Below, one piece after another: positions 1 to 64,000 of a stretch of DNA of 64,000 nucleotides. Numbering within the stretch: the first letter of the stretch is position 1; each line of letters begins with the position of its first letter. The notes under the pieces are model-generated. The model was not told the origin of the DNA, did no database searches, and saw only the letters and a list, made by a program, of their open reading frames with translations. The position numbers and the translations under genes were made by a program. Source of the DNA: Pelomyxa schiedti (taxonomy: Eukaryota > Protista > Evosea); contig JAHLWZ010000253.1 in the NCBI GenBank assembly GCA_020536535.1, positions 101,154 to 165,153 of the forward strand, in the 5' to 3' direction.

Positions 1-1844
1 ATGAAGACGACTTTATCCTTGCGTTTGTGCTGTGCATTGACCTTAACTCACTGACCTTGTTCCTCCTTTCCCCTTTCCCAGACATGAAATGCCTAAAACC
101 ATTCCCGCGGATTCGATCATTGTGCATGTGCTTCATAGAAGCCCGGAAGGAAATTTCTTCAATGTTTTAGGTACTTCTATCATGGTAGATTGGCCCTTAA
201 ATCTAGCAGGAATTCCGTTTATTGTAATCATTGATAAGCACTCGACAGGAGAGCAACTGTACAGAAAAGTGTGGCATATTGCGAAGTATTTCTGATTGCA
301 GTTTATACATCCTTAACAACCTCCAGAAAGTATACCATACCAATGAACCCAAAAGCTGGAGTACCACGAGACCCCGCTTTTAGTGATAGTGATTTCAGTG
401 ACCCTCCACAGTCCAGTGAGACAGAGAGCTCTGAGAGTGATGATGGAGGTGATAAAGCATCCCATGCCGAGGATAGAAATAAGGAGGGGTCACACAAGGA
501 CCACCATAGGAGAGAAAAGGGATCAACTCCAAAGCACAGTGAAGGATCGCACCGCGAAGAATCATCTCACGGGAGTACAAGAGATCACCACCGAGAAAGC
601 AGAGGTGAACCTTAATTCTTTTTATACCTTCTTAGTGATTATCCCAGAAACATCTCCAACACACAAGCCCAATTCTCGAGTTGACCCATTCCCAAATTTT
701 AAACTAGTTGCCTTATTATCTTCAGAAGCGATATCCTTTCTGGCTGTCATACGTTCGAGTGTCTGGGACCCTGTGTTCTCTTTGTGAATATGCGGAAGGG
801 TGCACTGGCTGCAGAGTGGGGAGATCGGAACACCCAGCAAAGTCTTTCCCTTCCCAAATGCTCAAAGCTGTTGCTGTGGATTGGAAAGACTTAACAGTTG
901 TTCAAGATAACTTACTGGTAGTAACGGGATTTATATCCACCCTTACATCGTACAGCAAGTAAAAAGTTATGCTGATCCAACAACACCAAGTTCCACTGTC
1001 CAACGAAGTATCACAGATTGTTTTTCCGCATTCACTGTAAAAGAACAACTCGGACCTGAAGATCCATGGTATATCTAACCCATTTTCCTCCAGCTAAAGT
1101 ATTTTAGGTACTGTCCAACTTGCAAGGACCACAAGCAAGCATCCAAACAACTGGAGATTTGGAAGCTGCCAGAAGTAAGTCCCCACAGAGAAATACTTCC
1201 CTCCCCGTTTTTAATAGTTCCCTAGATTCTCGTTATTCATTTCAAGCGATTTGCCTATACAAAATTGTTCAGACAAAAACTTATGGACGATATTGCATTC
1301 CCCATTGACAACTTCGACTTGACACACCTTGTACCACCACAGGAATTCAAACCTGTGTACGAGCTTTATGCGGTGTCTGTATGGTCCCTCATCCAAAAAA
1401 ACAACCCTTAACTGTAAGAAGAACCATTCAGGTGGAATTGGAGGGGGACATTACACTGCAAATTGCAGAAACAAAGATGACAACAACTGGTACAACTTCA
1501 ATGACAGCAGCTGTTCCATTACCACAAGTGATTCAGTCTCGGGTCCTGCCGCCTATTTACTGTTCTATCAACTAAAAAAAGAGGGAGGACCGCTTTCAGA
1601 ATCAGGAGCAACCACTGATCCTTCCAGTGCAAATACTGCACTGCCACCCACTTCCTCACGTGACAACACAGACTCCACTCCCCAGACAGCCGACACAACC
1701 ACACCACAGCAAACAGAGAGTTCCTCACAAACTTCTACAGAATCCTCACCAAAACCAGCCACAGAATCCTCACCAAAGCCATCCACAGAGAAACCACCCA
1801 AAGAAAAGCCAAGCAAAGGTCACAAACACAAAGACTCACATTGA
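1..1844 (+). CDS. Ubiquitin carboxyl-terminal hydrolase, USP4/11/15-like (C-terminal part, 5' truncated, multi-exon)
   Basis: Spliced exons give [37 protein letters not shown] and His-box [32 protein letters not shown]; stop at 1844. Confidence 0.9.
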
Positions 1845-2030
1845 GAATTGGTACTTGGACACGCCGTACCACTTTTTCACGAAGCTATAATTGAACCCCT
1901 TTTTTTGCCCTTTGGCCTTTCCTTGTCTTTTTATAGTACGTAAACACCACCAACCAAAAAAGAGGAATAAAAAACACAGTGCACACAAATCAAAAAAAAA
2001 CCAAGAAACAAACAACAGCAGCAAAGCAAA

Positions 2031-2560
2031 ATGGCATCAGGAGTGGCTATTGATGACGAAGTTGTTAGCGTCTACAACGAGCTAAAGTTGAAGCAGAACA
2101 AGAGATACATCATCCTGTCGTTCAGTGCCGACGCAAGGCGCATAACGCTCGAGACCGTCGGCGAGAGGCCCGCGACTTGGGAGGAGTTCTGCGCCAAGCT
2201 CCCGAAGGACGACTGTCGCTATGCTGTGTTTGACTACGAGTTCTCTCTTGGCGGTGGAGAGGGCGATCGATCAAAGGTTTTTTTTTTGTGTTTTTCCCAT
2301 GCACGTGAAAGTAACTCATTTGTTTGCAGTTGCTCTTCGTTTTGTGGGCACCAGACACGGCACCCGTAAGGAGAAAGACCCTCATCACCAGCAGGTTTGC
2401 TTTTTCCCGTTTTTTTCCTGTTTTGGTTTTGTGCTAATCTGGTATCTGTAGCAAGGCAGCCCTTCGTAAGGCACTTGTTGGTGTTGCGGCTGAGTTGCAG
2501 GCCACTGACGCTTCTGAGATTGACAAGGTTGAGGTCGAGAAGACCCTCAGGAGGTCCTAA
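2031..2560 (+). CDS. ADF/cofilin (actophorin-like), 3 exons
   Basis: MASGVAIDDEVVSVYNELKL..CRYAVFDYEF; after two GT-AG introns LLFVLWAPDTAPVRRKTLITSSKAALRKALVGVAAELQATDASEID..RRS*. Confidence 0.95.
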
Positions 2561-2724
2561 GCCAATCCCAACGACTTTCCGACTGTCCTCCAAATTGGAT
2601 ACTGATTAAATCTGTTGTGTTAATTTTTTCCGCCTTTTCAAAGGAAAGAGAAAAAAAAAAAAAACCCGCAATACCAACCATCAGCACAAGCGATACTCCC
2701 ACAATATCGTCTGCCGCGTCCTCC

Positions 2725-3024
2725 ATGAAGGGATCTGCCAGCGGCAAGGCACAGGCAGAGGCGGCAAGGCGGCAGATGGACGTAGAGGGGTACGGGGCCA
2801 AAGGCGACGATGACGACGCGGGCTACGGCAGAGGCTACGAAGACGAGGACGCCCTCCGTCTCGTGCACTCGCAGTTCTCCACCCTGCCGCAGGGGGACGA
2901 CGACAGCGTGTACGACTTCAACGGGGGCAAGGACCCCAACCTGAGCCCGGCGGCCGCCCTGCGCATCTACGCGGAGGACAACGCGCCCCCCCGCAGGCCG
3001 AGGCAGTACCGCAGGCACAAGCGG

Positions 3025-3071
<47 letters not shown>

Positions 3072-6000
3072 GGACGAGGAGGGCAGGTACTGGGCGGTCG
3101 GAGAGGAGGAGCAGCAGGGGAATCACTCTTGGATGTACCCCTGCGAGAAGGCCAGTGTGTACAGCGAGAGCCTGGGGAGCCAGTCGCGGGAGTACGAGGC
3201 GGAGGCAGCAGCCAAGAGCCTGCAGGCGAAGAAGCAGCAGCAGCAGGCGCCGAGGGGCGGGGGGCGCGGCACGCTGCCTGTGATAAAGGTCAAGGCGAAG
3301 CCGTCTACGGGGGGGAGGGGCCGAGGGGGGTCTGTGGGAAGTGCAGTTGTGGTGGGTGATTCTGGTTTCTGGGGGGGAAGCGGCCCGGCGACCGCAGCTG
3401 CTACTACCACCACTGCGCCTGTGGCTGTGAATGCTAATGCTAATGCTGCTGTGAATAGTAATGCCAGACAAACTAGCACCACAATCACCAAGGGGACTGC
3501 AGCCATCACGAAAGACACGAGCAACATCAGGAAGGCCGACGGCGTTGTGGGTGGGAAGCCCAGCTGCAACCTCAACACCAACACAAATTCTGGCAGAATA
3601 GCCTCAACAAATGTAAATACCAATAAGTCAAGCAACAATGGCAGTGGTGGTACCGCAAATGCACCCCATCACGAGAGTCCACGCAAACCGGAGTCTAGAT
3701 TAAGTCCTCCAAGTGCAACACCCTCCATCAGGTAAAAAGTTCCCAGTTTATCTAGGTTCACACATCCCAGCTTTGCAAGAACTTCGGATAGCTTCCCAAT
3801 TTGTGAAGGGTACCTGTGTACAGGGAAAGACGACTTAACTCAAAAAAATATTTTTTTTCCAGATTTCGAAATATTGGAAATACTTGCTACATGGGAGCAG
3901 TTTTACAATGCCTCACTTCAATAAAGTGGTTCGTTCAGGACCTTGCTTCCCCAGATGTGGTTTCTAGATTGAAGGAAAGTCCAGGTTTTGTACATTGAGG
4001 AGCCCTTGCCCTATCTCACTATCTGTAGATAGCTTAACTGAATTCTATAATGCTCTGAGTGAATTGTGCATTGAAAAAGTATATCACTGACCTAATCAGT
4101 AATCAGTCTTAATCATAATTTCAGGAATCGCACCCACATCCAGTCTGTAACCCAAATAAACTCAAAGAAGCGTTATGTAAGGTCTTACCACAATTCTCTG
4201 GGGTCCGGCAGCAAGTACGTATTTCTATTTTATTCACACAGTAAGCTCCTCAGGATGCCCATGAATTCCTTGTAAGTCTTTTTGATCAAGTGGAAAGGGA
4301 GCTTGCCCTACATATCATAATTGGTATCACCAAAGTGATTTGTTAGTCATCATTGCTTTTGTTAACGGTTCAGCAGAGAACCCTAAAGAGCGCTCTTTGT
4401 GCCCAGTAAATTTGAATTTTGGATGCAAAGTCTCTCCACTCTTTTCCTTAGTTTTTTTAAATAACAATAGGTCCAACACAAATTCACCTGCGAGAAGTGC
4501 GGACACTTTAGCACTGTGACTGAGCTCTTTCACGTTTTCTCCCTCAATTTGCTTGATGATGAGGAGCGAGCATTATTTGATGCAGTCGATCTTCCCACTG
4601 TTGACCACCTGATTCAAATTCATTTCAAAGTAATCGCACGGCTAGCAATTAACCTAACACGTGAAGGACGACAAACTGGAGAGATTATGCCCGAAGGAAC
4701 TCTGTGGTCACAAAAAGGCACAAGCTACACATAACATCACTGCTCTTCCTGTATCTGCAATTCTTTTCTATTCTATCTCATCGTCACAGAGAATACTTAT
4801 TTTACATCTAAAACGATTTACACACGGGAAAATCCTGTCGAAGAGGTTAGATCCAATTCGAATTCCACTTGAGCTAGATCTAGGTATATTATTTTGTCAC
4901 CCTTCTACATTCTGATTTCTCATCAGGGCCCTGTACCGTCAAGGACCCCTCTCTGCCTTTACAACCCCGCCCTCCAGCACCGCTCGTGCCACCCCCATTT
5001 GCAAGGATGAAGCTGGACTCGGCAAATAAATCTTTTTCGCCTATTGAACCTCCCCCTTCTGTTCATGGAAAAACCCCACCCGGCCCACTTGCTATTCATC
5101 ATCCCAAAACGCGAGAAGTTACAGGTTAGGACTGGTACACCACTTCAAACATTGTAGCAATAAAATAGATGAATAAACACATCATAGAACCTGTTTGGAA
5201 GCATGTGGAAACTGAAAACGCACAATTGAATCAAATTGCTCTTCATCCGCCCCCGAAACGGCCTCGTCTTGTTCTCGGTATTCCTTATAGATTTTGCTCT
5301 TTGTTTTACTTACACAACAAGAGCCAAAGCCCCCAGTGCGCATTGAAGGTCTCGTTCTTCAAATACTTTTGTACCTAATTTTTTTTTTCTCTTGCAGCAG
5401 TTACAACAGGTGTAGATGAGAAAAGTCCGAATTGCGATGTAGTTGTACCCTCCAATGAACTGTGTGCCAGGCCAACCAACCTCCAAGTAAATGCACTTAA
5501 GTCACTGTAGGAAGAGTGAAACATCTTGTCCCAATGCCACACGCAAAGTATCCGAGCCTGAACCTGAAATCAGAGACATAACACAGGTCGTCGATCCATC
5601 AACACCAACAGAGACAATTCAGTCTGGGGTAGTTGATCCACCAACAAATACAATTCAAAGTGGAGATGGCTCACATGCAGAGAGCACAGGAACCAATCCC
5701 GCGCACGACCCTGCAAGCACTCCTTCAACAAACGAGGACCCCCCAACGACTACCGCCAGTAACACACAAGATGCACCTCCGAATCAAAGCACCACCACCT
5801 GTTCCGCGGAATCATCAGCAAGTTCTAGCGGGGCACAGCCAACCAAACCACCAAGACAACCCCCGATCATTCCGGCATCAGGGAAACTTTGGAACGACAC
5901 CGCACCCGGCACAACACCAAGCAAAAGATACAGATTGGTATCTTATGTGCGGCACGACGGTCTTTCTGCCTCTGGGGGACACTATCTAGCTATGGTGCGT

Positions 6001-6160
6001 AAGGGTGATATATGGAAGCTCTACAATGACTCTGCCTGTTCTAACTACAAATTCGGTTTGTCTTCCAAAATCATCCCAACACTCAATAATAGTATTCCTC
6101 ACAGGAGGTCAAACTGACGAGAAAAATGCTTACCTGTTTTTCTACGAGTACCAGTTCTGA
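2725..6160 (+). CDS. USP-family deubiquitinase with long low-complexity N-terminus (multi-exon)
   Basis: Cys-box FRNIGNTCYMGAVLQCL, QQDAHEFL, LILHLKRF, His-box YRLVSYVRHDGLSASGGHY..WKLYNDS, ends NAYLFFYEYQF*. Confidence 0.88.
3025..3070 (+). repeat. (GGC)n trinucleotide tract encoding poly-Gly
   Basis: About 15 tandem GGC units inside the first exon of the USP gene. Confidence 0.9.
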
Positions 6161-6221
6161 GTAGGTCAAAAAGATCTGTGGATAGAACTTTTCTTTTCTT
6201 TTCTATTTTTTTTTGGCTCGG

Positions 6222-8157
6222 ATGTCGTCGAGTGCAACCGATGGCAGCACCAAGTTGTCGTGCTGCAGGATGACATGGTGAGTTGTTGTAGTAGCCCTCC
6301 CACAATTCATTGCGATCTGATTACGGTATAGCGCAGTGGTTCCACCGGGGCTGGCGGGATCTGCACCAGCGGCCTCGTGGGATGGCACCAAGTTGTATTT
6401 CATTGGGGGAGTGAAACACGGTTATTTGGCTGCATCGGGGTCAGGGTCTTCAGATGTGTACATTTTTGACATGGGTAATTGCTACTCATTTTGCACTTTC
6501 ACAACCACGGGGGACGGGGCAGGGAGTGCAGACAATGGATTATGGGTGGGGAATATGAAAATATTTATGTGTTTGGTTGGATTCTGCACCATATATTCTA
6601 ATTTCAGAGTGATTAGTGAGAAATACCTGGGCAAAGCCTCAAGTGGCTGTGGTGCCAGGAGAGTGTTTATACGGCTGTACTGCAACACCCTATGCAAGTA
6701 GCGAGGGTAACCTATTAATCATTGTTGGTGGAAGCTCTGATCCCGCTCTGTTTTTGCGTACATTACACCTTCCAGAAGGTACTATTCCTTTTCATTGTAT
6801 TACTGTGGTTACAGGATCATCCATTTCAGATCAAACAATCTCTTGGAGAGTGAAGGAGCTTTCAACAGAGAATTCGCTTACACAGTTACCTCCATCGCGG
6901 TTCCACAGTGCAACTCTTATTGGCAATGACATTTTTGTATTTGGTGGACTATGTGCAGGGCATGTTCATAATAAACTACTGAAATTTTCTATTGGTAAGC
7001 AACAAACGTTTGCAACAAATTACATGGTAAACAAGTGGGATAGGTACTAAAGTTACCTGCACACTTATTGAAGCTGAAAATGCACCACCAGCACGGTCTC
7101 ATCACACAGCAACAGCAGTAGGAACTAGTTTGTTTATATTTGGTGGATGCTCAGATACAGATGTACTTACAGATACTTGGACTTTTGACACAGGTGCTTC
7201 ATATGCAAACAATTCGTAACTTTGCTAACAACGCTACGTATAGTGTCTCGTCATTGGAGTTGCCTAGATCCATCTCCGCCAGTTTGCATTCCTCCTACCC
7301 CACTGATGCCAGGGTGGTGTCCAAGAGAAGAAATCAAGCCTTCATCCTATTCCTGCTATCTTCATAGCAGTAACTCCATATTTACTTTGCAACCGTTACC
7401 AGTCAATGACTCCTTGCGATTTACCTCACGCTTATACAACCTAAGTACCCCCTTTAACGGTAAACAGCCACCTCAGTTAATTCTATCTGCACAGCCAACT
7501 ATGCCTGGCAAAGTGTTACCTGGCAGACAGACCCTCCGCTTGGTTTTGGTACTTCAGACTTCCGACTGATGGCTTCTGCATGCAACACTAGCCCCACTCT
7601 TCTGAGATTGGTAGTATTTGGTGGTGTACTTACTGTAAAACACAGTGCTCCCGTTCTACTCAATGACCTCTGGATCATCGGCGATTCCCGAGGTTGTTTC
7701 CCAACCCCAGATCACATTTAGTTTTTTCCCTCTACACTCCAACAACACTGATTACTGTGAATAGAGAGCCGAGCCACACCCCCACCTTCACAACCATTCA
7801 GTACAAAACTGTTGACACCAGCACCGCCAGCCAAACCAGCCAAACCTACCACAACACCAACGACTTCACACACAATTTCCACCACAAGGTCCATCACAGT
7901 TTCAACAGACTCTACTGACTTGTGCAAGGTATAATATCTTCAAACCTGATATCGAAACTCACCCAGAAAACCAAAGATATGCTATGAAAAGAAAATTGAC
8001 ACGGTAGTATTGGAATGTGGACACAGTTTTGCTTGCATGCAGTGTGCCTCATCCCTTAGAGTATGTCCCAGAGTTATATTCCAAAACTAAGAGGTCTTAG
8101 GTGTGCTCCGTTTGCCGTAAGGACATTGTCAGAGTGATCAAGTTGTACAAAATGTGA
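6222..8157 (+). CDS. Kelch-repeat protein with C-terminal RING finger (probable E3 ligase)
   Basis: Kelch motifs LYFIGG, PPSRFHSATLIGNDIFVFGG, PPARSHHTATAVGTSLFIFGG; C-terminal ICYEKKIDTVVLECGHSFACMQC..CSVCRKDIVRVIKLY. Confidence 0.85.
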
Positions 8158-8242
8158 AAAATCATAAGAAATGGAAAGAATAGGGTGTCTATAGCCACAA
8201 GGCAGCAAAGATAAAAGATGAAAAGCAAAAATTTCTAGAGAG

Positions 8243-8729
8243 TCAAAAAGCCTTGTTTATTGCCGTTGGGGTGAGGAGTACAGTTCTTGTGTAAATAACA
8301 CCCCTGTCATCACCAGAATCACGCCTCTCCACCAGTGAGCACTCACACAGCTCCCTCCTCAGCGAAATGTGGTCGATGTTCTCCTTTACTTTATCTGTGG
8401 GCTCGTTGCTGAGAAGTCCCAACAGGATGGTATTCACGTCTGCCTCTACATATCTATTTGAAGGACACAACAAAGTGGATGGAGGAAACCGTGGATCAGC
8501 TGCTGAAAAAAAAAAAATTGGATAAATGCATACTCGTGTCCAAGGAGAAAATGGGTTGCTATCCAAGCCAAAAGTGACGCCTTTTGCTCTCTTTGTTTCT
8601 TTGTTGGCCACAACCTGATGAGTTGGTGTGGAACGTCCAAAAACTCCTAGGAACAAGTAAATCCTCATCACAGATGTTTCTGCATCCACACACCGCAATG
8701 GACTCGGGGGCAAAACACACGGCTGCCAT
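8243..8729 (-). CDS. Small DUF2087-like protein (bacterial-type winged-helix family), spliced
   Basis: LLAWIATHF..RYVEADVNTILL..DHISLRRELCECSLVERR..Y resembles the DUF2087 pattern Y.E.EVN..L..D...LRR.L....L..R. Confidence 0.6.
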
Positions 8730-8994
8730 CTTGTGGGTTTTTTTTTTGCTTTTTGATCGATCAAATGCCAAGTGTTTTATGGGGTGATTTCTTGTTAAGG
8801 AACGATCTGAATTCTGGAGAAAGATATGACAAATGAGTCAGATTGAGGCTACTCCTCAAGACATCGAAGCCAATGCTCTAACCTGTGCCTCAATCAGACC
8901 ACGATCAATCTGAAAGCAGGTTGAGCAGACTGCGCCCAAGTTACACATCTCCTAATTTTTTTTTTAAATTGTAAAAATTTTTCACGTTCTCGAG

Positions 8995-10389
8995 ATGCCC
9001 AAGCACAAGGTTGTTGCGCACAGACATCGTTACTACATCAATCTAACTGTTTTGTTAAAAAACCAACAGAGCACCTCCGCGAAGGAAAAATCCGGGTCTG
9101 GGGCTGAGGAAAGTCAGTTTGAGGTGGAGAAAGTTGTAGGACGAAGGACACGAGTACGTTGGCTTGTTCTGGGGTTTTTTGGGTTTTTTTTGGGTTTTTT
9201 TCTTTTCTCCTCCCAACCTTTTTTTTTTTTTTACAGAACGGCAAAGTGCAATACTATTTGAAGTGGAAGGTATTGGAGATACTCATTTGGAAAGTGCCAC
9301 CAAAAGAACGCGTAACTGTGATATAGGGATACCCCTCGTCTGACAACACGTGGGAGAATGAAGGGGACTGTGCCTGTGCAGACTTGATAAGCGAATTCCT
9401 ACGGAAATTGAAAGAAAAAAAACGCAGTGAAAAAATGCTGTCTCCTGACAAGAAAACATCATCAGGGCACAAACACTCCAAGAAAGGTAGGTGGCGTAAT
9501 TTTCAACTTTATGAACAATTCTAATCACAACAATACTAGACAAAACTCCTGACAAGGAGTCTGAATATACCAAGCAAGTGTTGTTGGTCGTAGACGAGAA
9601 AACAGGTGTAAAGGAGCTTGTTACTGAAAAGGAAGTTGCTACACCACCTCATTCTGGAAAAAATTCAAGTGCATCCAGTAATACAACATCAAAAACCGTT
9701 GCCACTGCATCGAAAAGTTCGGAATCAAAACTCGCTCCCGCAAAGCGAAAACATGACGAGCCCGCGCCCACAACACCAATGCACAGTGACAGTAAGGATG
9801 ACGACATTCCGATGAAACCAGTCCAAAAAGAGGAAGCTGCTGCGCCTCCTGGAGCCAAGAGGAATTGTGTCAGCCATTCTTCCCCAAGTGCATCAGTCAC
9901 AACCACAGTTATTCAAGATGTACCGAAGCCTGAAAAGCCTGAAAAGTCTGAATCTGCCGTAGCACAAGTAAATCTAGAACATATGGCTGAGGAGGTTTGG
10001 CCACTGCACCATTCTGCGTTATTCTCACGGCCGTAGAATATCGGCTTTGAACAGGGAGATAAAGTGGAATCCATTGTGGGTGTTGCTAAGGATGATGAAA
10101 GTGGAGAATTATATGTATATGTACAATGGTAAGCAGAACATATCAATATGAAACATAGCAACGTAATTCTGCAGGATTGGCAAGTCGACGGTGACTGCTA
10201 TACCGGCTCACGAAATACACCAACGGGAACCACTTAAACTGATTGCTTTCTACGAGAGTAAACTCAAGGTTCTTCAGCTTCTTTCCTTAAAACAACCACC
10301 ATTTTCAAATATTTACTCCTGTGTAGTTTGAGTCCGGCACCACGAACCCCTCAATCCTCGGCAATCCTGGCCAACCCAGTTCCTCCTAG
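8995..10389 (+). CDS. HP1-like chromodomain + chromoshadow protein
   Basis: FEVEKVVGRR..VQYYLKWKGYPSSDNTWE (chromo); GFEQGDKVESIVG..ELYVYVQW..PLKLIAFYESKL (chromoshadow). Confidence 0.9.
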
Positions 10390-10778
10390 TTTATTTACTA
10401 CTTTTGAGTCAAAACCGACACCACTGCCAACCTAACTTACAAACCACCCATCATTACGATCACACAGCGCAACCAATACTTTTTTTTTGTTTGTTCTCTG
10501 ATTCCCTTTCTCGGGCTCCCAGTTGTGCCAAAAATAAGAGATTCATACGAAGATGATGGACTCTTTGGCTAACTGGCACACGTGAGGTAACGAAAAGGCC
10601 CTCCCACTACAGCACCAGCCGAGGGTCAGATACAGTCACCAATATTTTTCCCCTGCCTGGTTCTCCCATAATTCCTTTGAGCTCAAAAGGACCGTGATTC
10701 GAACGTGATCCTCAGCTGGTGCGGGTCAGAATAACCTGGAAGAGAGGAGATTGGGGAGGGGAGGGGATGTAAAAAATA

Positions 10779-11203
10779 GGCACTCTTGTTCCCGGCAATG
10801 GAATTAAGCCAATAATTTCGGGAGTACTATTCAGGGACACAGAAGTAAAAAGTGTGGGTTTTGTGGTTGTAGGTATTGGGGATTGTGGTTGTAGGTCTTG
10901 GGGAAGGTGATGCGGCAATGGAGCGGTACTGAAGGTGCAGGCAGGGAGATGTCCATCCTCGACCCACCCGTCCTCCCCCTCCCTTCTCCAATCTCCTCTT
11001 TTCCCCATGGGTCCGGCATCACACTGGGAAAAAGAGAAACAAGATTTCCTCCTCAGATGAATTGTGGGACAAACCGAAAAGAAGCACATAAACATAAAAA
11101 AATTCGAAGAGTTTGCGAATTCAAGGTATCGGGAAAATTTTTGTCTCTTTCAGCTCTTTCTTAAGCCAGCACGACAATCGGTGTTGCCGGGAACAAGAGT
11201 GCC
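10779..11203. mobile_element. Putative MITE-like element bounded by a 26-bp perfect inverted repeat, carrying a copy of the dispersed repeat core
   Basis: aaaataggcactcttgttcccggcaa (10773-10798) is the reverse complement of ttgccgggaacaagagtgcctatttt (11184-11209); TA flanks both ends. Confidence 0.5.
10883..11080 (+). repeat. Dispersed repeat copy, near-identical to 63500-63700
   Basis: tgtggttgtaggtcttggggaaggtgatgcggcaatggagcggtactgaaggtgcaggcagggaga..cctcgacccacccgtcctccccctccc..cagatgaattgtgggacaaaccgaa shared. Confidence 0.9.
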
Positions 11204-11244
11204 TATTTTAATTCAAGGTTCGGGAAAATTTTGTCTTGTTCAGC

Positions 11245-11490
11245 AGTACTATTCAGGGACACAGAAGTAAAAAGTGTGTGTTTTGTGGTTGTAGGTCTTG
11301 GGGAAGGTGATGCGGATTGGATAGCTGTCTTTCCGTACACTTCTTCGAGTTTTTTTGCCCCCTCAAAGCAAGCTTCTCTTTCAGCGCAAGTGATCTCCCT
11401 GCCTGCACCTTCAGTACCCTCTCCATTGCCGCATCACCTTCCCCATTGAAGAAAAAATAGAAGCACACCCCAGCCAACCACAAAACATTG
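11245..11490. repeat. Partial direct (11245-11315) and inverted (11396-11490) copies of repeat modules
   Basis: gtactattcagggacacagaagtaaaaagtgtg repeats 10824-10856; ctccctgcctgcaccttcagtaccctctccattgccgcatcaccttcccc is the reverse-complement core. Confidence 0.85.
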
Positions 11491-11532
11491 AAACAACCAA
11501 AACTTTTTTTCACTGTAACAGAAGCCTGTTTG

Positions 11533-12297
11533 TTATGTTCGGGAACCTTGAGGTGGAGGTGGGGTACCCATCTTTGGGTTGGTGGTGGTTGTGTGCGTCC
11601 TGGGGACTTTGGGTTGGGGGACTGTTGGTGCTGCGGCGTCCGTGTCGTTGGAACTGTCAGTGTTGGTCTCTAAGACCTGAGCCGGGATCCCCTCGGTCAC
11701 GTACTTCATTGGATCATCACTGCGATCGCGTTGGTTGGTAGCAATTGTGGAGGTGGTGGCGGCGGGCTGAGGTTGCTGGATAAAGAAAGGAAGTGGGGGT
11801 ACAAGGAACGTGTTTGGTCCTTCAACTACTCTCGCACTGCTGTGCACGTGCTTTGTGTTGGAAGCTGTGGCTGTGGTGGTGGATTTCTCGTGACTGTAGG
11901 GACCTTGATAATGATAGCAAAGGCCAACAGTGCCGATGGATGAGGGGGGAAGTGACTCTGGACGAACAGCTTCCGGAACCAGTGATTGGTTTTTCCTTTT
12001 CCGGAGTAAATTGCGGTCACGGCTTTGCTTCTTCACAGGGGCTGGATGGGATGTAGCCATCATGCTGGCGGGACTGGGGCTCTGATTCAACGGCCACTGA
12101 ATCTGAGGAATCAAGTAATCAGCACGCCCATTGCCCATGGCGTTGGGTGCCTCTCTTTGAGGAACACCCTTGTAATGTTGGACCTTACGGTGGAATGTCT
12201 CAACACCTTCTTGATCAGGGTGCTTGGAAACTTTGCTTTCTGTTTTAATAATGAATGGTGTTCGCGATGTAACAATCAAAAAAGCGCTAAAACACAC
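11533..12297 (-). CDS. Hypothetical Pro/Thr-rich protein
   Basis: 254-codon open frame between repeat blocks; no recognisable domain; start uncertain. Confidence 0.4.
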   Translation of the reverse strand: MCFSAFLIVTSRTPFIIKTESKVSKHPDQEGVETFHRKVQHYKGVPQREAPNAMGNGRADYLIPQIQWPLNQSPSPASMMATSHPAPVKKQSRDRNLLRKRKNQSLVPEAVRPESLPPSSIGTVGLCYHYQGPYSHEKSTTTATASNTKHVHSSARVVEGPNTFLVPPLPFFIQQPQPAATTSTIATNQRDRSDDPMKYVTEGIPAQVLETNTDSSNDTDAAAPTVPQPKVPRTHTTTTNPKMGTPPPPQGSRT

Positions 12298-12521
12298 CCA
12301 ACGGCAACATGTTCATGTGGATCCAATGTTGAGTAAGATCTCGTGTCCCCGTTTCGTTTTCCTACGTCATCTGCTGTGCTGATAAGATCCCCATCTCGTG
12401 CGATAGTCGTTGTTACACCGGCTCTTTTTTTGTTGTTTTATTTGTAAGTTGTTGCCAACATTGCTATTTCTTTAATGAAATTGAAACTGGTGCAGGTGTT
12501 CGGTTTTTTGTTCTGCGTCCC

Positions 12522-12888
12522 GTTGCATCGTGAATCGGCCCCGCAAGTGCAACAAAAAACTTGCGTAGACCTTCCGCCACACTCAGAAGACAGGCCCTGA
12601 AACCGAAAAACCGAAAGATCAGTAATTTCAACTCTGCCCTGTTCGAGATTGATGCAATTTCTCCCACAATTCGTCAGGGGCGAAAAAAGGAACGGGAGTT
12701 CGGCTGGGAGCTCCGACGACTATTTTATGGGGAAGAGAGGAGATTGGAGAGGGGAGGGGGAGGACGGGTGGGTCGAGGATGGACTTCTCCCTGCTTGCAC
12801 CTTCAGTACCCTCTCCATTGCCGCATCACCCTCCCCTATAGAGTAATAGAAACACACGCCAACCACAAAACAAACATTTTTTTTTTGC
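12522..12888 (+). repeat. ~370-bp dispersed repeat ending 18 nt before the HAUS1-like ATG
   Basis: Collinear and highly similar by eye to the reverse complement of 63082-63449. Confidence 0.92.
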
Positions 12889-12906
12889 TTTTTTTGCTAA
12901 AAAACG

Positions 12907-13671
12907 ATGAGCGAGCCGGTGTTGATGAGGGAGCTACGGGCGCAGGGCGAGCTGTACGAAGAAGACACAGCCAGGCTGCGAGCGCTGCTTGGGGCGATAG
13001 GCGTGGGCGAGGGCGATCTCCCGGCCACCCTGAGGTCTGACCTGCGCGACCTTTCCATGGCCGCCGTGGCGCTGGGCGCGGATTGTGGGACGCCGTCGCG
13101 AATCGCATGCGCCCTGGTGGCCGCGGAAATAGACGGGGCCGAGGCGCGGCTCGACCTCGCGGAGCAGAGGGGCCGGGCCGAGCGCCTGCAAGCGGCCCGG
13201 CGAGAGCACGAGGGGGCGCTGGGGGCCCTGAGGGGCGACTGGGCGAGGGAGATGGAGCGGAGGTACGCGGCCACGCAGGAGGGGGACTCGCGAGACAGGG
13301 CCGCCGCCGTGTACTGCACCACGAAGGCGGGGGAGTATGCGAAGGTCTCGGCGACAATGCAGCAGAAGGTACTTACCTGAATTTCTTTGGTTTTTATTGT
13401 TATTACTTTTTTTTTTTTTTTGTTTTACCCTCGAGGGTGAAAGCTGGCTAGAAGCGGTTATGGGGAAGACATTTGCCATGGGGAAGTTGTGAAACTCAAA
13501 CATAAACTGAGAGAAGCACAATCGCAGCTGAAGCCACTCCTGGATGAACTCAACACATATCACAACTTACCAACAAATTACTCCGAGGCACAAGTGACCG
13601 TGGAACAGCTAAAGCAAGACATTCTCAACCTGAAACAGCAGCTCGAAGCCAATGTCAGTGATTTCATGTAA
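12907..13671 (+). CDS. HAUS1: HAUS augmin-like complex subunit 1-like coiled-coil protein
   Basis: C-terminus LKPLLDELNTYHNLPTNYSEAQVTVEQLKQDILNL resembles the HAUS1 L..Y.DLPP....A...IE..K.EL motif; one intron near 13369-13442. Confidence 0.65.
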
Positions 13672-13893
13672 AGAAGAACCAGGCCTGCCGTTCTGCAACA
13701 ACCTCGCTTCCGTTCTTACTTTCTGAGTGAGCTACCAAAAAAGGCCTACAAATTCTGATTCAGCTCCACGAGGCCACGGATCCCTATTTTCCCCTGTTTG
13801 TTGAGTGTCACCCGCACACAAGCAACAGGCACATTTTGTTCCAAATTGGGGACCTGTTGCGTTTAAAAATATTTGGGAGACAGACCAACACCG

Positions 13894-16273
13894 ATGTCGT
13901 ACGACGGAGCGCGGCGATTTGGGGAAGGCTGGCGCAGCAACTACAATACCAACCAACCACGGCAACAGCAACCGCCCTCGTGGCTGACGACGACGCCTTG
14001 GGCTGCGACACCGTACGACGGCGGCCTGCTTCAGCACCCTCCGCTGCCCGCGATGCCCATGCCGGTGCTCACTAACGGCGGCAGCAGCAACAGTTGGGGT
14101 GCACCTCCGCGTTGGGATAGCACGCAGCAGCAGCAGCCCCAACGAGATCTGGGGCAGCAGCGGCACCAGCAGTATCAGCAACAACAACAGCAGACGAGGG
14201 AGAGGGAGAGGGAGAGGGATACGGCGAGTGGAGGACGGGACGACTGGGGAAGAGACGGCAACAACAATTATGGGTCGTCGAGGGGCTGGCGCGGGGGGCC
14301 TTGTTCGGGCGGGGGCGCCTGCGGCGGGTCATCCTACAATCCGTACACGCAGCGCGGGTACCAGCACCATTACCAGCACCAACCGCAGACCAGGAACCAG
14401 CAGTACCACACACGCTCCCACAATCACCAACCACCGCAAGACCACCAATGCCAGTACCAGTACCACCAACAGCCCTCTTGGGGTGATGAGGACGATTCGC
14501 CATCCCATCCCGCTGTGTCTGCTACCTCTAGTTGTGGTTCTGATGCACCGCGCGACAGCCCGGCTGTTCCCAATGACGATCCGCTGCGGCCTTCGGACAT
14601 TGCCACGGAGGTGGTGCCTCCTGGCCATGAGCAGGCAGAACACAGTGAGCGCGTCGAGAGCGCGTCGAAGCCTGCTGTTAATGTGACGGAACAACCTGCC
14701 GTTGTTCCCACTGGCGATGTTGGAGGGACCGAGGGCGGGGACAACACAGAAATGTCCAGTAAGCTCACTTCGGAGACAAGTGGCCACGGCTCCGAGATAG
14801 TGATGACTGAAATGCCACTTTTCACTCAGATACCTGATCCCGTTTATAATACCTCTGAGGATCTCCATCGTGAGTACGGTGTCGGATTTCGCATGATGTC
14901 AATGATGGGGTGGAAGTATGGAGAGTGTTTAGGTCGAAGTGGTGACGGAATTCTCAAGCCACTGGGAGTTGACCAAGAAATAAGACCAGAGAGGGCGGGA
15001 TTGAAAGATGAAACAGAATCCTTCCCTGAGACGAAAGTACCTTCTTACTATCTGTTTTTTTCCCTTTAAACAACTCCTTGTAGCCATGGAAAGGGGACCC
15101 TGATCAAGAGCCAGAGTGGGCACCTGTAACAGATAACTGGTGCAGTGATCCTGTTGACACTGGCAACAATTCACCTGTACTCAACAACACTTCTTCGCCG
15201 TCCCTATCACCTCCACCAACATTACAACCGATAAATGCACCCTCATCCGATTCTCCTTTTCAACCACACTCAGACATTGTCTCAGCAGTTCATAATGGCT
15301 ATATGTGCTTTGGTCTTGCCTTTTCATATTCCATCCGAGGTCTTCTAGGACTGCCAATGCAATTCTCTCACCAATACAGGCGGACGATTTGCAAGTGTAC
15401 CCAGTGAAATCTCAGTGCATGCATTTATTCCTGGGGAGACAAACGCCACTCTACCAGTATTCCAAAAGTACCTGGATCCACGCCCGTTCATAAAGGGGTA
15501 CATTAGATTAGGCTCAAACAAAGGGAATAACAATTTTCTAGGCATTGCAAAACTCCAGCCTTCCCAGTGTATTTTTCTTTTCAGTTGGGATCTATTACTT
15601 ATTGCAAATCAGTGATGCGGAGAGAAACTTCCCTAGATTACTGGATGAACTCTTGTTATTTTTGAATACTCACAAGAAATATGGTACATTGCCAGTTATT
15701 GTAACAAGGGTATCTTGATTATTTAACTTCTTATTATAACAATACCAAAGCGGTGTGATGAAGAAAGGTGAGTTTTCTCCTTTGCATCCCTTTGAATCTT
15801 AGGTTCTCACAGAGCCTGTCTTCACGCTATAGCTGAACTTGCTGGTATAACTTTTTACTTAAAATCATATTTTTTTGGAGTTAATCACAAACAGGGAGAC
15901 CAGACCCTATTTCCTCACGAATCTTCGCATTAGAGGACCTTGTGTTTTGCATTGCAAAAAAACAGAATATTCCGTTCAAATCGTACCCAGAGCTTCAAAA
16001 TCAAGTTCACATTTCCTATGCTTGTGAATCACAGATCGAAACAAAGTGGAGCTCTCTCCTCCATTGTTTTAACTCGATTTAACCCAACCTAGGTGTGACT
16101 TCCATAAAAAAGCGAGTCACTGCGCCAAAGCTGAATCACGCGCAATACACTCAAGCATCAGCTTCGTACTGCGGAAACTGTCAGAAGATGTTGTGAAAGC
16201 CAAAGAAGGTGACCAACTTTCACAACAAATAGCAGCCTACCTGGAGGCACAAAAGACTCGCAAGTCAAGCTGA
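13894..16273 (+). CDS. G-patch and R3H-like domain nucleic-acid-binding protein (multi-exon)
   Basis: G-patch GVGFRMMSMMGWKYGECLGRSGDGILKPL; later HRACLHAIAELAG (RxxxH, R3H-like); Q/H/G-rich disordered N-terminus. Confidence 0.7.
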
Positions 16274-16327
16274 ACTAAAGAAAACAGAAAAATTGGTAGA
16301 AGCATTTTTACATTTTTTTTTATTGCA

Positions 16328-17669
16328 TCAAAAGGCATGTTCGTGAATGGTTGGTTGTGTCACAAGAACAGAAACCATGTAGCGGTCAAATACAAAGTAA
16401 CGGGCTACATAAATGACTCCCCAAACAAGCCAGAACACACTAATGTACTGAACCCAACCAAACTTCATAGTCTCAAAGAAGCCGGGCTGATAACTGTATG
16501 GTATTTAAGTGGGGAATTGGAGAAGAACTCAACTTACACGACTTTCTGGGGCGGTACGGCTATGAGAAATGACATTGTAAAAGAGGATGTTTGAGGGTTT
16601 GCTGTTGCTGTCGAGCCGTCATAAAGTACTGGATTGTGAGGCTGAGTATTGTACCCTGAGGGTCCCCAGTGTGAATACTTGGGATGGAGTAGTATTGACT
16701 CTAAATATGGTAAAGTTTCACGTGTAAAACTATGTATGTAAACAAGTACCATTTCTTTGAGAATTTAGCATCATCAAATGTGATATTGATGCGTCACTTG
16801 ATGTGCTGGTATCGGAAAGCATACTACCATTGTACACTTTCCGTGTGGCAGAGAGAACTGGTAAGGGTTCTTGTTGCTGTAAATTCATGCTGCCATAGAT
16901 GTCTAGGAACGGTGCTGATGTTGGAAACGATTCGTCTATGAAAAGAGCTCCCTCCATTTGCATTTTAATTCGTTTCTGGGAAAAAGATTATTGACACCGG
17001 TCCATTGTTTGTTACCTTAAGGTTATACTGGAAGAATATTGCTGCATATAGATGATTTACACTTTCTCCTGTTGCCATTGGCATAGAGAGTGACAAAAAG
17101 AACTCGTCCACTAATCCATCAAAATCTTTGTCCACTTCACGGGCCTATAAATAGAAATGTATTCCACTGGAGGCAGTTGCGATATTTTACCTTGACTGCT
17201 GGGGCCCTCTTAGTGCCAGTTACAAGTGACGAAAATGACTTGGACGATGACCAGGTGAGAAAGGTAGCAGGTCCTGATAGTTCCACAACAACCTCATGTC
17301 TAAAATGTACATCGGGTCTCTCATAGTAACTTTCCTCTTTAATCCAAAAAGCTGACTTGTGAGAGAGGTGCGCACCAATTAGTTACAGCAATTGAGGATT
17401 TGTTGGTTGTTTCACTAGTTTGTAGTGTATGATGTTTGCATAGTTGACCACTTCTCAAACTTAAATGCCAAACCAAAGTTTAGCATGGTTTTTAAAACAA
17501 GAGAGCAAAGGGTACAAGGAGTAGCAAAGGCGATGAAAAAAGGCAGAATCCACAGCGCACAGAACAACAAGATGCTAATGCATGCAGCCGAGGAGCCCAA
17601 GGGAGCACGAAACACCCTCGACAATGGCGTCGAGTGCACAACCACAATGCGGCCCAGGGTACCCCCCAT
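16328..17669 (-). CDS. TMEM231: Ciliary transition-zone protein TMEM231
   Basis: HSTPLSRVFRAPLGSSAA..LPFFIAF..FWIKEESYYERPDVHFRHEVVV..; C-terminal FETMKFGWVQYISVF; two TM segments. Confidence 0.85.
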
Positions 17670-18489
17670 TTTAAACTAACCAATCAAACTGCAGGCCTTC
17701 CTCGACCTCTGCCCCTCAGTGTCAGCCTCTGCAGTATAAAGTTTAACGCGGGCGATTCTTGAGTGCGGCTGGGTTTCCTTTGGTCTGGGCAGGCAGGAAA
17801 GAAACACAACAATCATTTCATCACTGAGGATCTGATCAAGGGGCTCTTTTCCCCTTTTCTGCGTAATACCGTCGCGCTTCGGTCTTCTATCGTTTCGTAG
17901 TGAACAGGAGAGAGGAAGGAGGTTGTTGGGTGGAGGGTAAGAGTGAAGGCAGGCCATCTTTTGTGTTGTTGCGCCCACCCGTTGACAGACCACACACCTT
18001 GGGGATAAGTAACCAAGCCAGTTCTCTCCGTGGCAGGGCATTGGTAGAGGATTGGGATTGGGAGAGGGAGGAGATAGAGGAGAGGAGAGCGAAAGGGAAA
18101 GGGAAAGGAGGGCAGGGTGGCAGGGGAATGATGACAACGGAGGGGGGCGGGGTGCCTCCGTTGTGGAGAAACGACGGGTACATAATCCTCGAGAACCACG
18201 TGGGGGTCGTGTCATCCAAAAACACATCGCAGTCTGTGACGGATGACTTGGGTATCGGTGCTTTTTTTGTTCTTTTTCTCTTTTTTTTTTTTCCTTTTTT
18301 TTTTTTTTTTTTGCTTCGGGTATGAGCGATTGGGTGATTTATTCTTCCCTTTTCCACAGTTTATGAGGATGGCTTCGTGATTGAAGAATGGCTTGAAATG
18401 AAAAAAGTGGTATGGATTCCTTTTTGCTAGTATTTCTCCAAAATAATTGTTTGTGTAAGGAAATTTTCTTGGAGGAGGGAAGTAAGTTT

Positions 18490-21400
18490 ATGAATGAGAA
18501 AATCTCCACCCCTGGGAATCCATCCTCTCCCCAGGGCGTAACTCCTGGGGGTGATGTGGAGAAAAAGAAGGTAACTAGGCCACAGTCGTCATCCACTTCA
18601 ACTGCCCCAAGCTTTTTTCAAACACTGCGACGCAAGGCAAGTCTATACCTCCCGTTTACTTCTAATTCCATACAGAATAACGATTTTGTTCGACGAGGTT
18701 CACTTATGTTTTCTCGACCAAAAATCGTTCTCTCGGCGTTAGAAAATCCTGAAACCTCCTTCCCAACAATACTACAGACCCCACAGTGCAAGGATATGAG
18801 AGATGCTGTTGCAAGGCATGTCGACAACCAAATCCACAGTTTTGTAGCTTGTGTGACACTTTAGATTTCAGATTCCTCAATGGTTTTGAGCGAAAGGTAA
18901 AAGGAATGACTCTGGACCAAGAAGCCGAAGTTCTTCGAAATTTCCTTTCTTCAGCAGAGTACACAATGCGTGTGTGCCCGCCATGGAACCATATGCCACC
19001 AGAAAAATTTGTACTTGCAAAAGAGAGCATGAAACGCCATGTGTTTGGGCATCTGTACAACATTGTATTTTTCAACCAGCAGCTTCAGGAGCACGATGCC
19101 AAGTTTACTGAACATGTGGCAAAATTAAAATTAGTGGTCACTCCTGAAACTGTTGAAATTTCCAATTCCGTCGATGATACACTTGTCCAACGAGCAGCAC
19201 AGGGTATTTTTTTTCTGTAAGAATTCTCCTAACAAAACTAGAACTGGAAGGCATGGACACGTTGTTTACACCCTATGAAAAACTTGCCTGCATTCTCAAT
19301 GCTTGTAAAGTTGTACTATGTAGGCAACGAAGTGCCAAACTGTACATTTACTTTAAAAAGTTTCCCTGCAATCCTTTGGCAGTATTGGCGGTGCTGATGA
19401 TTTTCTTCCTTCCATAATATACCTTCTCATCAAGGCAAACCTTCCTCACGTATTTTCAAACACCTCGTATGTATTTTATTTATGGTTTTCACTTCACCTA
19501 TTAACTGCTAAAAGCATGTTTTTGTTGGTTACATAAATTAATCAAATTGTCAATGACTTAGAGAAATAAGGTTCATAGGACGGTTTGCTGGTGTGGAAGA
19601 CAGAAATGATGAGGCTTATTGCTACTATACTCATCTCGTTTCCGCTTCTATGTATATAGAGACAATGCCGGCACCGGCTGAAGCACCCACAGAAACAAAG
19701 ACAGCCGATCCTCAGTATGAAATTGGAATGAGCCATAGGAATAACAATTACAAGGCCTATTGCAATAAGTACTCAGGTTGTGGATCAACCTGCACCTTCA
19801 CAGGGAAGCACGCAGAAGCCGGTTCCTACTCCCGTAGTAAGTCCAGTTTCTACAACAACTCCTGTGGCGCCTACAACTCCAAGCTCTCCAGCACCCTCAG
19901 CTTCTCAACCATGGTCTCACCTGAGACAGATACCATCAAAATAGTCTAACCAAATTTTAGGTTACTTCTAAAGCGCACTCTTTCTCGGATCCAAGACAGA
20001 GCAGCAGCAGAATTTAGTAGTCCGTCACAACGCACTCAAACACCAATTAAAAAACCTGACTCAACACCAAGATCTGAAGCAACACCACTAAAAGCCATTT
20101 CCCCTGTGTCTTTTGAAGATGATTACAATGGTGCACTCCAAATTAATTAACAATTTAATTAATGTAGAAAACAGGTTTGTTTCCCATGCCAGTTACCCTG
20201 GACCTGTTTCCTACTTTATCTCCTTGTAGAATTGGCTTGGACTCTATGGTTTGTTTTCTCTTCATGTAACTCTTTCATTCATAAGCATCCAAAAAAAAAA
20301 GGTTTACTCCATTTCACCTGTTGGAAGAGGTGAAGTATGGGTTGGCTCGTTTGATGGTAAGATACACATTTTTAGAGAGTCAACCGAGTTCGTTTGCACT
20401 GTTCCAATACATCACTCTCCAATACGGTGCATTTGTCCTTCAATTGACAGTGTATGGCTTTCTTCAGATGAAGGAACTTTATATGGCGTGAATGTGTTTT
20501 CTCACCGAGTATCCCAAATGGTATGACAATTTGCAATAACTGCCACTAATAACAGCAGGAATCAGTACATGATAAAAATCACCCTTCTGTTTGTTGTGTT
20601 ATTCCAGTACGTCAGGATCGTACCTCTTGTATTATAGCAAGCATTGCACATTCCCTTACTGTAAAAAGCTCTCAAGTAGCACTCCTCTCTGTTTCCATTT
20701 TCACCCCTCCTGGAAGTTCAAGTGGAAGTAAAGGAATGGTTGTGGCCGTTGTCGTAGTGGACAATATACTTCCTGGGCAAACCGTAACTTGTGCAGTGCT
20801 ACACGACGATACTCTTTGGCTTGGCTGTCTGAGTGGGAAAATTCTTATACTAGAGTCATCAACACTAAATGTTGTGAGAGAAGTTGAACTGTCATCACCA
20901 GAACCTTCAGCAGTGATGTGCATAGTCAGCGGCGAACGAACCTTGTGGGTTGGAACTCAACGCTCTACTTCCATTGTTTCAATTGACGGCAAGACTGGCT
21001 TGCAACTTAGTGTACTTACAACTGTCTCCGATTCCCCCATCCACAACGATGCCGCTCAATACGGAAATTTGCATAGCGGTGGCTCTAGTACTACAATGAC
21101 TCCTTGCAGTATACGAAGTAGAAGCACCAGTAGAGTTGTACTCCCTGGTGCTCATTCAGCTCTCCCAACCGATTTGCCCTCTTCTGTTGGAATAGCGGCC
21201 CTGTGCAAGTACGGACAATTTCTCTTTGCCCTCCCCACAAACGGCGAGCCGATGTGCTGGGATGTCAATACCGGCAGCTTTGCCTGGATGTTTCACAACG
21301 AAGAAAACGACGCAATAGAACCCGGTCCACAAATTGCAACAAGACCCCCTCCCCACACCCAGTCCCCAAGCCCAGCCCGGCGGCCCATTCCATCAACATC

Positions 21401-21740
21401 CACACCAACACCACACAGCACATTACGCAGAAGCAGCCTTACAACACAAACAACTCAGTCATCACACCCAAACGCTAACACAAACAATCAAACCGAGCAC
21501 CGGCACCTGCAACATGAAGCGGAGCAAGAACCACAACAAAAACAACAAACCGCGAAACACAACAGTGACCAAGAGTGGCCGGAAGAACCGCAACATAAAG
21601 ATACAGAACACCCCAACCAAGTCACAGAATGGCGGCCAGCAATGATCCTGCTTGAAAGTGCTGCCCTTGTACAATCAAACCCCATAGCTCTGTGGTGCAC
21701 AACAGCCTCTGCCAACAGTGTAGTTTTAGTATGGAGATAG
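18490..21740 (+). CDS. VPS9-domain Rab5-family GEF with C-terminal beta-propeller-like region
   Basis: TPYEKLACILNACK..GADDFLPSIIYLLIKANLP..EAYCYYTHLVSASMYIE; VWVGSFDGKIHIF, LWLGCLSGKILI repeats; start uncertain. Confidence 0.85.
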
Positions 21741-22323
21741 TGCTAACACCAACATTTCAGTAGGACCTTACTCACGAGGGTAGGTACATAGCCACCCCCC
21801 TATTGTAGTCTAGTGGAAAAATTTTGCACACTTCTGTACAAAACTCATCGGTACTGCACCTAATGTCATTCCGTTGCTTTTTACCGAAAATTGAAGTATT
21901 TCACACTACCTGGTTAAGGGGCATCCCAAAAGTCGGCGAAAAATCCTGTAAAAAGAAGGTGGAATTCTTGATTCAGGGCAGGACGCGGACGTGCACGTCG
22001 ATTGCTGTTCTGCCGGTTAAACAAAATAAAACATCAACCAAAAAAAAGGAAAGGAGATTTCCTTTGGAGCAATTAGATTTTCATAAAATAAAAAAACTAA
22101 TGGACTAAAGGCCACAAGCGCCACACATAAACGTAGAGACGAGTGTATAGAACGAGAACGAGACCCAGAAATCTACAAGTGCTGTTTACGGTCGTAGCTG
22201 CGAATCGCGAGCGAAGACACCGAAACAAAACAGACTGCTCGACGCGCGAGTCAGATCTACGCCCACTTTGCGGCAAAGCTTTGAGGATTGTTGTATTGTA
22301 GAAACCACCGTGATTTTATACAT

Positions 22324-24054
22324 ATGTTGTATGCTCAGCCTAACGCTGCCACTCATGCTGCCACGAGCACGGTGATGGCTGCGGTGCTCTCTGCCGTCGC
22401 TTCTGCGAGGACACCGCCACCGCAACCTATCACCACGACTCCGAATCCTGTGCAGGTATCAACGGCGTCTTATTTCTCCTCACCTTCCCCGTCGGTTTTA
22501 ACAAACTCAGCAACCGGCACCATTCCATTCGGTTACCCTTTGCCGTCGAGGTCGCCGTCGCCGGCACCTCTTTCTCGCTCGTCCACTCCCCTGATCTCCT
22601 CTGTACCCTCCCGTTGCCCCACACCATCTATCCTTGCGTCTCTTCTCCCCCCACGAGCTCCCACTCCTTCATGCATAGTTCCTGGGTACAACCCGACACC
22701 ATCATCGGCATCATTCGCTTACTCACCTTTGTCTTCGAGATCGCCTTCTCCCTCTCCGTCGGTAGCGGCAGTTCCATCTCGAGCCCCCACTCCCGGCATC
22801 CGGTCTTTTTCACCAACTGTGTTGCGAAGTGATTCTGTTTCATTTGGACAGTCGGATAATTCAAAGAAGGCTGCAAGAGAAGACAATTCGGCAGTACATC
22901 ACACCCCTCGTAGCTCGTTGAGCCTCAAGATTGCAGCTATGTCTGAACTCGCCGGTTTGTCTTCCTCACAACTGCCCCATTTCTTATGTTCTTTTAGCAA
23001 CGGCTTCGAGTTGTGTCAAGGAAATTGTACCCCTCTCAGTACCAGCATCTCAGTGTTCAGGAGGGGTTTACTTTATACGGTCACCACAGGGACACAAGGT
23101 TGCAGTTTTCAAACCCTGTGACGAAGAACCTGGTGCTCCAAATAACACGCACTCTCAAAGTATACTTTTTTCAACTCCTAAATTGAACTCACATGAATGA
23201 AAGAACTACGAAAAGGATTCGTCCCTGGAGAAGGAGCACTGAAAGAAGTCATTGCCTATGTTTTGGATCATGACGGCGTGGCTGGTGTGCCACCTACTGT
23301 GCTAGCCGACTTGCCGGCTATGCAATTTGCCTGTTCTCAAATTATGAGAAAAGGAGTACCACTTCAACGTGGTTCAGTGCAGCAGTTCATCAACCAAGCA
23401 CACGATTCCTGGGATATTGGCCCGCAAGTCTTTCCCGAGGAACAAGCTCAAGCCATAGCCTTGTTGGATTTGCGGTTGTTGAATGCTGACCGGCATGGAG
23501 GAAATATCCTCGTACGCTTTGAACACAAATACGATGATGATATGGGTGAAGACTCCGATGACGATAACTGGTGGCGCAGGCATTCAGGACAAAAACCAAC
23601 CTTGATTCCTATTGATCACGGCTTTTGTCTGCCAGGCTACCCGGAAATAGGCAAGTCCTGGTTTGAGTGGTCTTCTTGGCCACAATGCCGGCGGCCTCTA
23701 ACACGCCGATTGGTGGAGTATGTTGCCACTCTTAATGGTGATAATGATGCACGCGTCGCCCGTTCTCTAGGCCTTAGAGAAGCCTGCTGTACTACTTTGA
23801 GGATAGGCACTCTTGTGGTCAAGAAGTGTGTGCTTGCAGGCCTCACTCTGTGTGATATTGCCAACCTGGTCTGCCGTGAAAAAGAAGATGATACCCCTTC
23901 TCGCCTGGAGGTGTTGTGCGCTGAGGCAGAGAGGTGCGTAGTTGGGAGGCAACACTGTGGAGGAGGGAGTGTGCGCGACGCCCAGTATGTAGCTCTCATG
24001 CTGGCGGAGCTAGATAGATTGCTAACCACAGAACTGCGTGGGCACTGCTACTAG
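22324..24054 (+). CDS. Type II phosphatidylinositol 4-kinase (plant PI4K-gamma-like)
   Basis: SGGVYF..VAVFKPCDEEPG, GEGALKEVIAYVLDH..GVPPT, GSVQQF, DLRLLNADRHGGNILV, LIPIDHGFCLP. Confidence 0.92.
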
Positions 24055-24175
24055 TACCCGGCTGGTATCTCGTCGAGCAAGCGATGGTGTAAAATAAAGC
24101 CTGTGTTGTGCAACTTACTCATAATAGAAACCCCAAACACCCCCCTTTACCAGGATTTTGTTATCCTTTTAGACG

Positions 24176-25901
24176 TCAACACAAAGCCAACAACACAACG
24201 ACCACCACAAGCCCAAAGTACACGGGATTTATTGTGCTGGCTCCAGAACTGTCTCCTCCCACGCACTCCTTGATTGCGTCCTGCAGTTCCCACCCCGGGT
24301 TCTCGTCCGCCACGAACTCATAGGCTCCAACTGTTGGTGTTGAGGCACTCCGGTCGAGGCAGTTGAAGTCCTGGTCTGACCAGCCGCCTTGTCCGGCATC
24401 AATTAGGTCGCTGCCAGTCACAGGATACACAGACTGTGTGTCATCGCCTTAAAGAGGCATTAGTGAGAGTGTTTCTGGCGATGGAAGAGAGAAATCACCG
24501 ATTGTTTCTTCAATGCTGGGAACTAGGAATGCGCCGGAAGAGGTAATGGAACTGGGGACTGAGCCACCAAGGTAAGCGTTGTAGAACCAAGAAGCTCCGG
24601 TTTGGTCATCTGACATACAAATAGCGGTGGAACTTGGGCACAGGAACGCATTGTTTGCAACGGAAAATGTGTCAATGTTGTATGACCAGGAGGAACCGTA
24701 CAGGCAGCAGCTGGAGGTCTGCGTTGAGCGCCTTATGGTATTATGCACAATTGTGATGTTTCTGGGTTGCTGCCCCGATTGCATATCATGATTGTTAATC
24801 ATAATTCCGTGAGCCGCGCAGTCTAACACGATGTTGTTGGCAATGACTGCGCCGGCTGCTGCCTGAATGGCGCAGTCCTGAGAATTCATAGCAAGGTTTC
24901 CTAAGATGTAGTTGGTGCCTCTGTTCCAGTCATCGTAAAGGAGAATGCAAGGCCCCCTGGTCCGGTCACAAACATTGTTGACAACATAGTTGCTGTACGA
25001 CCCAGTCTTGATCTGAAACCCACCTGCGTGATTGAGTGACTTCCAGTGGGGGAAGAAAGGGGTATCCTACTTCCGAGACTGCCTGATGTGGCCAGAGTTG
25101 TATCGTGACAATAGTTATATCGGAAGATAGTGTGATGGGTTGTGCAGCCTCCTCCCACACATCCAAAGTAAAAGCACTCTCCAGTGCCATCTCCAGTGTT
25201 ATAAATCTCGCAGTACTGCATTTACAGTTACTCCAGCCGGAACTAATTATATGATACCTCAACGATAACATTGGAGCATACTGTTCCGCCATCATTGCAA
25301 CTTACAGCTGTCTCAGCAGTGTCGTGAACAAGAAGGTTGTGCAGAGTGACGTTGGTGATTCCACGCAAGGAATTTCCGTATCCCAATCGTAGACCTTTGC
25401 TACCTCCTGTTCCATAAATTACTTAGAAAACTTCATAGGAAAATTAAAAGGACGACCTGTAAATTCGAGGTCCGAGAGGACGAAATTATAACCATCAATA
25501 TCCATGATGTTCTGATTTTCATTTGGCCTGTAGATAATAGCCCGAGTTGAGCTCCCAGGTTGTGTGCCAATGGTAATTGGGTTTTCCCACGTGCCCTGTA
25601 TTCATAACTCAGTAAGACTACATGCATAAGAAAGGTACGTCTAAAGAAAGACCGAGCCTGGATGTGGTTGAATATGTGCCTGGTGCAAAATATGCCGTGT
25701 CTCCTGCCTATGGGACAATGATAAGTAAGGTAATTTGTTTACACTAATTTCGAATGCACGAGGCTTTTATTATCTCTTGTGTGTCACCTGCAAAGAGGTC
25801 AGAATGGATTGCCAATTAGAAGTGGCATTGATCATGTATGTTGTGCCCTCACAAAGGCCAGCAGCCAAAATACACAACAGAAAGTTGACACAGGCCCCCA
25901 T
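24176..25901 (-). CDS. Secreted/GPI- or TM-anchored right-handed parallel beta-helix (pectin-lyase-like fold) protein
   Basis: Signal peptide MGACVNFLLCILAAGLCEG; AGDTAYFAPGTY; repeated NN/HDT ladders; GSDLIDAG..VGAYE motif; hydrophobic C-terminus. Confidence 0.8.
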
Positions 25902-26097
25902 TGTGTCCTTCCTTTTTTTTTTTCCTTATTTATTTCTTCGTTCGCCACGCCGTTCTTTTTTTGTGCACATCACTGTGCATTTTGCCTAGATTTGTTGATG
26001 GTGCATGTGTTTCGGAAGGGCGTTCGGATAAACAAAAAGCAAAGTTTGTGTTTTTTATTCTGGTTTTTGGAAAGGACTATTTCACAAAGGGGGCCAT

Positions 26098-26898
26098 TTA
26101 ACTCATCCTCTGGTAGGTTCCTACATGCTTGTGGCAACTGTGGCAGTGGTGCTCTACATCCTAGATACAGGTAAATATGGTGTAAATGACTGATACTTCT
26201 AGTACCTTGCAGTCCTCCAAACAGAAGGGAATGAAGCAGCAGCCAAGGGGAGCAAAGAGACAAATCACACCTTGAAATAGTTAACCATGTGTGGTAAAAC
26301 CTGCGTTAACTATACCAGCAACAACCCAAGTAAACAAGCCGGTATTGTAATGCAACTTGGTTGTACCCACCTCATTGCAATGCTGGCATTGAATCTTCAC
26401 GGGACTAAAGTACAAATTAATTAAACAAAGAGGCAATCGTTGTGAAGACGCACATGTCTCTGTATCTTACAGTAGAGCCATTAGGTGCAGCAGGGGGTGC
26501 CGGGGCGACAACTACAACACAAACGGTAAGTATCAAGAATACTAAGAATACGCAATAAGCGCAGACCGTAAGTAACAGGGGGCTGCTGAACATAGACCAC
26601 ATTTGGAGCAGCCGTAGGGGCAGGGGCAACAACGTAGGTAGTACCACCGGGGGCAGCTCCTGGCCCAGGTGCTGTAGGAGGATACGCCCCTGGGGGATAA
26701 GCACCGGGCGGGTACGCGCCGGGCGCAGACGCCTGTGACGCGTAGTACGCTTGTTGTTCTGGAGTTATCACTGGTGTGTATGGTTTGCGGATTAGCGACA
26801 TAAAAAGGTACGCAACAAGGTTAGATGGTAACGACTAATATTGAACCGCAAAGTAGTGGATGTGTACCTTGTGGGGGAGGATACTGTTCCGCCGACAT
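26098..26898 (-). CDS. LITAF/CDIP1 zinc-ribbon membrane-associated protein
   Basis: Pro-rich PPGAY repeats; IQCQHCNEVGTT..GLFTWVV..CCFIPFCLEDCK..HHCHSCHKHVGTY. Confidence 0.9.
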
Positions 26899-27029
26899 AG
26901 ATCTCTTCCGCTAGGTTTTTATTTTTTTTTTTCTTTTATGATTGAACTAACCGAAGCACCAGTTGAGATCCAGTTTTGAAGAACAGAAAATCAAACGGGA
27001 AATTTTCATATTCAGCTAATCCCATCACG

Positions 27030-28295
27030 ATGTCGCGGGAGATCTCGGCCACCACTTCACCCGAGGTGCACCCAGGCGAAAATGGGGATACAAGAAACAA
27101 CACTTCGGCTGCTAAGACAGTGCCGCGTTGCCACGATCGCAGCGAGGAGGATTTCTTCGGGCTGCAAAACATCGACCCTGACGATCCTCTGTCGTTGGAC
27201 TGTGGCGGCATTGACCCTCGTTTGGTCGAGAAATGGCGCACTTCGGCGTTCCCTTGCGAATTGCCCGAGGACCAGGAGGCTGTGGAACCTACCCCTCACA
27301 AAAACCCTGGGACTTGTGCTTCCTCGAGCACGGCGCCGTCCGGTGCGGGTGTCAAATATGCAGTTGCACATGCAAACACCGCCGTAATTCCGGAGGAGCG
27401 ACCGGACTTGTGGGATCCTGTGAAGCACCGGTGGAAAGCTCGCAAGTCGAGTGCCTCTGTTGAGAGTTGGTGACTCTATGATACTTCTTTTTGTTGGGTT
27501 CGCACTTAGTCACTCTGTTGCAGTTGGAAGTGCCACATGCCTGGTCACTTGCCTCAAGATTGCACTGTGAAGTGCGTCTCTGATTTAGAGGAAACTACCG
27601 CACGCCAAAAGAACTTCCTTCATAGATTTCATCGGAAGAAAGTTTTTCTGCAAGCCCTTCGCCATATTTACTGGTTTGATTTGCAGATGCAATCAGCTCG
27701 ATCAATGTGAAACTGCAAAATGCGCTCAGTGCTGCTCCCGTGATGACCTTTTTTCCTGCCTTGCCTGCGATATATTTTTGTGCGATACTCAAAGCCACTT
27801 GGTCACACATCTGCAACAGTTCCCTTCACACTTCATGCTTTATTCCTTCAAACTTAAGTCGCAGGTAACATATTTAAATTCTACTTTCAACGTGAAACTA
27901 ATACAACGATCATCCAGATAAAATGCTGCAATAACATGTGCACTGAAATGTTTGTAGTTATGTTCAAGCCCTTACATTCATGCATTAACAGGAATATATA
28001 TAATCTCCTTATCTGTACTAAGTGTGTTGAATCTGAGATAGAGAAAAGCACCAGACGTGTTTCCAGGTAAAAGGTGGTGCAAACTCCATCTTGCTAACTT
28101 GATCCACTCAGGCAAACCAAGAGACTAAAGACTATCAGGAATTGCATCGCCTGTGAACTACACTTCTCGTGGTATTTTCCTGCATGTCTCGTAGTTTCTA
28201 AACAACTAAGGCATATCATGAACTGCGGCGTAGCAGCCGACAATCCCCTAGTTGATAGGCAGTCCCTTGACACCACACTGTTTGACTTCCTGTGA
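27030..28295 (+). CDS. Cys/His-rich zinc-finger protein (CCHC knuckle + UBP-type-like Zn finger)
   Basis: CWKCHMPGHLPQDC; CAQC..LFSCLACDIFLC..HLVTH....H. Confidence 0.6.
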
Positions 28296-28412
28296 GTTTA
28301 CAAAACAAAAGAGTTGTTCGCGAAGAGTACAGATAGAAAAAGGAAATATTGTTTGCTCTTATACTTCAAATTGTGACAAGTGGGAATGAAAACTGGTTTT
28401 GTGACTTGTAAC

Positions 28413-31400
28413 TCAAGCAAGCCTGGTGCGAACTTCCTGTGCAGTCTGGGACCACTCCCTATAAAAAAGAGGTTAGGAATTGCGAGGTGGAGCGGGAGGG
28501 CAAAGGCAACAGACCTTGGTAAAAGACCGACGGCGATGGCAAGGTCAACAACTCTAAGGGCTCTGATGAGGACTGGTTTGTCAACCATTTTCGGGCGGCC
28601 CTTCTTGCCAATTATTTTGACAACACCGGAGGTTGGGTTCTTGAGGAATGCTGTGAGTGCGGAGGTGGCTTCATCAATATCCGGTTTTTCCGGGTTGAAG
28701 CAACGATTGACAACGGGAATCTAGAAGACCGGTTAAAATATAAGAAAAAATTTAAAACGCCTCGTACTTGGTTGGGGTGAATGCACCGCTTTCCAAACAT
28801 GCCCATCTTTTTGGCACGGGCAATAGCTTTTTCAATTCCCTCGTTATCATCGAGAGTGCTATACACCACATCAATCATCGGTACGCCTGCAGGAAGTTAG
28901 ACAAGTGAGTACTTGAGCTCTAACTCACCAGCTGTGCAAGCGGCGTTGCTGACTCGGTGAAGTGCCCACTGGGACTCTTCGTCAGATTCGGTGCGCTCTA
29001 CTCCACGGTCAGCAGTATAGTCTTCCAGACCCATTGATACACCAATGATATTTGGTGAAGCACGGCAGATTTCGAAGGCGCTACAGCCAAATTAGCATCA
29101 CTCTTAAAGTTGATTGCATACTTCTCAACTCCCAGGGCACTCTCAATCAAACAAACGAGAAGAATCGGGCTTGTTTCAACATGAAGAACTTCACAGATTT
29201 TCTGTTCAAGCCTGACGATTTCCTCTCTCGTTTCGACCTTGGGAACAACCAAAACATCAACTGAAGAATGTGGAAGAACAGCCTCCAAATCAGCCCACCC
29301 AAGTTCGTTCTAGTAAGAAATTAGAGTGAAGGCAATTCAGAGGAGTGGCATACAACGCCATTGATCCTAATCATTTTCTCCACATTGCCAAAGTCTACAG
29401 AGTTTCTTAAGGCGTGCCTAACTACAACTCTGGCGAAATCTTTTTGGGCAGGGTCGACAGCATCCTCAAGATCCAGAATAACACCGTCTGCACCACTCGC
29501 GCCACCCTTGCCAACCATGTAGGCATCGGCTCCGGGAATATACAGGTGAGACCTGCGCATGGGCCTGTTGCGTTGGGGTGCTGGGTACACCCGTTTCTCT
29601 CCAACGTTGAACGCCTTTGAGAGAGGAACGTTGAATGTCCGTCGTATCTGTGTCTCCAGTGAAGCAGCAAGGACAAAGTCACGAGCGTAGTCGTATTTTA
29701 TGGTAAGGTGGACATTGTTAATTGCGTAGAAGGCAAGAATGTCAAGAGCCATTTGTTTAGCTTGGGCTGGAGTCACATAAGGAGTGTTATCAAGGCAGAC
29801 TACTTCAACTGAAGTTTCTGGTTGATCTGTTTGGGAGCAGGGGAGTTGGAAACTGTGTATATTAGAAGAGGTCTACTTTGCTTGATTTCAATTTTTGCGC
29901 TGTTAATTCCCATTCCCTTTCTGTCCAATGGTTGTCTGACGATATCAAGAACAGTACCATCTCTCCATTCGAGTACACCAATGATTCTATCTATGAGAGA
30001 AGATTAAAAAAAATTGTTTCCTAATTAGAGGCAGCAAACCCATTGTCATTGGGAGTGTGTGCATGCGGCCAGCTTTCTCAATGCCCCTCTCTCTGAGGTA
30101 CTGTATCGATACAAGTTTAAACCCAAGCTGTTCCTCTGTCTTGCCCTCGAGCTTGGCCAGAAGATCCTTGCGTCTGGGGTTAATAGCAACTCCTTCTTCA
30201 GTAACAATTGCACCGATGCATTCACCCTTAAAAAGAGTCATATTAATGGAGTTGAGAGGTTTGAAATACCGGAGTGGTGATTGTTGTTACGTGATCAACA
30301 ATGCCGGGGTTGCATCTTCTGGCAACAGGCATTGTAATTATTGTGAGTTTTGCACCAGCGGCAGTGTCTTGATGGCCACCGGTGTTGTGCTGGAAACTGC
30401 CATCAGAGTGGGTGTTGACGTTGCCTTCAAATGTCATTAGTGGAAAACAATGAGAATGGCTTACAGTTGAACTCCACATCAACTTCAGTTCCTCCAGCAA
30501 CCATAACGTCAAGCTGATTACAGACATTCCCGCAGTTGTGGGGGTTAGCATATCTGAAGAATGTGAGATGGCTAGAGGTTTGGAATCCATTATTACTGGT
30601 CAATGTCTGTCTCCACGTGCTTAGGGTAGTCTTCTACCATGGACCTCACAGCTGTAAGATCGAAGGCTTGGCAAGTTGTTAGCTTTCTCACAAGTCCCTG
30701 AGTAACAGTGAATGATATTTTCTCTTATATGTCACACACCTTTTTGAGCATGTCCACAAGAATGCAGGTGGTGCCGCCATTAGCCATTTTCGCACTGATT
30801 TTCTTTTGTGCCAATTTAGCAGACAGAGCAGTCATTGCTGTCAGAGATGTGCCACCTGATCCAGCCTAAAGAAAATCAATAATTTCAAATTGCTAACGAA
30901 AAAGGATACTTGGAAAATAAGATCGGGAGTAAGAAGACCAAGTGCATCCATCAAACGAGCACAAGATTCACCAATGGAAAGTACTGCAAAGTGTCATTTC
31001 ATGTCTCTTTCTTTTGTGTGGGTAGGTACCTTGAGGGTCAGTACTGAGCCTTGTTGTTCCGCCCACGATTTTCTTGTTGTCTCCAATTGATTTCACACAA
31101 ACTACATAGTCTACATAGTTTTCACTGATGCTTATTGGAGTGCAGGGGTACTCCACAAGGTTGTCGGTAACAACAACGACGTACTTGGCCAATTTGGCAT
31201 CAATTGCAGAATAAGCAAGAGGGCCGCAGGCACTGAGTCCGTTCACACCATTGCAATTTCCTTACACAGGTCAGAAAAGTTAGCTCAAAGTGACTATGTA
31301 CCCTGGGTGTCAGAAGCAGAGGCAGCAATGAAAGCAATATCAATTTTAATATCTCCTTCTTTTATGGCTCTGACACGGGCACCATGGGACCTAACCACCA

Positions 31401-32071
31401 TCATGCCTTTCAGGTCACCAGCAGAGACGGACCTTCAGAAGGTGACTAATAAATTCTAAAGGTATGAGAATACAATCCAAGAGAGTCGTTGGCTCCGGTT
31501 TGAATGTTCGTGACAGTGCCATCCTTGAACATTTCGATGAGCTCCTTTTGCCCGTCGTGCAGGGATGAAGGAGCAAGGTTAATGTTACGGAAACCCATCT
31601 TGCGCATTTCTTTCATTACAGGAACCAGAACACCATCACCTCCTCTGGAAAGAAGAGGTTAGGTGGATAAGCGAGAAAGGAGAGGAAAAACCTGAGGTGG
31701 TGGTGGAAAGAGACCGTGATGCCATCTGCAGCACCACATGCCTTAAGAGCAGCCACAATGTCTGGAAGCATCTTGTCAGTGCGGGGTAGCCTATTGAGTG
31801 GCCTGAAGGGGACAGAAGCCGTCACTACCACAAGTTAAAACAGAAATACCGAAACAGTAAAAAAAAAAGGGGCCATACAAGAAGGAGTTGTTGCAAAAGC
31901 GCCCCTGAATGGCTTGGTGGGTCCATAGCCAGGGATGACCTTTGGTATTTTTCTCCCGGCAGCATTGATCCAGTAGTCACCCATATCAACCACCTCCCTA
32001 ACATCGTCGGGGGTGGATGTGGTTGTTGCTGTTGTCGCAGTTGTCGTTGATTCGGGTGCCCCGCTTGCCAT
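28413..32071 (-). CDS. citF-citD-citE: Single-chain citrate lyase fusion: CitF (alpha, CoA/ACP transferase) - CitD-like ACP - CitE (beta, citryl-CoA lyase)
   Basis: CitF: NAAGRKIP..PFRGAF, TVSFHHHLRGGD, RSHGARVRAI, SACGPLAY, FQAGSGG, GGHQDTAAGAKLTII, VTEEGVAINPRRKDL, EWRDGTVLDIVRQ. ACP: LDILAFYAINNVHLTIKYDYARDFVLAASLETQIRR. CitE: RRSHLYIPG, DGVILDLEDAV, VVPKVE, LIESALGV, GLEDY, GKRCIHPNQ, KMVDKPV. Confidence 0.9.
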
Positions 32072-32511
32072 GCCTCTTCACTGTTATTTTTTGTATTTGT
32101 TGTAGGGTTTTTTTTATTTTTTGATTTTGAAGTGTCGCTAATTAAAAGTGGTGTTGCTTTCTCAGTGTGTTTTTTTAGATTAGGATAACACGCTTAGAAC
32201 GAAAAACGAAAAAATTGTGGAACTTTCCTCTTCCACTGCCTTCCCGGGATTTCATCCACGATTCAGCTCTAGAGCGTAGGGACACCGGTGTAACATCACG
32301 AAAAAACAACAAGCAAAAAAAAAGGACTTGTTGGAAGCTCGTGCTTCTTTCTTGTTATGTGCAAAGGGTGCACTACTGTTAAGGTGCACTTGAGAATTCT
32401 AGAATTGAGAAGGCATAGAACTTCTCAATGGCAATTGGGTGTGTAGGTGATTGTTGCAGGGGTGGAATGTGTTATTTTCTGGATTGTGGTGGTTGTTTTA
32501 TCACCTGTGTC

Positions 32512-35193
32512 TCAGAAGCGGAAGTTTTCGGCATTCATAGCCCAGGAGAATTTCTCTCTAAGACTGGAGAAAACCCTTTCAATGGGCAGTCCAACTTTTT
32601 TGCACCAAGAAACAGAAATGCGAGGGTCCAGGTAATTGAGTTTTGACGTGCCCAGTGCATAGGTTTCTGTGTTTCCCTGGGAAAAAAGGTGGTCCATGGA
32701 TTCATATTAATAACGTAATACCTGGGAAGATATGACCCCTTCGATTTGTGCCACTTTTTGTTCAATTGTTACAAGCCGTTTCTTACTGTTGTGAGAGACA
32801 CCATGGTAGTCTTGGTTCGTACCGCACATAGTCCAGTACTATCGGGGATAGTAACTGCTGGATCGGTCTCCCCCTTCCCTGGGGAGACTTCTACATCCAT
32901 GCCATCTTCTGTTGGTTTTCCATTTAGTTTCCAAAGCTGTTTGAGTATCATTTTTTTCTCGTGGTTAAGTGCGAGCAACTATAGATTGACATCAGATTTA
33001 AATGTGATGTCAATTTTAACCTCTGCTTCAAATCTCTTCTTACTTGCAGAAAAAGCAATCTCATTCACTGGGTTCATGTGGCCACACAGAACAGCTACTT
33101 GTTTAATGCAATTGTTGTAAAATTGCAATTTTATTTCTAGTGACGCTTCAGCAGGAGGTGGATCATTATTAAGTTCTTGTTCAAGAGTGAACGATGCGTT
33201 ATAGGTTCGAAACACCTACTATAGTGGAAGTTGTGGGAATTTGAATGACTAGTAACCTTAGCAGATAAGCCTTCCATAAAGGATTGAATATAGTGATTTA
33301 GTAGAGTAGTACTAAGAGCAGAAAACAAGCTTTCTGAGGGGGCCTTCCCCGTAGTGAACTCTTTTAAGTTATTGAAAACAGGTTCACAGACCTGTACTTC
33401 ATAAGTTGACAATATTAAAAATCCTTTCCTGCACCTGAATAGTGTTTTGGTAATGCATTGAGTCTTTTGCAAGAAAATCAAATGAAACAGAACAAGGTTC
33501 GGGTGAATTAGACAACTTGATGTGTTCAACACACAGAGTGCAACACCCGATAGTACCTGCGTCTGCTTCTACCTTCTCATTCCCAACACAAAGTGCCTAT
33601 GAGATGTAAATACAGATATAACAATAGAGCAGAATACTAGTCTATCAATAAAATAGAGAGCTGTTGATCGTTGTTTTTCTAAGGGGTCAGAAGAAATAAA
33701 ACCTCTTGAATAGGCTTCACGAATTTGATCGATTGAAAGCTGTCAAGATGATTAAAGTAATCAACCAATCACAGGTATCTTGCCGCCAATTTTCTGGCTT
33801 TCTCATATTTCTCCATTACAGAAGCCCCTTGGAGACTAAAACTGGGGTGTAACCAAATATACTTGAAAACCCCATTCACTTTTTCTCGCCAAAAGGCTAA
33901 CCACGCCACCTCATTATTATGAACAACCTGGTTCCAGTTATGTCCCTCAATAGGGCATGGCGGAATATCTTCACCTTGTACTGTTCAACTTCTGGAAAAA
34001 AAATTGACATAGAACCTCGTCCAATGTTGATCGTCACATCCTCAGGCATCACTCTTTCCTAAAAGAATACTGAGAAGCAGGTGAGGGAATATCCATCGCA
34101 CCTTGATATGACCAGCAAGAGGGTGCTGCCCACGCCCTAGGAATAATCCTGGTGGTTCTATAGTGAAATTTGCAATGCGTTCTTTTTTCCCATCCACAGT
34201 GGCCCACCCATATTTCTCTCTGAGTTGCTCCTTCTGTACTTTCTCTTTCTATGACCCAAATTAACAGGGAAATTGTGGTGGTGACATACATTTATTTCCT
34301 CTTGTGTGCGCAGTTTTCTAACTTGGGACTGTTGATTCAGGTAGGCATGTATTTTTGTAAAGTCACACAAAGAAAAATCGGTGATGATTGTGGCAGCAGG
34401 GTCATGAAATTCCTGGGGATGTGATCAGATAAATTACCGAGGGTCAGAAAGGGAGCCTTCAGTTTGAGTTTAAAGTCGTGGAAGAAATTCTGCTGGAATC
34501 TCTCCTGCTTCACATGATCAGAATCTAAGTACCTGGCATACCATGTGGCAATCTCTTCAGCTTTGGGTGTCAAGGTGATTGGAGTTCCTTATGCTTACAT
34601 AAGCGGTAACTGTAACAAAGAGCTAGAAACCATTATAATAAAGTTCTTGTCTATGTGGAACATAATCTGGAGGGAAAAGAGGACCATTATGTGATAAAGT
34701 TTCCCATTTATGACCACCTTTTGGCCTTTCATCTTCCTTTTAAGTATTGAGGGAAAAATCAGAAGACCAAACTTACTGATGAAAAGTCCTGCTCGCTGGC
34801 ATCCCTCTTTGTTGGCGGAATAGCTGGGATGAAAGAGGCACTCTTTAGTACTTCTTTGTTAGTTAACTTGGGCTCAGGACAGTCTTTCTTTGTAGAAACG
34901 GTTTTTCTGGTTGATTTCCATACAGCCACAGGTCTCTAGAATTACTATTATTTCATACTGTTTTCAATGCAGGTAAGAAAAAAAGTACATTACAAGAAGT
35001 TTTGGGCACTGACAATTTCCACATGGGGCCTTCATAAGGTGAGGTTGAAGAAAGAGAGAGAAAAAGACAAACGTCTTGATGGCATGAACTCAGAAGTGTT
35101 GAAAACAGGTTGCCCAGATATGAATGTTGTGGGCATCGGGTCAGAAACTTCAGTGGTTGTGACCACTGACGGGAGTAATGCTCCGTGTGTCAT
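32512..35193 (-). CDS. TOP1: DNA topoisomerase IB (divergent; catalytic Arg position is Cys); start uncertain
   Basis: [68 protein letters not shown]. Confidence 0.92.
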
Positions 35194-35520
35194 TAGCTCT
35201 GTTTCTGAAGACGGTGACGACAACAACGCAGAAGAACACGAAAAAGTCGGAACGGCAACATTGAGAGAGGTTGCCAGAGTGAATTTGTCGTCGCAGCCCA
35301 CAGTGTTTGCCTCTGTTCCTTTTTGATCAAGAGCAGAGCCGAGTGGAGGTTGTTCGCTCTTCATAGGCCACCACGACGCCTGGGGATGAGGGAAATTCTC
35401 GACTTGCTGATCAAATTCCTGTGTATTGAGTCCCCCCAAGTTGCCGTGGTGTTGGTGCTGATAAGCAGCGTTTCTGGCTGCCGGATTCCCTTTCAAACAA
35501 ACTAACACTCCCAAGAGAAA

Positions 35521-36153
35521 ATGGCTTTATTGCGCCGCGGATCGCAAGGCCCGCTCGTTGCACAGCTTCAGAGTGCACTCGGTGTCCCAGGAGACGGAGT
35601 ATTTGGCCCAGCAACAGAAGCGGCTGTCAAACAGTTCCAAGCCAACAACGGGCTGGCTGATGATGGCATAGCAGGACCACTGACCCTTGGTGCCCTGGGA
35701 ATCGGGGGTGGTGGTTATGCCAGAATGTATGTACAGAATCAGGGGGGATGCTCAGGGCACTGGACTGGGAAGCCTGTGGGAACTTGTTACACAGGGAGTG
35801 GCTGCTGGGCATGTGCAAAGGGCTGTGCTATTCTCTGTGTTTTGGCTCTTGAGGGCTTGGTGGGTATTTGCTTTTTTTTTTTCTTTGGTACTGCAGACAA
35901 CTATAAATTTGCTTTCCAATAGGAGCCAAATAGGGATAATATCACAACACGTTTGAATGGAAATGCTGATGTTGTGTGGGCTGGGTTCACACAAGGCCCC
36001 ACTGGTGGGCACTTTCCAGCCATTGTTAAACTGGCCTCACGACAGCACTATGTAATTGTCACAGGACAAACCAACAGTGGGTACCAGATCTGGGATCCTA
36101 GTGGTGGCAGCACCTATGTAACAACTGACTTGTCTTTGACAGACCACCATTAA
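35521..36153 (+). CDS. Peptidoglycan-binding domain + C39-like cysteine peptidase (putative lysin); 3' end uncertain
   Basis: LRRGSQGPLVAQLQSAL..DGVFGPATEAAVKQFQANNGLADDGIAGPLT (PG_binding_1); YVQ..GCAI..QHYVIVTG..YQIWDP (C39-like Q/C/H/D). Confidence 0.8.
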
Positions 36154-36489
36154 TGTTGTTCTCTTACTCGTCTCCAAGCCTATCCTTGATTTTGAAAATT
36201 CTATTTGTTAGAGGGCAAGAGCCGACCTAATGAATGGAATTTGGGAACGAGGTGAACTTGCAAGTTTCGCTTGTTCTCTTTACTCGCGCGGCGACTCGTG
36301 GATTTCGTTGCGTTCTCATCAGCGATCATTGATGAAGGTGCCGACGTGATCACACTTTAGCTAATGCCCAAGAATGGAATCCACAAGCTGATTCTTGGGC
36401 ATTAGCTTCGCGGCCATCATGTTGATCAGCTAAAGTTCTATTTGTATCCGTACCGCTGAAACTGTCATTCTTCACAACAACCGTCATCA

Positions 36490-37707
36490 ATGTCCGCGGT
36501 AGGCCCAAATGCCACAGCACGGAAACCCACAATTGTGGTTCACCTTAGTTCTCGAGATCAGTTCTTTGGGTTGGCCCTGTCCTCCCATCCCCGCTGCGGC
36601 GCCTGCAGCCCCGCGCGCCTTCTTACCTCACAACCAGCCCTGCTGAGGCAATTATGGGATTCCCTGGTATCACCCACAACAACAACTGGCACGAGGACTA
36701 CCTTCGGCGTGGTTGTGTGGATCTGGGAAGCTGATCACAAAACAGGAGCGTACAAGTCCGACAGTATCCTCATGTCTTTCAGTGTTTCTGATTGGCTTGG
36801 TACAACTTGCCCTGGATCTGTGCGTGAGCCTGCTGCGTGGAACCGCCAAAATGTGATGCTGTATGTCCCCACTTGCGTTGTTCCTGAAAACACTGGCAAA
36901 GAGGTGCACGTGATTGAGAGGGCCGGCGACACTGCAACGAATTCCATGTTTCTGAGGCTACCGGTACCGCAAGGGGGAGACGGCAAGGCCAAAGAATACT
37001 TGCTTCACAGGCAAATTGCATATGGAACCGCTGCGGCAAACAGCAAATGGGTTATTCACAGCACATATGGAGTGAAAGGAGTCAGTTTGATAAGGCTCTC
37101 TGACCGCACTGGAAAGAAGCTTCGGGAGAATCAAATTGGAAGTGGCCTCGATGACCCGCCAAGGTTTTTAGGCTTTAACAGGAGCAACCTGGATGAGGCA
37201 GTGATTGCCACTGGAAGATACACACTCGTTTTGATTGACGCTGCGCAGTCATTTTCAGATGGAGCAGCAAGAGTTCTGAGTGAGACAGCATTCCCAGTAT
37301 CCAGCTCATACACTGTGATTGAGACGTGCCTTGTTTTCGGGGATCACCGTGGCCAGCGTTCTTTCGTTTTGTTGGAGGACCACAGAAAGCTGTTTGTTGT
37401 GGAGGAGGGCACTGGTATTTCCAGGCAGCTCTGTTGGCATGTATTGGGGCTGTCACAACTGAATGAAACAACATTCTGTGTGTCAATGGCAACTGAGTAC
37501 CAGCTTTGGGATTCAAATAAACCAGCAACCATGCTTAGGACCTTCCCGATTGACGAGGGAACGATTATTACAGCAGAATGTGGGTTCCTGTTCCACAACG
37601 AGGGTACTGTGATCCATGTTAGAGAGGCAGCAACAGGAACTCTTGTTCTTTCACTCACAAACCTTCCTCATGGGGCTCGTTCATGCATTTCAGGATTTGT
37701 TTGGTGA
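36490..37707 (+). CDS. Intronless hypothetical protein of a lineage-expanded family
   Basis: 405-aa single ORF; N-terminal RDQF..LALSSHPRCGACSPARLL motif, recalled from Pelomyxa-type hypothetical families (not verified). Confidence 0.7.
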   Translation: MSAVGPNATARKPTIVVHLSSRDQFFGLALSSHPRCGACSPARLLTSQPALLRQLWDSLVSPTTTTGTRTTFGVVVWIWEADHKTGAYKSDSILMSFSVSDWLGTTCPGSVREPAAWNRQNVMLYVPTCVVPENTGKEVHVIERAGDTATNSMFLRLPVPQGGDGKAKEYLLHRQIAYGTAAANSKWVIHSTYGVKGVSLIRLSDRTGKKLRENQIGSGLDDPPRFLGFNRSNLDEAVIATGRYTLVLIDAAQSFSDGAARVLSETAFPVSSSYTVIETCLVFGDHRGQRSFVLLEDHRKLFVVEEGTGISRQLCWHVLGLSQLNETTFCVSMATEYQLWDSNKPATMLRTFPIDEGTIITAECGFLFHNEGTVIHVREAATGTLVLSLTNLPHGARSCISGFVW

Positions 37708-37875
37708 CCAGGACGTCATTCTATTTATTTTTAAACCTAAAAAACCTTCTTTATCAGCCAAAGAGTTTTGATAGCTTACCACAACTCAACTGACGCGTCA
37801 GTTTCCATGGATCAATGAATGGGAATGATCATTCCAGTTTTTTTTTCCAGATACGATCTTGGGCAAGGAAAAGCG

Positions 37876-38756
37876 ATGCCGAAGAAAGCAGCATTCGACT
37901 ACGACTACACCATCAAATTACTCGTTCTCGGTGATGTGGGTGTTGGAAAAACGTCCTTGTTGCTGAGGTTCATCCCACATTTTTTTTTGGTTGTTTGTTA
38001 CTAAGAAAGTTCCGCCACAGCTGGACAACGCCTGATTGGAAGCCATCAAAAAGTGCCAGCCTTCCCCCTGGTGAAGACGAAAAGAGTCACCTTGTGTGCG
38101 AGAGAGGAAAGAGACTCATGTTGAAAATTTTCGACACTGGTAGGAGATTGGTGTTTGTTTCCTTTTTTTTTTTTTTCTCGCCTTTGTGTTGTTTTTCGTT
38201 CGCTTTTTGAATAAAAGAATATCCCTGGATAACCTTGCAAAGCTGGCCAAGAATCCCACAAAGCTTTAACAAGTACATTCTATAGAGGCACCCAAGCAAT
38301 CATTTTAGTGTATGATGTTACAAACGAAGAGGTAAAAAAAAATCTCACAAATTCAAAACTATAAAATAACCTGGGTACATCCAGTCATTTTACAGCATAA
38401 AAACGTGGATAACTGAGGCCAACCGTTATTGCACTGATGTATCATATATTCTTGTGGGCAATAAATCCGATCTCCCGGCGCCCAGAAAAGTGCCCCCAGA
38501 GTGGGGAGCTGACTTGGCAAAGGCACACATGATGCCCTTCATAGAAACTTGTGCTCATGATTCTCACTCAGTTGAACAAATGAGTGGTCTGGCAGTCAAC
38601 ACTATTTTGGATGCTTGTGCTAAACCCACAAGTGGTGTGAGTGGAGCAAGCGGTTCTAATCCAGAACTTATTAGACTGGACGAGGCACACACTAGAAAGT
38701 GAGTGCCCCTAATTTCAGAACACTAATTCGTAACTGTTCTGTGCAGGTGTTGTTGA
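37876..38756 (+). CDS. Rab-family small GTPase (Rab1/8-like, divergent switch I)
   Basis: [54 protein letters not shown]-terminal CC. Confidence 0.9.
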
Positions 38757-38816
38757 TATTTGTACAAAAATGAGGGTTGTTTTTGTATTTCCTTGGAAGA
38801 AAGATAAAACACATAC

Positions 38817-41733
38817 TCAGCTGTAACTATTGTTATTATTGTACACAAAAAGCTCCGGTTGCACAGCCCCTCCCATGCACTCTGAACTCGGACCAGAAGG
38901 TGTCTGTGGGGGTTCCAATTTGACACAAATGTCAGCAAAGGATGGCCTCATTGCCGGATTCGAGTTCCAACATTCCGCCATGACATTGGCCACAAAATCA
39001 GGACAATTCTCTGGGGGTGGCAGTCTGTAACCTGTCTCCAAAAGCGAAAGAACATTCTGATTGTCAACTGCTGGATAGGGTGTTTTACCATAGGAAAAGA
39101 GTTCCCATAAAAGAACACCAAATGACCTAGAGGAATGTGAGAACTTGGTAGAGTCAAGTCCCAACTGTCCATACCAAATATCACTATGTGCTGTGTATCG
39201 GCTGTATTGTAGTGCCTCAATGGATGTCCACTTGTATGGTATTGTGTGGTTTGTACTATAGTAGCAGTCATTTGCCAGGATTCTCGACAGGCTAAGAGAA
39301 ATGGGAGATTTTTCTTTTGCACAGAATAAAAAATTACCCAAAATCAGAAACGAGAACATGGAATCCATCTTGGACCCTCTTTTTATTTTAGTACCAAACA
39401 GTATTGCGCAAGTACCTTGTACAGAAGATTAGCGCATCTAAGGTCCCTGTGGACAATTTTAACGGAGGCCAAGTAAGCCATTCCTTCTGCAGCGTGCCGG
39501 GCCATTGTAGTAAGCTAAAGAAAGGTAAGGTAATGCAGCTCAGGGCAAATAACCTGCTCGACAGAGAGTTTTGCCCCTTCAATGCGAAGCAAATTGTCAA
39601 CAGAGCCTTCTTCAAGCTCTGTAACAATGTAAAGAACACCTAATATAATTTTACTGTGAGGTCTCGTAGGATAGCTTAGTATTGCTTACCGTTGTACAAT
39701 GTCATCCCGTAATACATGACGATATGAGGATGGGCAAGTTTGCTCAGAAGAGTAGCCTCAGCAAGTGCGGAAGAGGAAGCAGATGTATTAGTTTGTGTAA
39801 GAATCTTTTTCATTGCAACAGCTGTGCTGTGCCACATCCCTCGATACCTGAGTAATTGTTAACCTTCAATTGCTTATCATCCCAGTTACACTTCGCCATA
39901 GTGACCGCCCCCTATGTATTCATGGGGTACTATATCAGCGAGGAACTTGTTTGTGACACTGGATGAAGTCGATTGTAAGTCCTTGATTTTTTGTATGCTG
40001 TTTGCAATAAGATTGCGGGATCCCATTTTCAGGCCCTGCGTATTGTTACTGGCTCGATGTAATCAGTTGAAAGATGACCATTTCTCGTAGATCTTCAGTA
40101 GACAATGTAAGTAATCTGTCCATGGTAGTTATTTCCTCTTTGACAAAAATTGACATATAACTTTCGCACCCTAGCTTTCTTCCATAGTGAGTTTGAGAAA
40201 AACCAATGCTGCACAGCGAAAGAAAAGGAGAAGGCATACTGACGTAAGAAATTCCGACACAGAGGCGTGTTCAGGTGTCGGCGCCGAGGAATTTGGCGAA
40301 GGAACAGAGATTTGATGTGCTGAGTTTGCTGCTGGGGATAGAGGTGACGGGGGTTTTGGAGTGAATGTAATTAATTCCGAAGTGAGAATAGGGGAATTTG
40401 TTGTTGTTGGTATGCGCGGTGCCAGTGTATTTATTGGTACAAGAGGACATGTATTTTGCCAGGAACGAGGTGACGATGTTGATGTAGTTTGTGATAGCAG
40501 TGTCCTGGGCTGCTCTGGAGAGGCTACATGTTGTAAGCCTTCCGGGAGAGGGAAGTATATATTCAGCCAGTGATGCCAATATGAGATTACCTTCTTATGT
40601 TGTCCAACAAAAATCTACGCTTGACTAGTCAAAAAAGAAAAGGGAATGGCTTGTGTACTAAAAGATCTAGGTTGTGACTTGTACGTTCCAACCATTTCCA
40701 GGCTTCACAGACACAGTGATGTGTCTCAGGCCCAGAATTGAGGGGATTAAGGGCAAACGAAGAGAAAGCGACACTCTTGAGTTTGCAAGCTTCAACCGCA
40801 TGAAAAATTTGTTGGTAGCACCGTGCTGACTGTTCATGAAGTAAAAGTGGGAGTCAAAAAAAACTCAGATACCTCTTGGGCAGTAGGGTCAATTGGATAT
40901 GCCACATGAATGATAAAACGAGCTGGGAGATCATAACTAAAATAAATTTCAATTTCACCTAGAAGCGGTCTTTCCACACACCCACAGGTAACTGTGCATC
41001 CAGAATCAAGGGAGCCAATGGCCTGGCACTCTTTTCTCAGGGCACTCCCAGCCATATCAAACAGTGCTACAGTATCAGGGCTACACAATTGCTCACAATA
41101 TAATAATGGTGAAGAACAAAAAAACCTATTTGGTTTCAAATCATGGCAGGCACTAACAACCACAGCATCAACTTCCAAGCACGTAATATCACCCCTCCAG
41201 CAGTAAACCTAAACAAAAAACAATAAAAGGGTTCGAGGGGGGGAGAATAAGGTGGAGGAAAAAAAAAAATAACAAATAAATAAATGAAACGTCTCACACA
41301 ACTACAAAAAAAAAAAAAAAATTTGCAAATGTGGATTCATTTCAACGGGAACTCGCACACCTTCGGGCTGATCCTGGGTGATTTCATCCCAGGGTCAACA
41401 TCTATACCCTCCACGTCGATAGCAGCCGGCGCGCCAACTGGTTCGTCTCCATTGTACCTCCTCGCGTCGCAAAGTAACTCATCGGGCGTAACAGGCCTAA
41501 CCCCCTGGTGATAAAACCGCCGTCTATCCGCCGTGGCTGCGTTGGCGTATCTGCGTGGTAATCGCACACAAATAACAGATAGAGACAAAGGTTAGTGTGC
41601 GGCGGGTCGCCTCACTGACTAATTTCGCAGTTGCGATGGTTGTGTCCGGTTTGCGATGTGTGTACCTCTGCCATAGGCCTCTGACGACCGAGGGTTGCGC
41701 CGCTTGGGAGGCGAACGGTGGCTCAAAGTGCAT
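38817..41733 (-). CDS. Macro domain - SAM - tyrosine-kinase-like protein
   Basis: Macro: WRGDITCLEVDAVV..AGSALRKEC..YDLPARFIIHV..SVAF..YFP. SAM: LGCESYMSIFVKEEI..LLTLSTEDLREM. Kinase: GGGHYGEV, HRDLRCANLL, IPYKWTSIEAL, SFGVLLWELFSYGKTPY. Confidence 0.85.
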
Positions 41734-41919
41734 CGAAATTACGTGCAATCCGGTTGTGGGAGTTAGGGGAATTGCCCCCACACGAGGAACCTCGGCTCTA
41801 CGCCCGTGAACTGATTTTGTTGCACTCCACTCAAAGGTGCTGTAAGGGTGTCTCCCGAGGTAGCCAAGTTGGGTGCCTCTCAGGTGAAAAAAAAAACCAA
41901 CAAGGGGCTTGTTGCAACA

Positions 41920-44900
41920 ATGCGAGGGATGAACAACGGCGTTGTGGGCTGGGGAGACCCGGGCGACCCAAACCCAGGAGGCTCCGCAAGTGCTACCGCG
42001 CCTTCTTCTGCTGCCGCCGAGGCGGCGTTCCGTAGCCCCTGGGGCGCCGCGCCGCCTTCACGCCCAGGCGGCGCCTCTCCCCCTGGCTTCCCCACTTCAT
42101 TTCCCCCTGGGCCGCCACCCTTCGGCCCCGCGACGCCGCCGCTGGTCGGAGGCGGAGGCGGCGGCGGTGGCGGCGCAGGGAACTACTGCCAACCGCAGCA
42201 GCACTACACACCAACACCGTCTCCGTCACCGTCACCGTCACCGTCACCGTCGCAGCAGCCGCCGCAGCCCTTCTGGAATGCCAACAACACACCCAGTACC
42301 CCTCAGTTTCAATACCAGCCCGGAGGCCTCGGCGGCGGGCCGCTGGGATTTCGCGATGGCGCGAACTTTGCCCGCGCCGACCAGGCTGCGGCTGCTGGAC
42401 CCTGGGGGGGGATCCCCCCGCAGAGGGACAGCCCCCCCTACACCTCCTCGCCGCCGCCGCCGCACATGGGCCCCTTCGCCCCTCCGCCGATGCCAGTGGA
42501 AGACCACTCTTCGCCTCCTCCTTCTTCAATGCTCTGGGGAGACGCCAGCCAACCGATTTCTGGGAACCTGCCGTATCCTTCACATTCACATTCACAGCCG
42601 CCGCCCACTTCGCCGAACTATCCCCCCTCTGCTTATTCTTCGCCACCGCCTTTCCAATTTCACAACAACACGCGGCCGCCGCCGCCACCAAACATTGGAC
42701 TCATCCAGAGTGTGTCCGTCACATCACCATGTATATCTAATCCCTCAAAACACGTACTGTTCAAAATCACAACTGTATACTCACTAACCTCTGGGCCCAC
42801 TTCACCACCTCTTATGCACGACGTTTTCCACCGGTACAAGTATGTAACCAGCGCCTCACGGTCCAAGTAATTCACATGCACATAGTGATTTTGCTAAGCT
42901 TGACACAGAACTGAACTTTAAAAATCTGCCCCCAAAATGTTTCTTCCCATTCTTTGCTTCCCGTTTTCTAATTCAATCCTTTCCTCAAACAGCTTGGATC
43001 CGTAAGCTGTCTTCTACAAAGAACTAATTCCTAATGACCAACTTAAGAATACTACGACAAAGCTTTTCTTGACGACCGGTGTAGTAAATTGAACACATAT
43101 GTCACTCAAGTGCTTATAAGGCTGAAAGAGCCAACCTCCCATGATGTTCAGAGAAATAAGTTTATTAGATTTCTCTTGGAGGGTGAAGTAAGGCTTCACC
43201 ACAAATCATCAAATGTCTTACTTAGTATAGAACGTATCTGGTATGTCAGCTCTTCAGCCTCAATCTTCGACAATGGGCTATGCCCTCTATGTATTAAACG
43301 AAACATATCAACAGCAAGTGGTTGGAGATAAAAGAAAAGAACTTGATGACTACAAATTTTTGATGGATGTACTTGATGAATGGAATTTGAAGACTGAACA
43401 TTGGCTTTGGAACAAATTCGTGATAGGAGTTTTTGGAATTACCTCCGCAGGAAAGAGCGCATTCATCAACCACATCTTTACAATTCCTGTCACGCGGTCT
43501 AGCGTACGTTTTCAGACCCACAATTTGAACTTAGATGCAATGATAGATTGGTCATTGTGACACAAAATTTACAATCCTAGAAACTGTTTCAGAGCTGGAA
43601 TTTCAGCAGTTATGTGACTGTCCATATGCTGATCTTCCCTTCACTCAAGAACAACTTATGCACCCGCTTCCGAAGTCTGATCAAGAAATTGCTACTGACA
43701 TAAGGTGCATGTTTGAACGCAAAACCTTGAGTTAACTGTCTAGTAAAGGATGGGGCATGTATTCATGCACTTAGATGCCCCAAAGACTCTCCGAAGGTAT
43801 CGATACCAACTCAGGGAATTCCATGAACACTTGCTGAAGTATGATAACATTCGTACAATCGTCATCAACGAGAAATACCTGTTATCAGACAATCCACGAG
43901 ACATGTAGAACAACATTTTCCTTTCTTTTACTTATGTTTTGGCAAGAGAACTCGCTAGAAGAATCATTGTGATAGATTCTCAAGGGCTAGACCAAGCCAC
44001 TCCAGATCAGATGCACGAACAAATGGACAACTTGCAGTCTCAAATTGCCACAATGCAACTCTTCATTCATGTATGTCATGTGCGAAGAGAGTGACGTTTA
44101 GTACAAACTTCTTGTATAGATGTCCGACTGCACCTTGTTCCTGCTACCTGTTGGGGAAGTGCACAACTGTGCATGGCAGATTAGACTTTTTGAGCTTAGT
44201 GTGCTCTATGCAATTGAAGGAGAAGAATCCGTGTACGTAGATATCATTTTGTCACACGGATATCTTATTTCTTCCTTAGTAAAGCTTTACTCAGTTGCAA
44301 TAGCTCGAATATAGCGGCAGAGCAAGTTGGTGGCTCACATTGGGGACTCGGGAAGTTGATTGACCTTGTGCTATGCCCTCAAGTACACCTAGCTATTGCA
44401 GCGGCAAAAGCGGTGAGGGCCGCAGTTTCAGCCGTCAGCGGTGATTCGCGGGGTGAGACGGATTTCAATGGCGAAGGTCTGAGGGGGAGTTCACATTGGT
44501 CCAATGTTCTATTCGTAATGACCAAACTCGATCAACTTGCAGAGAACTGCCGCAAAACCCACACAAATAAAGCACGCGCAGAGAAAGAGGTAACTTTCTA
44601 CCTACCTTATCAAAATGATCAAAGAAAACAGGCTCACTACGAACTTGGGAGGCTATTTGGGCGCTCCATGATATGCGAACCACCTCCTTTTGGGCAGTGT
44701 TTTACAATCGGGCTGCCGGAACTGCAACGTCCCGATGAAGAGCAAGTTACAGGCCATCTTCACAACCTCAAAGATAGCTTCCTCAACCGGTCGAAAATGG
44801 TAAATTGTGACTTGAAGTCACTCCTCCCTCCTCATTACTAGACGGTGAAAATTCTCAATACAATAATTCATGTGGGCACTCAATACATGCACTCACTACC

Positions 44901-45083
44901 TCACAGAGCTCTTTCATCACACGCCGGGATGAAATTCTACTCCGGCTGTGTAACCAGCTGATGGATGCCTATAACATCTCAAAGTGGTCGCCAAAGTATT
45001 ACAACCAATGGTGGAATGGGGGCGTCAACCGCATCACGGTTTTGCAACAGAACCTCAAGGCCAAAACATACAGTTCAATGTGA
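41920..45083 (+). CDS. Pro-rich + PX domain + dynamin-superfamily-like P-loop GTPase
   Basis: PX: HVLFKITT..VFHRY(S)DFAKL..LPPK. GTPase: GVFGITSAGKSAFIN (G1), IVIDSQG (G3), FVMTKLD (G4). Confidence 0.7.
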
Positions 45084-45287
45084 AATCCAACATAGAATTG
45101 CACCTCTCACCGGTCAAAGGTAAAGAACCCACCCAAAAACGGAGGCCGTTTCAGTCCGTTGATAAATTTCTTCTTTTTGGAGAAGCTTCTACAAAAAAAG
45201 GAACAACAAAAAGGGACTCCGGACGCTTAAAAAAGTAAAAGTAAACAACAAAACAAACAACAAAAAGAACAACCAAGCGTAAAGGAG

Positions 45288-47240
45288 ATGAAGACAACAC
45301 AGAGATTCGGTGGCAGCCCAAAATGCTTCGTGTGCGGCAAACCCGTGTATTACAATGACCAAGTTATGGAAGGTCAAGCAACGCTGCACAAAAATTGCTT
45401 TCGCTGCTTTGTGGTACCTTTTTTTTTTCCTGAGCCGAGAACACAAACTTCGTTTTTTTTTTTTTTTTTTTCTCATTTTTCATTCCCCGCAGTGTTACAA
45501 AAACCTGAATGGAGTTGGAGGAGTATTGTTGAATGAAAGAGTTTACTGCGCTACGCATGGTACTCCTGGTCAAAATACCTCTGCCTCCCTTATCAGGCGC
45601 AGTATAAGCCAGCCCATTAATGTCCCAACCTCTGAAACTACCACTACCTCATCTACCGAAAGCACTTCACCTGGGATCCGTGCTCCAGGATCCCCTCACG
45701 GCAGCAGCCCTCCTACCCCAGGGACATCGCCTCGCCGTTCTGACACGTGGCAGCCACAGACAAATGCTTTGAACAAGGGATATGATCCGCAAAGGAGCGA
45801 AGGCTCTGCTATTGTCCCTGTCTTCCGTACTTCTACATTCGTGTTTAAGAACTGCGCCGCTGGCAAGCGTGCTTTTGAGTTGGCTTATGGCCTCGCTCCA
45901 GCTCTTCCCGGCGAGAGCCCAGCTTTGATTTACTCCCGTGTCAATAACCCGAATAGTGAAATTGTAGAGGAAAGACTCGTTGCATGGGATAAGATGGAAA
46001 AGTCCCTGTTGTTCAGCTCGGGAATGGGTGCTATTTCCAGCACATGTCTCACTTTCCTGAGGCCTGGTGACTCTTTACTCTTCTCTGATCCTGTCTATGG
46101 TGGAACGGAGTTCTTTTTCCGCAGAATGCTACCAGAATTTGGTGTCAAGACCGCGTGTTTTGCTGCAGGGGCTACTGAAGACGAGATGAAAGCCGTCATT
46201 GAAGCCAATGGAATGGGGGCAACACTCAAGATAGTCTATCTAGAGGTATCATTACTAAGCTCTGCGCGTTCCCTAATCCCTCTATAGTCACCTGCCAATC
46301 CCACTATCATGCTTTGTGATATTGAAGCCGGAAGAAAGGTTGCTGATGCCTATGCTCGCAAAGCCTTCAAACCTCTGCTTATTGTTGACAACACTTTCTT
46401 GGGTCCAATTTTCTGCTCTCCGTCTAAGGTATTGCTTCCCCCTTTCATTCGTCAACTTACTCGTGCACAGTTTGGAGCTGATATAATTGTTTACAGTGCT
46501 ACCAAATTCTTTGGTGGACACAGTGACGTTGTAGCCGGAGTTGCTATGGCCACTGATATGTTGATATCTCAAATCAAAGGCACCAGGTCCATCCTAGGAT
46601 CTTGCAGTGATCCAGACACTGCTTGGCTCATTCAACGTTCCCTCGCCACACTGAATCTGCGCATGCAGAAGCAACAAGAAACTGCACAAGAAATTGTGGA
46701 ATTCCTGTTGACATCCCCTAAAGTTGTCTCTGTTTCATATCCGGGATTGGAAGCAATGGGTTCCAGACAAGTAGAGCTTTTCCATAAGCAATGCACAGGC
46801 AGTGGCTCTTTGATTACTTTCAATGTGGAGGGAGGTGAAGCTGAAGCGTTCCGATTCCTAGATTCTCTAGAGAGCATCAAACTCGCAGTCAGCCTTGGCG
46901 GAGTCGGTGTGGAACCTCCCTCTTAATTCTTTTTGTAGCTTTTTCTTCATTTCTTTCCCCCTTCCCCCCTTTCATTTGTTTTGTTTTTCTTTCCCTGGGC
47001 TTCCTCCCTCCTTTTTTTTTTCTTTTTTCTTCAGAGTCTTTGATTGAGCACCCCTACACGATGACGCACTCGGGTATTGTCCCCCGTTCGACTTGGCTAC
47101 TTCCTAATCCTTTTTCAGATATGACCACAGAAGAGAAGCTGCATGCTGGGATTACCCCCTCGATGATAAGGATGAGCGTCGGCCTTGAGGACCCTGAGGA
47201 CATCATCGCCGACCTCACAGTTGCCCTCAGTGTTCTGTAG
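45288..47240 (+). CDS. LIM domain fused to Cys/Met-metabolism PLP enzyme (methionine gamma-lyase / cystathionine gamma-synthase family)
   Basis: LIM: [32 protein letters not shown]: [72 protein letters not shown]. Confidence 0.9.
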
Positions 47241-47520
47241 ATAGGTGCGTTCTGTTAGAGTAAAGAAAAAAGGGAAAAAAATAATTCTTCGTTTGTCGAA
47301 AGTAAACCACCGTCTTTTTCTTCTTCGTAGTTTTCTGGTCGCAGTGTTGGTGTTCAACACACCTCAGGGATGGTTTTTCTGATTGAGTATATCAAATTGG
47401 CTCTTTTTTCGCAGTTGGGTTTCTAAATGTTTTTTATTTCGTTCATTTTCCAATTTTTTTCTTCCCCCGAGGCCTCGGTGTCGCGTTTGTGGTTCGTGGT
47501 TGAGTGTTTGGTTTTTAAAG

Positions 47521-50500
47521 ATGTCGGACCCAGCTCATTCCCTTGAGGCGAAGAAACCGCCGGAGCAACCGCCGCAGCCACTATCAGCCCCGTCATCACA
47601 GCAGCAACAGCAACAGCAACCTGCTGTAGACACCAACAAGTTAGCCGAGTCGCGGCCCCAAGCGACCGCCGTGCCCGCGACGGAGCCGAAAGACGACGCC
47701 GCGGCGTCCCAAACAAAGAAACCCACCACAACCACAACCACAACCACCCCCACCCCCACCATCACCGCTACACCCCCAGTGCCATCACCGGCAACTGCAA
47801 CGACGACGACGCCGCCACCGCCACCGCCACCACAACAACAACCGCAACCACCAACAGCTGCACCAACACCAACTCCAACTCCAACGCCAAAGGCAACCCC
47901 AGCAAGCGATGATGTGCGGGGGCAAGACGCTCCCGCAAAAGTAGCCGCAGTGGAAACTACTGCGGCACAAACAAGTGCCACGCTGCCACCCACACCGGCC
48001 CCAACAACAACAGCAACAACCACACCCGCGCCTGCACCACCCCCCGCTTCTACTCCTGCGCCCCCACAGCAGCAGCAGCAACAAGCGACCGCGGTGCATG
48101 TGCTCCCTGTCACACCACCCGCTTCGCCTTCAACTGCAACTGCAACTCCCATAAGTACACTCAACCAAACTCAAACTTCAACTTCCCCTACCACTGCAGC
48201 TGCCCCCACCGCAACTCCAAATCCAACTGCAACACCCACACCAACACCCAATGCAAGCCCAACTCCCACAATTGCGGCAGCTACTGTGTCGGCAGCGGCG
48301 ACCACCACGGCGTCTTCTAGCTCTGCAGCTTCTTCTACAACAAAAGTGCTTCCAACAACACCCCCTATTCCCGACGACGACGACGACTTGGCTGCTCTGG
48401 CTGCACATTTCGACCGCATCGCTCTCAAGAAGTCTGTAGAACGAGACTCCAATTCGCAGGCACAGGTACCTGTTACTGGAGTGGCAGAAAACATGGAACC
48501 TGAACCTCAGAGCGGTAACATTGAGTACAAATTAAAACTCATTGATCCCACCCCACTTCGTTTTGAGCACCTAGTGACACAATTGAAGGTGATGATCCTT
48601 CTTTCTCTCATACATCTTACTTACTTGCAATTGCCTTCTGTAGTGGCGCCTTGGTGAAGGAAATGGAGAGGCTATATACGAAATTGGTGTGGAGGATAAT
48701 GGTGTTCCTGCTGGTTTGTCAGAGGGAAATATGGACAAGTCGCTTGCAACATTAAAGCGAATGACTGAGGAACTTCATGCAGATATGACCATTTTGAGAA
48801 AGAGAGAAGGTGTTTCTGGTCAGGTAATTACCTGTTCCTTGTTCTTCTAGATAACTTTTGTAGGTAGCTGAGGTCCTTGTACGTCAATTCAACAATGTTG
48901 ACTGCCTGGAAATACGAGTTGCGGTTGTGGGTAATGTAGATAGCGGAAAAAGCACACTTCTGGGTGTACTCTCTCGTGGCACATTGGATAATGGTCGTGG
49001 TCTTGCAAGGCTTAACATTTTTAGAGTAGAACCCAAATCAAACCAACACAATCTTACTAGTGCACAGCACAAACACGAGATAGAAACCGGTCGCACATCC
49101 AGCATTGGGCATGAGGTCCTTGGTTTTGACAGTAAGGGTGAGGTGTGCTTTCGAAACAAGGAAAGCCATAAATAAACAATTATAGTGTGTGAACTATGGA
49201 AAAGCACATGGAAGTCAGCCATCACATAGTGACATCTGCAAGCAATCGTGCAAGGTTATTAATTTCATTGATCTCGCTGGTCATGAAAAATATCTGCGTA
49301 CAACTTTGTTTGGGTTTGCACTTCTCTTTTTTTTTGGCAATAGTAATAGGAATTCCCCTAAGCTTGACTGGTCACGCACCTGATTTTGCTATGCTTACTA
49401 TTGGCTCCAACATGGGTGTAATTGGAATGACCAAGGTCGCAAGTTTTTCGTTCGATTGGATCCAATTCTCCTTTAGGAGCATCTTGGAATAGCTCTAGCC
49501 TTGAGAGTACCAGTGTTCATTGTTGTCACCAAGATAGACATGTGCCCGGAAAACGTAATGAATGAAACTCTGACGCAGATTAAAAAAATTCTCAAATCCC
49601 CTGGTGCTAGGAAGATTCCTTTTGGTAGGATTGCTTTTCTCCTCTTTTTTTTTAATTAAATGCCTTGCCCAGTGGTAAAAACAAAGGATGACATTATTGT
49701 CTGTGCTCGCAACTTCCTTTCTGAGAGGTACCTAATCCTAATGTACTTACTTTGCCTTTTAACTTGCTTGCCTCAGGATAGCCCCAATTTTTTGTGTCAG
49801 TAATGGTACCACCTCTTTTTATTCGATGTTGTGCTCATAATTTCACAGTAACTGGTGTTAGCCTTGATCTCCTACGAATGTTCCTTAACTTACTGCCTGC
49901 GAGTAGGGATTGGGAGAAACTTGGTATCCTTTTCAAATTTTAATGGGAAAAAACCAACTTTATTAGCCCAGGAGCCTCTAGAGTTTCATATTGATGCAGA
50001 CTGGGCCGTTACTGGAGTTGGGACAGTTGCATCTGGGACCCTCCTCAAGGGAAGCTTAGAGTGCACTGACAAGGTACTGTTGGGTCCAGATCAGTTTGGA
50101 AATTTCAATCCTATTCTCATCAAGAGGTAGACATATTTTTTTCCTTCACACAGTCTAAAACTTCTAGCATTCATACAAAGAGAATGGCTGTGAAACAAGT
50201 CAAAGCTGGACAAACAGCATCTGTTGCTATTAAAAAACTTCTCCGTAAGGATGTCCGAAAAGGAATGGTCATCGTTCCATTTGATTCACACCCTACCTCT
50301 TGCGTTGAGTTTGAAGCTGATATTTTGGTGCTGTACCATGCAACTACGATCGCCCTTAATTATGAAGCTGTTATCCACTGCAATGCCATCAAACAATGTG
50401 CCAGGATTGTCAGGATGGTGGACTCTGCCGTTCTTCGAACAGGAGACAGATGCAAGGTTATCTTTAGGTAAATTATGTTTGCATTGGTTGTTTTCTACCT

Positions 50501-51479
50501 CTGCCGTAGATTTTTGTATTGGCCAGAATTTTTATCGGCCGGCTCCAGGCTTATCTTCCGGGAAGGTCATGCAAAGGTTTGTCCTCCATCGAAGCAATTC
50601 TAGAGCACTTACATTACGTAAAAGGGTATTGGGAGAGTTGTCTCAGTCATTCCGTACCACGGGTATTTAGATTTAAAATATCAAGCACAACACTGAACTT
50701 TCTTCACAGAGGGCAACAATTAGACCACAAAAGCAAAAAGTTGGGACCACAAACGGAAAAAACAGCCACCACGACTGCTACGACTGCCACCCCGAGCCCC
50801 ACTAGCACCACAACAACCCCCACCTCCACGGCGACTACGAAGTCAGACAACCCAGGTTCCACCCACCATTGCTTTTATTTTATCGGAGGTAACGAATTAC
50901 CACAATGCAGGAAAGAAACCCACTCCAGGCACTGGAGCACGACCCCCTGCAGCCAAGCCAGACCCCACTAAGCCTACTGGAGGTACCACCCACTTATTTT
51001 TCCATGTTTTACTTTAACCGAAATTCCACCCAGCAAAACCAGCACCTTCAAAGCCCGGGCCAAGGCCAGGAACAGGAGCCCCAACAACCCCCAAGAAACC
51101 CACACTGCCCACTTCACAGCCAACAGGCTCAACCAAAACACGAGCAACAGAACCCCCCAAAACAGCCACTGGGGCAGCAGCCACAAAGCCAGCACCGGCA
51201 AAGAAACCAGAACCAAAAACAACAACAACAACTCCGGCGTCAACAGCAACTCCCACAACCACAACAGCAGTAACAGCAACCTCAGCATCACCAACACCAA
51301 CAGCAGCCCCCAGTGAAACCACCAAGGCAGTAAAGAAGTCGGAAACAGGCGTTAGCGTTGTTGCTTCAGATAACAAGTCGACAGCCGAGAAAAGCGTGAT
51401 ACCACCAAAAGCAGCCGACACCAGTTCAGAAACAAAACCAAAGTCCACAGCTCCAACAACCACAGCATCATCCAGTTAA
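47521..51479 (+). CDS. GTPBP1/GTPBP2-family translational GTPase with Pro/Thr-rich termini
   Basis: [61 protein letters not shown]. Confidence 0.93.
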
Positions 51480-51567
51480 CACAGAGATAAAGTTGGGGAA
51501 GTTTCTAAACTCTTTTTGCACATGTCATGTACTTTTTTTTGCCACGTGTGAAAAATTTGCTTTATCG

Positions 51568-52801
51568 TCACACTCTGAGTGGGGCTGGTAGGGGTTTGTC
51601 AAAAGCCAATTCAATAAGACTCTGGAGCAGAAATAGGGGTAGCCGACCCACTGTTGGGTTCTTTTTCCAGTACAGAATCTGCGATTCAGTTGGGATAACA
51701 AGAAAAGAAGGGTAAGGTACCATGTATAATACAATCTTGTGTTTGTTGGCTTCTGTTAGTAGACCTTCGAGGCTAAGAGATGCCACTTCTTGAGAGAGCG
51801 GATTATTCCATACTGCATAAAAAGGGCGATTAGAGAGCACTCCAGAGAAATTGGCACGCGTTCTCTTACTTGCAAAGGCAGATAACTGAGGCATGGAGCC
51901 AATGGTTAGTAAAGGAATTTTTGTGATCTTGTTCCCGTTGACTAGGAAATATTAGTCAGGAGTCCACACTGACAGTGCATACAACAAATTGTCCTGAGTA
52001 ACCTCATAGAGCTTATCCACCTCGGAATCTGTGTAAGTCTATTATCAGACACTACAGTAGGATTCTATAAGGAACAAGATTAACAACAAAGGGAAGGGTA
52101 CTTCGCAAGTCTTGGAGTGACCTCAGGTGTATCAATTCTTCCGGAATTGCAGTCAACATATTTACAGAAACTAATATACAGTTAAGTGACAATTCCGAGA
52201 AGAATGCATACGATGTAGGCGCCGGAGTGAGGTTAGGCAACTGATTCCAGATGGGAGACACGTAAGTTTGTTATTAAACACTGTTAGAAATCGGTTTGGA
52301 GGGGAAAAATGGGTATGGGTGGTACAATTCAGGTCACGCAAAGCAGTCATTTTACTGATATCTGGAGGAATGCTAGATATCTGATTGAGAGACACTAATT
52401 GGGGATCAGTGTGAGATCAAATAAAAGTTAGTAGGGGACAACAATTCATGCTCCTAAGTTGAAGCCCAAACAGCTCTTTGGGGAGGATAGTAATTTTGTT
52501 GAAGGATACTGCTTCTTTGTTACTGGAAGCTAAAGTGAAAATAATGACAAAAGAAGCATACAGTCCAACTGAGTCAGTCTCAATTGGCCAATCCCACCAG
52601 GTATTCTTGTCACTCCCCTCCCTTTAACTAAGTTGTACAATCATATAGTGAGCCAAAAAGAAGTGGAGGAAGGGAGTGAGAACAGGAAAACCTACGCTGT
52701 AGTATAGTGTTACAAACAGACCCATAATGCTGTTCTATGAGCATGGACCCTATACACCGCTGGAGAGCCTCGTCTCCATCAGAATCTGGAGGGAGTCGCA
52801 T
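51568..52801 (-). CDS. Leucine-rich repeat protein (multi-exon)
   Basis: LxxLxLxxNxL repeats: SLNQISSIPPDISKMTALRDL, NNKLTCLP, NMLTAIPEELIHLRSL, NGNKITKIP. Confidence 0.8.
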
Positions 52802-53024
52802 GAAATAAGTTTGCGTTGTTTTAATTTTTGGAAATTTCTTTTCTGAGTGATCGTTCAAAGGACACTGCCGAAATGTCGATAACGCTCGGTACGATCCGGG
52901 GTCACATGCCAAACAAACCAAATGTCATTTTGTCGTGTTGTGTGTTCATGTCTGCCTCGCTTGGTCTCACTATATTTTTTTTTATTTACCGCACGATTGT
53001 TTGCACGTAACACCCCTTTGAATA

Positions 53025-55990
53025 ATGGCACATTTGATTCGGTTGTCTAACATAGTTACAGTGGGATACTTCCAAATGAAGTCGGGCTTGAACGGGAAGT
53101 ATATGGGAAGCGCCCCAGATGGCGCCGTGAGGTGTGTCGACGAGCCCGACTATGGTAATTACAAGACAACTTGGTATGCTGACACTGACGAAAAGGGTGT
53201 TACATTCAAATCGTGCGTTTCACTTTGTTTTGTTTTGGTGTAATGTGAGGTGATTGCTTAGTCTTACTTGACGAGAGTGAAGTAGCTGAACAGTGTGTAG
53301 ATACTTTGGCAGATATTTGAGTGCACCTTTGGTTGGAAGTCCTGCTTGCAGCAGACTGGAAGCAAAGATGTGGGAACACTTTTTTGTGAAGCAATCAGAG
53401 TCCCCTTGCATGTTTTCGATGAGGTCTGAATGAGTTATGTTTCCCTGACTTATTTTTGTCAAGATGTGGCAATGCTTGGTTATCATGTGAACGGAATGGT
53501 ATGTAATTGCCAGTTCCTTTTTGTTGGTAATTAGGTAGTACAGGTTGCATGGTCTGCCACTTTTTTTTCAAGTCGTTTGATGAATGGGAATTGGAACCTG
53601 TCCCTGCTCCAGTTATTACACACACAATAGCGCTTCACTCTTGGATTCCTTCAAGATTTCCTATACCAGTAAATTGTGGTTGTTGTGCATACCTTATGTG
53701 GGGACCGGCTGTTCAGGGATATACATGTGCTGGTATAGACATAAAACGCTTTTCCAACTTTGTTTTTATCGTTGATTCACTTCAGTCTGCCACTTTCGTG
53801 TACACTCCAAGTGTCTCCCGGCGGTACCGTCGAACTGCAACCCTGACCTAAAAGATGCCATGAATAGTATGGAGATATCTCAAAGCAAAGCAGAACAGTT
53901 AAGTACTTCCGGTTTGGCATACCCGTCATCTTGTGACACAAATAAAACAGAGATGATTCCCCAGCAAGCAAAACCAAACGTATGACAATAGCTATCAATG
54001 TTTGTACAGGACCAAGCTTAAATGAGGAAGAGCTTTTATCTCAAGTTAAAACGTATGTCTTTTGCATTGTTTAAATGTACTGACTCTCGCAGAGAGGAAC
54101 AAAAGCGGTTAACAATAAGATTTTATGGTAGAGCATTGAACCTTACAGAGAGCGAAGTGGTGGAAAAACTTGACCAACTAGATTCTGCAGGTGTACTTCC
54201 AACGGAACCTCCTGCAATAGCCACAAACACTACAGTCCCAAGTTTGACAAGTTCTTCAGAGGCCAGGCGCACCATATCTCCTGGGTCCAATGGGAGTTGC
54301 AATGAGTCAAATCCCACACTTCTTCCACAAGAACCTCCTGCCACAAGTCTTCCATCACTCCTAGCTCCTAAGACTGGACAATCGACTTCGTTAGCAGTGG
54401 GAAATTTGCCAAAAAGGCAATCAGTGCTGGTCGGACAATCACCTGAAGTTCAAACGTCTTCTTTGGCAAACAATTTTTTAGAGTGCCCCAGCAACGCTGT
54501 CACTGTTGTAGCATCCACACCATCCCCTTCACAAGAAATTGTCACGCAAGTACCAACTACGGCTCCAAAAAGTAGAGCACTCCCTGTTGTACCTTCTGAC
54601 AAACCCTACAAACCCATGGCGCGGCACCAAAGCATCTATGTTCCAAATTCTAATGCCCATGTTCAATCTTCAACACCATCTGCATCAGCACCTGCACCAA
54701 ATTTCCGTAGAACTATGAGTTTTGATTCTCCACCCTCTCATCTCTCACCCAACCTGCAAAGCAAACCAATGGTCCATCAACGATCTGTAACGCCCCCTTC
54801 ACTTTCTACTAAACCGGAAAATCAGCAGATAACAACCCCCACAACAACTCCAATGACGCCTAACGCCACTGCCCTGAGTGAGCCTGCTGTATCTCCAGCA
54901 ACCGTTCCTGCAGTTACGGTAAATGAAATAAAAGTACCAATGCCTTCCCCAGTACAATCACCAGTGCAACCACCACCTCCACCCGTTCAGGTTCCGGCTC
55001 AACCTCCAGCACAGACTCCAGCTCAAGTGCCAGTCCAACCTCCAGCACAGATTCGAGCTCAATCTCCGCCTCCACCAGCCCAAGTTCCGGCTCAACTTCC
55101 GGGAGAGCTTCCGGTAAAATCTTCTGCCGTGCGAACTTCGCTACCACGGCCGATTCCTTCTGTAAACAAAGCGGCACCACCTCTGACTGACGCGAACCAA
55201 TCTCTATCTGGTCCTGCAAATCCAAACCAAGAACGAACTCCTCCTGCCGCTACCAAACCTTCTTCAGGAACTCCCATCAACCTCTCCTCCTCACTACCTC
55301 CCAGTTCAAGACCAGTTGCTGCCAAAGTAAACGCTCCTTCCAAAGTGATGCAGAGGTTTCCTCCCTGCGCGATACCTACCCCAGAGTCTAAGGTTTTTTT
55401 TATTTTTCCCTTTCCAATACTCATTTCCTTAACAGAGCCCCAGCGAGGTGATTTTTTCACACTAAACTAACCACTCATCTTCTAATTTCATTCCAGGTGC
55501 ATAAACCACTGGCACCTAAAAAGGTGTTTTCCCTTTCCTTTTTCCTACCCACTCAACCCCTGTAGGGTACACAGTTGCAGCAACGCATGAACCTTGCGCA
55601 GGTGAGAATACATAACTCTTTCTTAAACCTCAAAAAACGCAGTTTGAGATGGCCCTTATGAAAGGGGCAGTTGGCGGTGCAGTCGCCAAATCACCAATTG
55701 GAGGTACCCCTCTTGAACTATCTGGTGTTGCCCCTGCAATTGTCACACCACAGCCGTAATTCCTTTCCCATCCTTATCCGATAATATCGCGTAACAAAAA
55801 CCTCCAATAGGGTTGAAGTACAGATAGAGTACACTGGTGAGTTAGGTCTTCCTCAATCCACAGCACCTAGGCTCGAACATGTAAGAACCTTCCTTTTTTT
55901 TTCCCACTTACTCACACATAACCACAGGTGAAACGAGCAGCCCCAAAAGGCAGGAAACCCCCAACACACGTAACAGCCCACCAAGAATGA
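53025..55990 (+). CDS. Putative actin-regulatory protein: fascin/beta-trefoil-like N-terminus, C1 zinc finger, long Pro-rich region, CPI-like tail
   Basis: MKSGLNGKYM / KCVDTFGRYL beta-trefoil-like motifs; C1 HTI..CGCCAYLMWG..QGYTC..CHFRVHSKC..C; end RLEHVKRAAPKGRKPPT. Confidence 0.65.
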
Positions 55991-56060
55991 GTGTCAATAA
56001 AAAACCATAAGATAGAACCACTTGTATTTTATACAAAATTAGTTCTCTTTTAGACTACTA

Positions 56061-59000
56061 TTATAGGGTTTTGTTCAAAAGGTAATTGAAGCAGGCTGGG
56101 CAACAGCTGTGCCTAAGCTGAGGCAGGTTGCCACATTCGAATAGCCCACAGGCTACTGCCTGCTCTACTTCCAGCCAGGTTGAATTAGTTTGTAGTGCAT
56201 AAGGCTGGGGTGTTGTGGTTGTGGGACTAGGTGTGGTGTCTGCGGAGGTAATTGTGGTAGGTGTTTCTGAGTGGTTTGGAGTGCCTGTAGGCATAGTGTA
56301 TTGCCCATCAGAACTAACTGATGTCTGTACCTTCTTGCAAAAAGTGCACATGTTCAGTACACTGCTTCCTCTTGGAGCTCCCCATTCGAGTAGTATTTGC
56401 GGGGGTCTTGCCATAGTGAACCGCGTAACGGAGCGAAACTGTACGCAGGCATTGAGAAGTGGAACTACATGCATTTCCATAAAGCGCTTTTGAGAGCTTG
56501 CATCACAACGGAACTTGAAGGTGACTGGCTTGTTACTATCACGCACTTTCTGGATCAGCAGTTTATATAGAAACTGGGTCGTTGGCCCGCTCACCCAGCG
56601 CCACAGGGACGTATTAAGCATATGGTCTTGAAGATGGGTTCCTTGATTCTCCTGCAAAAATTCATCCCAGATGGGCTCCACAAGAATGATTACATCGTTT
56701 GCATTCACAACATATGCACAAGTTACGTTTTTCTCCTCTACAGCTGTGGTACGTGATTTAGGGACACCAAAAAATTGACTAGAGATTGGGAGGGTAACCT
56801 TACATGCATTCTCTTGAATAGTCTCTGGCCACATGCTGTAGTCACTATGGTTGGATGTATTTTGGCTTCGTGAAGCAGCTGGGTTTTTATCAGTGGGTAA
56901 ACACCAAAAAAAAGAATTCTGGGAAGGAGGACCCTACTTGTATTCACCGTAGAGGACGGCACAAATTGGGATTCCTAGGAGTAAGTAAGAAATATTTTTC
57001 GAAAACCTCAGAACTTACAGATTCGCTTTGTTCATGAGTTTCTGATGTATTTGTCATAGCAAGACTGCTTGTTAGAGCGAGTGTGGGGAGTGCAGCGTCA
57101 AGTAATTGAGTGAATTCTTTGAATGTTGGCCTTCTGAGTGGGTCCGCCGTCCAACATTGTAACATAAGGTCGTAGAGAACCGAGGGACAACCATTTGGCT
57201 GTGGTAGGCGCTTACCCTTTATGATGTAAGAGACTAACAGTACTTTGGCACTTAACTGATTGAAGAAACTGTAGAAACTCTTTCCCTCTGTAACCAAGAA
57301 TGGCAGGAGGGTGATGGGAAATCAATTCCCAGAGTACTACACCCTATTTTCAAGTAAGGGAATGGAATCACAGTATAGTACAACCATGCTCCAGACATCA
57401 CTTGTGGGAGTAAGGTGACGAAAAAGGTTTTTTCCTATACCTTTTTTCAGAAAACGAATGTGACAGAAGTGCTTCAAGAGCCATCCACAAGTAGGGTCTA
57501 AGTCCAGCACCTTCCCTAGCAATGTCAATATCACGAGCCCTGGCGAGACCAAAATCTGCCTATTAATCTGTGACGGGTTTGATGCAAGGAGAGAAAATCG
57601 TACCACTTTTACTATATACCCACCAGACCGTTCCAGATACAATAAATTTCTAGCAGATATTAGATCAACAGATAAAAACAACTCAACAACAGTGTACCTA
57701 CATGCCAGGTCTCTGGATAAAACAGGAGGATAAGGATAATGATAATAATAAAAAAAGTGCATACCGGTGGACGACATGATAGGAGGCAAGATATTGCATG
57801 CCAGCAGCAGCATCCCTTGCCATCTTTAGCCGTGTTGGTAGTGGAAGTTCTCTTTGGGACAACAATCCAGACACACTGCCATCAGCAAGCTCAGTTACTA
57901 AATACAGATTGTTCTCATACTCGCAAATTCCATACAAACCAATTACATTGGGGTGCCTCAGAGAACTGAGATTATAAGTTATTGAGGCCAAGCCTTATGA
58001 AAGATATTAACCTGAGCATTGCAGCTTCAATGAGTATGTCATTCCGCAGGTGTTGCCCCTTCAAAGTTTTCATTGCAACTGCGGTCGTCGCTCCCCATTC
58101 TCCCTATAGAATGTAAAGCCAAGAATTTGAAGAACGTGTATCAACCTTGAATACTTGGCCAAATGCACCTTTTCCAATTGGCTGGCGAGGAATACAATCT
58201 TGGAGCATTGGCACAGTGGTTTCAATAAAAGAGCTCGCCACTATTATAGTTAGAACCCATTTGAGGTACTAATGGAACTCTTACCTGGAGTCGAATCTGT
58301 CTTAAACAGTGAACGTATTTTAGCCTGGTCTCCCACGGAAGCTCCCATTACAAAGAAATGACCTTCAGGTACATGTTCTAGAGCATCCAATGTATCAACA
58401 CCATTTTTCAAAAATGAGGCAGCAAGTTCTAAAACTATAAATACCCAGTGGAAACTTCAGTAGTACCTTGGGCGTGTGGCAAGGGAATTTTAATTTGACA
58501 AAGAATGTCCGTCATTTCTTTTTCAATGAGATTTTTATTGCGCAACTTGGAAAGTAAAGCGGCATTGGAATGTATGTCCTCAGAACCTTGGAAATCCGAT
58601 TATTATTTTACAGACTCTCAATATATATATACCACCAACTCTGGGGGCTTTTGCCGGTGTTTCGAGTGCAGGGCTATCGCTCAGTGCTTCAAGCATCCTT
58701 TTTCTGGCTAGGTGGATAAATGAGTTATGAGATAGAAAGATTTTGAATACCCGTAAAGGAATGAAGAGGAAACAAAATAACAAGACGGAGTTGGGCACTC
58801 TCCTCAGAACATTCAACTCTGCCCCACAACTCGAACTCTGCGTATTTGATTCGAATACGCGGCTCAACATGAACATGCAGTAACTCATAATAGAGCCAAG
58901 AAGACCGCTCATGTAGAGGCGGAATACACTCAGTGATGTAATACATGCACCATGGGCCCTGAAGTGGGGTGTGACTATAACGGGATTCTTTCTCTTCGTA

Positions 59001-59499
59001 CCCAACCTTGGCAATTATAGGACTCTGCAAAGTACAATCAGTAACTGGAAATTCGTGACACATCTGTGAAATTCTTTCGTAAATGCTAGTGAATCCCTTC
59101 AGTGCTTTGGCCCAGCTGCCAGCACCAAGCCTGGCATGTGAGGAGCACAAAAAGGCTACAAACACAGACTTCCACGAGAATCGCACGTGAACCAGCTCTT
59201 TTTGTAACAACACGAAGGAAATTGAGTGAAAAGGTGAAGGAGAGGAAAAAAACGTGGAACACACCTGGCATCACAATTTTGTCCTCGGACACCGCGGCAG
59301 TGGTCAAATCTGAAAACGGGTCTCCGGACATCCATGACTCGCATTGCTTTTTCTTGTTCGACTCCCACACCTCGGCAGCAAAACCGAGCAACTCCCTGCG
59401 GTCGTTTACCCGATCTTGATCTACAGCTCGCATGTTTCTCGTGAAATGAAACAGATCGTTAACCACCGTCCCACAGCAAGCACGCACAACCCGACTCAT
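56061..59499 (-). CDS. SAM - tyrosine-kinase-like protein with C-terminal PAS-like/Zn-binding domain
   Basis: IGKGAFGQVF, VAMKTL, HPNVIGLYG, HRDLACRNLL, SDVWS, RLPQPNGCP..QCW..RRPTF; two introns join in frame to the 56061-56834 exon. Confidence 0.85.
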
Positions 59500-59680
59500 T
59501 TCCTCTTTTTTATTTTTTTTTCTTTTTGCTTGTTTGTCGAAAAACGCAAGAGAAAGAAAAATACACAACGATACGTACGAACCGGCTCCGGTTTTCCGAG
59601 ACTTTGTATCGCCTAAACAGGTTTCGCCCTCACTGTCGTGATCTCGAACCACACAAGGAACCAACAGCACGCCCATAGTT

Positions 59681-60886
59681 ATGGGTAGCGCGGCCTCGGC
59701 CCAACAACGTAACAAGCACTGCGCGACCAGTGCACAACAACCACGCGGCGCTGTGTTAATTACGTCCCACAATCCCGTTGCCTCGACGTCGTATAACACG
59801 GCAGTCGTTACCAACAACAGAGTGGTTGTCCTGGGCCACCCACAATCACAACCGCACGCCGCCTCTGTAGTGGTCACATTTGGTAATCAACAGCACACCT
59901 TCAACAGCCCCAGCCAAGTTGTCCAGGCGTCGACTCAGCCCGTGGCATCAACTTATCCCATAACCAATACTCCAAATGCTGCCATGCCCATCGCTCACCC
60001 GCCCTTTCCTTCTCCTCAACAACAACAACAACAACAACAACAGACCACAAGTTATTATTCCACGCCACCTCCCCCTTTGGTTCATCAATATCAATACCCT
60101 TCAACTACCACACAGCCAAACGCCAACACATCACAATGGAACCAGCAGGTCACAGGGACATCACCGGCTGCTGTGGGGCCAACAGAATACCTTCCGCAAT
60201 ACTGGCAAGTGAGTTATTCTAACGGGAAAAAGTTTTACATAGACCACACTAGGAAAGTAACTATGTGGCGTTGCCCATGGTACTGAAGACCTTAGTTATT
60301 CTCCTTTGTATACGTAGAATTCTAACCTCGCCATTTTTAGGATGCCTCCGAATTGGGAGCTGTGGTTAGATAATGCAACAAAACGTGTATTTTACATCAA
60401 CACCCTCAACAAAACAACACAGTGGAACCCACCATCACCATCTGGCTGGGTTGTTATGTTTGACCAGCATACGGGAATTCCGTTCTACCTTGATTCTAAT
60501 GGTGTCCGGCACTCTTCACACCCATACAACGAAGTAGACTCGACGAGTTCAACAAAATATTCACAACCACAAACGAATTTACCCACAAGCAACACAAAAG
60601 TAGCAGCTTCTGATGCACTCACTCCTCCTGATTATGAAAAAATGGTGTTACCAACCCACATTTGGCACCCAACTCACTCAGGCATAGATTTGTAAAGTAT
60701 GCCTTGACAGGGAGATTGATGTCTGCCTGCTAAAATGTGGTCATCTATGCTGTTGTTCTATATGTGCCTCTCTTCTAACCCAGGTACCATGCAAATTGGA
60801 CTTCCCATTTTACCAATAACGGCTCAACACAGTGTCCCATTTGCCGGAGCCAAGTACAAGAAATAATCAAAGTATTTCGGTCATGA
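59681..60886 (+). CDS. WW-domain + RING finger protein
   Basis: WW: LPQYWQVSYSNGKKFYIDHTRKVTMW, MPPNWELWLDNATKRVFYINTLNKTTQWNPP. RING: CKVCLDREIDVCLLKCGHLCCCSICA..CPICR. Confidence 0.88.
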
Positions 60887-60911
60887 AGGTTTCTTTTAAT
60901 GTTTCTTGGTA

Positions 60912-63074
60912 TCAAGAAAAATGATAAGGTGCGGAAGTATCAGGAGCCTCAAAATTCAGTTCATGGGTGAGTGCTGCTTCAGATACACCCATGCAAGGTT
61001 GAAAGCGGATTCTTATCTTTGTAGTAAATATTCCCCAACCTGTTCTGGTTACCTCGAATGGAGGTGTATCCACAGTTACAATTGGAGGAGTGAACGTCTC
61101 GTGCAAAGTGAATTCTACACTCTTTATAGCAACACTCAAGTCTGCAGTTGTTGCAGCCAGTGATGGCCGCACATAGAGCGTCCACTTGTGTTTTGTGCGT
61201 GGTGCAGAAGCAGAGGATTTGGAAGCTGAAGCTGAAGTTTCAGTGGTAGAGGATGTGGCTGACTCTGGTTGTACTACGGAATGGGTGTTACCAAATATAA
61301 TGCCACCAGCAAGGATCGCCCTCAACGAAAGCCGCTGGGCTGCTTCAATATATGTAGTATGTACGGTCTGAGAAGTGTAAGGAAGTGGTAGTGTGGGTGG
61401 GGCAAGGGGGAAAAAAACCTTAGGGATTTGGGCAATTGGCAGAGCATCGCGGGGGTGCCAGACCGGAACGGGGTCTATGTTGATGGATAGCCGCTTCATA
61501 AGCTCTGTGAATACTTTGTCACATCTGGGTGTTATGGGTAGAGTAATAAAAGCAAGTGGAAGGTGTAGTACGTGGCCCATATCCTGATGTGCGCCTTGGC
61601 ATCATCAGGTGTTGGCTGAAGATTGATAATCACTGTCTGGTTGAGTTAGGCAGGGGGAAAAAGTATCGCTTTTACCCACCCGTCGTGCTAGGAATGGGAA
61701 GTGAGTGATGTGCCTAAGGAAAATTAGGAATGAAGACCATTAGAAATATAGAACCGTAAAGACATAGATGTTCCAGCAACAATGCACAGACGCGCTTTTT
61801 GGCAGTGGGTCTCTGCCTCATTCCAATCAGTCTTAACAATTTAGAGGAGAAGCAAATGAGAAATATTACATCGTCCAGATTTTCGCCAAAATTTATAACT
61901 GTAAAATTTAAATGAAGGGAAATGATGGACTTAGGTAAGAGTGTACTTGTATCTTTGGTTCCCATATTTGCATCCGTGGTGGAAATTAACCTGGGATACA
62001 ATTAGTGGAGACAAGATTTACATGAAAGAGATAATACCCGTTATTTACAAAACCAGTTCCAGATCCTGTTTTTGCCTTGGGATTAGGCATCAGACCAGTG
62101 TATCCTTTTGGAGGTGCACTACCACATCGTGGGCACGGTCCTGCACTATGGTCATGAACATATAGCCTAGGCTGCCGAACCTTTTTGTCTTAATGTATCA
62201 ATGGGAACTAGAGTTTTGGTTATACATGAAAATTTCTTTCAAAGTCGTAAGAGCACCCTGTGCACCGTTGTACAAAAACGTCACCATGAAGGCAGGCAAG
62301 CTGTGTATGTGCAACTAATCCTGCCTTTCAAATGGTTTGCTCTTTGAATTGAAATACCAACCTCACTTTGCGATACAATCCATCAAGATTGGTTGTGACC
62401 ACAAAATGGGCAAGTCTTTTTCTTATAAGGGTTGCCATTGCCATATGAGTCACACTTGGTTCTGCATCCAACATCTTGTAGACAAACAGTACCAAGTTAA
62501 AAAAGAGAAAAAGAAAAACCTCTCTGAGTAAAAGAAAGGAATTATACCGGGACTTTCTTTGTCGACTAAGACAAGTCAACAAGGGAGTTAAGGAAGATAG
62601 TGAGAAAGGTAATGGCTTACCTTGGCTAGTTCTTTGGCTTGCTCAGCCAAAAGACCTTCAAGGTCCTCTTCCTCGGCTGGAGTGATGGTTCCAAGTGACT
62701 TTTTACCTTTCAATTCATTGATGCGCCTCTGTGTCCATGCACCCGATGGTCCTCTATAGTCTCCGACTCCAGAAGATGTAGAGACTCCAGCACCGGTAAA
62801 GAAGACGGTGTATCTTACAAAAGAGAAAAAAAAAAAAAAATTAGTTCTCCCGCACACCAAAAGAGGGTACAACTACGCATAGTAGAGTCACCACAACGAA
62901 TAAGGTTTAAAAACGAGTGTTCGTAGTGAATTGAATACATGAGTAAATGACAAAGAACGAGGGAGACTACGAGCTGTTGGTGACCATTTTTGTCAATTCA
63001 ACCATTTTGGCCTCGAACTCTTCATCAGTGTCATAACGCTCTGCTATCCTCGTAGCATCTACAGTTGCGGCCAT
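60912..63074 (-). CDS. Class IV (SIRT6/7-like) sirtuin fused to a C-terminal YEATS domain
   Basis: Sirtuin: FTGAGVSTSSGVGDYRGPSGAWT, PSVTHMA, VVTTNLDGL, LHGDVF..C..C, INFGENL, GTSM, IINLQPTP. YEATS: FGN..KHKWTLYV..IKSVEFTLHETF..PPFEVTRTGWGIF. Confidence 0.9.
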
Positions 63075-63081
63075 TTCCAAA

Positions 63082-63449
63082 GCAAAAAAAAAAATGTTTG
63101 TTTTGTGGTTGGTTGGCGTGTGTTTCTATTACTCTATAGGGGAAGGTGATACGGCAATGGAGAGGGTACTGAAGGTGCAGGCAGGAAGGTAGTCCTCGAC
63201 CCACCCGTCCTCCCCCTCCCCTCTCTAATCTCCTCTCTTCCCCATAAAATAATTGTCGGAGCTCCCGGCCAAAGTGCCGTTCCTTTTTCGCCCCTGATGA
63301 ATTGTGGGAGAAATTGCCTCAATCTCGAACGGACAGAGTTGAAATTATCGATCTGTCAAATTTTTCGGTTTCAGGGATTGTCTTCTGAGTGTGGCAATGT
63401 CTACGCAAGTTTTTTGTTGCGCGTGCGGGGCCGATTCACGATGCAACGG
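63082..63449 (-). repeat. ~370-bp dispersed repeat ending 7 nt before the sirtuin-YEATS ATG
   Basis: Reverse complement collinear with 12522-12888. Confidence 0.92.
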
Positions 63450-63451
63450 AT

Positions 63452-63705
63452 AAAAAAATCGAAGAGTTTGCGAATTCAAAGTTTCGGGAAAATTTTGTAT
63501 TGTGGTTGTAGGTCTTGGGGAAGGTGATGCGGCAATGGAGCGGTACTGAAGGTGCAGGCAGGGAGAAGTCCATCCTCGACCCACCCGTCCTCCCCCTCCC
63601 TTCTCCAATCTCCTCTTTTCCCCGGTGGTCCGGAATCACACAGGGAAAAAGAGAAACAAGATTTCCTCCTCAGATGAATTGTGGGACAAACCGAACAGAA
63701 CATAA
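63452..63705 (+). repeat. Second tandem copy of repeat core plus modules shared with 10883-11145
   Basis: Near-identical to 10883-11080; cgaagagtttgcgaattcaa module shared with ~11105-11125. Confidence 0.9.
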
Positions 63706-63720
63706 ATAGAGTAGCCCCCT

Positions 63721-63813
63721 TAAACCCGACTCACAAAAACGAAAACCCGACTCAAAAAAAAAACGCAACTCGGAATTTTAAACCCGACCCGGAATTTTAA
63801 ACCCAACTCGGTA
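63721..63813 (+). repeat. Short imperfect tandem repeats (aaacccgactc / ggaattttaaaacccgac)
   Basis: Four to five degenerate aaacccRacYc units. Confidence 0.6.
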
Positions 63814-64000
63814 TCACAAATTTAGTGGAAGCCGATGGGTTTGACGACGAAAATAGAAATACACCCTGCAGAGATCGCAGTGTAGCCCCTGTCTGTGGTG
63901 GAATCATCTGGGTACATGCTGGCTGATATCAACCAGATGTTTGCACGGTGGTGTCTTGCCATTTCTTGCTGCTTTCCCAGGGCACGGCATGGACTAAGCC

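Follow-up and report, generated by a model that had tools for sequence, protein, structure and literature searches.

A transcribed single-chain gene of Pelomyxa schiedti as an apparent cofactor-free relative of citrate lyase

Classical citrate lyase (EC 4.1.3.6) of E. coli, Klebsiella and Enterococcus is encoded in a citCDEFXG operon and consists of the alpha subunit CitF, the beta subunit CitE and the gamma subunit CitD. This ATP-independent enzyme is said to occur only in prokaryotes (PMC3832036). A gene with homologues of all three subunits, found in a 64,000-nucleotide stretch of the genome of the protist Pelomyxa schiedti (hereafter the window), raises the question of whether a eukaryote carries the enzyme as one polypeptide, and whether that polypeptide would work in the known way. 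An earlier note had read the locus as a whole bacterial citrate lyase, formed when a three-gene operon collapsed into one reading frame. We describe it here as a single-chain member of what appears, from its sequence, to be an undescribed cofactor-free class of citrate-lyase-like enzymes. The fusion is less unique than the earlier note supposed, and the mechanism is more interesting.

Gene structure and transcripts

The gene runs on the minus strand from 32071 to 28413, and an exon-by-exon coordinate check gives 18 exons with 2889 coding nucleotides, equal to 962 amino acids and a stop. All 17 introns are GT-AG and 40-56 nt long. Stop codons are absent from the exons and the junction codons, and the CitF, CitD-like and CitE parts share one frame. 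Two start codons are candidates, at 32071, from which the 962 residues are counted, and at 31984. The first would add an extension of 29 residues (31985..32071, minus strand), Thr/Ala-rich and acidic, which by eye is unlike a mitochondrial targeting peptide; the product is probably cytosolic. Matches to orthologues start near 31993, and RNA cover thins out in the bin 31899-32035. At the opposite end, the 3' untranslated region occupies 28343..28412 (minus strand), with RNA contig ends at 28343-28355. A eukaryotic topoisomerase IB gene lies directly upstream of the citrate-lyase-like gene.

The critical joint is intron 12 (29827..29876, minus strand), a 50-nt GT-AG intron whose removal keeps the frame open into the CitD-like domain (D*) and CitE, and whose retention leads to a stop at 29802-29800. 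Contigs assembled from the RNA of runs X1, X2 and X3 all skip it. One RNA contig of 2068 nt covers 28563 to about 31138, and hence all three domains, and 15 of the 17 intron joints are seen in the RNA contigs listed, all agreeing with the gene model. Since the four RNA runs represent one sample of one study, which is probably also the source of the genome, this support is technical and not independent. The junction of CitF and CitD falls within exon 12, at about 29929, so that intron 12 interrupts the CitD-like domain past its first beta-strand; the junction of CitD and CitE falls within exon 13.

Two neighbouring genes, or misread splicing, could in principle imitate a fusion that is never made as a protein. 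The RNA support does consist of assembled contigs from one sample, and in Anaeramoeba F and D*E are separate proteins. Yet intron 12 is spliced out in three runs and both domain junctions lie inside exons, while other eukaryotic contigs carry an intronless form of the same F-D*-E fusion and transcriptomes from five other genera hold it complete, which leaves this explanation practically no probability. The fusion is real, expressed and spliced, and the earlier note was right about both the single polypeptide and the removal of intron 12.

The three domains and the missing serine

The window protein was analysed exon by exon in profile searches and alignments, and is itself absent from the matches of the protein searches. 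An orthologue from Mastigella (P0168) stood in for it in folding and in full-length profile scores. The CitF-like domain, related to the alpha subunit or citrate CoA/ACP-transferase, spans 29929..31984 (minus strand, exons 1-12). The Pfam model PF04223 matches exons 2, 3, 5, 10 and 11, and positions 156-489 of the NCBIfam citF model TIGR01584 run colinear over exons 5, 10, 11 and 12. With 512 bits, the CitF part of P0168 scores above the 501-bit citF equivalog cut-off. In the window clade, several CitF positions that are conserved elsewhere carry fixed substitutions, namely H104Q, G126D/N, G148A, L369A and L390F in E. coli numbering.

At the other end of the chain, a linker within exon 13 (29561..29632, minus strand) leads into a CitE-like TIM-barrel C-C lyase with its lid (28517..29560, minus strand, exons 13-17), recognised by PF03328, TIGR01588 and alignment to E. 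coli CitE. The exon-wise alignment places, all on the minus strand, the catalytic Arg at 29368-29366, the Mg-binding Glu at 29144-29142, the Mg-binding Asp at 29022-29020 and the lid Asp at 28582-28580, residues whose catalytic or Mg-binding roles are described for this family (PMC3832036). The CitE part of P0168 is far under the citE equivalog cut-off of TIGR01588 (189 vs 443 bits; the window protein was scored exon-wise), and bacterial D*E proteins also fall below it, at 238 bits. As the earlier note expected, the CitF profile matches before intron 12 and the HpcH_HpaI profile after it; the signal of CitD between them is weak.

This middle domain, D*, lies at 29633..29928 (minus strand) and is an acyl-carrier fold without the attachment serine, split by intron 12. 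Scored against 18,950 NCBIfam models, its exon-13 piece has CitD models in the first two places, at E values of 0.015 and 0.16, which are weak alone. A profile of 59 homologous D* domains matches E. coli CitD at 98.9% in hhalign. Structure points the same way. The D* domain of P0168 is modelled at pLDDT 90, and its best solved match is MdcC, the acyl carrier protein of malonate decarboxylase, over 75 residues with rmsd 2.2 and Z 7.1, a middling value within the range of common arrangements. CitD has been expected to resemble MdcC (PMC5534430). The best Atlas matches are CitD clusters (TM 0.67-0.75), and Foldseek with the D* query on the PDB gave no match at E <= 0.001. The whole orthologue is predicted as three domains (pLDDT 94.8, pTM 0.88). 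A PF06857 search of the Pelomyxa schiedti genome returned 0 matches, D* being too diverged for it.

Ser14 of CitD, which we take to be the site of the phosphoribosyl-dephospho-CoA prosthetic group, is conserved in an alignment of three canonical CitD proteins. In the window, both the alignment and hhalign place an Ile codon (29905..29907, minus strand) at this position. The D* motifs of the window clade are further eroded, with Asp16, the DxGA motif and a conserved Arg replaced. The middle domain is thus derived from CitD, as the earlier note had proposed, and its prosthetic-group site is lost. No candidates for the maturation genes citG, citX and citC were found in the Pelomyxa schiedti genome, a result to be read with its incomplete assembly and with an intron-blind search that also missed D* domains. 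With Ser14 missing and citC/G/X not found, the description of the locus as a whole citrate lyase does not hold.

Relatives in bacteria and in anaerobic protists

Exon 13 finds its closest counterparts in proteins of about 400 residues in which an ACP-like domain is fused to CitE. GTDB genomes supplied 57 such bacterial D*-E proteins; at the Ser14 position they have Lys in 55 cases, Arg in 2 and Ser in 0, and citF lies directly downstream of D*E in 46. In 50 D*E genomes, which were gathered with a single query, are in many cases closely related and so are not 50 independent cases although they cover several phyla, CitF is present in 50/50, and CitC, CitG and CitX in 1/50 each. In the sole genome with citC/G/X, these genes flank a second citF on another contig. 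The hosts of the D*E and citF cassette include Krumholzibacteriota, KSB1, Calditrichota, Riflebacteria, Cloacimonadota, Ignavibacteriota and others. The Pelomyxa gene shares with this class a CitD-like domain N-terminal to CitE, the absence of Ser14, the presence of CitF and the lack of detected citC/G/X. It differs in that CitF is a separate gene in bacteria, and in its more eroded D* motifs.

A classical ACP-dependent enzyme, in which an unrecognised enzyme modifies another serine, would also account for an acyl-carrier fold that is retained everywhere. There is indeed a Ser near the canonical site, two residues past it in the window and one residue past it in many bacterial D* domains. In the orthologues, the window position is mostly Asn or His instead, the neighbouring bacterial position varies (Ser 32, Gly 21, Asn 3, Ala 1), with Gly at the equivalent site of E. 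coli CitD, and citG/X/C are absent from the serine-less class. We regard such a modified enzyme as very improbable.

Neighbouring genes and fusions give some indication of the metabolism around the cassette. D*E also occurs fused to an enzyme of the isocitrate dehydrogenase family, with genes for aconitase, PrpD and CitF as neighbours. The highest-scoring models for these fused dehydrogenases are those of homoisocitrate dehydrogenase, with scores under the cut-off. A DASS/CitMHS transporter adjoins one cassette. Methylaspartate ammonia-lyase has one true match in the 50 bacterial genomes. Clustering of the neighbours of 83 bacterial loci revealed no pathway gene common beyond single clades. 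A bacterial E-F fusion (P0183) was considered as precursor of the eukaryotic gene and rejected, having another domain order and a separate canonical ACP with Ser14. Three further sequences (P0191, P0192 and P0198) have E before F and may be read-through artefacts.

In eukaryotes, the triple fusion was found in at least six protist genera, represented by Mastigamoeba (m51a1_g9471), Mastigella (two entries), Paratrimastix (KAJ4455428), Barthelona (KAL0232413), Kipferlia (GIQ82804) and Pelomyxa (KAH3756870, whose NCBI name is wrong). The full F-D*-E proteins include two from Barthelona and one encoded at another Pelomyxa locus, some ten environmental sequences share the architecture, and two traced sequences sit on eukaryote-like contigs. 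Sequences L018-L020 originate from gut metagenomes, yet resemble protist DNA, and none of the contigs was judged to be human. The protist homologues are about 45-70% identical to the window protein exon by exon. Stygiella has the order LeuD-like - D* - E - F, the added domain being an aconitase small-subunit domain. The architecture is therefore not peculiar to this genome; the search among other Archamoebae and metamonads that the earlier note suggested was positive in Mastigamoeba, Mastigella, Paratrimastix, Barthelona and Kipferlia.

In quick trees of the two halves, the eukaryotes fall into a single clade (support 100 and 98), joined there by a few sequences that are bacterial or unassigned, and the F-D*-E proteins group with support 82 and 93. 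The eukaryotic D*E parts nest among the bacterial cassette proteins. The window gene entered the D*E tree with exon 13 only, and was placed among Archamoebae sequences with support 99. The stem of its clade is long, 0.82 in CitF and 0.63 in D*E. Strict monophyly of the eukaryotic CitF parts has a support of 25 and is neither shown nor rejected. The donor cannot be named, because the bacterial sequences P0185 and P0188 lie inside the same 100%-supported clade. Both Pelomyxa and Mastigella have kept two paralogs of about 45% identity, and the two Pelomyxa copies have about 6 of 17 intron positions in common. Since both Pelomyxa copies have Mastigella counterparts, the duplication is older than the split of these genera.

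The bacterial origin and the gain of introns that the earlier note proposed are supported. From the sequences compared, the fusion of D to E and the loss of the serine are already bacterial features, so the eukaryotic step would be the joining of CitF, and only this join looks eukaryotic. The collapse of a three-gene operon is accordingly unsupported, the bacterial relatives being two-gene cassettes that had already lost the serine.

A putative free-CoA cycle on citrate

In the model that we consider best, and hold to be probable overall, an old gene of Archamoebae descended from a two-gene bacterial cassette (citD*E and citF) encodes a transferase and a lyase that work as a free-CoA cycle on citrate. 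One polypeptide would combine a CoA-transferase of CitF type with a lyase of CitE type, with a vestigial CitD domain between them. Its CitF part would transfer CoA from free acetyl-CoA to citrate, giving citryl-CoA and acetate, and the CitE part would cleave citryl-CoA in a Mg2+-dependent manner to oxaloacetate and acetyl-CoA, the latter returning into the cycle. The net reaction would be citrate to acetate and oxaloacetate, without ATP. Free acetyl-CoA would thereby act as a catalytic carrier in place of the ACP-bound dephospho-CoA arm, D* would remain as a structural docking piece, and maturation by CitG, CitX and CitC would be unnecessary. Given the loss of the attachment site and the lack of maturation enzymes, the replacement of acetyl-ACP by free acetyl-CoA is the simplest working model. 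Isolated CitF and CitE take CoA thioesters in vitro (EC 2.8.3.10 and EC 4.1.3.34). The use of free CoA as carrier is very likely on these grounds.

Citrate is a likely substrate, favoured by the tricarboxylate-type neighbours and fusions and by the missing methylaspartate ammonia-lyase, for which the Pelomyxa schiedti genome gave no match. This enzyme would be expected with a citramalate lyase of the methylaspartate pathway (EC 4.1.3.22). A citrate-type lyase, the best guess of the earlier note, so remains ours. The same two-step chemistry might instead act in the window clade on another hydroxy acid (2-methylcitrate, homocitrate, citramalate or similar), with the C814 paralog possibly keeping citrate. 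The long stem and the clade-specific CitF substitutions could mean an altered substrate, two paralogs were retained, PrpD and homoisocitrate-dehydrogenase-like genes are among the neighbours, and enzymes of the CitE family are promiscuous (PMC3832036). Nevertheless, the CitF part still exceeds the citF equivalog cut-off and the supplier of citramalate was not found, so another acid seems unlikely to us.

A carrier that is free CoA also means that the cycle is open. Another CoA donor, for example succinyl-CoA, would then allow net acetyl-CoA formation from citrate without ATP, or the reverse, citrate-forming reaction. The lost tether would permit exchange with the cellular acyl-CoA pool; in 27 of the 50 D*E genomes a search for the citrate synthase family came back empty, a count covering that family but not Re-citrate synthase; and CitF is weakly similar to succinyl-CoA:acetate transferases (E about 1e-4). 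This similarity reflects a shared fold only, a true ATP-citrate lyase is already available for acetyl-CoA supply, and cleavage to acetate is the favoured direction at the concentrations found in cells, which makes a net open cycle quite improbable.

For the closed cycle on citrate that we prefer, the metabolic setting may be the cytosolic reductive carboxylation of 2-oxoglutarate to citrate proposed for this organism (10.1101/2021.05.20.444135). The genome encodes five aconitase-family and five IDH-family loci. The enzyme would act downstream of isocitrate dehydrogenase and aconitase, carrying 2-oxoglutarate via citrate to acetate and oxaloacetate; this place in the pathway, the direction of cleavage and the cellular location are what we infer. 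True ATP-citrate lyase is encoded separately, the models of its citrate-binding (PF16114) and citrate-synthase-like (PF00285) domains matching only other contigs, and the present enzyme would therefore be an ATP-free, acetate-yielding route. The idea that the genome paper had mistaken this enzyme for ATP-citrate lyase was rejected, Pelo_5333 being a true ACL subunit.

Compared with known systems, the protein resembles classical CitDEF in its intact CitE catalytic residues, and the same two half-reactions would be expected. It is unlike CitDEF in being a single F-D-E chain, eukaryotic and spliced, without Ser14 and CitG/CitX/CitC. In our best model it would work like a citrate lyase, yet it departs from the defining features of the classical enzyme in serine, maturation genes and separate subunits. 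Stand-alone CitE-like enzymes (human CLYBL, M. tuberculosis CitE and malyl-CoA lyases) have the same barrel and catalytic residues and use free CoA thioesters, but have no CitF or CitD partner and other substrates. ATP-citrate lyase (EC 2.3.3.8) also proceeds via free citryl-CoA, with unrelated folds, use of ATP and a net yield of acetyl-CoA. A literature search, with subscription papers mostly outside it, found no description of the triple fusion or of the serine-less class and no assay of any of its members, and the main text of the Mastigamoeba, Preaxostyla, BaSk and Archamoebae MRO papers contains no citrate lyase of this kind. The earlier note's statement that no such fusion was described stands for the literature but not for databases, where the Mastigamoeba entry is already labelled 'putative citrate lyase subunit alpha and beta'; the protist homologues owe their names to automatic annotation only.

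The known enzyme depends on an ACP and on three accessory maturation enzymes, and this gene points to a version without them in both bacteria and eukaryotes. It adds a reaction that metabolic reconstructions for Archamoebae, metamonads and a jakobid lack, and another enzyme patchily distributed among unrelated anaerobic protists. A single-chain, cofactor-free protein should be easy to express, and hence offers a direct route to the first joint structure of alpha, beta and gamma, as well as a simple test of the purpose of the acyl-carrier domain. Taken to its furthest, which we offer tentatively and as doubtful in full, the gene would belong to a maturation-free class of free-CoA citrate lyases in several uncultured bacterial phyla and unrelated anaerobic protists, exchanging with the acyl-CoA pool, with the window clade tuned to another acid or CoA donor than its paralog. 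If true, anaerobic eukaryotes would gain an ATP-independent link between 2-oxoglutarate or citrate and the acetate or acetyl-CoA pool.

Nuclear setting and Pelomyxa paralog

The F-D*-E gene, which joins CitF, a CitD-derived domain lacking the prosthetic-group serine (D*) and CitE in one chain, is directly preceded upstream on the same strand by a eukaryotic topoisomerase IB gene (window 32512-34600, minus strand), whose end lies about 440 nt from the ATG; the nuclear context is confirmed by this neighbour. An ORF with a peptidoglycan-binding domain (PF01471; window 35521-35922, plus strand) perhaps encodes a lytic protein derived from bacteria.

A paralog (KAH3756870, 1077 aa) is present at about 108900-112700 of the P. 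schiedti contig C814 (locus L012), and its NCBI name, ATP-citrate lyase, is wrong; the architecture is F-D*-E, like that of the window gene. Six of its roughly 19 introns fall within one residue of window-gene intron positions, with about 1-2 expected by chance when positions are compared irrespective of phase.

Bacterial operons and fusions

The bacterial operon at L111:6438-14036, also found at L112, contains, in this order, PrpD/MmgE, aconitase, an isocitrate-dehydrogenase-like protein fused to D*E, and citF. It is a candidate for encoding a 2-oxoglutarate-to-acetate pathway; both loci come from error-prone long-read assemblies. Another bacterial locus (L117:3306-7512) carries a citrate transporter, a canonical ACP and a CitE-CitF fusion, and the maturation genes citC/G/X were not found within the stretch examined. 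The D-E fusion P0127, apparently retaining the serine, branches beside canonical CitE and is possibly an intermediate or an independent fusion.

Other eukaryotic and metagenomic genes

Intronless F-D*-E genes from gut metagenome contigs of 57% GC (L018:6001-8859, also L019 and L020) cluster with Archamoebae and are flanked by eIF5B-like and CLU genes. An intron-containing orthologue of about 62-77% identity (L021:4086-7389; 75 kb metagenome contig, 40% GC) probably comes from another pelobiont. The fusion order differs in Stygiella incarcerata (P0177), running from a LeuD/HacB-type aconitase small-subunit domain through D* and CitE to CitF. In both the CitF and D*E trees, the protein of the metamonad Paratrimastix (P0166) is placed within or beside Archamoebae clade A, apart from Kipferlia and Barthelona, and it may have been acquired by eukaryote-to-eukaryote transfer.
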